A DNA stretch of 64,000 nt from a virus. Made by a program: the position numbers and the translations under genes. The DNA is taken from the IMG/VR virus record IMGVR_UViG_3300030103_005357, positions 32,001 to 96,000 of that record; one strand, given 5' to 3'. Positions 1 through 64,000 of the stretch are shown piece after piece. The notes under the pieces are model-generated. The model was not told the DNA's origin and searched no databases. It was given only the letters and a program-made list of their open reading frames with translations. The stretch's first letter is position 1. Each line of letters starts with the position of its first letter.

Positions 1-1949
1 AATCGGAAGTTTTTTCTCTTGAATCTAAGCCTTCAGAAGAGTTTTTAGACTTACTCAAGACATCTATGGGGAATGAGCCTTCTGGATTCTTATCTGAGTA
101 CTGCGTGAATCTTAATGATCAAGCTAAGCAAGAAAATCAAGTCCCTATAACCTCAAGAGATGAGGAGATAGATAGTTTGATTGAGATTTTGTCAAAAAAG
201 AATAAAAGTAATGCTGTATTACTGGGAGATTCGGGAGTTGGTAAAACAGCAATTGCTGAAGGGCTAGCTCAAAAAATAGTTAGGGATGAAGTTCCAGCCC
301 ATATCAGCTTGTGTACCGTATACAGCGTTGATATGGCATCTATGGTAGCTGGCACTCAATACAGAGGTCAGTTTGAGGAGAGATTCAAAGGCTTACTGAA
401 AGATGTCGAATCTCACCCTGAAGTAATCTTATTTATTGATGAAATTCATACCTTGATGGGCGCTGGTAACTCCAGCGAGAACGGTATAGACGCTTCAAAT
501 ATGCTCAAACCTGCTCTTGCCAGAGGGGACGTTAAATGCATAGGGGCTACAACCTTCAAAGAGTACGAAAAGTCTTTTGGGAAAGACCCCGCTCTTAAAA
601 GAAGGTTCGATAAGGTCGAGGTAAAAGAGCCAACAAAAGACCAAACGCATCTTATGATTAATAATAGTATTTCATACTATGAAAATTTTCATAGAGTTAA
701 ATACTCAAGAAAAAACATTCAAGATATATTAGATCTTAGCGAAATCTATTTATCGAATAAGAAGTTTCCTGAGAAAGCTTTTGATATTATCGACCAAGTT
801 GGAGCTAAAGCAAAAATCGATCAGGACTACCCCACTGAAGGCTTGGTTAATATTAGAGAAAGGTTTTCTACAAAGGGCAAAGATTCAGACACTGAGGAAG
901 AATCAGGAAGATTAATTAAAGAATACATTAAAGATTTAGTCTCTTATATAGATAAAGAAGACAAGAAAAGAAAAGTTTCAAGGAATCATATTCTTGAGGT
1001 TTTCGAAAAAAAGACGGGCATACCTAAAAAAATAATTGGAGAAAGTAACAAATCTTTTTCTAATTTTAAAAAGAAGATGCGGTCAGAAATATTTGGGCAA
1101 GAGGAAGCTTTAGATAGAATTTACAACATCCTCTCTTCTGTAAAGGTGGGACTAAACGATCCAAATAAACCTTTGGCTAACTTCCTATTTGTCGGCCCAA
1201 CTAGCGTTGGCAAGACATTTACAGCCAAGAATATTTCCAAACACTTTTTTGGTAACAAGAATTCATTCCTTCAAATCAATATGAGTGAATACCAAGATAA
1301 GACTGGCATCTCTAAATTGCTTGGAGCAAATGCTGGCTATGTTGGCCATGAAGATGGGGGAATCCTAAGTGAATTTGTTATAGATAATCCAAACTCTGTT
1401 ATTTTGTTTGATGAGATTGAGAAGTGTGATCCCAAAATTCTAGATCTACTCCTGCATCTACTCGACGAAGGTTACATCTCAGACAGCTTCAATAGACGTA
1501 TTGACTTCTCAAAATGCATTATTGTGATGACAACAAACATTGGCCACAAAGAAGCCACAAAAAACACAATGGGGTTTATGTCTGAAAATAATGAGCAGGA
1601 TTCTTATAAAGAAAGTTTGAGTAAATATCTACGACCAGAGCTAATAGCTAGAATACAAAATACCTTAATCTTCAATACGCTAAATGATGAGATTATGGCG
1701 AATATTGTGGGTGTAGAAATAAAAAAGATTAAAAATCGTTTATCTGACAAAGGCATTAATCTTTCTGTTCCCAAGGCAATCCAGAAGTTTCTAGTTGAGG
1801 AAATTAAAGCTAAAAAACTAAATGCTAGGAACATAAAAGCTCTAGTTGTGAAGCTAATTCAGTTTCCATTAGCCTCATTTATGATGGATGAAGAAAAAAA
1901 TAAGAAATTATCACTAAAAATTGTTGACAAAACCATCAAAGTTTACTAA
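1..1949 (+). CDS. ClpA/ClpB/ClpC-family double AAA+ ATPase, 5'-truncated by the window edge
   Basis: Two Walker A motifs (GDSGVGKT, GPTSVGKT), Walker B (LFIDEIH, LFDEIEK), pore loops GTQYRG and GYVG, MGF loop; frame is open from position 3. Confidence 0.92.
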   Translation, partial: SEVFSLESKPSEEFLDLLKTSMGNEPSGFLSEYCVNLNDQAKQENQVPITSRDEEIDSLIEILSKKNKSNAVLLGDSGVGKTAIAEGLAQKIVRDEVPAHISLCTVYSVDMASMVAGTQYRGQFEERFKGLLKDVESHPEVILFIDEIHTLMGAGNSSENGIDASNMLKPALARGDVKCIGATTFKEYEKSFGKDPALKRRFDKVEVKEPTKDQTHLMINNSISYYENFHRVKYSRKNIQDILDLSEIYLSNKKFPEKAFDIIDQVGAKAKIDQDYPTEGLVNIRERFSTKGKDSDTEEESGRLIKEYIKDLVSYIDKEDKKRKVSRNHILEVFEKKTGIPKKIIGESNKSFSNFKKKMRSEIFGQEEALDRIYNILSSVKVGLNDPNKPLANFLFVGPTSVGKTFTAKNISKHFFGNKNSFLQINMSEYQDKTGISKLLGANAGYVGHEDGGILSEFVIDNPNSVILFDEIEKCDPKILDLLLHLLDEGYISDSFNRRIDFSKCIIVMTTNIGHKEATKNTMGFMSENNEQDSYKESLSKYLRPELIARIQNTLIFNTLNDEIMANIVGVEIKKIKNRLSDKGINLSVPKAIQKFLVEEIKAKKLNARNIKALVVKLIQFPLASFMMDEEKNKKLSLKIVDKTIKVY

Positions 1950-1958
1950 TATACAAAT

Positions 1959-2174
1959 ATGAGTAAGTCAGTTCTAAAAGCTATTCGTAATTCAAAAGGC
2001 CGTTTTTTCGGTCTTTACACCAAGCAGGGCGAATCTCTTAACGCTCAGCTTCAGTCTGAAACAGATCAAACAATTGTGATCTATGATCGCAATTTTAATC
2101 GTACCCGCCGTTTAGCGAAGACCAGTATCGCTGGAGTTCGTTCAGATTCTCGCACCTTTGGTCGAGTTCGTTAA
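1959..2174 (+). CDS. small basic hypothetical protein, possibly Sm/SH3-like beta-barrel
   Basis: 71-aa ORF preceded by TTGACA at 1924 and followed by a terminator. Confidence 0.6.
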   Translation: MSKSVLKAIRNSKGRFFGLYTKQGESLNAQLQSETDQTIVIYDRNFNRTRRLAKTSIAGVRSDSRTFGRVR

Positions 2175-2212
2175 TTTTAATAGGTAATATTGGGTTGTAG
2201 CCATAACGCAAG

Positions 2213-2241
2213 ACCCGTCCCTTTAAAAGGGGCGGGTTTTT
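2213..2241 (+). terminator. intrinsic terminator
   Basis: ACCCGTCCCTT-TAA-AAGGGGCGGGT stem-loop followed by a T tract. Confidence 0.8.
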
Positions 2242-2254
2242 GTTATAATACATT

Positions 2255-3325
2255 GTGAAAAGCGATTTTATATTTAAGGATAGGTTATACACCTTGCCAT
2301 CTAGCGGTAGGGTAACAGGCGCTGAGACTAAAATAATTAAAAAAATTATATCTTTCTCTAAATGTAATATTAAAATAGATAATCTTTTATTGGTATGTGT
2401 TGAAGAAGATTATGATTTCTACCATATATACAGTGGATCTAATATATTTGATTTAAAATTATCATTAGACCATGAAAGTGAAAAATTTAATAGAGAGATA
2501 AAAAATACAAAGCTTTGCAAGTCTAAGTCTGTTCCAAAATATGTGGATAGTGGAGTGGTTAAAGTGGGAGATAAAATATCATATTTAATTTGCGAATCCA
2601 ATAGATCAGAATCTTTATTTGATTATGGGAGATCTCACCTATCATCTAATTTAGATTTATTTGCTGATTTCTATTGTGACTTTGCTTCAAACAGCAATTA
2701 TAAATTACTGTACAAAACCCTACTATCCGACTTAATGAAAGAAGCGGATATTAATTCTGTTTTCGACCTAGACCAAAAGTCTTATATACAGAATAATTCT
2801 GATTACGATAAATGCGAAACTATAATTAATGAATTAATATCGGATATCTCAAGCAGATTAAACGTTTTGCCTAAAATTTACACAGGTAATATAATCGGGG
2901 ATTTCGATAAAAACTCAGTCTTTACTGAGGGGAATAATTTTTCATTCAAAGATCTTAGGTATGGATGCAAGGGTCATGTGTATTCTGACATAGCTAACAT
3001 TACTTTATATTACGGATTTAGTAAGCCTGTAGAAAAAACTCTTCTACAGAAAATTACTCAAAAAATGTCTTTAACTGCTGACAATAACCTATACAATCAA
3101 TTTTATGAATTGGAGTTAAGGAGGAAAGCTCTTCATTACCTTCTTCAATATCTCAAAGAGGTGTATATTTATGAATCCTCTAGGATTGAAGTGATTATCA
3201 ATCTAATTGATTCTTTCGCTCAAAGTTTTGACAGGATCTGTAAGATACCAATAATCAGAGATAACAGGGAGTTTATTGTAAGTAATATCGCGGAGCCAAT
3301 AATAGAATCTGACACTAAAGATTAA
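2255..3325 (+). CDS. degenerate APH/choline-kinase-like fold protein
   Basis: IIGDFDKNSV...FKDLRYG...SDIA resembles the HGD..N / IDW / DLA motifs. Confidence 0.4.
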   Translation: MKSDFIFKDRLYTLPSSGRVTGAETKIIKKIISFSKCNIKIDNLLLVCVEEDYDFYHIYSGSNIFDLKLSLDHESEKFNREIKNTKLCKSKSVPKYVDSGVVKVGDKISYLICESNRSESLFDYGRSHLSSNLDLFADFYCDFASNSNYKLLYKTLLSDLMKEADINSVFDLDQKSYIQNNSDYDKCETIINELISDISSRLNVLPKIYTGNIIGDFDKNSVFTEGNNFSFKDLRYGCKGHVYSDIANITLYYGFSKPVEKTLLQKITQKMSLTADNNLYNQFYELELRRKALHYLLQYLKEVYIYESSRIEVIINLIDSFAQSFDRICKIPIIRDNREFIVSNIAEPIIESDTKD

Positions 3326-3361
3326 TTATTGAATTGTGAGTCATTTTATATATCATCGTTT

Positions 3362-3847
3362 ATGATTGTTCAGCTTTACAAACCTAACCCCAGAAATACT
3401 GGTTGCGCTTTTAGTTGCGATATTGGTAGCGCCAACCAGAAAGGCGAACCTTGTGTTTATGTCAGGGCAGTTAGGCAGTTTTCTTGGGATGACAAAAAGA
3501 AGACTGGTTCTTTCTCTCAAAATTCGAAAAACCCAGAGGCTTCGATTTCAATTAAATTAAACGAGGTCGAAATTGGAGGTTTGATTCACGCTATTGAAAA
3601 AAATACCGAGTTCAAAGCTTACCATTCTTACGAGGATAACAAGACTCAAATCTCATTTAAACCGTGGGAGAGAAATGGACGACCAAACGCTTTTTCTTTT
3701 GGTATTATTAGAAATTCTACAAACAAGTTTGGTATAGGGGTAGAAATGTCAGAGGCTTACTGTTTGCTTGAATTTTTCAAGTTCGCACTGCAAGAGCTTT
3801 ACGCTTACCGTTTGACTAAAAACGAAGAAATTAAATCACGACAGTGA
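3362..3847 (+). CDS. hypothetical protein, possibly PC4/Whirly-like ssDNA-binding
   Basis: ATG at 3362; repeated beta-sheet plus helix pattern. Confidence 0.45.
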   Translation: MIVQLYKPNPRNTGCAFSCDIGSANQKGEPCVYVRAVRQFSWDDKKKTGSFSQNSKNPEASISIKLNEVEIGGLIHAIEKNTEFKAYHSYEDNKTQISFKPWERNGRPNAFSFGIIRNSTNKFGIGVEMSEAYCLLEFFKFALQELYAYRLTKNEEIKSRQ

Positions 3848-5733
3848 AAAAAAAAGTTTTAATTCACTCTAATTCCTGCAAAGCCTTTACGGGGTTTGGC
3901 AAGAATAAGAAGAATATCATGCGTTACCTATATAATACAGGTAAGTATGAGTTGATTGAGTTGGCTAATGGGTTGGAGTGGTCCAACCCCCTACTATCTT
4001 TAATGCCTTGGAAAGCTGTGGGAGCTTTGCCCCCCAGACAATCCTTACAGGGTATGAATCAAGATATGCAAAGAGCGGAAGGTTATGGTCTATCTGCTGT
4101 TGACCGCGCTGTAAAAGAATTTAAGCCCGATGTTTATATCGGCATAGAGGATATTTGGGCTTTTAAAGATTACCATCATAAGCCTTGGTGGAATAAGATC
4201 AACTGTATGATCTGGACTACCTTAGATAGTTTGCCAATTCTTCCTCAAGCTATAGAATACGCGCCAAAAACAAAAAACTATTATGTCTGGGCTAGCTTTG
4301 CAGAAAAAGCAATGAGTCAACTCGGATACGACCATGTAAAGACTCTCCGAGGCTCTCTAGAGTATGATAATTTTGTTCGCCTGTCAGATGAAGATCGTTT
4401 AAAACTAAGAGAGCGTCATGGCTTGTCTGATGAGTTTATTATAGGTTTTGTATTCAGAAACCAACTCCGCAAGTCAGTACCAAACTTACTTGAAGGGTTC
4501 AAAGCATTTAAGAAAAATAATCCAGATTCAAAAGCTAAACTATTACTACATACTCATTGGGTAGAAGGTTGGGATATCAGCAAGCTTATCGCTGAGAAAG
4601 GTTTAGACTTTTCAGACATTTTAACAACTTATGTTTGCTATAAATGCAATACTTATACAGTTAAGCCTTACGAAGGGCAAGAAAAAGGCTGCAAAAACTG
4701 TGGTTCCGAGAAGTCTGTAAATACAACTAACACTCGCAAAGGTGTGGATGAAAAACAGTTGAATGAAATTTACAATCTTATGGATTTATATTGCCACCCG
4801 TTCACAAGCGGGGGTCAAGAAATCCCTATTCAAGAAGCTAAACTTACTGAGCTTGTAACTTTAGTTACTGATTATTCATGCGGGGAGGATAATTGTACTA
4901 AAGAAAGCGGTGGCATTCCACTCGATTGGAGCGAGTACAGGGAACCCGGGACTCAATTTATTAAAGCGTCAACTTGCCCAACATCAATCAGCCGTGAGAT
5001 AGAGAATGCTTACAAAATGTCCCCCTCACAAAAAAGTGAGATGGGTAAGATGGCTCGACAGTGGACTATTGAAAACTTCTCGACTGAGGTTATTGGCAAA
5101 CAATTAGAAGAGATAATCGACAACATGCCAGATGTTGATTACGACTACGATTCTAAATTAAGAGATTACGACCCAGAGTACGAAATTGGAAAACATACTG
5201 ATTTAACAGAGTTCTTAGTGGATATCTACAAAAACATATTAGATGAGGACGTAGACGCAAACTCTTCAGGCGTAAAGCATTGGACAGATAAGATGAAATC
5301 TGGGACTAAAGCAGAGGAAATTATACAACATTTTAGAAATGTAGCTCAGCAGCAAATACAAAAAAGTCAAATCCCATCCTTACAGGACTTGCTTGGCGAT
5401 GAAGATAAAGGCTCTAGAATTGCTATAGTAATTCCACAGTCTGAAGTCGATGTCTTACTGGTTAATTCACTAATGAAGAGGTTCAAAAAACAGTATTCTG
5501 ACTACAATATTTATGTATTCACTAACCCAGAATATTTCGATCTAATTGAGGATAGCCCTTATGTACACAAAGTTCTTAGGTATTCGAAAGAGATGGAGAA
5601 TACCTTTGTCCTAGAAGGCGCTGGGCAATCAGAAGGTTTATTTAGTGCAGCTTTTTATCCTCATGCAACAACCCAAAAATCCGTATGCTTTACGCATAAA
5701 GGAATCACTAAACACGAATTCTCTTTTATATAA
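3844..5733 (+). CDS. GT-B (GT4-like) glycosyltransferase with zinc-ribbon insert and C-terminal extensions
   Basis: TGFG N-terminus, RNQLRK, GGQEIPIQEA (EGFGLP.LEA-like) motif, CYKC...CKNC insert. Confidence 0.8.
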   Translation: MKKKVLIHSNSCKAFTGFGKNKKNIMRYLYNTGKYELIELANGLEWSNPLLSLMPWKAVGALPPRQSLQGMNQDMQRAEGYGLSAVDRAVKEFKPDVYIGIEDIWAFKDYHHKPWWNKINCMIWTTLDSLPILPQAIEYAPKTKNYYVWASFAEKAMSQLGYDHVKTLRGSLEYDNFVRLSDEDRLKLRERHGLSDEFIIGFVFRNQLRKSVPNLLEGFKAFKKNNPDSKAKLLLHTHWVEGWDISKLIAEKGLDFSDILTTYVCYKCNTYTVKPYEGQEKGCKNCGSEKSVNTTNTRKGVDEKQLNEIYNLMDLYCHPFTSGGQEIPIQEAKLTELVTLVTDYSCGEDNCTKESGGIPLDWSEYREPGTQFIKASTCPTSISREIENAYKMSPSQKSEMGKMARQWTIENFSTEVIGKQLEEIIDNMPDVDYDYDSKLRDYDPEYEIGKHTDLTEFLVDIYKNILDEDVDANSSGVKHWTDKMKSGTKAEEIIQHFRNVAQQQIQKSQIPSLQDLLGDEDKGSRIAIVIPQSEVDVLLVNSLMKRFKKQYSDYNIYVFTNPEYFDLIEDSPYVHKVLRYSKEMENTFVLEGAGQSEGLFSAAFYPHATTQKSVCFTHKGITKHEFSFI

Positions 5734-6872
5734 TGTCCCACTTACTACACGAATATGCAAAGAGTTTAGGGGTTAAAGTTTCTAAACCCGATCTTCAACA
5801 ACACTTCTTCCCCTGTTTGGATAAAAAGTATATTTTGTTTTATAACCGCGAGCGGCAAGCCTCTAAAATATACAAACACTACTCTACAATATTTCAGTTA
5901 CTGAGAGAGACTCTAGATGATCATGGCATAAAAATTTATCAAATTGGTGGTGAAAATGCAATCGCGGGAGTAAACAGACATTTAAGTTGCAGTTTAAAAA
6001 ACGAAGCTTATATCGTCGCCAAGAGTATGTTGTATTTGGGTCCAGATAGCCACTTATCCCAATACGCAAGTAGTCAAGATGTTAAAACTATAACATTACA
6101 TGGCAATAATTATGCTAGCAGCACCAAGCCATTTTGGGGTAGTTTCAAAAATAAAGCTTGTTTAGAGCCTGATTGGAATTCTAACCCATGTTTTTCGGCT
6201 GAAGACCCCCAAAGACAGATTGATTCAATTAAACCAGAGGAAGTTTGCAAAAAAATATTAGAATTTTGCGGCTTGGGTCATTTAAAATTTAATTTTAAAA
6301 CAATTAATATTGGTGATTCTTATGATCAAAAAATTGTTGAGGTAGTCCCCACGGCAATAACTAAAGGTTTGCCCAAAAGTTTTTTTATTCGTATCGATTA
6401 TGGCGTAGAGGAAGAGGCTCTTTTATATTACTGCGCTAATCATGAAGTTATATTGGTTACAGACCAGTTACCACAAATTAGTATGCTCATGCAGTTTCGT
6501 GAGAATGTAAAAAGAATCCTTTATATTGTTCAAGATAAGAACGATACAATCCCTGAAGAGTACTTTGAATACCTTAAAAAGTTAGGGATAGACTTTATTC
6601 TACTTTCAGACAAAGAGGACGAGTTACCCTTCTTAAGAAATAAATACTTTGAAACCCAAGTCCACCCTCAGTATGATCAAAAGGAGCCTATTGCTTGTTC
6701 TGATAATGCAAAATTTTTAACTAATAAAAAAATCATTGAGGGAGATAAGGTCTACATGAGTTACGCTCATTACAAAAAAGGACTTGACTCTTGTGATAAA
6801 GTATTGGATACTCCTGAATACTGGGAAGAGTCCAAACACTTCTATATTTATGAGCAAGAAAAAAGTAGCTAA
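5733..6872 (+). CDS. GT9 (heptosyltransferase-like) glycosyltransferase-related protein
   Basis: YQIGG...YLGPDSHLSQYAS...TITLHG...IDSIKPEEV pattern typical of the GT9 C-domain. Confidence 0.6.
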   Translation: MSHLLHEYAKSLGVKVSKPDLQQHFFPCLDKKYILFYNRERQASKIYKHYSTIFQLLRETLDDHGIKIYQIGGENAIAGVNRHLSCSLKNEAYIVAKSMLYLGPDSHLSQYASSQDVKTITLHGNNYASSTKPFWGSFKNKACLEPDWNSNPCFSAEDPQRQIDSIKPEEVCKKILEFCGLGHLKFNFKTINIGDSYDQKIVEVVPTAITKGLPKSFFIRIDYGVEEEALLYYCANHEVILVTDQLPQISMLMQFRENVKRILYIVQDKNDTIPEEYFEYLKKLGIDFILLSDKEDELPFLRNKYFETQVHPQYDQKEPIACSDNAKFLTNKKIIEGDKVYMSYAHYKKGLDSCDKVLDTPEYWEESKHFYIYEQEKSS

Positions 6873-7632
6873 GAAAGCCACCAAGAAAAAACTATTCGGA
6901 CCCGATCTTTACAAGAGGGATGAGCATGGTCTCCTAGAGAATGTTGATTACGTCTTTAATGAAGATGGTTCGGTAAATTGGCGAGCTATGATTAAACCTG
7001 AGTTTCTTTACCCAAATCGGGATTGGTTTAATTATAGGAACAAGCCTGTACCAGACTCTTCTGAAGGTTTAGCTGACAATCAGTTACTCATCATGCTTGG
7101 GGGTATTAAAGAACTAGCTCGACTTAGGGGTTTTGAGAATGTGTCATTTGAGATTGATAATGTATCTGAGAGTTACGTTGTCGCTTCTTGCGAAATCCTT
7201 TGGTCTCCTAATTATGAGAGCGGAAAAGAGCGGGTTGGTTATCAAGACGTAGCTAACGCTACACTAGATAATACAGATTCATTTGCTTCAAAATTTTTGG
7301 AGACGATAGCTTGCAACAGAGCTTTCGTACGTTGCGTTCGCAACTTTTTGAATATCCATATTGTAGGCGCAGATGAGATTGATAAGTCCAAAGGCGCTAA
7401 TAATAGCATCTCTGTGGAGTCTGTGGAGGCAGCGGCTACTACACCTATTGGCCTTTTACAAAAAACTTTACTGTCTAAAAAGGGCGTATCCTCATTTGAA
7501 GATTTTATTGAAATGTTGAAGGTGTTTTGGAAGAACGAAACTTATAAAAATGAGGACGTTGCAAAATGGAAGTCTTGGAAAGATATCCCAAGTAAAGAGA
7601 TTCGTAAGCTCATTGGGCTTTTACACAAATGA
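6850..7632 (+). CDS. Rad52/ERF-like single-strand annealing protein
   Basis: GIKELA...ETIACNRAFVRCVRNFLNI...DEI resembles the SSAP signature helix. Confidence 0.5.
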   Translation: MSKKKVAKKATKKKLFGPDLYKRDEHGLLENVDYVFNEDGSVNWRAMIKPEFLYPNRDWFNYRNKPVPDSSEGLADNQLLIMLGGIKELARLRGFENVSFEIDNVSESYVVASCEILWSPNYESGKERVGYQDVANATLDNTDSFASKFLETIACNRAFVRCVRNFLNIHIVGADEIDKSKGANNSISVESVEAAATTPIGLLQKTLLSKKGVSSFEDFIEMLKVFWKNETYKNEDVAKWKSWKDIPSKEIRKLIGLLHK

Positions 7633-8090
7633 TTAAAAGAATAGTTAGTGCAGAGCAGTTTAAAAAAGCTGCTGACGATATTTCTGAATATTTAAACCTA
7701 GAGGCGGAAGGTAACAACTATCATTATCTTCTCCCAAATGGAGTTGAATCGATGAAGAAAGCTTTTGCCCATGATAAGATGTTGGTTTTCAATGTATTTA
7801 TGTGGGCTAACCTAAATGATTCAGGTAAATATGATGCAACTATAATCTTTCTAAAGGAGAGAAGCCCAAGGCATGGGTTAGAAATATTCTCAGAATACGT
7901 CTGGCTTTCGAGTAACCCTCATGCTGGCTATAAACTATTAATTACAGCGATAAAATACGCTAGAGATAATGGTTTTGAACATATACAAATGGGTTGCTCT
8001 GAAAAATCCCCAAACAAAGACAAAGTAAAAAGCCTTTATAGAAGGCTTGGATTCATCAAAGATTCAGAAAGTTACATAGCAAAATTATGA
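7629..8090 (+). CDS. GNAT-fold acetyltransferase-like protein
   Basis: AGYKLL..AIKYARDNG and LYRRLGF motifs. Confidence 0.65.
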   Translation: MIKRIVSAEQFKKAADDISEYLNLEAEGNNYHYLLPNGVESMKKAFAHDKMLVFNVFMWANLNDSGKYDATIIFLKERSPRHGLEIFSEYVWLSSNPHAGYKLLITAIKYARDNGFEHIQMGCSEKSPNKDKVKSLYRRLGFIKDSESYIAKL

Positions 8091-8248
8091 GCGGAAAAAC
8101 TTGCAAAAAAATAAGAAAAGCACTATCATTAATCAATGAAGACCCGACATCAAGAAGGAACTACAGAAGATTCAAGCGCCAGTACCAACGTGTCTCATCT
8201 AAACATAAATCAGACTTCATTAAAGCAACAGAGGGACTCTTCCAGTGA
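8087..8248 (+). CDS. small basic protein (53 aa, MSGKTCKKIRKALS...), not in the ORF track
   Basis: ATGA overlap with the stop of the preceding gene; translated by hand. Confidence 0.55.
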   Translation: MSGKTCKKIRKALSLINEDPTSRRNYRRFKRQYQRVSSKHKSDFIKATEGLFQ

Positions 8249-8444
8249 ATGGTCTAGACTGAAGGCTGGAGGCTGTTGGATTAAAAACAGCAAAAAAGGT
8301 GAGACTTATTTATCTGGCTCTGCCACCCTCAGTGAAGAATCTTTAAAAAAGATTGCTGAAAATGGCGGGAAGTTAAATTTTCACATCTATAAGAACGCTT
8401 ACCAAGAGGGTAATCAGCCCACTTATAACTTCTACATACTTTGA
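8136..8444 (+). CDS. DUF736-like small protein
   Basis: GGCWIKNSKKGETYLSG...KN...NQPTY pattern. Confidence 0.55.
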   Translation: MKTRHQEGTTEDSSASTNVSHLNINQTSLKQQRDSSSEWSRLKAGGCWIKNSKKGETYLSGSATLSEESLKKIAENGGKLNFHIYKNAYQEGNQPTYNFYIL

Positions 8445-8746
8445 TTCTTATCCCTGAGTCTTTGGTTCTCCTCTCTCAAGAATTTGATTTCGACTTTCAA
8501 TTCTGTGACTTGGACGGTCAGTTCACTTATTTGAACTCTCATAGCTTCTTTTTCTTCAGAAGAGCTGATAAGCAGGGCTTCTAGCTTGCTTACTCTATCA
8601 ATTAGGTTACTAAGCAGAACTCCCTCTGTTTGGTAGTCTAATTCTTTTATCTGATGTTCGGCTTTTAGCCTCTTACCCATGTAATTCCACAAAGCTCCTC
8701 CGAATAATGCTGATACTACGGATGAGATAATTGTCCAATGATCCAT
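8432..8746 (-). CDS. membrane-anchored coiled-coil protein (holin/lysis-associated type)
   Basis: N-terminal TM helix, then heptad repeats; GTGTAA-N8-ATG upstream. Confidence 0.6.
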   Translation of the reverse strand: MDHWTIISSVVSALFGGALWNYMGKRLKAEHQIKELDYQTEGVLLSNLIDRVSKLEALLISSSEEKEAMRVQISELTVQVTELKVEIKFLREENQRLRDKNQSM

Positions 8747-8822
8747 AGATTTAATTACACAATTTATTTTAATTAATATTAAAATATTTCAAAAAATTTG
8801 ATTTAGGTGTAATTAAAATCAA

Positions 8823-9569
8823 ATGGGGGAAACAGATAAAAATCTTGAAGAAGCTACATCTTTGGCTTTAAAATACTGCAACCCAGATGATAGCGAAATC
8901 ATCTCTGATCTTGACAGACATTTGCGAGAGGCAGCTTGGACACTACTCGAAAGAATTAATAATTTAGAGAGTCAAGAATGTGTTTGTGAGGGGTGTGCAT
9001 CTAAGGCCGCAGAAGAGGTAGAAGAAGTTGAATCTACCCCTGAAGAGCAGGAAGAAAACCCAGAAGTAGAAGGTGAATCTTCAGATGATTCTAACCTGCA
9101 AAAGCTTATAGAAACAGATAAAAATAATAAGAGGCTAACAAAAAAATCCAAAAACGTTGCAGTGGGGGCTGGAATTATAGCTGCTACAACTCAAAAAATG
9201 GCAGCAATGGGAACTGCTGGAGTAATGACGATTGCAAGCGGGACATATTTCCAAGCCAAAGCAGCGAAAACGGAAGGTATAGAGATAGCTGTTGTTACAG
9301 AGCAAGAATATGGAGCATTTTCCAAATTCAATAGGTTTACTGAGTCAGTTTTAGGCATTTCGACCTTCGAAGGCATTAGAGAATACGCTGAAAAAGGCTA
9401 TGGCGACATTAAAGGTTCTAACCCTTCTTCTGAGGAGAGCGAAGAAAAAGATGAGCTTGCTGAAGATGAGAGAATAAAAAGAGACAAGGAATTACTTGAA
9501 GCAAGGGAGGATCTCAAAATTAATTCCAATGAGCCTCCTACTGATCCTCCCAAACTATCTGATTATTAA
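8823..9569 (+). CDS. acidic hypothetical protein with central hydrophobic segment
   Basis: 248-aa ORF with GTGTAA motif upstream. Confidence 0.6.
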   Translation: MGETDKNLEEATSLALKYCNPDDSEIISDLDRHLREAAWTLLERINNLESQECVCEGCASKAAEEVEEVESTPEEQEENPEVEGESSDDSNLQKLIETDKNNKRLTKKSKNVAVGAGIIAATTQKMAAMGTAGVMTIASGTYFQAKAAKTEGIEIAVVTEQEYGAFSKFNRFTESVLGISTFEGIREYAEKGYGDIKGSNPSSEESEEKDELAEDERIKRDKELLEAREDLKINSNEPPTDPPKLSDY

Positions 9570-9571
9570 TC

Positions 9572-9766
9572 ATGGAAGAAATATTCGACAAAATTTTAGC
9601 GCCCTATATGTCCTCGCTGCCTGAATTTGTAATCGCGGTAATGGGCATAGTCGGGACACTTGCGTTTTTCGCGCCAGAAGATAGCAAGTTAAGTAGATTG
9701 CTTAACAAAATCACTGGAAGATTGTCAAAATTTAAAGACTACTTACTTAAAAAACTTAAAAAATGA
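9572..9766 (+). CDS. small membrane protein (holin-like)
   Basis: One TM helix and a basic C-terminus. Confidence 0.5.
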   Translation: MEEIFDKILAPYMSSLPEFVIAVMGIVGTLAFFAPEDSKLSRLLNKITGRLSKFKDYLLKKLKK

Positions 9767-10497
9767 AAAAATTAATACCCCTGCTATTACCAATATTTGT
9801 TATATCCTGCTTTTGTAAAGCAGCTATTGTCACCTTTACAGGTGGGACAGCAGACTTAGAATCAGGTGGCACTATCATCACAACTACAACTTCTCAAAAT
9901 TATGGGGTCATTAGCTATCAAGAACAATCTGTTATCCTTGAATATGTTTCACCCACCGAAGATTGGAGTTTTCAGACTGTAGGTGATTATTATGATGTGG
10001 GGAATGATGTCATTCACGGTCATTGGACCGCAATCTCTGCTATAGAGATATCTCTTCAAAATAACAACCCTTTCGATTTACAGTATTTTCAAATAACTTC
10101 GAATACTTCTGTTGGTGGGCAACCAGCTACAAATGAAGAAAATATAGGTATTCAAGGCTACTTAAATGGTTCTTCTGTTACGGAGATATACGCTTTACCC
10201 AGCGTAGATTGGGGTGCAGCAAGCACTAGAGATGTTTTCCTGCCCAGCTCTTTTGATAACGTCGATAAAGTAGTTATCTTTGATAGGGGTGTATCAGGAA
10301 CTCACACTGGAAATTCAAGCTGTCCTGAGTGCGGTAATTCAGGTTTCTGTTTTGGGATGGATAATTTTGTGTTTGATGAAGCTGTTCCCAATTCTCTTGT
10401 TCAAGGTAATGGGACTACATTACCAGTAGTCCCAGAAGCTAATTCTTTACTTTTTTTAACTTTATCTTTGCTACCTCTACTCAGAAGGAGGCGCTAA
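9763..10497 (+). CDS. PEP-CTERM-type surface protein
   Basis: Signal peptide; C-terminal VPEANS, hydrophobic helix and RRRR. Confidence 0.85.
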   Translation: MKKLIPLLLPIFVISCFCKAAIVTFTGGTADLESGGTIITTTTSQNYGVISYQEQSVILEYVSPTEDWSFQTVGDYYDVGNDVIHGHWTAISAIEISLQNNNPFDLQYFQITSNTSVGGQPATNEENIGIQGYLNGSSVTEIYALPSVDWGAASTRDVFLPSSFDNVDKVVIFDRGVSGTHTGNSSCPECGNSGFCFGMDNFVFDEAVPNSLVQGNGTTLPVVPEANSLLFLTLSLLPLLRRRR

Positions 10498-10791
10498 TTA
10501 TTGATTGTAAAGTTCTCGCTCTAACTTCCTATAACGAGCGTCTGAATGCCAAACTTCGTTAGTTTGGGGAGTGTAAACCCCTTCCTCAGTCTGAATCGGC
10601 TGACCCGCCTTGAGCTTCAAGGAAGACGGCTGATATATGTTTAAACTGCTTGTTTTCGGTGAGGAGCTGCCCCCGCAAGAAGTCAGCACGATCATTGGAC
10701 TCATTGTCGCCAATAGCGCGTAGCCTTTCAATTTCTTCGATAAATTCATTTTTCTGTTTATTATGCTTTTCTGTGATTTCAAAAAACGCAA
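10498..10791 (-). CDS. lipoprotein, o-spanin (Rz1)-like
   Basis: Lipobox-like VLTSC; overlaps 10586-10852 in another frame. Confidence 0.5.
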   Translation of the reverse strand: MRFLKSQKSIINRKMNLSKKLKGYALLATMSPMIVLTSCGGSSSPKTSSLNIYQPSSLKLKAGQPIQTEEGVYTPQTNEVWHSDARYRKLERELYNQ

Positions 10792-10852
10792 GTTTGTTCC
10801 TCAAGGCGAGATACAACTCAATGCTTTTTAAGATAGATTTGACCAGAGACAT
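10586..10852 (-). CDS. helical protein overlapping the lipoprotein gene, i-spanin (Rz)-like
   Basis: Rz/Rz1-type out-of-frame overlap; no clear TM segment. Confidence 0.4.
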   Translation of the reverse strand: MSLVKSILKSIELYLALRNKLAFFEITEKHNKQKNEFIEEIERLRAIGDNESNDRADFLRGQLLTENKQFKHISAVFLEAQGGSADSD

Positions 10853-11024
10853 TACTTTGTTTGTTTTTTACTGTTAAAAATCTCTTTTTCCCCATCATCT
10901 TCTACAACTTTTACTGAGCCAGAGACATATTTGGCACAATTAATTGCTTCATCCTTTAAAAGGTAAGAGTGATGATATTTTTTTCTTTTATCGTATACAC
11001 GATATTTTACTAATTCTTGATTCA

Positions 11025-11720
11025 TTATGGTTTGAATTCTAAAGTTATATTCGCTACAAATGTTTTATCGTCAGAGATCATTCCTTCAATTAGACACTTA
11101 CCTTCTCGCAAGGAAACGCGCTTTCCGTCAAAAAGATACTTCTGTTCATCAATACTGATTTGAGTAACACAAACATTTTTACCTGATTCAACGTTGATTA
11201 TATCATAATCTACAATTTTGTCTTGCAGATGTTTGCTGAGATCATTTGTGCCTACTACTTTAAGCTGTTTTTTCATCTTTTCTGTATTATACCATAGGAC
11301 AGTTTGGTCCTTATTATTTAATATTATAGCTCTTTTATCGTATCTATCTATCCATTTTTTATAAAAATCTACTTTAAATGTCCTTCTAATCTCTGACTTA
11401 AAGTATTTTCCATTTTTTTGTCGGACATGATCTAATATTCCATGAAAAGCTTTTATTTTGGTTGAATTTGAGCCGCGCCTATTACTAAATAAAAACTGTA
11501 TATGATTATAATTTTCACGTTCTTTTAAAAAAACGTAACAAATATCGTCGCAGTAGTAAATCTCACAATCGCTACAGAACTCGTTAAAGTACCTTTTAGC
11601 TGCTGCTACCCTCATAGTTCTAGATCCAGAACAAAAAAAGTTATAAGGCTTAGATCTCAAACAGAAATCGAGAAAGTCATCCCAAGCCTCTTCTTTGTGG
11701 ATTAATTGTTTAATTATCAT
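11025..11720 (-). CDS. hypothetical protein
   Basis: 231-aa ORF. Confidence 0.6.
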   Translation of the reverse strand: MIIKQLIHKEEAWDDFLDFCLRSKPYNFFCSGSRTMRVAAAKRYFNEFCSDCEIYYCDDICYVFLKERENYNHIQFLFSNRRGSNSTKIKAFHGILDHVRQKNGKYFKSEIRRTFKVDFYKKWIDRYDKRAIILNNKDQTVLWYNTEKMKKQLKVVGTNDLSKHLQDKIVDYDIINVESGKNVCVTQISIDEQKYLFDGKRVSLREGKCLIEGMISDDKTFVANITLEFKP

Positions 11721-11760
11721 TTCTACAGGTTATAATAGTAGAAAAGGTGTAATATTAAAC

Positions 11761-13821
11761 ATGGCGGTTGAAGGAAAAAATGAAGTAGCAAGAAGTCTAT
11801 TGGATTTGCAGCCAACTGCAATTCTAGAACTGTATAAACTGTTTCCAGATACGGTGGATTCACCCTCTACCTTCTTGAGTTTTCATGGGGGTTCCATTTT
11901 CGGTGAAAATGTAATTTGGCAAGGTGTACAATACATGCCGATCCCTGTAGAAGCTGGGGGTTTCGGGGTGTTTGGAGATGGAACTTTGCCAAGACCTAAA
12001 ATTAAAGTTGGCAACAATAACAAGATTGTTAGCTATTTTTTAGCTAAATATAAAGATTTTAAAAACGCCCAATTATTTAGAAAAAAAGTTTTTGTAAAAC
12101 ATTTAGATGATGTGAATTTTGAGGGGGCTAACCCTTTTGGATTAGCAAACTCTGATTCTGAAATTTCAGAAGAGAAGTATTACATAGGTCAGAAAACACA
12201 AGAAAACAAATCTTTTGTTGAGTTTGAATTAAATTTACCCTTAGATCTAGATAACTTCGATGTTAATCATAGGACTGTAAATGCCAAATATTGTTATTGG
12301 CAGTATAGGGGGTTAGGATGTCAGTATAAAGGTTTACCAGTAGAGAGGGAAGATGGATCGGCTTTCACTGACACCAATAATAACTTTATAACCTTAAATA
12401 CTAACGAAGAATTTAATTTCGAAAATCGATTTTATCAACACGATTCTGTTTATTCTGTTGGTGAATCCGTTTTTATTGAAGATAAATCAATTATTTTGAG
12501 TACAAATGAACTTGATGAACCTATATTCCATAGAACTTGGTATGTATGCTCACAAGATAATTCAGGGCAGCATCCAGAAGGCAACCCCTCATTTTGGCAG
12601 AAAGATGGTTGTACCAAAAAGATAGAGGCTTGTCAAAAGCGTTTTTCTAGTAAAAGTTTAGTAAAAAAATTCATTGGAGATGAAGAGGCGACATCTGATT
12701 ATTTAAATTTACACAAAACAGGTGCAGCTTCATTTGCTACGATTGATGCGAATGCGACAGGAGCTTTTACTGGAGACTTTTGGACTTTATCAATGTGGGT
12801 TCGCGGAGAAGAACAACACTTTACACAGGGATATATAGACGACAGCCACAATATTCATTTCAATGCTATAACATACACGCTCAAGTGGCGCAACCCCGTT
12901 GTTTTTGCGACTCATGAATTACCGAGAACAGAACAAGTTGGCGATGGTGAGTTTGATGAGGGTAATGAGTTCAAGCCAAATCAAAATGGCACGTTTGGCG
13001 ATGCTAATAGTTTAGTCAGAGCGAACTTACACTTTTCAAGCCGCATAGGTGAAGATCAAGGTGTTTACTTAGATTTAGCCACGCCTACAGAAGATGGGAC
13101 AAAAAACAAATTAACTCAAGTCCCAAGTAAAATAGCATCTAAAGATAAGTTCCATTGCCTTGTTTTTAGAAAAGAGTTTGATTCGACAAACAATAAATCA
13201 ACAATAGATATTCTAGTCAATCCTCAAAAAAACCAATATGGGCATACTGTTTACTCCAACAAATCAAGAATAAATATTGATAACGGTACGGCTGGAGTTG
13301 ATCTTATTTCGTTATTCTCTGACAAAACAGGCGAGTTGGATGACTCGATTTGTTTTGGGGGCGATATAGCCCAAGCTTGCCTTTGGTCAGGCAGACTTAA
13401 TGACGATGAAGTTTGTCACATAGGGTCTACAAATTCAGTATCAGATTTAGAAGTGTTTTTAACTGATGATGGTTTACAAAAAGCGACTCGTAATTACTGC
13501 GATTATCTCCCTCTAAGATACAATGAGGCGACTGGTTACTTATCCCCTCTTACAGGTTCGGATAGGCTTTGTTTTTGGTATGATATGCAGACAGGGTTAA
13601 GCTCTAGTAAGCTTATTCTTATAGACGAGTCTCATAATAATCACGATATGACGGGTTTTGGAACGACAGGAGAATTTGAAAAACGTACGATAGAATATAA
13701 AAAAGGTGAATTTATAGAGTTCGTTCCCAACCAAAACGCTCAATTTAAACTTCCCTTCGGGGGGTTCCCCGGAACAGATGGATTCGATTATAGATCTCAA
13801 GGATCTCAAAACAATATATAA
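11761..13821 (+). CDS. lambda gpL-like minor tail protein with inserted LamG-like domain
   Basis: GTLPRPKI, CYWQYRGLGC, DGCTKKIEACQKRF and LPFGGFPG motifs. Confidence 0.85.
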   Translation: MAVEGKNEVARSLLDLQPTAILELYKLFPDTVDSPSTFLSFHGGSIFGENVIWQGVQYMPIPVEAGGFGVFGDGTLPRPKIKVGNNNKIVSYFLAKYKDFKNAQLFRKKVFVKHLDDVNFEGANPFGLANSDSEISEEKYYIGQKTQENKSFVEFELNLPLDLDNFDVNHRTVNAKYCYWQYRGLGCQYKGLPVEREDGSAFTDTNNNFITLNTNEEFNFENRFYQHDSVYSVGESVFIEDKSIILSTNELDEPIFHRTWYVCSQDNSGQHPEGNPSFWQKDGCTKKIEACQKRFSSKSLVKKFIGDEEATSDYLNLHKTGAASFATIDANATGAFTGDFWTLSMWVRGEEQHFTQGYIDDSHNIHFNAITYTLKWRNPVVFATHELPRTEQVGDGEFDEGNEFKPNQNGTFGDANSLVRANLHFSSRIGEDQGVYLDLATPTEDGTKNKLTQVPSKIASKDKFHCLVFRKEFDSTNNKSTIDILVNPQKNQYGHTVYSNKSRINIDNGTAGVDLISLFSDKTGELDDSICFGGDIAQACLWSGRLNDDEVCHIGSTNSVSDLEVFLTDDGLQKATRNYCDYLPLRYNEATGYLSPLTGSDRLCFWYDMQTGLSSSKLILIDESHNNHDMTGFGTTGEFEKRTIEYKKGEFIEFVPNQNAQFKLPFGGFPGTDGFDYRSQGSQNNI

Positions 13822-13823
13822 AT

Positions 13824-14213
13824 ATGAAAGATGCTTTACAAGTGATAGTTGATGAGTCGGAATCTAACCCTTTTATAGAAATATGTGGTTTTTTAGGGTT
13901 CGATAGAAAAAAAGAGACTTATGTAGTCCAGAATGAAAAAAATATATCCCAAGACCCTTCAGAGTATTTCATGATTGATCCTCTTAATTATTTAATTTTT
14001 AAAGAGAAGTATGATTTATTAGCGGTTTACCATAGCCACATCAATGCAGATGCTGAACCATCAGAGTTTGACGTAAAAATGTCAAATAATTGCTGCATAC
14101 CATTTTTAATATATAGTATTGAAACTAAAAAATTCAATCTTTTTGAGCCGCAAAATCTAGAAACAGATGTAAATATATATAATAGGTTTAAGGAGGATTA
14201 TGACAATTATTAG
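13824..14213 (+). CDS. gpK-like JAB/MPN tail assembly protein
   Basis: EICG...YHSH...PSEFD motif; follows gpL. Confidence 0.85.
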   Translation: MKDALQVIVDESESNPFIEICGFLGFDRKKETYVVQNEKNISQDPSEYFMIDPLNYLIFKEKYDLLAVYHSHINADAEPSEFDVKMSNNCCIPFLIYSIETKKFNLFEPQNLETDVNIYNRFKEDYDNY

Positions 14214-14787
14214 ATTACATGGGATTTTAGCTCAAAAGTACGGCGAGGCGTTCGAAATGGACATTGGTAAGTCTAGAGATGTTATTAGAGCTATTGACGC
14301 TAATAGGGATGGTTTTAGAAAAACTATAGTAGATTTACAAAAAGAAGGTTTCTCATACGAAATTTTAGTTAATAAAAAAAGACTTAATAAAAATGAGTTT
14401 TTAAATAGTAAAAAACCACAAGAGATAGATCTTGTGCCGTTTATTGTTGGGTCTGGTATCCACTTATTAGTAGCTGTAACTGTAGCAGTGGTTTCAGCTG
14501 CAATCCAGTATGCTTTAATGGACCCCGGCACTATTGATGGGGGATCAATGACTGTAGGTAAAGATAGCGGTTCGATGATGTTTGCCACTAGCCAAATTAA
14601 TCTTACCGCTCAAGGCTCCCCTCTTCCTATTGGTTACGGTAGGTTAAAAGTTGGGTCAAGCGTGGTTCAAGCTTCAGTTAAGTCGCTTCCACAGACGGCG
14701 GATTCTTTTGAGAGTATGACTAATAACCCTTTTGAAACCACCTACGATGAAGGCTTTGACATTTTTGACTCAAAACGGAAATCATGA
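14200..14787 (+). CDS. lambda gpI-like tail assembly protein
   Basis: IRLHGILAQKYG N-terminus and QGSPLPIGYGRLKVGS. Confidence 0.85.
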   Translation: MTIIRLHGILAQKYGEAFEMDIGKSRDVIRAIDANRDGFRKTIVDLQKEGFSYEILVNKKRLNKNEFLNSKKPQEIDLVPFIVGSGIHLLVAVTVAVVSAAIQYALMDPGTIDGGSMTVGKDSGSMMFATSQINLTAQGSPLPIGYGRLKVGSSVVQASVKSLPQTADSFESMTNNPFETTYDEGFDIFDSKRKS

Positions 14788-17700
14788 ATCATTTATCTAG
14801 AAAGAAAAAACTCTACGGGGCAGGTTCGAAAAAGCCTAAAGTAAAACCTGCTGTCCTGCTTCCCCCTAAAATAGGAGAGTATCAATTCGAATCTTCTTTC
14901 AGTTATGTTGAAACTTTAGATTTAATATCGGATGGGCCAATTGAGGGTTTAGTAAATAATAAAGGGAGCCTTTTGTTTAAAAACGAGCAGTCTAAAGGTG
15001 TTTATCTTAATGAGACTCCAGTTTCTACATCCGAAGGCACAGAAGAAGAGCCTGAACATGAGCGATCCCTAAAAAATGATACTTCCGTTTCCAAAGATAT
15101 ACAAACTTTTGCGAACTTAATATCAGGAAAATCTCTAATTGCTCATGTTACACATGTAGAAACCGATAACGTTGGCCCGTTTGGTGTAGGCGCACACAAG
15201 CAGTATTTCTTAACATTAAGAGATTTGGTTGTAGGGGAGCGAACGCCGATTCTTTTTGGCTTTGACGCAAATTTTTTTCCTGATGCGGATGGTGATGGAA
15301 TTCCTGAGTTGTTCACCGAGCTAACTAAAAGTTTTAGCTTAACCACCAGATCATATGTGTATATTACGGACATAAATGATAGAAAGGAAAACTACTTTGC
15401 GATATTCATGAACAAGAATACAATAAATAATTCTGATTTATTTGTATGTTTGTCTAAGTTTGACTATAAAAAGTTTAGGGATCGCAGTAATCCATTTGAG
15501 AAGAATGACGGACTCCTTCGTTGCGCTAATGAGATTATTAAAAAGAAGTTCAATCTCACTGGAGTAGCCCTTAACATGCTTAAGCAGGAGCCTCCAGCAG
15601 CGCACATATTAACTCAGATTTTAGAAGCTTACGATAGTTATGGCCCGACTTCTGACGGGGGTGAACCCTCAAACCCTTTTATGAGAAAGCTTATAATGCA
15701 TAAACTACAAAAGGTGTTTTCAAATCTTTCTGTAGGAAAGGGCGAAGTTTTTAAAATAGATGAGGTAGCAAGCGGTGAGATCTCAGCTAAAGAATTGATT
15801 CGTGATCTTTTGGAGGTGATATGGAGAGTTGGTTACATGATTATGTATATTCCAGATAGGGATATATTACATGGTATAGGAGAGGCTCAATTCACAGACC
15901 CAAGGGAGGTTTCTCTTATACCTACCGAGGCTGACGGCAAATATTCACCGATGTATGGCCGAAGAGAATACAATGATTTGTTGATTCCGATCTGTGATGC
16001 AGATGGAAAACTCGAACAAAACGCTGATATATTAGGAGCCGCATTTATAATTGTCAGGCTTCCGTGGAGGGGGGCAAGTGTAAACCCATACTCAATTGAA
16101 CCAGCTACTTTCGATGTTGATGGGTTATCAACACTAAAAAAGATTACAAAGTTAACGGTGGCTCAAGTACGACAAAACGCTGATATTAGTAATTTTAGAT
16201 ATAATTATAATAATGTTTTAATTGAATCTAGAAACGGGGAAGAGTATCAAGAACCATTTAGATTTTTTAATAAAATTTATATTGATAAAACTATAAACAA
16301 GGCGATTTATGGGCCTTATAGATCGTTTGGTCAAGTTCAAAGGGTAGATGGTTCATTTTTCACCAAATCCACTTTAGCGATACGTGGGCCAAGTTCAATA
16401 GGTTTTAATGAGGGTGAGATGGGGCCAGACCCTGATCCGGGAGAAAAACCATTTCGAGGTAATGACGGGCTTCCTATCGGGGAAGGCAGTAATGATAATG
16501 CGCGTCTAACTAACGCAGATTATAATTCATGGAGCGAGGATGGAAATTCATTCGGTCTAGATGAGGCGGAGTCGCCATCAGTTTATTACGTCAATAACCC
16601 AAATGTCTCTGAAGTTTTTGTTACATTAAAAGTGGATGCTCTTCGTGATACAGCAGAAGGACTCTTAAGGGGTGGAGATCCTGAAAGCAATGATTCGTTT
16701 AAGGCTGGAGACAAATTGCCAGCTATTTTGAACATTCAGATTGAAGTGGGTAAAGTTACCTCCGAAGGATTACAGAAACCAACATTAACAAAAAATTATA
16801 GGATTGCAGCCCTTATAGAAGGAACAACCCTTATTGATATAGGTAACCCAGATAACACAAACAGACCCAATGAAACTAAATCCGTTTCTGAACTTAGTGG
16901 CGGCGTACCAAAAAGTTCTCCTCTTGATAACGTTTTCGGGCCGCAGCTTGAATTTAAGGGCGGCGCTGACTTAGCTACGCCATTCCCACTGCCAAGAGTC
17001 AATGACTACTCATTAAACAATTCTTACTCTTCCCCAGAAAAACGGTATGTTAAAGTAAGAAAGTTGTCAACGGAGACGTTTTCAGTCTTAATATCTAAGG
17101 ATGTAGCGGTTCAAAAAGTAACGGAGATTATTCCTGTTAATTTAACTTATCCATTTTCCGCTATTATAGGGACAAAGATTGATTCCAAAAGCTTTGGTCG
17201 CTTACCATCAAGATCTTTCGATGCTAGATTAAAATTAATTCAAATTCCATCAAACTATCACCCAACTGAAGAATTCCACAGAAGAAAAGATAAAAGGTAT
17301 TATGATACTACGTCTGAATTCGAAAATGCTTCAAAAGAAAAGAAATCCATATATCAAGGAGACTGGAATGGGGCATTTAAAATTGGTTGGACTGACAATC
17401 CAGCTTGGATTCTATACGATCTTCTGACGAATACTCGATACGGTTTAGGCAGATATTTAGAGGAGAATGACATTAATAAATGGGAACTTTACAAGATTGG
17501 CAGATTCTGTGATGCTGTAGATTCAAATGGCGACTTTGAAGGAGTCCCAGATGGCAGGGGAGGTTTAGAGCCTAGATACTCTTGTAATATAATGCTCAAC
17601 AGTAATGAAAAAGTTTTTGATTCTATACAGCTCATATCAAAATTATTTAGGGGGCAAACTTTCTTTAGAGCTTCAGAAGTCTCATTCGTTGATGAAAGAA

Positions 17701-19310
17701 TAAAATCTCCCATAGCTACATTTAGCAATAATAATGTAAAAGATGGGGCATTTAATTACTCAAACCTAAGAAGGGATCAACAATTCAACACCGCCGAGGT
17801 CTCCTATTTAGATAGATTTGAAAACTTCACTCCGAAAGTTGAAGTTGTTGAGGATGAGGAGGATATTAGAAGCAGGGGTGTATTTAAAAACAGGATCGAT
17901 GGTTTGGGTGTGACATCTAGGGCTATGGCTAGAAGAATTGGCCAACATTTAATTTACAGGACCATTAAAGAAAATCAAAGGGTAGCATTCATTTCTGGTT
18001 TAGAAGCTTTACTGTGTCAGCCCGGGGATCTTATTATTGTTGACGACGACTTAAAAAACGAAAAATCTAACTTCGGTAAGGTTCTTAGTGTTGATGCAGC
18101 TAATCAATATATTCAATTAAGTGGTCCATTTTTTTCTGACTCTATGACTGGGATATTAACCGTATATAACCCCACGGGAGAAAACTCAATCGAACATCTG
18201 GGCGATATCGCTCAAACAAAAAGAGCCAGAACAGATACTTTTACTATTACTAGTTCGCCAGCACCCTCCTTTAATATTTACACTGGATTATATAATTTTT
18301 CAGGGTACACAGATGGTTATACAGATACTAATATTGAATCATTAAGACTGTTTTCTGAGTATGCTTTGTATACAGGTACTGGAGACAACATGTTATACTT
18401 TGGCACAGGTTATACAGGTTGGACATTTGCAACAGGTCTTGAAGAAGTACATAGGTCTTTTGTAGCTAAATCAACAGGTGTTCAGAATCTGGATCAATTA
18501 AATACTGGATTTATTTCGTCTTATAATAATGGTGTGCCTGACAAAAGAGGAGGAACAGATATTGATATTTCAGGCTTATTGAGTGGCGATCTTAACGAGT
18601 TAAATACTAGGGGTATCCTAGAGTCAGAAATAGCTCAAAATTCACAACCTCATATTACAACTTTTAATGTTACAACAGCTGGCGTTGGTGATGGATTCGG
18701 CTTTGCGAGCGGGGTAGATAATCCTGAAGTTTTGCCGTTTATCAAGTTGGGTAGCCCATATAGATTTGATTTAAAAGATGGGGATAACACCTTATATAAG
18801 ATTGACTCGATTAAAGAAAATAATCCTAACGAATATTTAGTATCTGCGGCTAAGTTTGATACTGGTAAGTTTTCATTAATTGAAAACAGTATATCTTTGG
18901 ATAGGAAAGAAAATACATACGACTTTAATGTAGCAACTCAGATTGGTGACACAATTTTCAAGAACTTGAGTGCGCCATCAGGTTTATCTCTTATTACTGG
19001 TGAAGGCACAGAAACATCCTCTTTCTTTATAAGTGGCGATTGGTCTGGGTCAGCAGAAGATGAAAGTTATGAAGTGGTTCTAAGTCGCCCTAATGGTGGG
19101 AGAGTCTCAGTTAATGTGCCAGACAAAAACGTTAAGTTTGATAATTTATTTTCTATAGGAAACTACGCTTTAAGTGTAAAGGCTATTGGGAATTCTGTAG
19201 GATCGACAAAAACCTCAGATTCGGAGTTCTCAACCGAAAGCATATTCGTCCTTCACCAAGAGCTAGAAGAATTCGACAGATCTTTTATAACAAATATAAC
19301 ATTTAAATAA
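14784..19310 (+). CDS. lambda gpJ-like tail tip / host specificity protein
   Basis: LDLISDGPIEGLV, WTDNPAWILYDLLTN.RYGLG, EPRYSCN; C-terminal FN3-like region. Confidence 0.9.
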   Translation: MNHLSRKKKLYGAGSKKPKVKPAVLLPPKIGEYQFESSFSYVETLDLISDGPIEGLVNNKGSLLFKNEQSKGVYLNETPVSTSEGTEEEPEHERSLKNDTSVSKDIQTFANLISGKSLIAHVTHVETDNVGPFGVGAHKQYFLTLRDLVVGERTPILFGFDANFFPDADGDGIPELFTELTKSFSLTTRSYVYITDINDRKENYFAIFMNKNTINNSDLFVCLSKFDYKKFRDRSNPFEKNDGLLRCANEIIKKKFNLTGVALNMLKQEPPAAHILTQILEAYDSYGPTSDGGEPSNPFMRKLIMHKLQKVFSNLSVGKGEVFKIDEVASGEISAKELIRDLLEVIWRVGYMIMYIPDRDILHGIGEAQFTDPREVSLIPTEADGKYSPMYGRREYNDLLIPICDADGKLEQNADILGAAFIIVRLPWRGASVNPYSIEPATFDVDGLSTLKKITKLTVAQVRQNADISNFRYNYNNVLIESRNGEEYQEPFRFFNKIYIDKTINKAIYGPYRSFGQVQRVDGSFFTKSTLAIRGPSSIGFNEGEMGPDPDPGEKPFRGNDGLPIGEGSNDNARLTNADYNSWSEDGNSFGLDEAESPSVYYVNNPNVSEVFVTLKVDALRDTAEGLLRGGDPESNDSFKAGDKLPAILNIQIEVGKVTSEGLQKPTLTKNYRIAALIEGTTLIDIGNPDNTNRPNETKSVSELSGGVPKSSPLDNVFGPQLEFKGGADLATPFPLPRVNDYSLNNSYSSPEKRYVKVRKLSTETFSVLISKDVAVQKVTEIIPVNLTYPFSAIIGTKIDSKSFGRLPSRSFDARLKLIQIPSNYHPTEEFHRRKDKRYYDTTSEFENASKEKKSIYQGDWNGAFKIGWTDNPAWILYDLLTNTRYGLGRYLEENDINKWELYKIGRFCDAVDSNGDFEGVPDGRGGLEPRYSCNIMLNSNEKVFDSIQLISKLFRGQTFFRASEVSFVDERIKSPIATFSNNNVKDGAFNYSNLRRDQQFNTAEVSYLDRFENFTPKVEVVEDEEDIRSRGVFKNRIDGLGVTSRAMARRIGQHLIYRTIKENQRVAFISGLEALLCQPGDLIIVDDDLKNEKSNFGKVLSVDAANQYIQLSGPFFSDSMTGILTVYNPTGENSIEHLGDIAQTKRARTDTFTITSSPAPSFNIYTGLYNFSGYTDGYTDTNIESLRLFSEYALYTGTGDNMLYFGTGYTGWTFATGLEEVHRSFVAKSTGVQNLDQLNTGFISSYNNGVPDKRGGTDIDISGLLSGDLNELNTRGILESEIAQNSQPHITTFNVTTAGVGDGFGFASGVDNPEVLPFIKLGSPYRFDLKDGDNTLYKIDSIKENNPNEYLVSAAKFDTGKFSLIENSISLDRKENTYDFNVATQIGDTIFKNLSAPSGLSLITGEGTETSSFFISGDWSGSAEDESYEVVLSRPNGGRVSVNVPDKNVKFDNLFSIGNYALSVKAIGNSVGSTKTSDSEFSTESIFVLHQELEEFDRSFITNITFK

Positions 19311-21866
19311 ATGCCTTTATACGAATTTCAGCCATCTTTTACTGTCGATCAAACGGATTTGAGTTTAACATCTACAGGTAGCGGAGTACACCTTAACAAA
19401 GCTGTTACTGTCAATTTAGGCATCTTGGATAGGGTTAGTGGAGTTGTAGAGAGCAATACAGACTTGTTATCAAACTCTTATATTAATAATATTAATGTAG
19501 ATATTCTTAACATTGATGGGACTGTCAAGCATCAAAATTTCCTTACTGATTACAAGTCTAATCTATTTACTATAACAGAGTATGATAATATCAATGTCTT
19601 TGGCCAATACACCAAGGATTTTGGCATAAGAGCTACTGTTTTGGAAAGTTCTCAGACTCACACCTCTGAATTTTATCTTTATGGTAATACTCTTGAATTT
19701 AGTGGTATAACAATTAGAGATTCAACAGGTACGACCTCTCATACTGGATCTCAAAGCAGTAAGACGGCTGTAAATGCGACTGGTCAGACTGGGATTTTAA
19801 CTAGTACTATCACATTCAATAATGATAAACTTTACACATCTTTTGACAAAGTAGACATTTACAGTTCTACTGGATCGGATGCGTTCGTTAATCAGAGCGG
19901 CCTCACCCCAGTTTTTTCGCGTAACTTAAATAACGCGCCTATTCAATCATTTAATATTCCAGAGGGTATATTACCTCCCGATACTGGTATATATCTCCAC
20001 TTTGTTCCCTATAGTCAGGTTGGCCAAGGTGAAGCTTGGACCGTTGGTCCATACACTTTTAAAAATAACCCTGTAGCTTCTAACCCTTTTGTCACCGAAG
20101 TCACCAGCGGTGACATTACAGGAGCTTTGGGCTTCACACCCTTAAGTGGTGTTTCGAGTTCCGTTAGAACGGTCACCGCTGGCGGCAATACCCTTGACTC
20201 TAGTGAGACGTTAGCGTTTACGGCGGGTTCGAATATGCAAATTACGGAATCTGCTGGTGCGGTCACCATTGCGGTAGACGGTTCCTCTCAATTACCCACT
20301 GCAACGATCCCTAACCTTGCAGCTTCGAAAATCACCTCTGGAACCCTAGCTGACGCTCGCATCCCAAGCCTCGCGGCTTCGAAGATTACCTCTGGAACCC
20401 TAGCTGACGCTAGAATTTCTCAGGGTAGCGTCACGCAACACCAAGCCGCGCTGTCTATTACTGAATCGCAGATTAGCGATCTTGGGTCATACATTACGTC
20501 AGTAAGAACGGTAACCGCTGGCGGCAATACCCTTGGCGCGGGTGAGACGTTAGCGTTTACAGCGGGTTCGAATGTGCAAATTACAGAGTCTGCTGGTGCG
20601 GTTAGCATTGCGTCAGTCTCCAGTCTAAACGCAGGTCGTTTATTAGTTGGTAACTCCAGTAATGAGGCCGCAGTGGATGATACTGTTTATATTGATACTA
20701 CTAATGGTAGGGCTGGTATAAATACAAGCAGTCCAGACTATCTTTTAGATATAGGAGGCGATACAGCTAGCGCTAATAACACAATCAGAATGGTTCAAGC
20801 TAATAATGGAACCGCTATAAGAATAGGCGCTGGAGGAGGTAGTAATGATGTAAACCTTTTGAGGGTTGATGGAGACACTAGCACTAACAAGGGAGAGAGT
20901 GACTCTAGTAATTACGGGTTCTCTCTAAGATACAAAGGTTCAGGCTCAGGAGCTAATAACGCTTTATCATTTTTTGCTGATAATTCAAATGCTGGTTCTC
21001 AAATTGAAGCTCTTACTATTTTAAATGATGGTAAAGTGGGTATAAATACAGCGAGTCCATCTCATCCGCTAGATGTTAATGGTACACTTAGGTCTGTTGG
21101 AAACGCGACCTTCGATGCAAATGTTAATGCGGGTGGAGTCATAACTACTGGCGGAAATACAGAAGCCGAAGTAAAGAGTTGGCTACATGCAGGGAGACAG
21201 TGGTCATTCTCAGGTCTACCATTCTTTAACAAAACTTCAGGATCTACAGCTCAAAGACTAGATGGGGCATTTATGGCAGATCTCAATACAGGATCTGCTG
21301 CTAGTAGACGAGCGCAAGCAGTATTTGGAGCAGGATTCAACGATATATCTGGTTATAGTGGAGCTGGTACTGATTATAGTAGAGCTATAGGAGCATCTAT
21401 TAAAGTTGGGTTCTTCATTTCTGGTCAGAATTCTGCTAGCGTTATATTTGCGGTTGGTTTAGCTTCTACTTCAGGTGTTTTTGCTGATGCTGATCCAATT
21501 TCTAATTATGGATTTGGTGTAGAGTTTAGAAGAGGTTCTGGCAGCACAACTGAATGGAGGGTATTCGCGCACGATGGAACATCATTCTCTGCTTCCACTT
21601 TTACTAGTACTGGTATCACACATTCCGTTGATCCTCGTACTATTGCTATCTACAGCGATGGAGCTGGCAACATTACAGCTTACACAGCGATGTATGGATC
21701 TACAAGTTATACAACAGCAACAACAACAGGAGGTCCAACAGCAACTTCTGGCACAAGCACATCAACCAATATGCTTGGTCTTCGATGCAACACTAACGCT
21801 AGCAGTTATGTAAGTGGCGCTCATGCAAAAGCTAGAGCAATGGCTGTTAACTTATTTGCAGAATAA
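19311..21866 (+). CDS. tail fibre / receptor-binding protein
   Basis: Gly/Ser/Thr-rich; two GINT.SP...LD fibre repeats; internal duplications. Confidence 0.75.
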   Translation: MPLYEFQPSFTVDQTDLSLTSTGSGVHLNKAVTVNLGILDRVSGVVESNTDLLSNSYINNINVDILNIDGTVKHQNFLTDYKSNLFTITEYDNINVFGQYTKDFGIRATVLESSQTHTSEFYLYGNTLEFSGITIRDSTGTTSHTGSQSSKTAVNATGQTGILTSTITFNNDKLYTSFDKVDIYSSTGSDAFVNQSGLTPVFSRNLNNAPIQSFNIPEGILPPDTGIYLHFVPYSQVGQGEAWTVGPYTFKNNPVASNPFVTEVTSGDITGALGFTPLSGVSSSVRTVTAGGNTLDSSETLAFTAGSNMQITESAGAVTIAVDGSSQLPTATIPNLAASKITSGTLADARIPSLAASKITSGTLADARISQGSVTQHQAALSITESQISDLGSYITSVRTVTAGGNTLGAGETLAFTAGSNVQITESAGAVSIASVSSLNAGRLLVGNSSNEAAVDDTVYIDTTNGRAGINTSSPDYLLDIGGDTASANNTIRMVQANNGTAIRIGAGGGSNDVNLLRVDGDTSTNKGESDSSNYGFSLRYKGSGSGANNALSFFADNSNAGSQIEALTILNDGKVGINTASPSHPLDVNGTLRSVGNATFDANVNAGGVITTGGNTEAEVKSWLHAGRQWSFSGLPFFNKTSGSTAQRLDGAFMADLNTGSAASRRAQAVFGAGFNDISGYSGAGTDYSRAIGASIKVGFFISGQNSASVIFAVGLASTSGVFADADPISNYGFGVEFRRGSGSTTEWRVFAHDGTSFSASTFTSTGITHSVDPRTIAIYSDGAGNITAYTAMYGSTSYTTATTTGGPTATSGTSTSTNMLGLRCNTNASSYVSGAHAKARAMAVNLFAE
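20160..20612 (+). repeat. internal duplications in the tail fibre gene
   Basis: About 114-bp direct repeat (20160-20273 and 20499-20612) flanking a 54-bp tandem duplication (20307-20360 and 20361-20414). Confidence 0.9.
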
Positions 21867-21872
21867 TTAAAA

Positions 21873-22250
21873 ATGAATATTAACAATAAAACCCAATTAC
21901 AATCAGACCTTAACTGTATTCAAGCAGGTATAGATAAAAGCGAAGAAGCAGTGGGGATAGCTATTGATCGCTTGAATCAAGCTCATAAACAGTTTTGGTC
22001 TTTCCCCGATGATCGTCTAGAAGCGGTATTGCAGCAATTATACGATGACAACTCTCTTAATGATTTATTCGTTAATCATAGTGGCTATGCTGTTGATTTG
22101 AATTCTCTAGCTGAGAACCATACTGATATAGTTAAAAGAGCAAGGGTAGGCGCAAATAGAGAGTTTACTATTAGTAATGATATTGTTACGCTGACTCCAG
22201 AACCTGTTGATCCATTACCTCCTGAACCCACTGGCTCACCAGATGTTTAA
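21873..22250 (+). CDS. hypothetical protein, possibly fibre-associated
   Basis: 125-aa ORF directly after the fibre gene. Confidence 0.55.
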   Translation: MNINNKTQLQSDLNCIQAGIDKSEEAVGIAIDRLNQAHKQFWSFPDDRLEAVLQQLYDDNSLNDLFVNHSGYAVDLNSLAENHTDIVKRARVGANREFTISNDIVTLTPEPVDPLPPEPTGSPDV

Positions 22251-22293
22251 AAACCGTTGAAAATTTTGTTGGTATCAATATTATTAAATAACA

Positions 22294-22488
22294 ATGAACG
22301 AAATTAAAATCTCTCTACAGGAAAATGAAGCTAACGTACTTGTGCAACTTATTGATGTAGCAATCAAGGCCCAAGGTCTTCAAGTTGCTGAAGCGGGATC
22401 ATTTCTCGCTACTAAAATTGAAGAACAAATGAAAGAGCAAACTGCCCCACAAGAAGAAGTAGTAGGGGCAGAAAAGCAAGCTCAATAA
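22294..22488 (+). CDS. hypothetical protein
   Basis: 64-aa ORF. Confidence 0.55.
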   Translation: MNEIKISLQENEANVLVQLIDVAIKAQGLQVAEAGSFLATKIEEQMKEQTAPQEEVVGAEKQAQ

Positions 22489-22552
22489 ATTCTTTTCAAA
22501 AAACATTGACAGCCCCACCATAGATCGTTATGGTTGGGCTGTTACGTTAAAT

Positions 22553-22855
22553 ATGAGTCAAGAAATCGTAAATATCTCAGTCAATAAATCCGACATATTC
22601 AATTATGTTGTGGGTAAAGCTTCTTATGATCCAATCGAGAAGTGTATCGATCCAACTCTATACGAAACGTATTCTGATTTTATCTTGCGTCATGATGGAG
22701 ATCAGCAGGAATACATCTACCAAGATAGAGATTATGAACTGTTCTACAAGGAGATGAGTAAACTAAAAAAACTATCCAAAGGTATGAGCGGAGGCGAAAT
22801 CATTCGTATTTGTGAAGAATTAGAAGAGATGGCCCCTAAAACAATCAGCTTATAA
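22553..22855 (+). CDS. hypothetical protein
   Basis: 100-aa ORF. Confidence 0.55.
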   Translation: MSQEIVNISVNKSDIFNYVVGKASYDPIEKCIDPTLYETYSDFILRHDGDQQEYIYQDRDYELFYKEMSKLKKLSKGMSGGEIIRICEELEEMAPKTISL

Positions 22856-22858
22856 GAC

Positions 22859-23248
22859 ATGCTACAAAGACAAGAATTTATGGAATACGAAGAAATATGT
22901 GAATTAGTGATTGAGTGGGGGGAGAGTAAAGGAATTTTTGATTCATCTACTCCACTTCGCCAACTAGACAAGACGCAAGAAGAGCTTGATGAAACAAGAG
23001 CAGCTTTAAAAAAGCTAAATAATCTTGATCGTCAGCCTGAACTTATGGAAGTTCTTGGAATGCCTACTTCAAATAAAGAGGATATTCTTGCAGAAGTTAA
23101 AGATGGCATTGGTGACATGTTAGTGACTATTGTTTTACTAGCAGAAATGGTAGGTATGGATAGTACAGATTGTTTGCAAGCGGCTTATGATGTAATTAAA
23201 AGCCGCACTGGTAAGATGATAGATGGGCAATTTGTTAAAGATAATTAA
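22859..23248 (+). CDS. MazG-like nucleotide pyrophosphohydrolase
   Basis: KTQEELDE...DGIGDMLVT...AYDVIKSRTGKMIDGQFVKD. Confidence 0.85.
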   Translation: MLQRQEFMEYEEICELVIEWGESKGIFDSSTPLRQLDKTQEELDETRAALKKLNNLDRQPELMEVLGMPTSNKEDILAEVKDGIGDMLVTIVLLAEMVGMDSTDCLQAAYDVIKSRTGKMIDGQFVKDN

Positions 23249-23270
23249 AAAACATTTAAATTAATTTAAA

Positions 23271-23402
23271 ATGAGAAAAGCAGTAGTTTTTGAGAAAAAA
23301 AAGAGGATCAAGAGGAAAGGTATTCATGCTAAAAGCAAGACATCCACCACTAAAACATCCACAAATTATAAAAAACCTTATAGAGGCCAAGGAAAAATTT
23401 GA
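23271..23402 (+). CDS. 43-aa highly basic peptide ending KKPYRGQGKI, not in the ORF track
   Basis: Hand translation MRKAVVFEKKKRIKRKGIHAKSKTSTTKTSTNYKKPYRGQGKI. Confidence 0.65.
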   Translation: MRKAVVFEKKKRIKRKGIHAKSKTSTTKTSTNYKKPYRGQGKI

Positions 23403-23432
23403 TTTTTGGCGGTTTTAGGTGTAATATAATAT

Positions 23433-23627
23433 ATGGACGCTATTATTTCTCTTGTCGAGGGCGAAGCTTGGTTTAATTGGGTTACCGCTGTTATTGCAGC
23501 AGCATCAATTATCGCCGCTGCCAGCCCAACTCCAAAAAAAGGTTCTTGGTTATCTAAAGTTTATTCCGTTATCGATTTTCTAGCTGTAAATGTCGGAAAA
23601 GCTAAGGATAAATCTGAAGATAAGTAA
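23433..23627 (+). CDS. holin-like membrane protein
   Basis: TM helix, then TP.K...IDFLAVNVGKAK; GTGTAA-N8-ATG upstream. Confidence 0.6.
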   Translation: MDAIISLVEGEAWFNWVTAVIAAASIIAAASPTPKKGSWLSKVYSVIDFLAVNVGKAKDKSEDK

Positions 23628-23762
23628 TACTTTTTAGTATATTAAAACCTTAATCTCCCTCACTCTGAATATTCGGGGTGAGGGAATTTTTTTGCCAAAA
23701 CCTTTTCACCAAGGGCAAATATTCTCTTGACAATCTAGAGGTAAATAGTGTAATACATACAC

Positions 23763-24014
23763 ATGAAGATTACAGGTAAGCAGGAAGTCGAAATTGAGAT
23801 TTCCCAAGGCCAAAGACACTTGATTGCTCTTGATTATATTTCAGAGGTATTTGATTGGGACTCAGACTACTTTATTGAGGATGGTTGGGTAATTAAGCGT
23901 GATATAGCTCACACCTCACACTCATTTGAGATTAAGAATAAAGTGAGGGAAGCGAGCAAGCGCGATCAATGTCTGTATGACATCTTCAAAACTTTGAAAA
24001 GACAAGCTTTTTAA
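23763..24014 (+). CDS. hypothetical protein
   Basis: 83-aa ORF with TTGACA promoter upstream. Confidence 0.55.
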   Translation: MKITGKQEVEIEISQGQRHLIALDYISEVFDWDSDYFIEDGWVIKRDIAHTSHSFEIKNKVREASKRDQCLYDIFKTLKRQAF

Positions 24015-24256
24015 CCGTTAAATGAGGAACCGTCCCCAGTGTAACGTAAACCAGCATCAAAGGGGGAAATATAGAGAGACTCGTTTTGATTTAAATCTCT
24101 GATCTTCTTATTGAATTCTCTGGAAATATGATCATCCAATTCCCTATGAGGCATGTTACCGCTGTAAAAGGTAAGGATTTCCGATCTATAATTAGTCCAA
24201 GCCTCTGAAGAGCTAGAGAAGTCTACATGTATTCTTGATTGAGTTAATCGTGGCAT
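24011..24256 (-). CDS. hypothetical protein
   Basis: 81-aa ORF following 24260-24793. Confidence 0.5.
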   Translation of the reverse strand: MPRLTQSRIHVDFSSSSEAWTNYRSEILTFYSGNMPHRELDDHISREFNKKIRDLNQNESLYISPFDAGLRYTGDGSSFNG

Positions 24257-24259
24257 TTC

Positions 24260-24793
24260 TTATTCTCCTTTAGCCCTTTTAATTTGGTCTGCGGTGGGCG
24301 CACCTTTGTCGCCTTTCTTTCTCATTTTCTCACCAGAACCACTCTTGATCCGCTCTTTCTTTTTTCTGATGTTTTCCCACAAGCTGCTATCAGACTTCTC
24401 CTTCTCCTTCTCTTTTTCCTTCTCCTTTAAGATCTCGTCATGGCGCTTCATGAACGTTTTATGATCTGGTCCAGCCATATATAAAGTCTTACCATCTTTT
24501 GTTTTGTGAGGGTGGATACCCTTAAGACCTAACTTCTTAGCGTCCTTCAGAGCCTCCTCTTTTGTTTCAAAGTAGTGCTGCATTACATTAGGCGCTGCGC
24601 TAGAGAAAAACAAAATCTTATCTTCGTCCCCAAGAACTACGGAAGCTTTACTTTCAGCATCTTGGAATTGAGAAGAGCAAACAGCAATCCTTTGCTTGAT
24701 ATCTTTGAACTCGTCCTTGGCTGCAATATCAACCATACAGCGGCTCATAAATTTAGATTTTTTTTCTCCGTTTTTAGGTGTTGGTAAAGGCAT
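24260..24793 (-). CDS. hypothetical multi-module basic phage protein
   Basis: MPLPTP...FMSRCM N-terminal and LWENIRKKKERIKSGSGEKMRK C-terminal modules. Confidence 0.6.
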   Translation of the reverse strand: MPLPTPKNGEKKSKFMSRCMVDIAAKDEFKDIKQRIAVCSSQFQDAESKASVVLGDEDKILFFSSAAPNVMQHYFETKEEALKDAKKLGLKGIHPHKTKDGKTLYMAGPDHKTFMKRHDEILKEKEKEKEKEKSDSSLWENIRKKKERIKSGSGEKMRKKGDKGAPTADQIKRAKGE

Positions 24794-24817
24794 ACTAATT
24801 GTTACACCTAAAATGTG

Positions 24818-25117
24818 TTATTTTTTCACTTTTTTTAAGTGCGTGTTTTCAAGAACCCAAGGAATCACAAGATTCTCAACACACCTCACATAAGCTTCTT
24901 CGTCGTTTATTTCCATGAAGGCTAAACCTGTCATCTCAAAAATCATGTGAGTTGCTTCATGAACCAAGGTCCACCAGTGCTGTTCTGGATCTGTTAGGCA
25001 TTTTTTATTCAATTTAATTACCTTATCATCCATCAAACATTCTCCCCAATCTTCCATTTCCTCGTAAATAATTTTAATCTTCTTGCTGAGAATGTTTACG
25101 GAAGAAAGCCTCTTCAT
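24818..25117 (-). CDS. HExxH zincin-like metalloprotein
   Basis: TLVHEATHM...EE motif. Confidence 0.65.
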   Translation of the reverse strand: MKRLSSVNILSKKIKIIYEEMEDWGECLMDDKVIKLNKKCLTDPEQHWWTLVHEATHMIFEMTGLAFMEINDEEAYVRCVENLVIPWVLENTHLKKVKK

Positions 25118-25172
25118 ACCTATGATTACACTTAATTCTTGACATTTTTGAGTATTTAATTAAAATAAAAAT

Positions 25173-25397
25173 ATGAGCCTACAAGAGGAATTGGATTTAA
25201 TTAAGAAAGCTAAAGTATCCGTAGCGGAGATAGACCTAAAAAAACGAAAGGTTTTCGATGATTTAATTAAAAAAATTGAACCTTCTGGCAGATTAGAAAG
25301 CACAATGTGGGATTATGTGATGGCTGGAATAAACTGTTACGAATACGATCTAGAAACTCTGCTAAAAAATAGGCGAAAAAATCTTGACCCTGAGTAG
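25173..25397 (+). CDS. hypothetical protein
   Basis: 74-aa ORF preceded by TTGACA-16-TAAAAT. Confidence 0.55.
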   Translation: MSLQEELDLIKKAKVSVAEIDLKKRKVFDDLIKKIEPSGRLESTMWDYVMAGINCYEYDLETLLKNRRKNLDPE

Positions 25398-25420
25398 CCA
25401 TCCATTATACTCACGGAGTT

Positions 25421-25918
25421 ATGAATATATTCTGTTTAGACAAAGATCCAGAAATTGCCGCTCGCCAGCATTGTGACAAACACTGTGTCAAGATGATTCT
25501 TGAATGCAATCAACTTCTCTGCACGACATTTTGGATGCAGGGTCTTGAAGCTCCATACAAGAAGACTCACTACAATCACCCATCTGCGATTTGGGCTAGA
25601 GAGTCTCGCGGAAACTTCGAATGGCTTGTTCAACACGCCGCCGCCTTACTTAACGAATATACTAAGAGATATGGCAAACGCCATAAAAGCACAGATACTT
25701 TTATTTGGATTCTGGAGAACAAGCACCGCTTACACTTTGATAAGCAAGAGCAAACAGAATTCGCTATAGCTATTTCTCAAGACCAAAGGTGCAGAAAACT
25801 TCCAAACTTTGACGAACTCCCTGTAGTCGAAAAGTATCGCGAGTATTATAATCACGACAAATCTTACATGGCTAAATGGCAATACAGCGAAACACCAAAG
25901 TGGTATACCGTAAAATAA
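25421..25918 (+). CDS. pyrimidine-dimer DNA glycosylase (DenV-like) family protein
   Basis: MNIF.LD..P..AA..HCDKH.VKMILE and HYNHPSAIW motifs. Confidence 0.75.
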   Translation: MNIFCLDKDPEIAARQHCDKHCVKMILECNQLLCTTFWMQGLEAPYKKTHYNHPSAIWARESRGNFEWLVQHAAALLNEYTKRYGKRHKSTDTFIWILENKHRLHFDKQEQTEFAIAISQDQRCRKLPNFDELPVVEKYREYYNHDKSYMAKWQYSETPKWYTVK

Positions 25919-26021
25919 AAAAAATAATATCTGGAGCCACATTTTTTTCTTTAGTTACTGGATACGCTATTGGAATTTGGGTTTCAATTTTGCTGATTTG
26001 TATAAAAGAATACTTTAATTT

Positions 26022-26792
26022 ATGAGATTATCTGATAATGCTAAAGTAGCTTTTCTAAATCTCAGTTTAGATTCCTTCAATCAGAAGCGGATTTGGAAAA
26101 AATTCTTTGATGATGGAGATGAAGAAACCTTCAACCTTTATATCCACTCTAAAAATAAAAAGTGTTCTGTATTCAAAGACTACTTCATTAAGAATACTGT
26201 CCCTACAAAGTGGGGGCAGTTCTCTCTGGTGGAGGCTACTGTAGAGCTAATGAAATCTGCGTTATCAGACGAACAGAATGAATACTTTACACTGATTAGT
26301 GATTCTCACTTACCTTTGTACAGCCTAAATGAGACTGTAGATTCTATAAAGCAAAGATATGACATCTTAACATTCACAAAACACTTTAGTTTTCATACCA
26401 AAGTGAAGAGTCAAAAGATTTTTAAAGAGGGGATCAAAGGCTACGATTTTGGTGAGTATAATGCTGTTTGCCAGTTTTTTGTCTGTCGAAGAAGAGATGT
26501 TGAAATATTTATTGAGACTTTTGAACATTGGTCTCAGTTCTTTGTGAAAGAAAAAGTTGTATTCGCTGATGAGTTTTATTTTTGGGGAGTAGCGAAGCAG
26601 TTGGAGATGGATTTTAAGATGGGTCAAGCAACAACTTATTCTGATTGGAGCTTTAGGAAATTACCTGATGGTAAATTGGAGCGAAACCCAAAAGCTTTCA
26701 TTACATTCAATAAGGCTATGCTTGAAAGCTACAGAAACCAAGGCTTCTTGTATGCTAGGAAAGTAATGCCAAGCACTTTAATAACATTTTGA
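26022..26792 (+). CDS. core-2/I-branching (GT14-like) glycosyltransferase
   Basis: YIH, TKWGQFSLVEA, LISDSHLPL, DEFYF and YARK motifs. Confidence 0.8.
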   Translation: MRLSDNAKVAFLNLSLDSFNQKRIWKKFFDDGDEETFNLYIHSKNKKCSVFKDYFIKNTVPTKWGQFSLVEATVELMKSALSDEQNEYFTLISDSHLPLYSLNETVDSIKQRYDILTFTKHFSFHTKVKSQKIFKEGIKGYDFGEYNAVCQFFVCRRRDVEIFIETFEHWSQFFVKEKVVFADEFYFWGVAKQLEMDFKMGQATTYSDWSFRKLPDGKLERNPKAFITFNKAMLESYRNQGFLYARKVMPSTLITF

Positions 26793-26801
26793 TTTAAAAA
26801 C

Positions 26802-27419
26802 ATGAAAAATACAGTAGAATTACTTGGGTATTATGGATCTGATGAGGTCATCGCTTGTAGCGCATGGACTTCAACAAGTAGAGAGTTAGATGAAAAGAAA
26901 AGAGAGAGAATTCCGAAGCTCATCGACATGCTTTGGAGTAACGGACATGAGACACCCTTTGAGAAGGGCAGCGTACACTTTCTTGTTGATTGTGATATTG
27001 CCAGTCATATACATTTGCTTAAACATAGGATTTCTTCGCTCAATGCTGAATCGGCTCGCTACAAAGAGCTTAAAGAAAATAAAATGTTTATTCCTGAAGA
27101 TTGGCCAGCATTTTGGCAGAGGGTCTTAGAAGAGTATACCGAAGACGGAAATAGGCTTTACCATAAATGTATTGCTGATCTTGAGCCAGAGTTAGGTCGC
27201 AAACGAGCAAAAGAATCCGCACGGTTCTTTAAGACTTACAATAGTCGCATTCAAGCAGACGTTCAATTCAACATGAGAAGCTTTGCTAACTTCCTAAAAC
27301 TTAGGAATAGCGAACACGCTCAAAAAGAAATAAGAGAAATTGCTCAAAAAATGCTTGACTTGGTTGAGAATATCGAAGAAAATCCGTTCAGACATACCTT
27401 AAATAGTTGGGGTTATTAA
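26802..27419 (+). CDS. thyX: FAD-dependent thymidylate synthase
   Basis: GHETPFE, KHRISSLNAESARY, NMRSFANFLKLR and HAQKEIR. Confidence 0.9.
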   Translation: MKNTVELLGYYGSDEVIACSAWTSTSRELDEKKRERIPKLIDMLWSNGHETPFEKGSVHFLVDCDIASHIHLLKHRISSLNAESARYKELKENKMFIPEDWPAFWQRVLEEYTEDGNRLYHKCIADLEPELGRKRAKESARFFKTYNSRIQADVQFNMRSFANFLKLRNSEHAQKEIREIAQKMLDLVENIEENPFRHTLNSWGY

Positions 27420-27422
27420 ATT

Positions 27423-27656
27423 ATGCAAATTAAAAAAATTGAACTTCGCTCTCTTCAGCAAGTTCGCACTTACGAGTTGGAGGACGGAGATATCATTGAT
27501 AACTTTGGTTCTATAGAAAGATTCCAGAAGATCCTTGATGATTCCGAACAACCTACAGAGGAGGAAAATGAAATGTTATCTAACATTCTGAGCGATTGTC
27601 CAATAGAGGAAGACAATATTATGGGTGATATTGAAGAGTCGTTTTTTGAATATTAA
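27423..27656 (+). CDS. acidic hypothetical protein
   Basis: 77-aa ORF. Confidence 0.5.
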   Translation: MQIKKIELRSLQQVRTYELEDGDIIDNFGSIERFQKILDDSEQPTEEENEMLSNILSDCPIEEDNIMGDIEESFFEY

Positions 27657-27732
27657 AGATTAAAAATGGATACTGAAGCGCTCGCTTTATTAATCGCACT
27701 TATTGCAATGTTAGTATTGCTCATTCAATGTT

Positions 27733-28458
27733 TTGATGGCTAAAAATTCGTATATGAATGATCTTATCAATCTTTTCCGTCAGGAAACTCAGCGGCCCAT
27801 TCTATTTTATAGAATACCAAAAAATGCCAGCACAAGCATTTATAATCATATTGGTCATTTTAATATCGTTAAGCAGTATTACAAAAAGGTATTTGATAAC
27901 GCTGATCAAGAAGTTTATTACAATTGGTTCTGCCCTTCTCACAGTACGCCTGAAGAGTTGTGTGAAACAATTGAGGAGAAAATGGGAAATTGCATAAGAT
28001 TTTGTGTCATTAGAAACCCTTGGGATAGAATGGTTTCCTCTTTTAACCAAAATAGAAAGATTCAAAGTTGGAAATTAACTGGTCACAAACCTAATATGAG
28101 CTTCAAAGAGTTCTGTTCGTTGATCCATGAAAACAAAAATAATAAGAAGTTTCTAGGTTCTAGACCCCAGATCGAATGGGCTTGTGGTAAATACCCTCCT
28201 CATGAAATATTAAGGTTTGAAAACCTAAAATCTGATTTCGCTGCAATGGTTGAGAAATACAAATTAAAAGGATTCTCTAAAGAGTTGCCTCATCAGAATA
28301 AAACCGATCACCCTCATTTTTCTGAATGTTACGACTCAGAATCAAAAGAAATGATTGAGGATGTATTTTTGCAAGATATTAAAAAGTTTAATTATTCTTT
28401 CCCAGAAGATTCTGATTTTTCAAATCCCAAGGGATCAGAAGGTTTTTTAAGAATATAA
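27733..28458 (+). CDS. sulfotransferase family 2 protein
   Basis: IPKNASTS (5'-PSB loop) and RNPWDRMVS (3'-PB). Confidence 0.85.
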   Translation: MMAKNSYMNDLINLFRQETQRPILFYRIPKNASTSIYNHIGHFNIVKQYYKKVFDNADQEVYYNWFCPSHSTPEELCETIEEKMGNCIRFCVIRNPWDRMVSSFNQNRKIQSWKLTGHKPNMSFKEFCSLIHENKNNKKFLGSRPQIEWACGKYPPHEILRFENLKSDFAAMVEKYKLKGFSKELPHQNKTDHPHFSECYDSESKEMIEDVFLQDIKKFNYSFPEDSDFSNPKGSEGFLRI

Positions 28459-28654
28459 CATAAGATTAATGAAGATAAAGAAAAAGAAATTAATTAAATA
28501 CCTCAAAGAATGGGCCAAGGCCAGCGCGAGAGACGCTGAAGTTTACAGCGAGGACGGCGATTACGCACGGGCTTACGAGGCCATTATTATTGCGGATTTC
28601 ATGAAGGACGATCTCATTAAGGGTATTGATTATGATTTCAATAATGAGTAATAC

Positions 28655-28903
28655 ATGATGAATAAAAAATTAATAAAAATGGATGGCTACGATGACTGTA
28701 TTGTCGGGGTAGTAGAGAGGGCTGGTCAAGAACCGATTCTCTGTTACGACAAAGAAGAAGTGCTTCACAAGCTAGAATCCCAAGGCATGAATAGAGACGA
28801 GGCAGAAGAGTTTTTTTATTTTAATCAAATAGGAACGTGGATGGGTGACTCTACACCATGTTTTTTATCAAAAGAGCTTGACAAAGACGAGCTTCTATCT
28901 TAG
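28655..28903 (+). CDS. conserved phage hypothetical protein
   Basis: DGYDDCIVG...YD..EA.EFF.FN..G.WMG..TP pattern. Confidence 0.6.
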   Translation: MMNKKLIKMDGYDDCIVGVVERAGQEPILCYDKEEVLHKLESQGMNRDEAEEFFYFNQIGTWMGDSTPCFLSKELDKDELLS

Positions 28904-29348
28904 AGTACTGAAATCAAAGAAAGAAAAAATGAAAACACAATTATTCTTAGCTGTATCACTAACGCTTTGTGCGCTTGCCACTTGGACTTCCTTTAAGACT
29001 CCTGAAGTTAAAACGGTAATTCAAGAGGAGATTATTTATCCAGAAAAAGTTGAGGCTTGCGTGTCTCTCACCAAGTTTCAACTGGAGAAAATGCTTAGTC
29101 ATTTTAATGAAGACGATCACCCTTCCGAAATGAAGCGTTTTAAAAGTTTGGTTAAGAAAGATGTGAATGGTTGGAGAATCTCTTCAACTCATTTAGCTAA
29201 AGGCGCAGATGATTATCCACTTCCAGACGGTGATTTCCTAGTTGTTGATGCCTCGTTTATTGATTATCATGGGAATTTCAAAGATTGTATCACCTACGCT
29301 CACAGCTATCAAGATAATCACGAATATATTGTGGTATCAGTCAAGTAA
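28845..29348 (+). CDS. hypothetical exported protein; true start probably MKTQLFL
   Basis: Signal-peptide-like segment. Confidence 0.5.
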   Translation: MTLHHVFYQKSLTKTSFYLRVLKSKKEKMKTQLFLAVSLTLCALATWTSFKTPEVKTVIQEEIIYPEKVEACVSLTKFQLEKMLSHFNEDDHPSEMKRFKSLVKKDVNGWRISSTHLAKGADDYPLPDGDFLVVDASFIDYHGNFKDCITYAHSYQDNHEYIVVSVK

Positions 29349-29353
29349 ATTTA

Positions 29354-29436
29354 GGCTCTGTGGCGGAATTGGTAGACGCTGCGGATTTAAAATCCGTTGA
29401 TCCTAGATCGTGAGGGTTCGATCCCCTCCAGAGCTA
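29354..29436 (+). tRNA. tRNA-Leu(TAA)
   Basis: GGCTCTG/CAGAGCT acceptor, anticodon loop TTTAAAA, long variable arm, TTCGATC T loop; CCA not encoded. Confidence 0.9.
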
Positions 29437-29451
29437 TTATCACTTTATTGT

Positions 29452-29673
29452 ATGGAGAATCTTAAAAGAGAGTCTGGTAAGTGGGTCGTAACCTTTGGCA
29501 AATATAAAAATTGTTGTTTAAAAAAAGTTCCCACCCATTACCTTGAATGGGTTCTTAAAAATTTTAAAGATTTATCTATTAAGGAATTGAATGTTATTAG
29601 AGGGACCGTTTCAGGTAGGAAAGGACAAATTAAAAAGCACAAAAAAAATAAGACCCGTTCGTCTAATGGTTAG
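29452..29673 (+). CDS. small protein with FGKYK...VP..YLEW motif (ExoX C-terminal/DUF3820-like)
   Basis: Motif recognition; ATG at 29452. Confidence 0.5.
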   Translation: MENLKRESGKWVVTFGKYKNCCLKKVPTHYLEWVLKNFKDLSIKELNVIRGTVSGRKGQIKKHKKNKTRSSNG

Positions 29674-29726
29674 GACTCCAGATTTTCATTCTGGCAATAG
29701 GGGTTCGATCCCCCTACGGGTTGCCA
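29652..29726 (+). tRNA. tRNA-Glu(TTC)
   Basis: GACCCGT/ACGGGTT acceptor, CCAGA-TTTTCAT-TCTGG anticodon arm, encoded CCA. Confidence 0.92.
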
Positions 29727-29748
29727 ACTTTAAAAAAACTAATAAAAA

Positions 29749-30111
29749 ATGAGACTAAGTAAAGCATTATTTACACTTGTAGCCTTAGTAATTTTAATAA
29801 CACCAGCAATAGGGGAGACAAAATATACTTCAATAATGACTGGAGTATCAGTTGGCAAAGGTAGAGTTCATATCTGGGAGGTATTGACAAAAACATTTAA
29901 GGCATCTCAAATCCGTATCAAAAAAGGAGAAGAGCGTAAGCCTGTTAGATGGGCTACAATTCCGAGCTATGTGACCGTAACGTTTACATCTAAAGATAAG
30001 ACGATTACAAGAACGAAAGTAGATAAAGCACTCAACATACTGAATTTTTCAGGTACTCCATACCTTGTATGGACGGTAAAGAAAGAAGAGCAAAAAATTA
30101 ATAAAAAATAA
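29749..30111 (+). CDS. hypothetical exported protein
   Basis: N-terminal signal peptide. Confidence 0.55.
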   Translation: MRLSKALFTLVALVILITPAIGETKYTSIMTGVSVGKGRVHIWEVLTKTFKASQIRIKKGEERKPVRWATIPSYVTVTFTSKDKTITRTKVDKALNILNFSGTPYLVWTVKKEEQKINKK

Positions 30112-30112
30112 T

Positions 30113-30316
30113 ATGAATGCACATTTAAAAGCAATTAAGAAAAAGCACGAAGCTCTTGGAGATATCGCCAGAGCAGATCTAGAAACCTATTTGAATAATC
30201 AAGTAGCTATCGGAGAACATCCTGATCTGGGCGTAGAAATCGAAAAGAAAGTAGAAACTATCGCTCATCATAATGAAGTAGTTGAAACAATTAATGATCT
30301 TATTTCAGGTCATTAA
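30113..30316 (+). CDS. hypothetical phage protein
   Basis: YL...VAIGEHPD motif. Confidence 0.6.
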   Translation: MNAHLKAIKKKHEALGDIARADLETYLNNQVAIGEHPDLGVEIEKKVETIAHHNEVVETINDLISGH

Positions 30317-30325
30317 TATATTTAA

Positions 30326-30401
30326 GCGCTTGTAGCTCAGTGGTTAGAGCAGGGGTCTCATAAACCCTTGGCCGTGAGTTCAAATCTCACCGAGCGCACC
30401 A
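30326..30401 (+). tRNA. tRNA with CAT anticodon (Ile2-like or elongator Met)
   Basis: GCGCTTG/CGAGCGC acceptor, GGGGT-CTCATAA-ACCCT, encoded CCA; paired 1:72, so not an initiator. Confidence 0.9.
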
Positions 30402-30442
30402 TTTTTAATTAGATAAATTTATATACGAAGGTATAATCAATT

Positions 30443-31552
30443 ATGAAACCTGTTTCTCTTCACTGCTCTAAACAAATTGATGACCTTCTAGATGAATCTA
30501 TGACTATGGAGGCTAACGGCAAGGTGTTCGCCTCTCAAGATCATGCAGGCCCCGCTTACGTTAGGAACCCTGACTTATGGTGTAGAGATCTAGATATTAC
30601 ATGTGTGTCTCCTTGGAATAGTAGTGGTGATCATAAGAAAGCGGGAACACTAGTGACCCCAAGGCATATCATAGGTGCAGCACACTACGAGTATTCTGTG
30701 GGGACAGTGGTTAGGTTTGTAGAGAAAAACGGTTCAGTGCATGAACGAACTGTAACAGGAAAAGCTCGCCATCCCGAATGTAGACGTTACTTTCCAGACT
30801 TAACAATATATACTTTAGACAGCGACCTCCCCTCTACGATAAAACCTTGTTCTGTAATGCCTAGTAATTACAGTGAATATTTAGATAACTTTAGCAGGAT
30901 ACCTAGCCTTGGTCTTGATCAAGAAGAGAAAGCTCTCATAATAGATTGGCGAGCTGGAGGTAGGATGCAGACACCCGCAGATCCGAAAAGGCTTATTTTT
31001 CATGAGAATAAAATCAGTGGTGATAGCGGGAATCCTGCATTTTTAATATTCAAAGGTGAGCCTGTTCTTATAACTGTTTGGACATTTGGTGGTGCAGGGG
31101 CTGGGACTGCTGTAGCAGATCATATTTCAGATATTAATGGTATGATTGCTACCGCTGACACACGGGCAGGTGTATCGACAAACTATACAGTTACTGAAGC
31201 GGATTTTTCAACATACGATAACAAAGTCTTCGATGCTAAAAAACTTTTTTCTCAATTCGTTGCTGCACTTCGTAAGTTAAGACCTCGGTGGTTTAAGAAA
31301 AGTCCCGAAACCAGCGCCGAAACCAGTGCCGAAACCAGCGCCGAAACCAGTGCCGAAACGAGTGCTGAATATAGTAGCTCTGAGCCACCTTGGGATACGA
31401 GTGCTGAATGCACTTCTAGTGCGGAATGCACTAGCGCGGAATGCACTCATCCCGAATGCACTAGCGCAGACCAAGCATCTCATTCTTTCCATGTGCAAAA
31501 CTGGAATGAGACGAGTGCAGAATACACTAGCGCCGAGACCAGTGCCGAATAA
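30443..31552 (+). CDS. trypsin-like serine protease with low-complexity repeat tail
   Basis: GTLVTPRHIIGAAH (His), PDL (Asp), GDSGNP (Ser). Confidence 0.75.
   Translation: MKPVSLHCSKQIDDLLDESMTMEANGKVFASQDHAGPAYVRNPDLWCRDLDITCVSPWNSSGDHKKAGTLVTPRHIIGAAHYEYSVGTVVRFVEKNGSVHERTVTGKARHPECRRYFPDLTIYTLDSDLPSTIKPCSVMPSNYSEYLDNFSRIPSLGLDQEEKALIIDWRAGGRMQTPADPKRLIFHENKISGDSGNPAFLIFKGEPVLITVWTFGGAGAGTAVADHISDINGMIATADTRAGVSTNYTVTEADFSTYDNKVFDAKKLFSQFVAALRKLRPRWFKKSPETSAETSAETSAETSAETSAEYSSSEPPWDTSAECTSSAECTSAECTHPECTSADQASHSFHVQNWNETSAEYTSAETSAE
31307..31549 (+). repeat. 12-bp tandem repeat GAAACCAGYGCC (ETSA) x5 plus degenerate copies
   Basis: Five copies at 31307-31366, decayed copies to 31549. Confidence 0.9.
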
Positions 31553-31609
31553 AGGTAATATAAAATTATTTTAAATAATAAAAATAGTAGTAATTAATCT
31601 TTTAACTAC

Positions 31610-32224
31610 ATGGAAAGTAAAATCAACACTAATACAATTAATACATTTGCAATAATTCTATCTTGTGAAAAATATAAAGACAAAAAACTCTCCCAAGATA
31701 CCACTAGGCTTGGGGATCATATGTACTTCATAGGGAATCCTCAATTATCTTCCCCTATGATTGAAGGTGATGTTGTCTATTTACCTTGCCCAGACAATTA
31801 TGAGAGCTTACCTATTAAAACTTTAATGGCTGTTAAGTGGGCTTTTGAAAATAAAGATTTTGACTTATTGATAAAAACAGATGATGATGTTTACTTCTTA
31901 GATGGTTTTGATGAAATCGTTAATGAGGCATCTGTCCATGATTATTCTGGTTTTCTGAGAAGTGGTGGTTATATGTCTAATTGGCACTTTGGTAAATGCG
32001 AGAATCAAGAATTAAATAATTTACCTCACGCCGTTCCAGAAGTAGTATATTGTGATGGCCCATTATACTTCTTGTCTAGAAAATCTGCTGCCCATTTAGT
32101 AAATCATGGGATTAGAAGAAATTTATATATGTATGAAGATGCAGAGGTTGGAGAGTTATTAAGAAGGTCTGGAATTATTGCAAGGCAAATCCAAATTAAG
32201 TACGGGGTTTATTGGCCGAAATAA
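31610..32224 (+). CDS. GT31 galactosyltransferase-like protein
   Basis: DNYESLPIKT, KTDDDVY, G..YFLS and EDAEVG motifs. Confidence 0.8.
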   Translation: MESKINTNTINTFAIILSCEKYKDKKLSQDTTRLGDHMYFIGNPQLSSPMIEGDVVYLPCPDNYESLPIKTLMAVKWAFENKDFDLLIKTDDDVYFLDGFDEIVNEASVHDYSGFLRSGGYMSNWHFGKCENQELNNLPHAVPEVVYCDGPLYFLSRKSAAHLVNHGIRRNLYMYEDAEVGELLRRSGIIARQIQIKYGVYWPK

Positions 32225-32894
32225 TCTTGAATCACATAACGTGATACCTCAAAAATTACATCAAGTTTGGTTAGGTCATAATCACATACCTGAAGAATTT
32301 GTAAAGTTTACAAGTAACTGGAGGAAGCTGCATCCTGACTGGCAATATAAATTATGGACAGAGGAGACCATATCAAACAAACCACAAATTAAAAACTTGG
32401 TTGATAAGTGCGAGGCGTTTTCATCTAAATCAAATGTAGTTAGATTATATGCGGTTTACTTGGAGGGTGGAGTTTATGCAGACATGGACATTGATTGGTT
32501 CCGCAACTTTGATGAACTATTAAATGTTAATTCCTTTGCATCGCCCGAAACAAATAAGACTAATAAAGAATTAGGACTTAAAGATTTTCACATAAATTAC
32601 TCTAAACTATTTTGCAATGCAATTTTCGGTGCGGTTACTAAAAGTGAGTGGGTAAATTGGCAAATAAAACAATTATCTGAGATGGTATCTGAGAAGCCGC
32701 CTTGGGGTCCAACCTTAATGACCAATGCTGTTGAGGCATTTAAAAATACGAATGATTTTCAAGAATACCCATCAACGTATTTTTATCCATATTTTTGGAA
32801 TGAAGAATATACAAAGTCTGAAGATTTTAAAAATAAAAATAAAGAGTCATATGTAGTCCATCATTGGGAAAGTTCGTGGGATCAAAAAAAATAA
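32178..32894 (+). CDS. GT32 (OCH1-like) DXD glycosyltransferase
   Basis: IPQKLHQVW, HPDWQYKLW, GGVYADMD, WGP and HHWESSW. Confidence 0.85.
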   Translation: MQGKSKLSTGFIGRNNLESHNVIPQKLHQVWLGHNHIPEEFVKFTSNWRKLHPDWQYKLWTEETISNKPQIKNLVDKCEAFSSKSNVVRLYAVYLEGGVYADMDIDWFRNFDELLNVNSFASPETNKTNKELGLKDFHINYSKLFCNAIFGAVTKSEWVNWQIKQLSEMVSEKPPWGPTLMTNAVEAFKNTNDFQEYPSTYFYPYFWNEEYTKSEDFKNKNKESYVVHHWESSWDQKK

Positions 32895-33460
32895 CAATCA
32901 TGATTTTTAAAGCGCGAAATAAAATAGTACAATATTGTCCAACCCCAAAATGCGGTTGTACATCAACTAAAGTGATGATCCGCAAAGGGATAGAAGGTAT
33001 TATTGATTATCAAAATAATATTCACGCTAGATTTAGCACAAAGACATTTAAAGCGGTAGATGCGGATATTAAATTTTGTATAGTCAGAGATCCTGTGAGT
33101 AGGTTTTTGTCATGCTATACAAACAGAATTTGCCGACATCACGATATTGAATTTGTAGAACTCGATGAGTTTATTAACAATTTTCATGATAAATACTATA
33201 GATTAGATAAAAATATGCATCATCATTTTCGACCACAGGTTGATTTTATAGGCCATTGCCCTAGCTACTATAATAAAGTCTTTTATTTGCATGAAATGTC
33301 TTTAGTGTCGCAATTCTTAAGTGAAATCATGGGGAAGTCAATAAAATTAGAAAAACTAAATCCCGTTCAGGCAGAAAAACCAATCCCAACTGAAAGCCAA
33401 ATTGATTTCATAAAGTCGTTTTACGAAGATGATTATAAATTTTTGGACAAGATAAAGTAA
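32864..33460 (+). CDS. sulfotransferase family 2 protein
   Basis: PKCGCTS, VRDPVSRFLS and HFRPQ. Confidence 0.8.
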   Translation: MGKFVGSKKITIMIFKARNKIVQYCPTPKCGCTSTKVMIRKGIEGIIDYQNNIHARFSTKTFKAVDADIKFCIVRDPVSRFLSCYTNRICRHHDIEFVELDEFINNFHDKYYRLDKNMHHHFRPQVDFIGHCPSYYNKVFYLHEMSLVSQFLSEIMGKSIKLEKLNPVQAEKPIPTESQIDFIKSFYEDDYKFLDKIK

Positions 33461-33519
33461 AAATAACTAAAAGAGTCTTGGAATAATCTATAAAACGCAG
33501 TAATATAAATATAGATACG

Positions 33520-34152
33520 ATGAAATTTAAAGGAAAAACCGATATCGTTAAAGAAGTCCAAGGTAAACTTGGCCTTAAAGCTGACGGGATTGATGGCCCT
33601 GCTACATGGAAGATGATTTGGGAGAATCTAGTTCATGATGATAAAGGTGAACCAGAAAAGCCAGAGCCTCCAGCTCAAGAACTTAAAGATGATTACCCTG
33701 AAGTTTACAAAGCGTCACCAAACCAGTCTGGACCCATCAAACCTAAGTATGTGATTCTGCATCATAGCAGTGGAAGTCATGATGGGACTCGTTCATGGAT
33801 TTTAAATTCTGCGTCTAAGGTTAGTTATCACTATCTTATTGCGCCTGATGGATCTCGCACACAATTTGTTTATGATAAAAAAAGAGCTTGGCATGCTGGG
33901 AGATCTTCTTGGAAAGGTGTAAGCGGTCTAAATGGTCATAGTATCGGCATTTCTTTCTATGGGGATACCAACAAACGCACACCAAGTGCTGCTGAAATTG
34001 ATTCCGCTGCCAAGAAATGCAAATACCTTATGGATAAATTTGGTTTTGGTATTGACAATATTCTGACGCATGAGATGATTGCCCCCAACAGAAAGAATGA
34101 TACTTCTGCTGCTACCTACCAAATGGTTATTGATCGCATAAAGGATCTTTAA
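33520..34152 (+). CDS. N-acetylmuramoyl-L-alanine amidase endolysin with peptidoglycan-binding domain
   Basis: ADGIDGPAT; ILHHS, SYHY, AWHAG, SIGI, THE..AP.RK.D. Confidence 0.9.
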   Translation: MKFKGKTDIVKEVQGKLGLKADGIDGPATWKMIWENLVHDDKGEPEKPEPPAQELKDDYPEVYKASPNQSGPIKPKYVILHHSSGSHDGTRSWILNSASKVSYHYLIAPDGSRTQFVYDKKRAWHAGRSSWKGVSGLNGHSIGISFYGDTNKRTPSAAEIDSAAKKCKYLMDKFGFGIDNILTHEMIAPNRKNDTSAATYQMVIDRIKDL

Positions 34153-34227
34153 CATGAACATATACTCAATCTTCGAAGCGATAGCGCATATCATTCGTGT
34201 AATTACTGAACTCCTTAACTTTTTCAA

Positions 34228-34719
34228 ATGAGTAATTTTAAAAATTCAGAAAGCTGGAAAAGAGGGCAGAAGGTCGAAGCTTTATTTGGTTCCTGTTTAG
34301 AAAAGAGGGGCATCAAGTATCGCCCTGCGTCCAGAACAGAACAAATCAAACAGCATATTGATTTCCACACTGACGTAGGCACTGTTGATGTGAAAGCGAT
34401 GAAGAATGTTAATCGCAAGGATTATAATCCTCAACAAGATCTTGTTTGGTTAGAGTTTAAGAATGTTGGAGGTAATACAGGATGGCTGTGTTCTAATGTA
34501 GATTATATAGCTTTTGAGCGTTTACATGATTTTGTGATTGTTAATCGTCAAGCTCTCCTAGAGTTAGCTAAAAATTTATGTGATTTAGTAAATATTACTA
34601 GACAGGGCGGTATGAAAGCTTTATACAGAGGGTATCAAAGGCAGGGGCGTAAAGACATTATCTCAATGATCAAAATGAGCGACATCTTAACCTTGCCTCA
34701 TAAGTCGATTCCAAAGTAA
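34228..34719 (+). CDS. PD-(D/E)XK nuclease-like protein
   Basis: G..VE..F...HIDF...VDVK. Confidence 0.6.
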   Translation: MSNFKNSESWKRGQKVEALFGSCLEKRGIKYRPASRTEQIKQHIDFHTDVGTVDVKAMKNVNRKDYNPQQDLVWLEFKNVGGNTGWLCSNVDYIAFERLHDFVIVNRQALLELAKNLCDLVNITRQGGMKALYRGYQRQGRKDIISMIKMSDILTLPHKSIPK

Positions 34720-34722
34720 AAC

Positions 34723-35397
34723 ATGGCCCTCAAGGACGATTACCTCATAAAGAAGATAACATACCAAGATGCGATGGAAATCGTCGTGAATAAGCATTAT
34801 ATGGGTAGAAAAGGCCCATGTAGTCATGCTTTTGGTTTATTTGAGAGGGGTACATCACATGAGCAACTAGATCTTTTTGATAATAACAAAGATAAGCTTG
34901 TAGGAGTCATTACATATGGGGTTAGTGCTAGCTCTACTCTTTTAAGAGGTGTTTGCGGTGAAGAAGAAGCTAAAAATGTTTATGAACTTACCCGTTTGTG
35001 GATTGAAGATAGCACACCAAAGAATGCAGAAAGCTTTTTTATTGGTAATACTATCAAGACATTAGACAGAGAGGTCATTGTTTCTTTCTCTGAGATAGCT
35101 CAAGGGCATGTTGGAACAGTTTATCAGGCATCAAATTTCTTTTATTGTGGTCTTAGTGCTAAGTTTAGAGATCCCAAAGTAAAAGGGCTAGAGAATAAAC
35201 ATCATACAAGCTATGCTCACGGGATGAATATGGCTCAAGTCAGAGAAAAATATGGTGCGGAGAACGTCTATTATGTTGACAGACCTCGCAAACATCGTTA
35301 CGTTTTCTTTAACGCTAAGAAGAAAAGACGTAAAGAACTACTTGGTAAACTAAATTACAAAATAGAGCCTTACCCAAAAAGCCCAGATCGAGCGTGA
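34723..35397 (+). CDS. Mom-like GNAT DNA base-modification enzyme
   Basis: HY, GVITYG, ELTRLW, KNAES, GHVGTVYQASNF.Y.G and KHRY. Confidence 0.75.
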   Translation: MALKDDYLIKKITYQDAMEIVVNKHYMGRKGPCSHAFGLFERGTSHEQLDLFDNNKDKLVGVITYGVSASSTLLRGVCGEEEAKNVYELTRLWIEDSTPKNAESFFIGNTIKTLDREVIVSFSEIAQGHVGTVYQASNFFYCGLSAKFRDPKVKGLENKHHTSYAHGMNMAQVREKYGAENVYYVDRPRKHRYVFFNAKKKRRKELLGKLNYKIEPYPKSPDRA

Positions 35398-35508
35398 TTT
35401 TGCCAAATATGCAATGTGATTTTTAATCGAAACAAAATTTTAAAACTTTTGCTAAAAAAAAATACTAATCCTTCTTATTATTAAAAAATTAAAACATTTT
35501 CTTAAATT

Positions 35509-35766
35509 ATGATACACAAAATACAAGAACTTATTATTTTTTTAAGTGCCATTGCAATTGGTATTCCACTAGGGTTAATCGTAGGATTAATTTGTTGGTT
35601 TAAATTTCCTTTTCAAATCTATTGGGAGGCTCGATCTAAGTTGGCAGAGAGCAGAATCGAGAAGGCAAAACAGCTTATAGAACAATATGAAAAAGATAAT
35701 TCCAACGAGGGAATGTGGGAAAGACATATAGAAAGAATAAAATCTAAAGAAAATTATGACAACTGA
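35509..35766 (+). CDS. small membrane protein
   Basis: N-terminal TM helix. Confidence 0.5.
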   Translation: MIHKIQELIIFLSAIAIGIPLGLIVGLICWFKFPFQIYWEARSKLAESRIEKAKQLIEQYEKDNSNEGMWERHIERIKSKENYDN

Positions 35767-36097
35767 AGAGCTATTAAAACTGCATAAAGATACCTGTGAA
35801 ACTTGCAGGGATATTATGAGACAAAAAAATAACGATTATACTGGAGGGAAGACTTCGAAAGATCCTTTCGCTAATTTTAACGCTGCATCCGTCCTTGGGA
35901 TTGATCCAGTGCAAGGCTTACTGCTTAGAGTAATCGATAAGATTCAAAGGATTAGGTCTTTTACAAATGACAAGGAGTTGAAGGTATCAAATGAGAGTGT
36001 TGAAGATGCTTGTGATGACATTGTTAATTATGCAATTTTAGCAAAGGCAATGCTCATGGAACAAAGAAGTCGTATAAGCTACCCAGAATTTGAATAA
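35756..36097 (+). CDS. nucleotide-modification-associated (DUF1599/Nmad1-like) protein
   Basis: KNNDY, DPFANF, R..DK..R and ESVED...DIVNYA. Confidence 0.75.
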   Translation: MTTEELLKLHKDTCETCRDIMRQKNNDYTGGKTSKDPFANFNAASVLGIDPVQGLLLRVIDKIQRIRSFTNDKELKVSNESVEDACDDIVNYAILAKAMLMEQRSRISYPEFE

Positions 36098-36269
36098 AAA
36101 ATATTAAATATTCATTTGTTGGCACATAGCCCGTCCCCGTTTTTTTGTTTTGAGGGGGCGGGTTATTTGTTTGTAGATCCTTGCCTAAAACTCTGGCCTG
36201 AAAAATAATTCATATTTTAATCAAAAAAATGTTGACCTACCCAAACTCCAAGGTTAATCTACCTCCGTT

Positions 36270-36506
36270 ATGAGTAATACACCAAAAAGAGGTCGTGGTC
36301 GCCCCAAGGGTTCGACCAGTTTCGTCAGCATCAAACTCGCTGATCTTATCAACAATCTTGGCCCCAATGCCAATGTATCAGTCAGTAAAAAGTGGCTTGA
36401 TTCGATTGGTATCGAGATCCAAGAGTCATCTGCTCCATCTATGGTTGTCTCTTCGATCACTGATGAGCCTGAAGCTGTAGAAAACATTCAATTCCAAATC
36501 CACTAA
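36270..36506 (+). CDS. AT-hook-containing small DNA-binding protein
   Basis: KRGRGRPKGS; TTGACC-17-TAATCT promoter upstream. Confidence 0.6.
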   Translation: MSNTPKRGRGRPKGSTSFVSIKLADLINNLGPNANVSVSKKWLDSIGIEIQESSAPSMVVSSITDEPEAVENIQFQIH

Positions 36507-36509
36507 GTC

Positions 36510-37412
36510 ATGTTTGAAAAACTTGTAGGCCAGAGTGAAGTCAAGGGTCGCCTTGGCTTCTACGCCAAAGCTCACAAGGCTGGCTCTATCATTCCACCCA
36601 TCATGCTCAACGGAGCTAAAGGTTTGGGTAAGACTGAGTTCGCAAAGGAATTTGCTAGCGGAATCGAAAGAAAACTTCTTGAGATTAACTGCGGGACGAT
36701 CCGCAATGCTCAACAGTTTTTTGAACAGGTCTTCATGCCAGCTATCGCTGGAGAGGAGATTACTGTTCTTTTCGATGAGTGCCATGCCTTACCTAAAGAT
36801 TTGGTTGAAGTGTTCTTGACGGTATTCAATAGCGAGGGAGCTAAGAGTAAGCAGGTTTCTATTGGAGAAGGCTTCGCTACATTCGACTTCGTAAAGCAGA
36901 ATTTCTTGTTTGCTACTACTGAACTCCACAAGATCTTCGATCCACTTAAGGATCGCATGACTATTGTAGATTTCAAGCCTTATGTCTCCAAGGAGCTTGC
37001 TCATATCATTCAGAAGAAGATTGATTGGGTTCAGTTCGACGGGGATGTTCTTGAGCAGATCGCTGAAACGGTTCGTGGCAATGCCCGTAGCGCAATCAAA
37101 AGAGCTTTGGAAATCAAAGCATTCTGCGAGATCAATAACAATCCAAAGGTGGACGCTAAAGCTTGGCTCCAAATGAAACAAATCTTGGGTATCAAACCAC
37201 ATGGTCTAACCAACCTTGAAGTCCAGATCCTTGACGTTCTCAAATCCAACGGCCCTAGCTCTCTCCAGATGCTATCGGCTGTTACTGGGATGTCCCGCTC
37301 TGCCATCCAGCTTGATGCAGAAAACAACCTCCTTCGTAGCGGGTTCATGGAGATCGATGGTAAACGTAAGATCACAAACAAGGGGACAAAGATGTTGAAG
37401 GAGTTAGCATGA
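36510..37412 (+). CDS. ruvB: RuvB-like Holliday junction branch-migration ATPase
   Basis: LVGQ, GAKGLGKT, FDECH, ATTE...PLKDR, RGNAR and a C-terminal winged helix. Confidence 0.75.
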   Translation: MFEKLVGQSEVKGRLGFYAKAHKAGSIIPPIMLNGAKGLGKTEFAKEFASGIERKLLEINCGTIRNAQQFFEQVFMPAIAGEEITVLFDECHALPKDLVEVFLTVFNSEGAKSKQVSIGEGFATFDFVKQNFLFATTELHKIFDPLKDRMTIVDFKPYVSKELAHIIQKKIDWVQFDGDVLEQIAETVRGNARSAIKRALEIKAFCEINNNPKVDAKAWLQMKQILGIKPHGLTNLEVQILDVLKSNGPSSLQMLSAVTGMSRSAIQLDAENNLLRSGFMEIDGKRKITNKGTKMLKELA

Positions 37413-37780
37413 AGTATGTAGTATCACAATGGGGAACTGGTCTATCAGTCGGAATGATTGGTAGGCCAGAGGAGGTGGAGCAAGATAAGAACTTGGCTCA
37501 TAATATATTTGGGGCTAGATCATATGATGATGTGTTTAATGGGCGCATCAATTTCAGTAGTATTTTTTATTTTTATAAATTCTTGCTCTATAAATATGCC
37601 CTCCCATACATGTTCGAACATGGCTGCTCCCTTCGATCATCGATCAAAGCTACCAAAGCGTTCGCTAAGAACCACACCATCATCAAAGAGAACTTCATGT
37701 TTCAGATAAGCAGGTTACCAGTAGTCTACAATATAGGATTATATAATGATGGGGACTTTGGGTATGAGTATGAAGATTGA
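37409..37780 (+). CDS. hypothetical protein
   Basis: ATGA-coupled to the RuvB-like gene. Confidence 0.5.
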   Translation: MKYVVSQWGTGLSVGMIGRPEEVEQDKNLAHNIFGARSYDDVFNGRINFSSIFYFYKFLLYKYALPYMFEHGCSLRSSIKATKAFAKNHTIIKENFMFQISRLPVVYNIGLYNDGDFGYEYED

Positions 37781-38319
37781 TAGTCGGGGCTGTGATATAT
37801 AATATTGTTCATTTGTAATTACAAAATTCTTTTGTTTGTTACATATTGTAGTGTCGGACACTAAAACCACAACATATAGTATAGTTTTAGGTCCATATAC
37901 CTACTGCACCAATCCCCTCCCATCGTCGCCTATCCCCCATACCTACAACATAAACTACACAACATACTAAGTAAAGATATAAGGGAGAATAATAGAGGAA
38001 AGACTGGAGGAATGGGTGTTCAAATACTGGATGTGGATTACCCTTTTTAATTAAATAAAAATAATATAAATTCCACACACAATAGTTTTCCTTGATTCTA
38101 AAGGATTTGCGGCCCTTTTGTTTGACGTAGCTGCCGCAGTGAGGTTGGTCTTTTTACTTCGCTTCAGTAAACCCAAACAAAAAAAATTATAAAAAAAGTC
38201 AATTTCTGCACGGGGGTAAATACAAAAAGTTTTTAAAAGTTTTACCTCACTGCACCAGCCACGTTAAAAAACAATAAAAAAAGTGCAGGTCGGGTGACAT
38301 TTCGCAAATAATAGGTAGG

Positions 38320-38459
38320 CCCAGATCGAAAGAGAGCGCCCAAATAATGCAGCGCCCCGAATAAACAAAATCAAAATCAAATAATGCCCAGATCTAATCA
38401 AACGGCGTAAATAATGTGATTGCCCAGATCGAACAAAACAAACTAAATAAACCCAGATC
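38320..38459 (+). repeat. four CCCAGATC direct repeats in an A-rich non-coding region
   Basis: Copies at 38320, 38387, 38423 and 38452, interleaved with AAATAA(T). Confidence 0.7.
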
Positions 38460-38538
38460 AAATAAAACACCCCAAATAAGTGTGTGGTTAGCGGGGGCGA
38501 CCACGTTCGACGATATCCGATTGTATCCGATTATCTCT

Positions 38539-38615
38539 GTAAGTCATTGAGTAGTAGGGAGTTACGGCGATCCGCGCCAGCGTCCTCCGTAACTCGCTGA
38601 CAACCAACGAGTTAC
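38539..38615. repeat. 77-bp double-palindrome element, copy 1 (core orientation F)
   Basis: GTAAGTCATTGAGTAGTAGGGAGTTAC-GGCGATCCGCGCCAGCGTCCTCC-GTAACTCGCTGACAACCAACGAGTTAC. Confidence 0.92.
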
Positions 38616-38629
38616 GAGGATTTTATTTT

Positions 38630-38926
38630 TTAATTAAAAGATTCTAGAGCTTCTATAGCATCTTGGAATGTGATGTAAGTATTGTTTTCTATATTGTGTT
38701 GATTCACCCCTTCAGACCATTCGGCATATTCTGGCGTTACTTCCGTATAGGGTAGCCCTTCGAAAAAATCGTCGAATTTTTTCCACCCCATCATTCTGTG
38801 TTCTTTACCACTCAACTGAGTAGCTGCCTTTGCTGCTAGTCAATTGATGCCACAATCAAGGTCTAGTTTTGCGTCTGGGTTTTGAGTTTTTGCGAACTCC
38901 AACAGTTGTTTGTTTGTTATTGTCAT
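38630..38926 (-). CDS. 98-codon ORF with one in-frame TGA at codon 29 (recoded gene or pseudogene)
   Basis: MTITNKQLLEFAKTQNPDAKLDLDCGIN*LAAKAATQLSGKEHR... is in frame with ORF 38630-38815. Confidence 0.6.
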
Positions 38927-38940
38927 TTGCTTGTATTTTT

Positions 38941-39210
38941 TTAATCGATTAAGAATGTACCACCTCCAAACATCCCCTCTTGAGATTTAGCCTCTGCCTT
39001 CAAGATCATTACAGCCCTCAAGTCGCGACCATCTTTTGTTGCAGGGCGAAAATCCAAAATCTTTTCTATTTGTTCCAGCTTCTGCCTGTCTCCAGTGATC
39101 GACAATCCATCAATCGTCTTGAAGATTCCCGCAGCTTTTAGAAACAGTGGGATTTCGTCTGGAGCTTCTTTTTTTAGTTTTTTAATTCGTTCGTGCATCA
39201 TGGTATCCAT
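38941..39210 (-). CDS. hypothetical protein
   Basis: Cassette 1 ORF. Confidence 0.55.
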   Translation of the reverse strand: MDTMMHERIKKLKKEAPDEIPLFLKAAGIFKTIDGLSITGDRQKLEQIEKILDFRPATKDGRDLRAVMILKAEAKSQEGMFGGGTFLID

Positions 39211-39436
39211 TTAGTGAGTTTTGTATGTAGTCTCTAATCTCGATGAACCACTCATCAGATAAATCCATTTGATCACAAAGGTCTTCTGGTATTGAGGCGC
39301 AAGCTATTTTAGCCATCTCTAAGATGGTGACATCATATAACCAGCTTCGTCTGATTTTGGAAAGCTCGGGACCAGAGGGTCTGATCGGAAACGCCTCTGA
39401 GACGGTTTGGTACTGCTTTGGTTCTTCTTTTTTCAT
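39182..39436 (-). CDS. hypothetical protein
   Basis: Cassette 1 ORF. Confidence 0.55.
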   Translation of the reverse strand: MKKEEPKQYQTVSEAFPIRPSGPELSKIRRSWLYDVTILEMAKIACASIPEDLCDQMDLSDEWFIEIRDYIQNSLNGYHDARTN

Positions 39437-39440
39437 AGTA

Positions 39441-39788
39441 TTATAGATTGCTGTATTTTTCCATCAACTCAACTTGAACGTGCTTGTTCCAGATGCTGTG
39501 CATAAGGTCGAACCAACCACCTCCACGTTCAGCTTCACCTACGGAAGAAGGGAAGACCGTTCTAAACTCCTCCATCATGGTATCTAGTTGAGATTCAAAT
39601 TGAACCTGCTCAGGGCTAGCCTCCTCTTTCAACCCATCAACTAACTTTACAGCTTCATCAACCGTTATTAGCTCGCTCCCGTCGCCATTGTAAATGTTCT
39701 TCAGATCATTGGTCTCCATGTAGGATCGGAGTAGAGCATCTAGGAGTCTCTTTGTGCTTACTTGTTTTTTACTTACGTGTTTTTTCAT
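39441..39788 (-). CDS. hypothetical protein, first gene of cassette 1
   Basis: TTGACG-17-TATGTT upstream of ATG 39788. Confidence 0.6.
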   Translation of the reverse strand: MKKHVSKKQVSTKRLLDALLRSYMETNDLKNIYNGDGSELITVDEAVKLVDGLKEEASPEQVQFESQLDTMMEEFRTVFPSSVGEAERGGGWFDLMHSIWNKHVQVELMEKYSNL

Positions 39789-39852
39789 GTCTGAGGGAAA
39801 CATACCATGAAGCGGAAGGGCCGTCAAATTTAAATTAATTAAAAATTCAGAC

Positions 39853-39929
39853 GTAAGCCACTGATTAGCAAGGAGTTACGGCGAACGCCCCCGCCGCCGC
39901 CCGTAACCCGTTGATAGTCAACGAGTTAC
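39853..39929. repeat. 77-bp element, copy 2 (core F)
   Basis: GTAAGCCACTGATTAGCAAGGAGTTAC-GGCGAACGCCCCCGCCGCCGCCC-GTAACCCGTTGATAGTCAACGAGTTAC. Confidence 0.95.
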
Positions 39930-39938
39930 GAGGGTTTT

Positions 39939-40121
39939 TTATTTGGCAGATTTCATTTCTTCTTTTCGCTTTTTCCTATCGCCAAACCAACCAACATCTG
40001 GCGCTTGCATATTTCTGCGTCGCCAAAAATCGTGATAGGCTTTATTGAATTCTTCTCTAAAACCCCTTTTTAAAGTGGCGTATCTGTTTGCTTCTGAGAA
40101 GTCTGGTTTTATTGGTTCCAT
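39939..40121 (-). CDS. hypothetical protein
   Basis: Stop codon 10 bp from element 2. Confidence 0.5.
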   Translation of the reverse strand: MEPIKPDFSEANRYATLKRGFREEFNKAYHDFWRRRNMQAPDVGWFGDRKKRKEEMKSAK

Positions 40122-40232
40122 GTTTTTATCTTTCTGTTCTGTCTATTCTTTCTCTTCTTACTAAAAGTATCAATCCGATAATGATCGTTGCCCAAAACCA
40201 AAATCCCAACCTTGCTAGTAATTTTATCAAAT

Positions 40233-40937
40233 TCATGCTGGCTCCACTACAAAACCCGTTTCATCTTTTTTTGCAAGACCTTTCTCAACTAATCCAACGA
40301 TCACGCCCTTTTTATCTTTAAAGCGGAGGTCATTCTCATCACCATCGACGACGGGAAAACCAAGATAAGTTTTAGGAAGTGAACCACGGAAAACAACCGC
40401 GACATTCCCGCCTAGCGAAAGAATCTTTTTTATTCTGTCATCGCTAGTCTCTTCACTGCGGGAAAAGGTCAGGTGGTAGTTTTTAGGCATCTTGCCATCA
40501 AGCCATTTTCTCATTCTATAAAATCCCTTGGTGTAATCATAAAAATTTACCTCTGGAAACTCTTCGATCACACTTGTCTTGCTCCCCTTCTTCATATTCT
40601 CCCAAGGAATATCACTTGTCAGATTGAGACGGAAACAAGGAGTGAGATTTTTTCTCGCGGCACTTTTGATAGCCTTTCCTATTTCAATTCTAAGATCCGA
40701 CATGAAACCGAAGTTATCTTTAAAGAACCTCCGCGTTTTAGCGATTCTAGAATTTTGCACGTTGGACATACAACCGCGCCCCGCTGTATCTAAACAAGCT
40801 GCACGACATCCTGCGCTTGCCCATTGGCAAACGTTAAATCCTGATTTAGTAGCAGGGGAAAGATGGAGACCGAACGTGCGGAATCCAACCTTTTCACCCT
40901 TAAGGGTTTTGGCGTTGCCTGAGTTAAGTAGTTTCAT
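40233..40937 (-). CDS. Gp88-like Cys-cluster (radical-SAM-related) phage protein
   Basis: C..AS.GC.A.CL..AGRG, RLN..SD, FYDYTK, YHLTFS.SE and DGDE.DLRF. Confidence 0.75.
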   Translation of the reverse strand: MKLLNSGNAKTLKGEKVGFRTFGLHLSPATKSGFNVCQWASAGCRAACLDTAGRGCMSNVQNSRIAKTRRFFKDNFGFMSDLRIEIGKAIKSAARKNLTPCFRLNLTSDIPWENMKKGSKTSVIEEFPEVNFYDYTKGFYRMRKWLDGKMPKNYHLTFSRSEETSDDRIKKILSLGGNVAVVFRGSLPKTYLGFPVVDGDENDLRFKDKKGVIVGLVEKGLAKKDETGFVVEPA

Positions 40938-40939
40938 AA

Positions 40940-41290
40940 TTACCACCAGCAAGAATAAAAAACTTTGTCCCCCTCATCGATAGCCTTTAGACCGTCCTTG
41001 ATAAAGTCGAGATCCTTCTCTTTTCTCCACTCGTCTTGACTGCTGTCAGCACCATAAAAGAAACCCATAGTTACTGGTAGTTTTCCAGCCTCAACCACTG
41101 CCCACAGACTTTCTAAATCCTCGGCAGTCAATTGCATGACTTCACAATTCAAATCGTTGGCTGGCTTTCCCGTTTTGAGAGTCCAGAGTTTTTCCATCCA
41201 GCCTTGCAAGGCGTTGTGCTTTCTCCAAGAGGCGAGTTCTACATCCTCTCCGTTGGAGTCCTGTCTATGTGCATATTGGTCTAATCCCAT
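40940..41290 (-). CDS. conserved phage hypothetical protein
   Basis: MGLDQYA...WRKHN.L.GW...Y..WW; own promoter. Confidence 0.7.
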   Translation of the reverse strand: MGLDQYAHRQDSNGEDVELASWRKHNALQGWMEKLWTLKTGKPANDLNCEVMQLTAEDLESLWAVVEAGKLPVTMGFFYGADSSQDEWRKEKDLDFIKDGLKAIDEGDKVFYSCWW

Positions 41291-41401
41291 AACGAAAGTA
41301 TTTTGACAGGATGTTTCCTGAGAGACAAGAGTTTTTTTGATTTTTTATTATTTTAATTTGCGCTTGCACTCTTAGTTTTTTGTGATATGGAAACAATCCT
41401 T

Positions 41402-41478
41402 GTAACTCACTGATTGATAAGGAGTTACGGGGCGCGGCGGGGCGGTTCGCCGTAACTCGCTGGTAGTCAACGAGTTAC
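41402..41478. repeat. 77-bp element, copy 3 (core reversed, R)
   Basis: GTAACTCACTGATTGATAAGGAGTTAC-GGGGCGCGGCGGGGCGGTTCGCC-GTAACTCGCTGGTAGTCAACGAGTTAC. Confidence 0.95.
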
Positions 41479-41485
41479 GGAGTTT

Positions 41486-42589
41486 TTACTTAATGATTTT
41501 TTTACGATAGTTCTCTTCTATGCATTCCGATGTGAAAGAATCGAGCCATCCGTTTGCCGTGTCTATGTCGCGATTAAGAGCGTAAACAGGAGTCCCATCC
41601 TCATGGCTGATGTGAATTTCCAAATGCCCATCGCAATCACCTGCGACGGTGTGGCGTTGACCATTTAAGTGTACGGTCCATTTTTTAATCTTCATCTGGC
41701 AATGGCTCAAAGGGAGCAAATGGTTCTTTCCCATATTCAAGGAAGTGCATATGCTGCTTTGCATATTGATAGACCTTGTTCATGGCTTCCTTCACTTCTT
41801 CTCTTTCTTGATAAGCTTTATCCCAAGCCTCATCGCCTAGAGGGTAGTAATCTCTCTGATGGAAGGTTGTATCAAAAAGCAATTTAATTTGCGCCTCGCT
41901 TACTGCTTCAAACAATTCATTGTATTGTTTGCGTAGGCTGTCTTCTCCCGATCCATTCATATGGATGCAGGGCATTGTGTGTTCTTTAATCATGATTTTA
42001 ATTCTTTTTTTCTTTCGTATTCAACCATCTCCTCATCGATTCTAAAAGAGTCACCGATATAACTGCTTTCATCTGGCAATGGCAAGCTGCCATTTTCTGC
42101 GATGTTAACTGCTTCATCCCAAGATTCTGCTTCTACCATCATTGTTCCGTAAACCTCCCATGAGCATGGGACTCCATATGTTTTTTTCATAATCTTTCTG
42201 AATCATACCGTCGGATCAAAACAAAACCCAACTCTTTAAGTGCTTCTATGTCGCTAATTGTTAAAGTTTTTCTTCCTGTTAGTTTCCTTATAGAGTTCCT
42301 AACAGATTCTTCTTTTACATAAGTAAGTTCATTACCCCAAACTTCTTTTCTTATTACTTCTATTGTCATGGTTTTAGCTTTCGCGGTGAATTTGTGTAAA
42401 GCCTAGCTTATCAAACACTTCTGATAGTTCAATCGCACCGTGTGTAGAGATAGGGATGCGAGTTTTCTTCTTATCAAAATCCCATTCAATGGAATATTCT
42501 AAGCCTTTATAGCCATCCTCTTCCCTTCGGACGCTAAAGGTCTTGTTGAAGTGTCCTGTCAATTTAATGGTTGGTGTTTCGTTGTTCAT
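41486..42589 (-). other. operon of five small hypothetical genes (41486-41695, 41685-41993, 41990-42190, 42187-42369, 42374-42589)
   Basis: Tightly coupled ORFs with overlapping stop and start codons. Confidence 0.6.
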
Positions 42590-42593
42590 AGTT

Positions 42594-42950
42594 TTATTCT
42601 GCGAAAATTACATAACCGTGCTTGTTGCCGCGAATCACAACAATTTCAGCTTCATGGATAGGATTGTTGCGCTCATCAATAAAGGTCTTAGCCTTATAAG
42701 GGTTGTAGGTTACAGAAGCATTAGGAACTTTCGAGTAAGTGATTTGATTAAGCTCCTCGCCTACAATTACAGCATGGACATTTTTTCTTTGTTCTTTTAA
42801 AACCCGCTGACGACCAGCTTCGGAGACTTTGAACTTGGCATTTTTAACAATGCACTGCTCTGCATGGCGAACTACTCTCCACGCACCATCAACTTTTTCT
42901 TGAATGCTTAGGCATCGCTTGTGGCGGTTGTAGTAAACTTTGATTTCCAT
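42594..42950 (-). CDS. conserved phage hypothetical protein
   Basis: VYYN.HK..LS, FKVSEAGRQRVLKE.RKNVHA and YNPYK motifs; own promoter. Confidence 0.7.
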   Translation of the reverse strand: MEIKVYYNRHKRCLSIQEKVDGAWRVVRHAEQCIVKNAKFKVSEAGRQRVLKEQRKNVHAVIVGEELNQITYSKVPNASVTYNPYKAKTFIDERNNPIHEAEIVVIRGNKHGYVIFAE

Positions 42951-43023
42951 AACGAGGGTATTTTGACAGAATTTGATTTTAAGACAAGCCTTTTTTAATG
43001 TTTTTAATTAAAAAAAAATCTTC

Positions 43024-43100
43024 ATAAGTCACTGAACGATAGTGAGTTACGGCGAACGGACCCGCCGCCGCCCGTAACTCCTTGATACTCAATGACTTAC
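43024..43100. repeat. 77-bp element, copy 4 (core F)
   Basis: ATAAGTCACTGAACGATAGTGAGTTAC-GGCGAACGGACCCGCCGCCGCCC-GTAACTCCTTGATACTCAATGACTTAC. Confidence 0.95.
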
Positions 43101-43123
43101 AGCGTTTTTTATTTCTGCAAGAG

Positions 43124-43157
43124 AAAACCCCGCCCCCCATGCAGAGGGGACGGGGTT
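43124..43157 (-). terminator. intrinsic terminator for - strand transcription
   Basis: AAAACCCCGCCCCC...GGGGGACGGGGTT hairpin with T tract on the - strand. Confidence 0.65.
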
Positions 43158-43326
43158 AGCTATCGACCACGATGAAAATTAAAAGGCCATCTTAAGAAGA
43201 TGCACAACGCCGATAAAGGAGATTAGCCCTGACAAAAGCAGAATGCAAGTAAAAACTACATTCTCGAAAAAAGTTCTATCCTGTTCTTTCATGATAAGAA
43301 GCCCCCCTCGCGGGGGGCGTTATAGG

Positions 43327-44082
43327 TTAGGCAGACAAAACAACTGCGGAAGCGCGATCCTCTTCAGTGATAACTGGGTTTGCCACCCTATCAAAGATTG
43401 ATTGCATACGCATGGTGCGGTCAGACAACTTGGAAAGGTCGCTACCCTTGAGATTCTCGGTGACAGAATTGTAGAGAGTCCAGAGAGAGCCGCCCTTGAA
43501 TTCTTCATGGCGAGGGTTGCGGAACTCCTCAACTGCTTTGTAGATATCACGGGCGGGAAACGCTTTGGAATCGACAAGCTCGACAATCAAGTCAGAGGCA
43601 GACTCGACTTCAGTTTGCTGGTAAGACTCAATGCGCTTCGCCATGTCAGACCAATGATCTTTGACCTTGGCAACGGCAGAAGAAAGCACACGGGGAAGAT
43701 CTGACAGAATGTTAGTGGTATGACGGCGAGCCAGCTTCACATCAGAAGAGAAGCAAAGATTTTCACAAACCATCATTTGATTGCCAGCAGCAATAGAAGC
43801 AGCAAAAGATTTGTCGTGAGCATTGCGAAGGCCCAAGACGATCTTGCGATCCTCTCCAGAAATGTCCTTACCCTTGAGGGCAAAGCCTCCGAAGTAACGA
43901 AGGCCACCACGGGCAAGAGCATGCTCTTCCTCGGAGACTTCAAACCCAGCGCGACCAATGGCATCGCGGGTCATATCCACCAACTTGCGGTGAGGGATTG
44001 GGGTATGGGTTGCGGTTGCTTCTGGGGTTTGGACTCCAGAAAGGGCTTCGGCATCAATTTTGTTTTTAGCGTAGATAAGCAT
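43327..44082 (-). CDS. DUF932/DUF945-family phage/plasmid protein
   Basis: LGLRNAHDKS, VCENL, RHT and LWTLYN.VTE; TTGTGC-17-CATACT before ATG 44082. Confidence 0.75.
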   Translation of the reverse strand: MLIYAKNKIDAEALSGVQTPEATATHTPIPHRKLVDMTRDAIGRAGFEVSEEEHALARGGLRYFGGFALKGKDISGEDRKIVLGLRNAHDKSFAASIAAGNQMMVCENLCFSSDVKLARRHTTNILSDLPRVLSSAVAKVKDHWSDMAKRIESYQQTEVESASDLIVELVDSKAFPARDIYKAVEEFRNPRHEEFKGGSLWTLYNSVTENLKGSDLSKLSDRTMRMQSIFDRVANPVITEEDRASAVVLSA

Positions 44083-44220
44083 AACGGCAGGAGTATGACC
44101 TAAAAAAACACTTTGCACAACAACTAATTGAACAAAAATGAAAATAATTTGTAGGTCAGAATATTTTGCGGAAATAAATATTGACATACCCCCCAGCCTT
44201 ATGATAGAGAGAAAACCTCC

Positions 44221-44297
44221 GTAACTCACTACTACTCAACGAGTTACGGGCCACCGAGGGGCGCTTCGCCGTAACTTACTGATTGTCAATGAGTTAC
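44221..44297. repeat. 77-bp element, copy 5 (core R)
   Basis: GTAACTCACTACTACTCAACGAGTTAC-GGGCCACCGAGGGGCGCTTCGCC-GTAACTTACTGATTGTCAATGAGTTAC. Confidence 0.95.
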
Positions 44298-44386
44298 GAT
44301 GGTTTTACAGTAACTCCTAAAAAAACAAAAAAAACCCCTCCCACTGTCTAGAAAAGCGGGAGAGGTTTGGATAGTCAACCTTTCGA

Positions 44387-44593
44387 TTAACTAAGAGCAA
44401 ACTTTTCGTTTAATGCGGAAACGTGCTTGCGTGTCCACTTCACATTATCCACGAAGTTTTCAAACTTATCATCTTGGACATCACCCATTCTTTCGGCTAG
44501 GTGTTGATGAACGAGACGCAAAGCATATTCAAGCATGATAGCCTGATCTTGGTTTCTCACTTCGATACGGACGGATTCAGTTGATTTAGGCAT
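44387..44593 (-). CDS. hypothetical protein
   Basis: TTGACA-17-TAAAGT-6-ATG. Confidence 0.6.
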   Translation of the reverse strand: MPKSTESVRIEVRNQDQAIMLEYALRLVHQHLAERMGDVQDDKFENFVDNVKWTRKHVSALNEKFALS

Positions 44594-44637
44594 AATTTGA
44601 CTTTAGTTTATAGTTTCTTATCTGTCAAGTAAAAAGA

Positions 44638-45651
44638 TTACTTGTTGTGCAGCTTGTTGTGCAGCTTGTGCATATCGAAGAAGAGTCTCTGCCAGCAGTT
44701 AGCTTTCCTGCCCGATACCGCTTTGATACCTTTTGACTCATATTTCAAAACCGCAAAGTGAAACTGAGTAAAAGTTTTTAGTTTGTCTTTTCTCGGATGA
44801 TTGCCCCCAATGCTCCAAACACCATTCTTGATGATTTTTTTGATGAGATCGATATCATACAGCCCTCCCAATCCTCTATCCTTGATAGAGTCTAGTAGAA
44901 ACTGTGGCAATCCAGACCACATTTGCATTCCAAATTTCTTTTGGTCTGCTATCTCCTTACTGAATACGTGATCAATGATGACAACTGTGTCATTCATTAC
45001 TTTCTTGATGATAGCAGCCCTTTCTTTTGGGACTAGCAATCTATTTTTTAACACTCCATTGATGGCAGCTAGGATCTGCCCATGAAAAGACGCAACATTA
45101 GCACCAAGATCAAGAGCTTTCTCTTTGGTCGGATTCAACGGATTGTAACCAAGTTTTTTGAAAAGTTTGATTATACCATGAATGTTATCAGGATCACTTT
45201 CTTTGAGTCTAGTGATTGCCTTAGCCTTAGCCCAAAAGCGAGCATTCACTTCCCATTGGCTTTTTGTTCTTGGGTCGTTAGCTCGCAAGCATCTTGTGAT
45301 TGATGCTAGCGTATTGACGACCCTGCAATCAATAACATCATAAGGGGAAGCGCAAATTCTATGCTGACCATCAGTAATCTGAGGATAGTATTTGCCTTTA
45401 TGTTTGTGCAGATAGATGTTGGGCAAATCGCAATCGTCATCATCCCAATTGTTTTTGATGTTCTCAATCTGACTCTTGTTCAATGCTCTTTGGAAGCTCT
45501 CATCGATTCCAATATTTTCTTTTTTGATTTGCGCTATCTTATAGATCCCCACCTTTTTAATCTGTGGAGCCTTAGATAGAGGCTTTGCGTTTAGACCGTA
45601 GTCTGTTACTGCTTTATGCGTGTTCTGATAGAACTTAGTTTTATTACTCAT
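44638..45651 (-). CDS. ParB/Srx N-terminal-domain protein
   Basis: IDESFQR.L and ITDGQHR motifs. Confidence 0.65.
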   Translation of the reverse strand: MSNKTKFYQNTHKAVTDYGLNAKPLSKAPQIKKVGIYKIAQIKKENIGIDESFQRALNKSQIENIKNNWDDDDCDLPNIYLHKHKGKYYPQITDGQHRICASPYDVIDCRVVNTLASITRCLRANDPRTKSQWEVNARFWAKAKAITRLKESDPDNIHGIIKLFKKLGYNPLNPTKEKALDLGANVASFHGQILAAINGVLKNRLLVPKERAAIIKKVMNDTVVIIDHVFSKEIADQKKFGMQMWSGLPQFLLDSIKDRGLGGLYDIDLIKKIIKNGVWSIGGNHPRKDKLKTFTQFHFAVLKYESKGIKAVSGRKANCWQRLFFDMHKLHNKLHNK

Positions 45652-45841
45652 AACGTTTTTAGTTTCTTGTTCTTTGGTTGATGCCCCCGAATCAGTAGTT
45701 CATCAGCGACAGAGAGAGTCTAACTGGATTTAGTTTATATGCAAGATTTTTTATTAATTTAAAATGCAGCTCAGAGTATTTCGCGCCAAATATCTCTTGA
45801 GACAATCCACCACCCCAAAAACATAGTTACAAAAAAACCCC

Positions 45842-45918
45842 GTAAGTCACTGATAATCAACGACTTACGGGCGGCGGCGGGGCGCTTCCCCGTAACTCGC
45901 TGATTACCAACAAGTTAC
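45842..45918. repeat. 77-bp element, copy 6 (core R)
   Basis: GTAAGTCACTGATAATCAACGACTTAC-GGGCGGCGGCGGGGCGCTTCCCC-GTAACTCGCTGATTACCAACAAGTTAC. Confidence 0.95.
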
Positions 45919-45928
45919 GAGGCTTTTC

Positions 45929-46183
45929 CTACTTAGTAGGATCGTCGCAAGCAGGGCCGACATCCCCATCGCGCCCCTCAGAGTGAAAAAAGTCTCCGTC
46001 ACACTCGCACAACCACCAGCGCGAGCGCCTGACCTTCCCCCGCTTACCAGCCCAGTCGGGGCCACAAGCATCCTCCCAAGCTTCCTCGGGGGAGGTTCCG
46101 AAACCTTGATTCAACAGCTGAAGCCCAAAAGGGCAGGACTGCTTTTTAGAACGGACAACATAGTGTTTAGTAGTGCTGGACAT
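45929..46183 (-). CDS. hypothetical protein
   Basis: TTGCTA-17-TATTCT-6-ATG. Confidence 0.55.
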   Translation of the reverse strand: MSSTTKHYVVRSKKQSCPFGLQLLNQGFGTSPEEAWEDACGPDWAGKRGKVRRSRWWLCECDGDFFHSEGRDGDVGPACDDPTK

Positions 46184-46237
46184 GGGAGTAGAATAAACAG
46201 AAAATGCGATACTAGCAAGACATTTTAAAATCTTTTT

Positions 46238-46477
46238 TTATTCTGCGTCGAGGTGATTTTGAAGAGCTTGCGCGTCTGCGGGTGACAGGCCATCCTCATC
46301 AGAAGACCATTCGGGATTGCGGTCGCCCATGTCGTTGTGGATCTGCGCGAGCAAATCTTGCATTACTTCGTCCGTGGGGTTGAAGTTGCCAGCGCGAGGT
46401 CCATCGTCAAGCATATCGCGCAAGTCAGTTTCATTCATAGGAGGGAGGGTATCAACAATAGGATTTTGAACTGTCAT
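46238..46477 (-). CDS. acidic hypothetical protein
   Basis: TTGACC-17-CATACT-6-ATG; Asp-rich. Confidence 0.6.
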   Translation of the reverse strand: MTVQNPIVDTLPPMNETDLRDMLDDGPRAGNFNPTDEVMQDLLAQIHNDMGDRNPEWSSDEDGLSPADAQALQNHLDAE

Positions 46478-46614
46478 GGCGGGAGTATGGTTCAGAATTT
46501 ATGATGGGTCAACCTATAAAAACATTTTTTTTGATTTTAATGTAGCTCAGGATATTTTTCGCCAAATATCTTATGGGGCAATCCACCCCAGAAACGCAGT
46601 CAGAAGAGAGCTTC

Positions 46615-46691
46615 GTAACTCACTGATACTCAACGAGTTACGGCGAACCGCCCCGCCCCCGCCCGTAACTCCTTGACGCTCAACGAGTTAC
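46615..46691. repeat. 77-bp element, copy 7 (core F)
   Basis: GTAACTCACTGATACTCAACGAGTTAC-GGCGAACCGCCCCGCCCCCGCCC-GTAACTCCTTGACGCTCAACGAGTTAC. Confidence 0.95.
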
Positions 46692-47278
46692 AGCGTTTTA
46701 TCTAACCACAAAGAAACTTCCCATTTTCTCCGACGCTCCAAACCTTTTCGGATTTTTCCCGCTGCCATTCTATATTGAGGCATAACCACCTCAACGCTTT
46801 TATAGTTTCCATTATTGAGTCTATTCTTTTTTTCGCAGACGAGTTTGCGAAGTGAACCTTGACCACAGTTGAAAGTAAAACTTGTGAGTGATGCCAATTG
46901 GTTTTCAGTCAATGGAACTTTTACAATTCTCAACACATGATTTTTTGCGACAAGTAATTCTTCTTCTAACAGTTTTAATGCTTCGGCTTCTGTGATGGTG
47001 TCTCCCCACTTAACATTTTTGGTATGCCCATAGCCGATAGTCATGACTCCACCACTGCAACGATATGCCTCAGACTTAAAACTCTCATATTGTTTTACCC
47101 TATCAAACATTTTATCCCAAGGGGAAACCTCTTTTTTATAAACTCGATTCGGCTTAACAAGCAAAGGGACATTCTCTTGCTTTTCGGCGATCATCGGGAG
47201 GATCTCTATTGGCTCCTCAGTATTTAAGAGGAGATAAACTGATGTGGCTAGTAGTGTGATCATAAAAAGTTTTTTCAT
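46688..47278 (-). CDS. GH24 phage lysozyme with N-terminal membrane anchor
   Basis: E...AY.CSGGVMTIGYGHT, LTSFTFNCG and GLERRR..E; stop codon lies inside element 7. Confidence 0.88.
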   Translation of the reverse strand: MKKLFMITLLATSVYLLLNTEEPIEILPMIAEKQENVPLLVKPNRVYKKEVSPWDKMFDRVKQYESFKSEAYRCSGGVMTIGYGHTKNVKWGDTITEAEALKLLEEELLVAKNHVLRIVKVPLTENQLASLTSFTFNCGQGSLRKLVCEKKNRLNNGNYKSVEVVMPQYRMAAGKIRKGLERRRKWEVSLWLDKTL

Positions 47279-47279
47279 T

Positions 47280-47444
47280 TTATTTATTATCAAAGTGATT
47301 TCTCAACCATCCTTCGACGGCTTCCTTACCAAACCGATTATGTAAACGGCGCAGAGTAAAGTGGCTTCTACTTATTACACCATCAACCTCAAGCTCCGCG
47401 ATGTATTCTTGCATGGCTTTTTCGAATTTTTCTTTTTCTGTCAT
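47280..47444 (-). CDS. 54-aa hypothetical protein (MTEKEKFEKAMQEY...), not in the ORF track
   Basis: Hand translation; sits between paralog A and the lysozyme. Confidence 0.55.
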   Translation of the reverse strand: MTEKEKFEKAMQEYIAELEVDGVISRSHFTLRRLHNRFGKEAVEGWLRNHFDNK

Positions 47445-47446
47445 GA

Positions 47447-47590
47447 TTATTTTAATTCCTCCAATTCAACTTTTAACTCTTGGCACTCTTTCTGGAATTG
47501 ACCTGAGACTTCGACGACCCTATCGACCATCTTGTCCCAATTTTCTTCTGCTTTTGCCATCGCTGCCAATGCTTCTTCTGTCGCTGTCAT
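47447..47590 (-). CDS. 47-aa helical protein, paralog A (MTATEEALAAMAKAEENWDKMVDR...)
   Basis: TTGACC-16-TATACT-6-ATG; near-identical N-terminus to 50108-50275. Confidence 0.75.
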   Translation of the reverse strand: MTATEEALAAMAKAEENWDKMVDRVVEVSGQFQKECQELKVELEELK

Positions 47591-47662
47591 GTGGGAAGTA
47601 TATCAGAAAATGTGATGAGGTCAACCCCTAAACGCACTTTTTTAATTTATTTTTAGGGAAAT

Positions 47663-47801
47663 TGGTCGCTCTAAAAGGACTTGCACCTTTATCTTTCTCG
47701 CCCGAACCATTGGGGTTGCGGTGACTTTCTCGCCGAGATTATCATCGAGCGTGTTATTGAAGAGGTCGTGGAGATTGTCTTGCTTGTTAGACTATAGAGC
47801 T
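47663..47801 (-). ncRNA. tRNA-like RNA with a 71-nt structured insert in place of the anticodon loop
   Basis: GCTCTA/TAGAGC acceptor plus ACCA, GTCT/AGAC D stem, AAAGG-TGCAAGT-CCTTT T arm; own TTGTCC-17-TATAAT promoter. Confidence 0.7.
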
Positions 47802-47857
47802 TTCTTACGGGGGAGATTATAAGTGATTTGGGGGATGGGGACAAGCCCTTTTTTAAT

Positions 47858-48070
47858 TTATTTTTCTATGCGTGAGAAGTAGAGAGTTCTGAAAACTTCC
47901 TTGTTACCGCTCTCGCTGTCGTGGCTTTTGTCAACTACCTTGCAAACTGCGAACTCCTTAGTTGAACGCTCAACCCCGCGAAGTTGATACATGCGGAGAT
48001 TTCCATTGTTGGAGGTGGTATAAACAAACTGCTTATTGATCAGGCGGGTGATGTTGTCTTGGTTGGTCAT
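47858..48070 (-). CDS. small beta-rich protein with FRTL motif
   Basis: TAAAAT-6-ATG; similar to 48702-49055. Confidence 0.65.
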   Translation of the reverse strand: MTNQDNITRLINKQFVYTTSNNGNLRMYQLRGVERSTKEFAVCKVVDKSHDSESGNKEVFRTLYFSRIEK

Positions 48071-48187
48071 GTGGATATTTTACTCTAAAAACGCAGAGAT
48101 TAAAAGCTTTTTCTGCATCTTTTTTTATTTATTTTTTTAAGTAAAAGGCTTGACACTATTCTTCTTTACTATAAAGAAACATCCTTC

Positions 48188-48264
48188 GTAAGTCCTTGAT
48201 ACTCAACGAGTTACGGGCCAGCGACCCGCCGCGCCCCGTAACTCCTTGATACTCAGTGAGTTAC
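48188..48264. repeat. 77-bp element, copy 8 (core F)
   Basis: GTAAGTCCTTGATACTCAACGAGTTAC-GGGCCAGCGACCCGCCGCGCCCC-GTAACTCCTTGATACTCAGTGAGTTAC. Confidence 0.95.
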
Positions 48265-48323
48265 GACGGTTTTCTTATTAGCTGTTTTCTCGCGGCTGTC
48301 AACACAAAAGATTAATTTAATTC

Positions 48324-48347
48324 AAAAAAAAGCTCCCTTTCGGGAGC
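48324..48347 (-). terminator. intrinsic terminator
   Basis: GCTCCC-GAAA-GGGAGC followed by a T run on the - strand. Confidence 0.75.
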
Positions 48348-48361
48348 CTTGCACGGGGTGG

Positions 48362-48595
48362 TTAGTCTTGCCAGTCTCGCGCTCGATCCTCCGCGCCTTG
48401 CGCCATGTATGTCCGAGCGTCCTCCAATCCGTCCTTGTAGGCGAACGCCCATATCTCATATGATTCCTCTCCATTCGGAAACTCATCGGGTATGATATAG
48501 CCAAGGTAGGAGGTGGGGCAGATGTTACTCTCCTGATTGTTGAGTGCTGCCTTGTATGCGAATTCTGCGAGCTGGTCTTGTGTTACTGTTGCCAT
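48362..48595 (-). CDS. hypothetical protein
   Basis: TTGTGT-17-TATAAT-6-ATG at 48595. Confidence 0.6.
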   Translation of the reverse strand: MATVTQDQLAEFAYKAALNNQESNICPTSYLGYIIPDEFPNGEESYEIWAFAYKDGLEDARTYMAQGAEDRARDWQD

Positions 48596-48701
48596 GCCGA
48601 GATTATACTCTCGAAAAGAATTAAACACAAGATCTTTTTGCATAAAAACACAAAAAAACCCGCCAGCCTCCGAAGAGACTGACGGGCGACACACAACACC
48701 A

Positions 48702-49055
48702 TTAGAAAACTGATTTGGCTAGCTGGTAAGCGGTCGCCACGCGACCCTTCACCTTGGTAATTCCCGAAACATGCAGAGTGCGGAACTTAGTCTTGCCTCC
48801 ATCGTCGAGGTCTTGCACCTCTCCTTGGATGTAACGGCGACCCGAACCTTTGGCGTGATCGGTGTGATCAACTGACTTGATAACGAAACTACGAACGCCG
48901 TCATTTTTGACAGAGGATTCGTCGTGGTTGTAGTAAGTCACCACGCGATTGGTGAGCTTTTTCTTAAGGTCTTCGTCGCTGAGTCCATACAGGGCGTGGT
49001 CGAACTTGTAGTTGATGCCGACATTGGTGGTGGTAGTGGTAGTGGTGTTTTTCAT
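48702..49055 (-). CDS. beta-rich protein with FRTL motif
   Basis: TTGCGC-17-TATAAT-9-ATG at 49055. Confidence 0.65.
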   Translation of the reverse strand: MKNTTTTTTTNVGINYKFDHALYGLSDEDLKKKLTNRVVTYYNHDESSVKNDGVRSFVIKSVDHTDHAKGSGRRYIQGEVQDLDDGGKTKFRTLHVSGITKVKGRVATAYQLAKSVF

Positions 49056-49064
49056 AACGAGGTA

Positions 49065-49093
49065 ATTATACTCTAGATTTTGGTTGGGCGCAA
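49065..49093 (-). promoter_or_regulatory. representative sigma70-type promoter of the cassette region
   Basis: TTGCGC-N17-TATAAT; similar promoters precede many genes in 39.8-50.7 kb. Confidence 0.75.
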
Positions 49094-49122
49094 GAACTAT
49101 TTTGCTATTAAAGTGATTTTTT

Positions 49123-49368
49123 TTAGAGGTAGGAGGCGACAGAAACAAGGGCTTCGACCTCTGCTCTTTTGGCTGCGCGTTTAGCTGCGCGGATATCGAG
49201 GAGAGCTTTCGCTGCTTGCTCGCGGGTGATAGCTTGGAACTTGTAGCGACTCCAGTTCTGATTTTTAACGGAGACATGCAAGTAGGTCATGCCAGTACGG
49301 TAGACTGAGAGAATGAGATGCTTGGTCTTATAGGTGCGGAACTTTGGTGATGTAGTGGTGTCGGACAT
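49123..49368 (-). CDS. hypothetical protein
   Basis: TATAAT-6-ATG at 49368. Confidence 0.6.
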   Translation of the reverse strand: MSDTTTSPKFRTYKTKHLILSVYRTGMTYLHVSVKNQNWSRYKFQAITREQAAKALLDIRAAKRAAKRAEVEALVSVASYL

Positions 49369-49485
49369 GGGGATATTATAAACGGAAATCTCACAAAAGA
49401 AAAGCTTTTTCTGCATAAAAAAGAAACTTTTTTTTCGATTAAAAGTGTTGACACGATGGCTTGTTTTGGTATGGGAAAAACCTTC

Positions 49486-49562
49486 GTAAGTCGTTGATAC
49501 TCAGTGAGTTACGGGCGGCGGCGGGGCGCTTCGCCGTAACTCGTTGATACTCAGTGAGTTAC
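49486..49562. repeat. 77-bp element, copy 9 (core R)
   Basis: GTAAGTCGTTGATACTCAGTGAGTTAC-GGGCGGCGGCGGGGCGCTTCGCC-GTAACTCGTTGATACTCAGTGAGTTAC. Confidence 0.95.
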
Positions 49563-49610
49563 AGCGATTCTTTTCATAACATAAAAACTCAACGTGTCAA
49601 GTATTTTTTT

Positions 49611-49676
49611 TGGTGGATGGCGGGGGGATCGAACCCCCATCCGAGACTCGCATCCCGTCGAAACCATTGGCCACCC
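49611..49676 (-). ncRNA. minimal tmRNA-like RNA (tRNA-like domain only)
   Basis: GGGTGGC-CAATGGTTTCGAC-GGGAT-GCGA-GTCTC-GGAT-GGGGG-TTCGATC-CCCCC-GCCATCC-A-CCA; G3:U70 pair, no D stem. Confidence 0.8.
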
Positions 49677-49683
49677 AAACTTT

Positions 49684-49908
49684 TTACTTGCCGTAAATCG
49701 AGCGGAGTTCCCAACTCGCTTCGTTCACTATTTCCGCAGTCACGCTTTGCGGATTCTTGCACGCTTCGGGAAGACCTTTGCGAATGATTCGCTTCAACTT
49801 ACGCGCACGCATCCACTCCCCAATGTGATGAGGGAAGAGAATGGGGTAGGTAAGAATCAAGATAGCTTTCCCCATTGGGGATTGATATTTAAAATTGTGG
49901 AGGTTCAT
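49684..49908 (-). CDS. hypothetical protein
   Basis: ATG at 49908, downstream of 49916-50098. Confidence 0.5.
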   Translation of the reverse strand: MNLHNFKYQSPMGKAILILTYPILFPHHIGEWMRARKLKRIIRKGLPEACKNPQSVTAEIVNEASWELRSIYGK

Positions 49909-49915
49909 AATGTTT

Positions 49916-50098
49916 TTATTGAATGAGATCGAGAGACTCAAGAGAAACTTCTTTCGCGTGTCCGTCATTGAATGAGATCCAAGCGCTGTTGTCTTGTTGG
50001 AATGTCTCATGAACCAAGACGGTTTGGCCTTGGTAATTAGCGAAGAACTCTTCGCAAGAAACCTCGGCTAATTGACTGATTGTGTTTTGGTCTGTCAT
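49916..50098 (-). CDS. hypothetical protein
   Basis: TTGACC-17-TAGAAT-6-ATG. Confidence 0.65.
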   Translation of the reverse strand: MTDQNTISQLAEVSCEEFFANYQGQTVLVHETFQQDNSAWISFNDGHAKEVSLESLDLIQ

Positions 50099-50107
50099 GT
50101 GTGTATT

Positions 50108-50275
50108 CTACTTGTTTTCTTTTTTAAGGTCAAGGAACCATTCCTCTTGTTCTTTCTGGAACTCTTGGCATTCCCTGATGAACTGCTCTCCGACTTCGAC
50201 GGTTCTGTCCACCATCTTGTTCCAATTTTCTTCGGCTTTGGCCATTGCTGCTAGTGCTTCTTCGGTTGCTGTCAT
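50108..50275 (-). CDS. 55-aa helical protein, paralog B (MTATEEALAAMAKAEENWNKMVDR...)
   Basis: TTGTAT-17-TAGAAT-6-ATG; not in the ORF track. Confidence 0.75.
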   Translation of the reverse strand: MTATEEALAAMAKAEENWNKMVDRTVEVGEQFIRECQEFQKEQEEWFLDLKKENK

Positions 50276-50339
50276 GTGTGAATTCTACTTTATTTTTCTA
50301 AGTGATACAAGCTCTTTTCGTATAAAAAGAAAACTTTTT

Positions 50340-50630
50340 TTAACGCTCCGTTAAAGGTCTCCAATCGAAACGACCGCAAGCGATCTCAAGACCGCGCCCC
50401 CATTTAGAGGCGTAAGCCTCCGCACGGTTAGCAAACTTCTCGACACGCTTGGGCTTTCCCTCGGGGAAGGCGAAACGGTTGTTGAGAATGCGCTCAGTCT
50501 TTTTGAGGTTGCTACTTCCACCCCAAGCAAACTCTTCACCGTTCCACTCACGGATTGCCGTGGAAGATTTGGAGATGATGACATAGAACGGGATTTCGCT
50601 TTCTTTTTTGATGGTGTTGTTTGTTTCCAT
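50340..50630 (-). CDS. hypothetical protein, first gene of the - strand block
   Basis: TAAAAT-6-ATG. Confidence 0.6.
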   Translation of the reverse strand: METNNTIKKESEIPFYVIISKSSTAIREWNGEEFAWGGSSNLKKTERILNNRFAFPEGKPKRVEKFANRAEAYASKWGRGLEIACGRFDWRPLTER

Positions 50631-50929
50631 GCGTGTATTTTAGCACAGATCCGCATGAATTAAAAGCTTTTTTTACCTCAATAGTGCTTTTTTTTTGACC
50701 TGTAATACAACCCCCCGATTAATATAAAAAACACTTGACACGATACCGCGCAAAGTCGCGGGGGGAGTCTTTTCTCAAAAACTAAACAATTAAATTATCA
50801 TAGTTAGGCGTTGGATGGAAAAAAATAGCGGGGTTATTTTGGGGGAAAGTGCATGCCCAAGAAAGACCAGAATAAAAAAATAAATTAATATGCCGCGAAT
50901 ATAATATACAAAAACGTGTAGTATAAGGT

Positions 50930-51766
50930 ATGACATATCGGAATATGCCAGTGGCAGTGGATACAGGTAATCCTATTTTGGCGACGACGGTTGGAGTGGA
51001 TTTCTCCACTAAAAATCAGATAAAAAGACAATTGGGCGCGAATATCGACGCTGGTGATCAGTTGAGGTTTAATGGTGATGTGGATTGTAAGATAAATGCG
51101 GATTTCTTAGTGAAGAGTAGTGCGGGTGATTATTCGGGTATAGATTTTTTATTTGATAGTTATCATGAAACTGGGCAGAATTCTATGACGTTGGATATTG
51201 GGGGTAATAAATACAACTCTTGTTTTATTGATAGTTTCAGTTTGACGGTTAGACCATTTGAGCCAGTGATGGGGCGGGTTACGTTTACTAGTTATCAGCC
51301 TAGCGATTCAGGTTTGGCTGGTAACACAGGTAATGCATCAGATAGCCACCTAGAAACACAAGAAGTAATCTACGGACACAATTGTTTATTGAGTGGTGCG
51401 GGTGCTGTGGTAGCTTCTGATATCATAAATGATCTTAGTTATAATAAAACATATTCAAGAACTCCAATTTATACTTTAGGTTCGCAACAGGCGACAAGTC
51501 AAATTGTTGACGGTGTAGAGGTCGATATGAATGTCCAGTCTACAGGATTGAACCAGTTGATTGATTTCAGCGGTAATAAATTATCTAGTGATTTTGGCAT
51601 TGGGCTAAAAGATGTTCTCGGCTCTGGAATAATCCAATATCCTTATAATGAATCTAATTTTGATTTAATTGTAAATTCTGGAGCGCATGTAGTTGCGGAA
51701 GGCTACTCCGTTGATGGAGGCGGCACTTTAGTTACAAAAGCTACCATTAAGGAAGTCATTCTATAG
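50930..51766 (+). CDS. probable structural (tail tube-like) protein
   Basis: Beta-rich duplicated architecture; GTGTAG-N8-ATG upstream. Confidence 0.45.
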   Translation: MTYRNMPVAVDTGNPILATTVGVDFSTKNQIKRQLGANIDAGDQLRFNGDVDCKINADFLVKSSAGDYSGIDFLFDSYHETGQNSMTLDIGGNKYNSCFIDSFSLTVRPFEPVMGRVTFTSYQPSDSGLAGNTGNASDSHLETQEVIYGHNCLLSGAGAVVASDIINDLSYNKTYSRTPIYTLGSQQATSQIVDGVEVDMNVQSTGLNQLIDFSGNKLSSDFGIGLKDVLGSGIIQYPYNESNFDLIVNSGAHVVAEGYSVDGGGTLVTKATIKEVIL

Positions 51767-51787
51767 AAATAAGTGTAATATATACAT

Positions 51788-52513
51788 ATGCCCCGAAAAA
51801 AGGTTGCTAAGGAAAAAGAGGTTCCGTTTGAGTTGCTAGCGGATTTTGAGAGATCAATAAAGTTTAATAAAAGAAATTTTAGATTTAGCCCCAAGCAAAA
51901 GAAGTTTTTAGACCTTATACTAAACGAAGAGTCTAAGATTATTTTTGTTTCTGGCCCTGCGGGAAGCTCAAAGACCTACATGTCCCTGTATGGGATGTTA
52001 AAATTATTGGAGGAGGATTTCTCTAAAGATATTTTATATGTTCGAAGTATTGCTGAAAGCGCTGATACGGGGTTGGGTAGCTTACCCGGGGACATTGCAG
52101 ACAAGTTTGATCCTTTTTTGTGTCCACTTTATGACAAAATGCAAGAAATCGTTGCTTCTGGGGACGCGATCTACTTAAAACAACGAGAAAAAGTTTCAGC
52201 GGTCCCAATAAACTTCCTTCGTGGAGCGAGTTGGCAGAATAAATTGGTTTTTGCAGATGAAGCGCAGAATTTTACGCTAAAAGAATTAACTACTTTGATC
52301 ACTCGCATAGGTGAAGACAGTAAAATCATTATTGGAGGTGATTTTTTTCAGAGCGATATCAATGGAAAAAGTGGATTTAAACCGATGTTCGAAAAATTCA
52401 ATGATGATGAATCTAAAGATATGGGCATTCATACATTTAGCTTTAATGAAAGCGATATTGTGCGTAGTAAAATATTAAAATTCATTATTAAAAAGTTGGA
52501 AGGTGAAAAATAG
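51788..52513 (+). CDS. phoH: PhoH-family ATPase
   Basis: GPAGSSKT, LPG, FLRGAS, DEAQN, TRIGE, GD..QSD and DIVRS. Confidence 0.92.
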   Translation: MPRKKVAKEKEVPFELLADFERSIKFNKRNFRFSPKQKKFLDLILNEESKIIFVSGPAGSSKTYMSLYGMLKLLEEDFSKDILYVRSIAESADTGLGSLPGDIADKFDPFLCPLYDKMQEIVASGDAIYLKQREKVSAVPINFLRGASWQNKLVFADEAQNFTLKELTTLITRIGEDSKIIIGGDFFQSDINGKSGFKPMFEKFNDDESKDMGIHTFSFNESDIVRSKILKFIIKKLEGEK

Positions 52514-52547
52514 TGTAATTACTTACTAATTTTGATATAATTGTAAG

Positions 52548-52871
52548 ATGAGTCACATATTTTGTTATAGTTGTGGGGTTAAGATTGAATATAATTTTGC
52601 TAAACCTAATTTTTGTTCTAAATGTGGGGCAAGTTTTGGAGGGACGCAGCAATCTCAAGCTGCGGTGGAACAGGTTTCCAATCAAACCAAATCCTCTGTA
52701 GTTTCAGATGACGAAACCGACGCAGAGTTCGTCCCACAACTGCGGGGATTGCAGGTAGAAATTGAAAAGCCTAAAACTGTCACCATTGGTTCTTTAGCGG
52801 GTCAAAACACACCACCTGACTATAAAGGAAAGGGATCGTATGACCTGAATGATTTCACTTCTAAACCTTAA
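52548..52871 (+). CDS. zinc-ribbon protein
   Basis: CYSCG...PNFCSKCG. Confidence 0.7.
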   Translation: MSHIFCYSCGVKIEYNFAKPNFCSKCGASFGGTQQSQAAVEQVSNQTKSSVVSDDETDAEFVPQLRGLQVEIEKPKTVTIGSLAGQNTPPDYKGKGSYDLNDFTSKP

Positions 52872-53548
52872 TGCCCGAAGAGAAGAAGTATGAAGACTAC
52901 CAAGACATCATAGATCGAGCAGTTAAGAAGCAGAGGTCAAGGTGGCGTTTAGATGCTATCAAGTGGTTTGACTTCGAAGATGTTGAGCAGGTGGTAAAAT
53001 CACACATCGCCCAAAAGTGGCACATGTGGGATCAGTCGCGTCCATTGGAGCCGTGGCTTAGTCGTGTAATCACCAATAGGATGTGGAATCTTATAAGAAA
53101 CCATTATGGATCTTATATCAAACCTTGTTCAACATGCATACATGCACGGGATGAATTGTGCGCTAAGACCGTAAGTGGTAACCAAGATATTTCGTGCAAA
53201 GATTATGCTAAATGGTCAAAGAAGAAAAAATTTGGACTAGAATTGAAAACTGCATCTAGTCTAGATGATACTGAGCATGTTATAAACGTTAAGTGTAATT
53301 CGTATTTTGATTATGATGCTGATACGCAGAAGCTTAACGAGAAAATGCTAAAAAAACTTGGAGAGAAACAATACGGGGCATATCATATGTTATATTTCGA
53401 GGATTGTACAGAAGAAGATGTAGCAAAGTATATGGGGTATAAACTGTCTGATACTAATCGTAAGATTGGCTACAGACAAGTAAAGAATCTCAAATGTAAA
53501 TTTCATAAGATTGCAGTAAAAATTTTAAAAGATGGAGGAGATTTGTAA
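52871..53548 (+). CDS. phage sigma70-family (ECF-like) factor
   Basis: Region 2 (FEDVEQ...WDQSRPLEPWLSRVITNRMWNLIR) and region 4 HTH (EEDVAKYMG). Confidence 0.7.
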   Translation: MPEEKKYEDYQDIIDRAVKKQRSRWRLDAIKWFDFEDVEQVVKSHIAQKWHMWDQSRPLEPWLSRVITNRMWNLIRNHYGSYIKPCSTCIHARDELCAKTVSGNQDISCKDYAKWSKKKKFGLELKTASSLDDTEHVINVKCNSYFDYDADTQKLNEKMLKKLGEKQYGAYHMLYFEDCTEEDVAKYMGYKLSDTNRKIGYRQVKNLKCKFHKIAVKILKDGGDL

Positions 53549-54597
53549 TGGATTTAACAGATGATCAAAAAGAATATATAAAAAACAATGTGAATAAAGT
53601 CACAAATTTAAATGAACTCACCCAAAAATGTTTTAGGGATGATGATTTAGATGGTCGCACGAAAGAGGGTCGGGCTGTTCGAAAATACTTAATAGAGAAT
53701 AATATTGATTATAAAACAACCCGCCGCAAACCACAGGACAAAATAGAACTAAACGATTCTCAAAAAGAGTTCATTATCCAGCAAGCTCAGGAGGGAATGT
53801 CGTCTTTGGAGATTGCCAAGCTTATATTTCCAGAAAAGAGAGTAAAGCCACTAAGCAATGAGCAGAGAACGGTTCTGGCGCACATCAACGAGGTCAATCC
53901 CGATTTCGTCCCATCGCAAGACTCCGCTGCCGTAAATGATTACGTCCCGCCCAAAAGCCCAAGTCGTGTGTTAAAGAAAATCAATGATGCTACAGGATTA
54001 GCGTTGGATGATGGAAAACTAAATAGACAAAAGCAAGTCTGTATAGAAAAGCTTCAAATCAATCTATCCAATAGTAGATTTTTAAAAATCATCAATAATT
54101 ATCTTAATAAACAGGACAGAGAGTTATTCGAGCAAGAATTTATTCGTTTGAGTTGGGACAAGCCCGATTTAACCGCAGACGAAATCAATCTATACCTGAA
54201 CGTATGCAAAGAGGTCATTAACTTGGAAGTCGTCTCTGCACACTTGAACAAGCTTAATGAGATGTTTGACGTTGCTGATGACCAAACCGAAATGACCGTG
54301 CGTCTCGCGGAGATTATCAAAGCTAAATCACAAGAATATCATCAATGTGAGACCCGCATTGAGAACTTGACGAAGAAGTTACAAGGTGACCGTGCTGAGC
54401 GCATGAAGAAGAGCCAAAAACAAAATGCGTCATTTTTGGCCATCGTCCAGATGTTTCAAGAAGAGGAAGAGCGGAAGAATATGGTTCGCATGGCAGAAAT
54501 GCAAAAAAAGTTAATTAAAGAAGAAGCTGAGCGGATGGAAGGGATGGCAGAGTGGAAAGCGCGAATCTTAGGTATTAGTCAGGACGATGCAATTTGA
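53548..54597 (+). CDS. hypothetical helical protein upstream of the packaging genes (small terminase candidate)
   Basis: HTH-like N-half, coiled-coil C-half, genomic position. Confidence 0.45.
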   Translation: MDLTDDQKEYIKNNVNKVTNLNELTQKCFRDDDLDGRTKEGRAVRKYLIENNIDYKTTRRKPQDKIELNDSQKEFIIQQAQEGMSSLEIAKLIFPEKRVKPLSNEQRTVLAHINEVNPDFVPSQDSAAVNDYVPPKSPSRVLKKINDATGLALDDGKLNRQKQVCIEKLQINLSNSRFLKIINNYLNKQDRELFEQEFIRLSWDKPDLTADEINLYLNVCKEVINLEVVSAHLNKLNEMFDVADDQTEMTVRLAEIIKAKSQEYHQCETRIENLTKKLQGDRAERMKKSQKQNASFLAIVQMFQEEEERKNMVRMAEMQKKLIKEEAERMEGMAEWKARILGISQDDAI

Positions 54598-55603
54598 ATG
54601 TAAAGAGTGTGGCCAGACGTTCGATACGCAACGTGGTCTACATATGCACATCAAGAAGCACGATATGCTTCTTGGTGATTACTATGTCAAACACTATCCA
54701 CGTTTCGACAGGCTGACCGAAAAACCTATCGAATTCAAAAACGCCAAGCAGTACTTCTCTACAGATTTCAACACAACCAAGAACATGAACCTCTGGTTTG
54801 AGAAAGCGCCCAAAGATGAGGTAAAAAAATATATTTTGGAGAAGTTCAAAAAAAGAATAGAAAACAAGAACCTCAAACAAGCTCCATCGAGCCTATATCT
54901 GAAGACGGGCGACTGGCCTACGTTGGACATCATAAAAAAGCTGTTCGGCGGTTACAACGCATTCTGTGAGCAAATAGGGGTGAGTCCTGCGTACGGAAAG
55001 AATGTATGTAAAGAGTTTTTTGAAGATTATAGCAATGAAGAGGTCTGGATCGATACAAGAGAGAATAAACCTCTAAACTTTAAAAATTCTTATGTTTTTA
55101 AACTAGACTTCGGTGATTACACTCTGCCCCCGAAAAACTATACCCATACTCATGCAGAAAGAAAGTCGTTCCAAGATTTTGCTGCCACTGTAACAAATGG
55201 TTATGCTAGGTTTGTTAGAGAGATAGAAAGATGCCAAAGTTTGGGGTGTTTCTTATTTATCGTTGTTGAGGCAGATTATAATCAAATTTATAAAACAAAT
55301 AGTGCTGCTTACAAAAAATTCAATATGGGATTTGTGTTTAGCAGAATGAGGTCTATCGAAGCGCAATTTAGTGACTGTTGTCAATTTGTGTTTAGTGGAT
55401 CTAGAGAAGGCAGTGAGGAGTTAATACCCAAGATCCTCTGCTGTGGTAAGAAGCTGTGGAATGTTGACTTACAATATTTTTGGGAAAAAGAATTAGAAAA
55501 AAATGGCTTGGATAGAAGGCAATCAAGACCTATACAAGAAGTTCAAAGAAGTAAACCAAGAGATACTTTCCAAAGAAGGATACATCGAAGAAGGAGAGGC
55601 TAA
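54587..55603 (+). CDS. C2H2 zinc finger plus ERCC4 (XPF/Mus81-type) nuclease
   Basis: CKECG...HMHIKKH; IDTRE, GDY and ERKS..D. Confidence 0.8.
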   Translation: MQFECKECGQTFDTQRGLHMHIKKHDMLLGDYYVKHYPRFDRLTEKPIEFKNAKQYFSTDFNTTKNMNLWFEKAPKDEVKKYILEKFKKRIENKNLKQAPSSLYLKTGDWPTLDIIKKLFGGYNAFCEQIGVSPAYGKNVCKEFFEDYSNEEVWIDTRENKPLNFKNSYVFKLDFGDYTLPPKNYTHTHAERKSFQDFAATVTNGYARFVREIERCQSLGCFLFIVVEADYNQIYKTNSAAYKKFNMGFVFSRMRSIEAQFSDCCQFVFSGSREGSEELIPKILCCGKKLWNVDLQYFWEKELEKNGLDRRQSRPIQEVQRSKPRDTFQRRIHRRRRG

Positions 55604-57368
55604 GCTTCTACTTTATAAGTTTTTAAGAGATAATCCATCTTTTGCTTGTGAGTTATTCACAGGTGTAAAGCTATTTCCGTTTCAGCATATGGCTATTAAG
55701 TCTATGATGGAGACGGATTACTTTTTGGGAATATGGAGTCGTGGTATGAGTAAATCATTCTCCACTGCTGTGTTTGCAATTCTAGACGCTATCATGAATC
55801 AAGGCGTGCAGATAGGAATCATATCTAAATCATTCCGTCAGTCCAAGATGATCTTTAAGAAGATTGAGGATATCGCTAGAAGCCCGAAAGCTGAGTTTTT
55901 ATCTCAATGCATAACTAGGACATCAAAAATGAATGATGAATGGGTTATGGAGATAGGTTCTAGTAGTATCAGAGCCTTGCCTCTAGGCGATGGCGAAAAG
56001 CTTCGTGGTTTCCGCTTCCAACGTATGATTATCGACGAGCTTCTTCTTATGCCTGAGAAGATCTTCAATGAGGTCATTATGCCATTCCTTTCTGTTGTTG
56101 AGAACCCTACCGAACGTCAAGAGATCTATGATCTAGAAACTCAAATGATTGCGGAGGGTGAAATGACCGAAGAGCAAAGAAAACGATGGCCAAATAACAA
56201 AATCATTGGTTTATCCTCTGCATCGTATAAATTTGAATATTTATTTAAGCTTTATCAACAATATGAATCTCTAATCATCAATGAGAATAAACAAGATGGC
56301 GCTCATAGGGTAATCATGCATTTTAGTTATGATTGTGCGCCTCCACAGCTGTATGATCAAAATTTGATTAACCAATCTAAATCGACAATGAGTCAGTCTC
56401 AGTTTGACCGAGAATTTGGAGCTGTATTCACAGATGATAGTTCTGGATATTTCAAAGTAAGTAAAATGGCTTCATGTACTCTACCTGATGGTGAAGGGCA
56501 ATGTGTAGAGGTAATTGGTGATCCCGCCTCTAAATATATCCTCGCATTTGACCCTTCTTGGTCCGAGAGTGAAAGCTCAGACGATTTCGCTATACTTTTG
56601 ATAAAGATCCACCCAGAGACAAGAAAAGGCGTTGTAGTGCATAGCTACGCTGTTTCTGGCTCAAACCTACAAACACACATTAGATACATGGCTTATGTGT
56701 TGACCCACTTCAATATTGAAATGGTGGTTGGCGATTACAATGGTGGTGTTCAATTTTTAAGCGCGTGTAAGGAAAGTGGTATATTTAAAAAATTAAATTT
56801 AAAAATAGATACTGTAGAAGCTGATTTAGATAACCCTAAAGATTATGCCAAAGGTATTAGGAAGCTTAAGACCCAAATAGACAAATCATCAAGAAAATTT
56901 GTGTTTTTAAGAAAGCCTAGCTCTACATGGATTCGTTTCGCTAACGAAAGTTTACAATCAGCATTCGACCATAAAAGATTATACTTTGCTGGGTCTGCTA
57001 TGGATGACAACTACAATATGCAGCGCAAAGCTAATATCCCTATTGAAAATTTGAAGTTCTTGAGGAATCAAGATTCGGAAGAGAAAAACAAAGGAGCTAA
57101 GATGATTGACTTTGTTGAGCATCAAAGAGATATGATGGATCTTATAAAAGTGCAGTGCGCTTTAGTACAAGTTACCACTTCGCCACAAGGAACACAAAGT
57201 TTTGATCTACCCCCTAACCTTCGTAAGCAGAGAGGCGCTGACAAAGCTCGAAAAGACTCCTACTCAGCTTTAGTTCTAGGTAACTGGGGTATGAATGTAT
57301 ATTTTGACATGTTGGATAATCAAGACTCCGATATTACAGAAACATTTACCCCAATGTTTATTTCTTAA
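55503..57368 (+). CDS. terL: terminase large subunit
   Basis: LFPFQ, SRGMSKS (Walker A variant), LRG.R..IIDE, AFDP nuclease motif and KDSYSA. Confidence 0.85.
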   Translation: MAWIEGNQDLYKKFKEVNQEILSKEGYIEEGEAKLLLYKFLRDNPSFACELFTGVKLFPFQHMAIKSMMETDYFLGIWSRGMSKSFSTAVFAILDAIMNQGVQIGIISKSFRQSKMIFKKIEDIARSPKAEFLSQCITRTSKMNDEWVMEIGSSSIRALPLGDGEKLRGFRFQRMIIDELLLMPEKIFNEVIMPFLSVVENPTERQEIYDLETQMIAEGEMTEEQRKRWPNNKIIGLSSASYKFEYLFKLYQQYESLIINENKQDGAHRVIMHFSYDCAPPQLYDQNLINQSKSTMSQSQFDREFGAVFTDDSSGYFKVSKMASCTLPDGEGQCVEVIGDPASKYILAFDPSWSESESSDDFAILLIKIHPETRKGVVVHSYAVSGSNLQTHIRYMAYVLTHFNIEMVVGDYNGGVQFLSACKESGIFKKLNLKIDTVEADLDNPKDYAKGIRKLKTQIDKSSRKFVFLRKPSSTWIRFANESLQSAFDHKRLYFAGSAMDDNYNMQRKANIPIENLKFLRNQDSEEKNKGAKMIDFVEHQRDMMDLIKVQCALVQVTTSPQGTQSFDLPPNLRKQRGADKARKDSYSALVLGNWGMNVYFDMLDNQDSDITETFTPMFIS

Positions 57369-57413
57369 CTTTTAAAAGTTAGAAAGTTACTTTTTGTGTA
57401 ATATAATATTGTA

Positions 57414-59390
57414 ATGGCTAGGAAGTATACAAAAAAATCAGACTATTGGAAAAAGTTCAATAAAAACAACAACTTGGAAGATTTAGCTATGAGCCAAGCT
57501 TCTGAAGAAGCATATACCCCAGAATTACTGGGCGAATCATTTTATACATCAGATGCTTCGTATAAGAGTGTGTCTACAGCTAGAACTAACAGGGCTAGCT
57601 CTTCAAGCGCTACAAGGGTCAATCGCTCAGCAGTAAGTAACACTATCGATAGATTCTCTAGCATACGAAAGGGTATGTTGCCCTACCAGTATGCTGGTGA
57701 TGGCGTAAACGTTCGTGAAGGAATCGAGCTATGCCAAAAAGCTTACGCCAACGTTGCTGTATTCAGAAACGCTGTGGACGTTATGTCTGAGTTCGCGAAT
57801 ACTGAAATCTACTTAGAGGGAGGCACAAAGAAGAGTCGTGAGTTTTTTCATCATTTCTTCAGGCGCATCAACCTTCAAAACTTAAAAGATCAATACTTCC
57901 GTGAGTATTATCGTAGTGGTAATATTTTTGTCTATAGATTTGATGGTGAATTTAACGTGGAGGATTATGCTAGACTTATGAATCAAGTTGGAGCTATCAA
58001 CCCTTCAGCTAATAAGATTCCAGTCAAATATGTGCTACTAAACCCTTTCGATATTGTATCTAAGAGGGCTACCACATTTAATGTTGGGGCGTATGAAAAA
58101 GTCTTATCTGAATATGAGCTTTCCCGCTTACAGAACCCATCTACAGAAGAAGATCAGTTAATTTATGATTCTTTAGACCCTGAGATGAAGAAGCTTATCA
58201 AGGATGGTTCATACTACACAGATGGAATCAAAATTGAATTAGATCCCAAACGACTTAGCTTTTCTTTCTATAAGAAACAAGATTATGAGCCATTTGCAAT
58301 ACCATTTGGATATCCAGTATTAGAAGATATCAATGCTAAGCTTGAGCTTAAAAAAATGGATCAAGCAATTACCCGAACTGTCGAGAATGTTATTCTTCTT
58401 ATCACTATGGGCGCTGAGCCTGAGAAAGGTGGAGTGAACGCCAATAACATTAACGCAATGCAACACCTCTTTAAGAATGAGAGTGTCGGTCGGGTTCTGA
58501 TATCAGATTATACTACTAAAGCTGATTTTGTTATTCCAGATCTGAATAAAGTTCTTGGACCTGCAAAGTATCAGATTCTGAATGATGATATCAAGCAAGG
58601 TCTGCAAAACATTGTCGTTGGAGATGAGAAATATAATTCAACACAAGTTAAAGCCCAAATCTTTATTGACCGCCTAAAAGAAGCTAGAAGTTGTTTCTTG
58701 AATGATTTTTTACAGAGAGAGATTAAGCGGATCGCTAATAGCCTTGGATTCAAGTCATATCCGACTGCTACAATGAAGGATATCGACATGCGTGATGAGA
58801 CTCAGCTTATGCGTGTTTCTACCCGCCTTATGGAGCTTGGTATTCTTACCCCTCAACAAGGAATGGAGATGTTCCATAATGGCAAGTTCCCAAATGCGGA
58901 AGATATCGCACCAGCACAAACAACCTTTATCGAACAAAGAAAAGAAGGTTTTTACAATCCTATTGTTGGCGGTGTGCCAATGATTGAGGATGAAGAGCCT
59001 GATAAAGCTAAAACCCCTGAAGCTGCTGGTAGGCCACATGGCACTACCACAGTAGATGAGCAAAAACTGTCTAACGCAGAATATTCTAGAACAAACATTC
59101 AATCTACTATTTATGCCGTAGAAGCCTTTAATTCTATAGCTAGGGAGAGGGCAGAGGAGAAGTTTGGTGGAGAGTTAAATGAACAACAAGAAGAGATGGT
59201 CACCAAGCTTTGTGAGTCGATTATTTGCGCTTCTGAGCGTGAACAGTGGAATCAGACCCTTGAAGCTTGTATTGATAATTTCGAACTTATCGAAGAATTA
59301 AATGTAATGAACGACGTTTTGAGTGTAGCTAATAAGCATAACTTAGAAATTTACCCATCAGCAATTTTATATCACAGTCATGAAAATTAA
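57414..59390 (+). CDS. portal protein
   Basis: Follows terL; AVFRNAVDVMSEF and REYYRSGN; size. Confidence 0.7.
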   Translation: MARKYTKKSDYWKKFNKNNNLEDLAMSQASEEAYTPELLGESFYTSDASYKSVSTARTNRASSSSATRVNRSAVSNTIDRFSSIRKGMLPYQYAGDGVNVREGIELCQKAYANVAVFRNAVDVMSEFANTEIYLEGGTKKSREFFHHFFRRINLQNLKDQYFREYYRSGNIFVYRFDGEFNVEDYARLMNQVGAINPSANKIPVKYVLLNPFDIVSKRATTFNVGAYEKVLSEYELSRLQNPSTEEDQLIYDSLDPEMKKLIKDGSYYTDGIKIELDPKRLSFSFYKKQDYEPFAIPFGYPVLEDINAKLELKKMDQAITRTVENVILLITMGAEPEKGGVNANNINAMQHLFKNESVGRVLISDYTTKADFVIPDLNKVLGPAKYQILNDDIKQGLQNIVVGDEKYNSTQVKAQIFIDRLKEARSCFLNDFLQREIKRIANSLGFKSYPTATMKDIDMRDETQLMRVSTRLMELGILTPQQGMEMFHNGKFPNAEDIAPAQTTFIEQRKEGFYNPIVGGVPMIEDEEPDKAKTPEAAGRPHGTTTVDEQKLSNAEYSRTNIQSTIYAVEAFNSIARERAEEKFGGELNEQQEEMVTKLCESIICASEREQWNQTLEACIDNFELIEELNVMNDVLSVANKHNLEIYPSAILYHSHEN

Positions 59391-59820
59391 TCCAGAAGAC
59401 ATTGAAGTACCCCTTGAGAAAACTGTTAGTTTCAATAATGGGGAAGCAGAAGTATCCATTGCTAGAAAGTATAACGGATCAGAAGCAGCTTTATACAAAT
59501 CATACATGCACGTTTGTGCTATGGATGATAAAATGCTCACAGATACCACTGAAATGGGAGAGAAAGAGACTCACAGCGCTTGTGCCGTTATGTATAGTAA
59601 AATGCGAGCTATGATGATAGATGATAGCAAAGGAGAACTTACTGACAAGCAAAAGAAGCTTCCACCCGCGCTACAAAAAGCCATCCTCGATAAGATGAAG
59701 AAGGATGGAAAGATTAGCAAAGAAGACTCTGAAGCTGCTGAAAAGAAACTTTTATCAAAAGATGATGAAAAGGAGCCTGATCCAAAAGGTGAAAAACTGG
59801 AGGTTAAGGAGAAAAAGTAA
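59380..59820 (+). CDS. hypothetical head-module protein
   Basis: LTDKQKKLPPALQKAI motif. Confidence 0.55.
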   Translation: MKINPEDIEVPLEKTVSFNNGEAEVSIARKYNGSEAALYKSYMHVCAMDDKMLTDTTEMGEKETHSACAVMYSKMRAMMIDDSKGELTDKQKKLPPALQKAILDKMKKDGKISKEDSEAAEKKLLSKDDEKEPDPKGEKLEVKEKK

Positions 59821-59821
59821 A

Positions 59822-61282
59822 ATGCCTTATAAGTATACAACTACTTTTGAATCTGAAATTTTCGCTCATCAAATAGATGATGAGTTTGTATCTAAGGCTT
59901 CGCTAAATGAATTAGCTTCTCTAGTCCCTAAAAACATTGACTTTGAGAAGAATGTAGACCTACTAGGTGTATCATTTAACGCTGCTGTTGTTAATGTGTT
60001 TAATAGGAACGGTGACGGTATTGATACTGCCACCGCTTTAAAGTATAACGATCAATTTATACATAAGCCCACTAATATAGAGCATAATAAAGATAAGATT
60101 GTAGGGCATATTGTTACTGCTGGTTTCAGTGACTACGGCTCTAATAAAATTTTATCTAATGAAGAATTAGAAAACAAAAAAGATCCGTTTAATATAGCAT
60201 TGGGTGCTGTTGTCTATAGATCCGCAAACAAGCAGTTTGCTCGACTTCTAGAAAAATCAACTGACCCCGAAGACGAATCTTATTATAAAAAAATATCTGC
60301 AAGTTGGGAAGTTGGTTTCTCTAATTATGTTTTGGCTGTAGGAAGCGATAAGCTTAACGAAGCTGAAATAGTATCAGACCCTAACAAGATTAAAGAAATG
60401 AACGGTTTCTTAAAAGCTTATGGCGGTTCTGGTAAAACTGATAAGGGTGAACCAATCTATAGATTGATTACTGGAAAGATATATCCATTGGGTATTGGTT
60501 TCACTTCTAATCCAGCCGCAGATGTAAAAGGTATCTATAAAAACCAAGAAGATAGTGATCAAGATAAATTTTCACAAAAAGATAAAAAAACTGTAACAAA
60601 AGAAAATAACATAGCTATGGAAAACATTGTTAACGAACTAAAGGATCTTCTTATCGAGAAAAAAATCGGTGAGGAGACTGTAGCTTCCATGACTCAGACT
60701 TTTTCAGAGGCGATTCGCGAAAAGAACGAAGAGTTTTTGAAGGAAAAAGAGGCTCTTACGAGCGAAAAGGAAGCCGTCAAAAAGGAATACGAAGATCTTA
60801 AAGCTTCTGTTTCTGAGCTTGAAACCAAGCTCTCTGAAGCAAATGATCGGATTAACGTTTTTGAAAATGAGAAAAAGGCTGAAGAAGCTGTCGCTCGTTT
60901 CAATGTGCGTATGGACGAACTTGATTCCAAGTTTGAACTCTCCGATGAAGATCGTCAGTTCCTTGCTGAAGAAGTGAAGTCTCTTGACGAGGCTGAAGAA
61001 GCGTTTGCTTCTTACTCTGATAAGCTTGAAGTGCTTTGGAAGCATAAGAGCAAAGCTAATAAAGAAGCTTTCGAGGCTGAAATTCAGGCTCGCATTGATG
61101 AGGAAGTTGCTAAGCGTGTTGCTAATGCTTCGGAAGAAGTTGATGTTGAGCAAGCTCTCGACAACGCGCAACAAGTTGACGCTGACATTTCAAACAATAA
61201 CGAGGCTGTCGCTTCTCAAGAAGAGAACCTCGTTGACAAATTTAAAAAAGCGTTCTCTCGCGAGAACATCGAAATTTCTTAA
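59822..61282 (+). CDS. prohead protease / scaffold protein
   Basis: N.NGD, NIEH..IVGH, SWE and PAA protease-type N-domain with a long acidic coiled coil. Confidence 0.7.
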   Translation: MPYKYTTTFESEIFAHQIDDEFVSKASLNELASLVPKNIDFEKNVDLLGVSFNAAVVNVFNRNGDGIDTATALKYNDQFIHKPTNIEHNKDKIVGHIVTAGFSDYGSNKILSNEELENKKDPFNIALGAVVYRSANKQFARLLEKSTDPEDESYYKKISASWEVGFSNYVLAVGSDKLNEAEIVSDPNKIKEMNGFLKAYGGSGKTDKGEPIYRLITGKIYPLGIGFTSNPAADVKGIYKNQEDSDQDKFSQKDKKTVTKENNIAMENIVNELKDLLIEKKIGEETVASMTQTFSEAIREKNEEFLKEKEALTSEKEAVKKEYEDLKASVSELETKLSEANDRINVFENEKKAEEAVARFNVRMDELDSKFELSDEDRQFLAEEVKSLDEAEEAFASYSDKLEVLWKHKSKANKEAFEAEIQARIDEEVAKRVANASEEVDVEQALDNAQQVDADISNNNEAVASQEENLVDKFKKAFSRENIEIS

Positions 61283-61302
61283 CTTAAACTAAAAATAATA
61301 TT

Positions 61303-61926
61303 ATGGGACTAAAAATTCTTCCTTTTAGACAATATGACGACCACGATGTCGTTAATCTCTATCGAGTTGCTGATGGCATGGTACTCGATAGCACAACTGG
61401 AGCTGGTTCTGGCGATGCTGGAACTTTCGTGAAGGTTTCTGCTGGTGACTTCTCTGCTGATCCTGTCGCTTATAGCGCAGACAGCTATCTTGGTAAAACT
61501 GATTATCCTTTTGTTGGACGTAATCAGTATCCAAAAGTAAGTCTTGAAGTTGAGCCAGTTGGAACTGGTGACTCATCCCTCTTGGGTATCACTCTTCTCC
61601 AGACTGCCAAGAACGACGAGAACGGAGAGAAACTTCTCTACAATCCTCAAAAAGCTGCTGAACTTCAGGCTGCTCTACCCGGACAGGCTGTTCCTATTGC
61701 CACTAAAGGCATCTTCACTATTTCTGCTTCCGCTTTCCAAGGCGCTCTTGGTGGCAATACTACTATCGGAAATGGAATTAAACCTGCTGCTGGTGGAACC
61801 GTAACTGGTTGTGCTACTACTGATAGCGCATGTTTTGGAACCATTATTGGAACTGGTAGCCGCACCTCTCAAAACGGCGTTACCGATCAGTTTGCTGGTG
61901 AGTATCTTGTCTTTAAATTCAACTAA
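61303..61926 (+). CDS. capsid decoration / cement-type protein
   Basis: Gly-rich beta protein between scaffold and major capsid. Confidence 0.55.
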   Translation: MGLKILPFRQYDDHDVVNLYRVADGMVLDSTTGAGSGDAGTFVKVSAGDFSADPVAYSADSYLGKTDYPFVGRNQYPKVSLEVEPVGTGDSSLLGITLLQTAKNDENGEKLLYNPQKAAELQAALPGQAVPIATKGIFTISASAFQGALGGNTTIGNGIKPAAGGTVTGCATTDSACFGTIIGTGSRTSQNGVTDQFAGEYLVFKFN

Positions 61927-61945
61927 TATAGAAAGAATCTAAAAA

Positions 61946-63067
61946 ATGAAAATCACTTTAAAAAGAACTCCAGAACAAATTGAGTTGGTTAAAGCTATGG
62001 CTTCTCGTAACCGCACTGTCGCTTACGAAGCTCAAGTAGCTCTTGCTGAGTTTATTGGACCTGTGCTTGCAGAGGTTATCAATCAAGCTCCTACGCTTTC
62101 CAGCCTTTTCACTACTCTTCAGTTTAACGCTGATGACAATCCTTCGATCCCTCTTGATCTCTATCATGATGTCAACGACGAGGATTACATCAAGGTTTAC
62201 AGCCAGTCTCATGCTGGTGGTCTTCCTACCAATCAGGTGCTTCCTACTGCATCTGAGATGAAAATCGCTACCTACAGTCTTGATACTGCTGTTAGCTTTG
62301 ATCGTCGTTATGCTGCTAAGTCTCGTATGGATGTTGTGTCTAAGACCTTCACCCGTGCCGCTCAGGAAATCCTTGCTAAGCAGGAGACTACCTCCGCTAG
62401 CTTGGTTATGGGAGCGCTTTCTGAGGCTTCAACCAACAGCGTTGATCACGTTTTTGAAAACGGTCACGGCGGCTTGAACTTCGTCCTTGACGATATCAAC
62501 AAGCTTATGACTCGCGCTAAGCGTATTCAGGCTTCTTTCCTTGGTGGATCACCTGCTGGTGGAACCGCTAAAGGAATTACTGACCTTATCGTTTCTCCAG
62601 AAGTTGTTGAAAAGCTTCGTGCTATGGCTTACAATCCAATCAATACTGCTGCTGCTCCTCTTGGGTCAGCTGTTAAGACCAGTATTGCTGCTCCTGATGA
62701 GCTTCGCATGAGCGTTTACAACAACGCTGGCCTTCCTGAGTTCTACGGCATTTCCATCATGGAGATCCTTGAGCTTGGAGCAGGTAAGAGGTTCACTAAC
62801 GTGTTTGATGCTGCTCAGGCATCTGGCGCTTCTACTGGAGCTGCGTTGTTCACTACTAACGACGATCTCGTTGTTGGTATCGACCGCTCCCGTGAGTCCC
62901 TTATCCGCGCTGTTGCTGTTGATGAAGATTCTGGTGGTGAGTTTAACCTCATCGCTGATGATCAGTACAGCATTCGCCAACAGAAGATTGGATACTTCGG
63001 ATCGCTTGAAGAGGGCCGTATGGTTCTTGACAATCGCGCTCTTGTCGGATGTATCGTTTCTGCTTAA
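61946..63067 (+). CDS. major capsid protein
   Basis: 373 aa, canonical position, strongly biased codons, followed by a terminator. Confidence 0.75.
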   Translation: MKITLKRTPEQIELVKAMASRNRTVAYEAQVALAEFIGPVLAEVINQAPTLSSLFTTLQFNADDNPSIPLDLYHDVNDEDYIKVYSQSHAGGLPTNQVLPTASEMKIATYSLDTAVSFDRRYAAKSRMDVVSKTFTRAAQEILAKQETTSASLVMGALSEASTNSVDHVFENGHGGLNFVLDDINKLMTRAKRIQASFLGGSPAGGTAKGITDLIVSPEVVEKLRAMAYNPINTAAAPLGSAVKTSIAAPDELRMSVYNNAGLPEFYGISIMEILELGAGKRFTNVFDAAQASGASTGAALFTTNDDLVVGIDRSRESLIRAVAVDEDSGGEFNLIADDQYSIRQQKIGYFGSLEEGRMVLDNRALVGCIVSA

Positions 63068-63083
63068 TAGCAAATTCTAGATT

Positions 63084-63117
63084 AAGAGTCGCTCCTTCGG
63101 GGGCGGCTCTTTTTTTT
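63084..63117 (+). terminator. intrinsic terminator after the major capsid gene
   Basis: AAGAGTCGCTCC-TTCG-GGGGCGGCTCTT followed by a T run. Confidence 0.85.
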
Positions 63118-63150
63118 GTTTATTTTTCTATATATTGTGTATAATAATGT

Positions 63151-63507
63151 ATGGACAATTTTGAGAACGTATCATTCGGTAATGGCCAGAACAATTATTT
63201 TGGCGCAGAAACCACAGCTGAGCTTACTGAGAAGCTTGGTTCTTACGGGAAATCAGAACTTAGAGGTTTAGCTTCTAAGGTCGGACTGAATCCAAATCAC
63301 GCAACTAGAACTTTAAAGGATATGATCATTAAAGAGTTTAGATCTTACAAAGCTAAAAACTCACCTATCCCCGCTCCAAAGCCGATGTTTTCTGAAGCTT
63401 CTGAAGAGATTCAAGATATGATTAAGTCCGTTGGCAAAGTTAATGCTGACGAAAAAGTCAAAAAGAAATGGTCTAAAAATAAGAACTCCAAGAAAAAAGA
63501 TAATTAA
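63151..63507 (+). CDS. hypothetical protein (Rho-N/HeH-like)
   Basis: GKSELRGLASKVGL helix-extension-helix pattern. Confidence 0.5.
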   Translation: MDNFENVSFGNGQNNYFGAETTAELTEKLGSYGKSELRGLASKVGLNPNHATRTLKDMIIKEFRSYKAKNSPIPAPKPMFSEASEEIQDMIKSVGKVNADEKVKKKWSKNKNSKKKDN

Positions 63508-63509
63508 TA

Positions 63510-63523
63510 GTGTAATATAAGGC
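63510..63523 (+). promoter_or_regulatory. representative GTGTAA-N8-ATG putative late promoter
   Basis: GTGTAATATAAGGC-ATG; 12 similar sites in the window. Confidence 0.65.
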
Positions 63524-63991
63524 ATGAGTGTAATTAGCGATTTAGCCTCTGGCATCTTTACAGACGAATTTGATAGCGATACAGGTATTGCTACATCAAG
63601 TTCTATTCAAGCTTGGTTAGAAAATAACTTGGGTGAACTAAATAATTTGATCTATAAAGATTTTAGTGGTGCGAGCGCTGATCTAGACACTGAGGCTCAG
63701 TCTATCCATAAGGAGCTTTATTTACATAGTTATTATAGAAAGCAGTCTAGGAATGCGTTAAGGGGAATATCTTCTTCAACAAGCGATAACAAGATACTAT
63801 CTTTAAAGGACGGAGAATCGTCTGTGACGTTCGTTAACCGTAATGAGGTGTCTAAGGTCTACAGAGGGCTTGCAAACGATTCTAAGGGTAAACTAGACGA
63901 TTTGGTGGCGCGTTACAACATTTATGAGGCCAAGCCTCAACAGGTGGGTGGTATTGAGGGGGAGATTTTTACTGGAAGTGTCGATACTTAA
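63524..63991 (+). CDS. head-tail connector-like protein
   Basis: Position after the capsid genes; LSLKDGESSVTF adaptor-like motif. Confidence 0.45.
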   Translation: MSVISDLASGIFTDEFDSDTGIATSSSIQAWLENNLGELNNLIYKDFSGASADLDTEAQSIHKELYLHSYYRKQSRNALRGISSSTSDNKILSLKDGESSVTFVNRNEVSKVYRGLANDSKGKLDDLVARYNIYEAKPQQVGGIEGEIFTGSVDT

Positions 63992-64000
63992 TATAAAATA

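Follow-up and report, generated by a model that had tools for sequence, protein, structure and literature searches.

The 66 nt at positions 49611–49676 on the minus strand of the window (the whole 64,000-nt stretch of viral DNA analyzed here) are, on sequence grounds, the tRNA-like domain (TLD) of a tmRNA, carried by a phage without the mRNA-like domain. A 7-bp acceptor stem with a G3:U70 pair, a discriminator A, an encoded CCA, a D-loop analogue and a T arm all lie at exactly this location and on this strand, as the original prediction had said. The parts of the gene are assigned as follows.

49611–49676 (−): mini-tmRNA gene, TLD only; 66 nt, 65% G+C (RF00023 match and conservation in the family)
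49670–49676 (−): acceptor stem 5′ strand GGGUGGC, pairing 7/7 with 49615–49621
49658–49669 (−): stemless D-loop analogue ending UUUCGA, aligned to the Rfam consensus GGaUUCGAC and to E. coli ssrA
49642–49657 (−): helix 2, 6 bp including two wobble pairs, with GNRA tetraloop GCGA (fold, Rfam alignment)
49639–49641 (−): GAU linker (comparison with E. coli ssrA)
49622–49638 (−): T arm, 5-bp stem GGGGG/CCCCC and loop UUCGAUC (fold, Rfam alignment)
49611–49621 (−): acceptor 3′ strand GCCAUCC, discriminator A and encoded CCA (sequence, Rfam alignment)

Structure of the RNA

Numbered along the RNA, the acceptor strands occupy positions 1–7 and 56–62 and are followed by A63 and by the CCA at 64–66. 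The partner of G3, read from the sequence, is U60, which is position 70 in tRNA numbering, and a uridine, U(−1), lies directly 5′ to G1. Positions 8–19 form the unpaired D-loop analogue, stemless and with the conserved UUCGAC sequence, which is invariant across the family (21 sequences); in solved complexes of tmRNA TLDs this region is contacted by SmpB. Helix 2 is formed by positions 20–25 with 30–35, the pairs being in order C:G, G:C, G•U, G:C, A:U and U•G, and is closed by the GCGA tetraloop at 26–29. The cap is that originally described, but the helix is longer than the 5 bp then assigned, having six pairs once C20:G35 is counted. By analogy with E. coli ssrA (GAC/GGAC), a tandem of G•A pairs, G18•A37 and A19•G36, lies below it and completes the likeness to helix 2a. 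The GAU linker occupies positions 36–38, and the T stem (39–43 with 51–55) and T loop (44–50) complete the domain. In tmRNA it is G3:U70 and A73 that are recognized by alanyl-tRNA synthetase (AlaRS), the acceptor and T helix that are bound by EF-Tu, and the D-loop and helix 2a that are bound by SmpB.

The minimum free energy fold comprises all three helices, though with an energy that is nothing unusual (z = −0.60), so that significance comes from the covariance model and from conservation and not from fold energy. The G+C content of the gene (65%) compares with 38–46% in the surrounding region.

Scanning with the Rfam models identified the locus as tmRNA (RF00023) at 47.6 bits, with E values of 1e-15 for the whole window and 4e-17 for 2.5 kb. 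This exceeds the gathering score of 47 by just 0.6 bits, and two variants within the family fall below that cut-off at 43.5 bits. RF00023 ranks above the other families of the same clan at 49611–49676, and the tmRNA identity that had been put forward was borne out by Infernal in this way. The match runs over model positions 1–374, where 4 nt stand in place of 312 internal positions. Those four nucleotides are all that lies between the strands of helix 2, the tetraloop taking the place of the pseudoknots PK1–PK4 and of the tag reading frame. Because the tetraloop closes helix 2, there is no resume codon, tag frame or pseudoknot in the molecule, and the stop codon is likewise absent; the predicted 66-nt RNA lacking pseudoknots and tag ORF is what we find. 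Compared with the one-piece SsrA represented by RF00023, it is a tmRNA without PK1, resume codon, tag ORF, stop codon and PK2–PK4, and since everything between the strands of helix 2a is missing it cannot template a degradation tag.

Two other assignments were considered and rejected. An ordinary tRNA (RF00005) would require a D stem, which is lacking, and the sole internal hairpin has a loop of 4 nt and not a 7-nt anticodon loop. The prediction that the element would not prove to be a common tRNA agrees with ARAGORN, which called neither a tRNA nor a tmRNA at 49611–49676, while the tmRNA model was the best of its clan. A two-piece permuted tmRNA is at variance with the standard order of the segments and the hairpin-closed domain, and the window contains no match to a permuted family at E ≤ 10.

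Conservation within the close family

A pattern scan of IMG/VR found 20 contigs carrying essentially the same gene. When these loci and the window were aligned together with 400-nt flanks, variation was found in just 3 of the 66 columns of the RNA, compared with 10–20 columns per 22 nt in the flanks (21 sequences). All three variable columns fall inside the hairpin of helix 2. U25 to C converts a U•G pair into C:G; G28 to A, in the loop, converts GCGA into GCAA and so keeps the GNRA character; U33 to G, the commonest variant, turns the G22•U33 wobble into a G•G mismatch and is the sole change that does not suit helix 2. The original prediction regarded the clean cap as selected and not as a product of decay, and 63 of 66 columns invariant in 21 genomes with diverging flanks uphold it.

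The family divides into two sub-lineages. They differ by an indel of ~130 nt immediately after the CCA, and the products of the 74-aa ORF upstream of the RNA are about 64% identical between them; the RNAs are 95–100% identical, with at most three positions differing. A further relative is the complete 140-kb genome G012, whose capsid-region protein is 71% identical and which carries a 69-nt version of the RNA. This shares the unusual U4:A69 acceptor pair with the window RNA. Its helix 2 has a wholly different sequence, 8 bp with a UUUA loop, and is still paired. Another complete relative is without a TLD-only gene, so the gene is accessory within this phage group. Comparative analysis of these loci shows that the small-RNA gene of this large tailed phage, which is marine and uncultured, is functional, and the pattern of substitution places the gene under strong purifying selection.

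Phages often integrate in ssrA and carry off its 3′ end (PMC4131195, PMC9004378), and the RNA could in principle be a non-functional remnant, either of an ssrA that was captured and is decaying or of an attP-type piece that remained after integration into the ssrA of a host. We regard this as most improbable. An attP fragment is a 3′ part lying beside an integrase; here the 5′ and 3′ halves are both present and precisely joined, and no integrase was found among window ORFs of ≥150 aa or among the recurrent neighbors of the wider class (in the matches listed). The RNA is moreover far better conserved than its flanks, and its helices are maintained by covariation. The observation that had been named in advance as evidence of an attP-type remnant was therefore not made.

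Genomic neighborhood and expression

The features that neighbor the RNA gene are listed below.

49684–49908 (−): 74-aa ORF, MNLHNFK...IYGK-stop, with a hydrophobic segment (translations across 20 loci)
50105–50133 (−): candidate sigma-70-like promoter TTGACC-17-TAGAAT, upstream of the ORF/RNA unit (consensus scan alone)
49595–49600 (−): TTGACA motif, beginning 11 nt past the CCA; conserved
49485–49562 (−): 77-bp double-palindrome element, two 28-nt copies 50 nt apart, bounding the cassette downstream

The stop codon of the 74-aa ORF, whose product has no match in Pfam or PHROG, is just 7 nt ahead of the start of the RNA, and in G012 the RNA begins 1 nt after the stop codon of an ORF. The ORF and the RNA are probably co-transcribed. 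On the 3′ side the order is an A-run, then the conserved TTGACA, then the double palindrome, and no intrinsic terminator was called between the RNA and the TTGACA motif. The sequence ACTTGACAC is kept in both sub-lineages despite the ~130-nt indel that in one of them separates the motif from the RNA, and TTGACA probably serves the next leftward unit as its −35 element. With a stop codon 7 nt upstream and no terminator, the RNA appears to close a short transcription unit that runs leftward, and it would need processing of the tRNA type.

The 77-bp element consists of imperfect palindromes around a GC-rich spacer, and is kept in relatives with changes in both arms. It sits near a TGTCAA/TTGACA motif, and it appears to be a repeated element with a boundary or regulatory role in a leftward array of gene cassettes.

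Contigs from RNA libraries in two studies cover the gene (X18, 49407–49678; X20, 49520–49669), where carry-over of DNA is possible; they give a weak hint of expression. Metatranscriptomes of the same samples contained almost none of the sampled words.

The phage and its other genes

The window encodes lambda-J-like and minor tail proteins, a large terminase, an endolysin, an amidase, PhoH, ThyX and Mom, together with a ClpA/B-like double AAA+ ATPase, many glycosyl- and sulfotransferases and three tRNAs. No close relative at the DNA level was found among 50,697 GenBank phage records, in which the nearest large terminases, from phages of Bacillus and Clostridium, are 22–30% identical. The capsid-region protein has >410 relatives in IMG/VR, and the locus was found in marine metagenomes from a dozen studies. 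Taken together, these observations indicate an abundant group of uncultured marine phages.

Attempts to find a clue to the host from the RNA were set aside. BLAST of the 66 nt against five genomes did not discriminate, and a search with the 5′-end pattern through ~1,000 genomes in three phylum samples gave mostly chance matches; one recurrent string proved to be positions 3–22 of an ordinary ssrA of the GGGGGUG type.

Several other genes of the window deserve mention in their own right. At 66–1949 (+) lies a ClpA/ClpB-type double AAA+ ATPase of 627 aa, with AAA, AAA_lid_9, AAA_2 and ClpB_D2-small domains, which matches the PHROG 'ATP-dependent protease' at E 3e-197 and has counterparts in 29 viral contigs (53–97% identity). 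Since proteins that carry the ssrA tag are handled by Clp unfoldases, the ATPase is notable in a phage that also has a mimic of trans-translation. A cluster of glycan-modifying genes at 26022–33460 (+) includes Branch/GT14-like, Galactosyl_T/GT31-like and Gly_transf_sug genes and two of the Sulfotransfer_2 type. ThyX is at 26802–27419, Amidase_2 at 33520–34152 and the Mom family protein at 34723–35397. The ORF at 52871–53548 (+) has a weak match to Sigma70_r2 (E 9e-4, below cut-off) and is possibly a phage sigma factor.

TLD-only RNAs in other viruses

How widespread are RNAs of this kind? We ran two relaxed pattern scans of viral sequences, in which TTCGAC had to lie within 8–38 nt of the T loop and one of which added the U70-C71-C72-A73 end, and matches were kept if all 7 acceptor pairs and all 5 T-stem pairs could form and both G3:U70 and A73 were present. 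At least 108 further viral loci with the same architecture passed, comprising at least 94 unique RNAs. The family of the window is counted on top of these, its T loop (UUCGAUC) being outside the scan pattern; with it there are at least 71 RNA lineages (about 70 in round terms), and at least 129 viral contigs in all carry TLD-only tmRNAs. The RNAs fall into size classes of 62–68 nt (12 unique) and 76–84 nt (81 unique), with one of 72 nt, among the matches listed, where CCA is encoded in 33 of 108 loci. In a scan of bacterial genomes for the same architecture, the family of the window was not among the matches listed.

The complete pairing of the acceptor and T stems in this set is a product of the filter, and the constancy of the UUCGAC core, which was part of the search pattern, is likewise not independent evidence. 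The evidence lies in the diversity of pair types and in helix 2 alone, which was not part of the filter. Counting pairs from fixed sequence anchors in the 96 TLD-only RNAs among the matches listed, helix 2 is 94% paired, compared with 29–48% when the partners are slid by 1–2 nt, and six pair types occur at most of its positions. The covariation sought among phage homologues is therefore strong in this helix. Positions 4–7 of the acceptor stem and 1–3 of the T stem each show 3–6 pair types, while G1:C72 and G2:C71 are invariant in the 96 (matches listed). The linker is GAC or GAU in 84 of the 96 class members listed.

Two features bear on whether these RNAs belong to trans-translation at all. 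The GA of the 3′ GGA, which was not selected for, is kept in 91 of the 96 RNAs listed, and G3:U70 was present in 22 of 22 RNAs of a first, smaller set where it had not been required. Decoys that resemble tRNA are an established theme in the contest between phages and defenses that target tRNA, and the mini-tmRNA might be a tRNA mimic acting outside trans-translation, whether as a decoy for a host defense enzyme that attacks the acceptor ends of tRNA or tmRNA or as a mere processing signal for RNase P. The latter would suit the position of the RNA so soon after a stop codon (7 nt in the window, 1 nt in G012), where an RNase P cut would set the end of the mRNA. But neither a processing signal nor a generic decoy has need of the tmRNA-specific UUCGAC/GGA core or of G3:U70, and we doubt such readings strongly.

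Clustering of 3,992 neighboring ORFs from the 129 loci gave families that were each confined to 8 or fewer of the 71 lineages among the matches listed. The leading families were terminase, portal, capsid, prohead protease, Endo VII and ERF; integrase, SmpB, release-factor-like proteins and CCA-adding enzymes were not among them (129 loci, matches listed). In L313, L288, L360, L365 and others, which are unrelated lineages, the TLD-only gene is not part of a tRNA cluster but lies within ~100–700 nt of genes for head morphogenesis (major capsid, prohead protease, portal, terminase).

Some further observations arose from these scans. L012 and L014 are complete 130-kb phage contigs with an 81-nt TLD-only tmRNA, and each also has a Pistol ribozyme, at L012:13302–13377 (−) and L014:1621–1716 (+), scoring 69.6 and 54.8 bits against an Rfam cut-off of 34.5. 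An 81-nt RNA identical to that of L014 is found in L119 (G010, 1.4 Mb), which is filed as a bacterial genome; L119 may hold a prophage or be a phage contig that was binned wrongly, or else it points to the host of the L014 lineage. Dozens of contigs from Eremiobacterota/'Cybelea' soil MAGs (loci L033–L108) match TTCGACGGG...GGGTTCGA with a fixed 43-nt span, often in several copies per contig. These elements fail the acceptor-stem test and are a repeated tRNA-like element.

Relation to known tmRNAs

A TLD-only tmRNA in a phage is a published kind of molecule, to which the present analysis adds evidence of spread in phages and of two size classes. The entry 'Mycobacterium phage DS6A (TLD only)' appears in a list by Hudson, Lau and Williams (2014; PMC4131195), and a 2025 paper on the tmRNA database repeats the point and adds CDS-less plastid genes of ~65 bp (PMC11915505). 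The original prediction that the only tmRNAs lacking an mRNA-like domain are mitochondrial was accordingly wrong. Within the part of the literature that we covered, such breadth is not described, DS6A being the single phage case.

We confirmed the DS6A gene (tmRNA Website tmID 11587) at JN698994.1 28478–28560, an 83-nt match of 43.2 bits to RF00023 with a deleted-middle alignment. Both it and the window RNA (47.6 bits) are phage-encoded and match the two ends of RF00023 with the mRNA-like domain deleted, and both have G3:U70, A73, the UCGAC core and a 5-bp T stem, with no tag frame; each gene lies just downstream of a small ORF. The window RNA has the other attributes of this type, namely both halves of the TLD in standard order, a short hairpin joint and a tmRNA score with a deleted middle, and it lies outside any ssrA integration site, in a window with tail, terminase, endolysin and PhoH genes. 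They differ in that DS6A RNA, at 83 nt, belongs to the ~80-nt size class, its helix 2 is longer and ends in an AAA-CCGC...GCGG hairpin, and its CCA is not encoded (it has ACUA), whereas the 66-nt window RNA has a 6-bp helix 2 with a GNRA cap and encodes its CCA. DS6A is a temperate phage of actinobacteria, while the window derives from a large marine phage without a cultured relative.

The TLD of E. coli ssrA is nearly superimposable on the window RNA, with its G3:U70 acceptor, GGNUUCGACGGGAU as 5′ segment, UCGGA as 3′ segment, T arm and ACCA. In the alignment two stretches match almost base for base, GG-UUCGACGGGAU from the 5′ half and UCGGA-N-T arm-acceptor-ACCA from the 3′ half.

The CDS-less organellar tmRNAs of jakobid mitochondria and Mallomonadaceae plastids (PMC11915505) are like the window RNA in size, in being TLD-only and in their presumed SmpB partner. 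They have however descended vertically from bacterial ssrA by reduction, while the window RNA is a phage gene in a genome with no SmpB detected. Two-piece tmRNAs, found in Alphaproteobacteria, some cyanobacteria and marine phages such as Melnitz (PMC9004378), have a separate small acceptor piece, and they show that tmRNA genes are carried by marine phages. In permuted tmRNA genes the 3′ acceptor and T-arm piece precedes the coding piece and the tag frame is kept, in contrast to the standard order and hairpin closure seen here.

Does the RNA act alone?

If a separately encoded tag-coding RNA worked with the TLD, either in trans or by base pairing, the two would amount to a split tmRNA. There is room for a second piece, since about 40 kb of the genome lie outside the window and the 48-kb relatives are about 35% complete (CheckV). 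We nevertheless consider it very unlikely. The tetraloop-closed helix 2 leaves no free strand for a partner, and no other match to the tmRNA clan was found in the 64-kb window at E ≤ 10, with the reservation that a tag-coding RNA on its own may escape the Rfam model. Searches of five phage records, related or analogous and including two complete genomes (130 kb, with the 81-nt version), found neither SmpB (PF01668) nor a second tmRNA piece. The complete genomes G004, G005 (130 kb) and G012 (140 kb) have TLD-only genes with no second piece, the TLD of G012 standing alone.

Two candidate partners within the window were rejected. The lone tag-like peptide at 9589–9624 (+) is out of frame inside a small ORF (9572–9766) and has no tmRNA-like structure. 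A tRNA-shaped element at 47663–47845 (−), with acceptor-like ends and ACCA, a T-arm-like hairpin and a long insert, has C3:G70, no tag frame and a fold z of +0.18. For proteins, tblastn with E. coli SmpB gave nothing better than E 1.6 in the window. The negatives from neighbors and from whole records together argue against an attP origin, against an obligatory protein partner encoded nearby and, with the reservation just given and for the ~60% of the genome that the 64-kb window covers, against a split tmRNA.

Function

Taken as a whole, the observations are best explained by a decoy for SmpB and the ribosome that can be charged with alanine and that damps tagging in the host; from its sequence and by analogy with a related molecule, we judge this on balance probable. 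The RNA would be transcribed together with the 74-aa ORF just upstream. Cleavage by RNase P at G1 would generate its 5′ end, and the 3′ side would be trimmed to the encoded CCA. The mini-tmRNA would then be charged with alanine by the AlaRS of the host and bound by host SmpB and, unable to supply a message, would compete with host tmRNA for SmpB in a dominant-negative manner, as it possibly would for EF-Tu and stalled ribosomes. As a result ssrA tagging and trans-translation would be lowered during infection. The reading is based on the retention of the AlaRS, EF-Tu and SmpB parts with the removal of all the parts that resume translation.

Such a decoy is the only reading for which there may be said to be experimental precedent, by extension from a related molecule in E. 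coli. In the account given in PMC4131195, from which we know the work of Mao et al. (2009), a molecule similar to that of DS6A strongly inhibits tmRNA in E. coli, whether it is chargeable or not, and titration of SmpB was proposed as perhaps the cause (PMC4131195). What a phage would gain from blocking ribosome rescue is not obvious, and this counts against a decoy.

The main rival is rescue without a tag. The alanine-charged RNA with SmpB would accept the nascent chain on a stalled ribosome, adding one alanine and no ssrA degron, and release would then follow via ArfA/RF2 or ArfB of the host or by a further round of rescue. We think this rather unlikely, though several points speak for it: G3:U70, A73, CCA, the T arm and the SmpB-type D-loop are all intact and invariant, organelles that have kept SmpB still possess CDS-less tmRNAs (PMC11915505), and in several lineages the gene is beside the heavily translated capsid, prohead protease and portal genes. 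The difficulty is that with no resume codon the ribosome would be again without a message after transfer. No release-factor-like or hydrolase neighbor recurs, families being found in at most 8 of 71 lineages (matches listed), and the reported inhibition by a non-chargeable version, as relayed in PMC4131195, fits titration better.

Extending the decoy proposal to the class as a whole is more tentative. TLD-only tmRNAs may be a widespread phage device against host trans-translation, maintained in many separate lineages, of which the 66-nt form would be close to a minimal AlaRS/SmpB/EF-Tu module; we hold this as a possibility somewhat short of a probability.

Nearly all bacteria have trans-translation, which is a target for drugs, and to our knowledge the way in which phages handle it is largely unknown. 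An RNA of 66 nt that has the AlaRS, SmpB and EF-Tu elements alone is a ready probe of what SmpB and the ribosome need from tmRNA, and is a candidate natural inhibitor of ribosome rescue. The finding of TLD-only RNAs in at least 129 viral contigs suggests that they are common in uncultured phages and, if they inhibit or re-route rescue, phage control of trans-translation would be general and not a curiosity.
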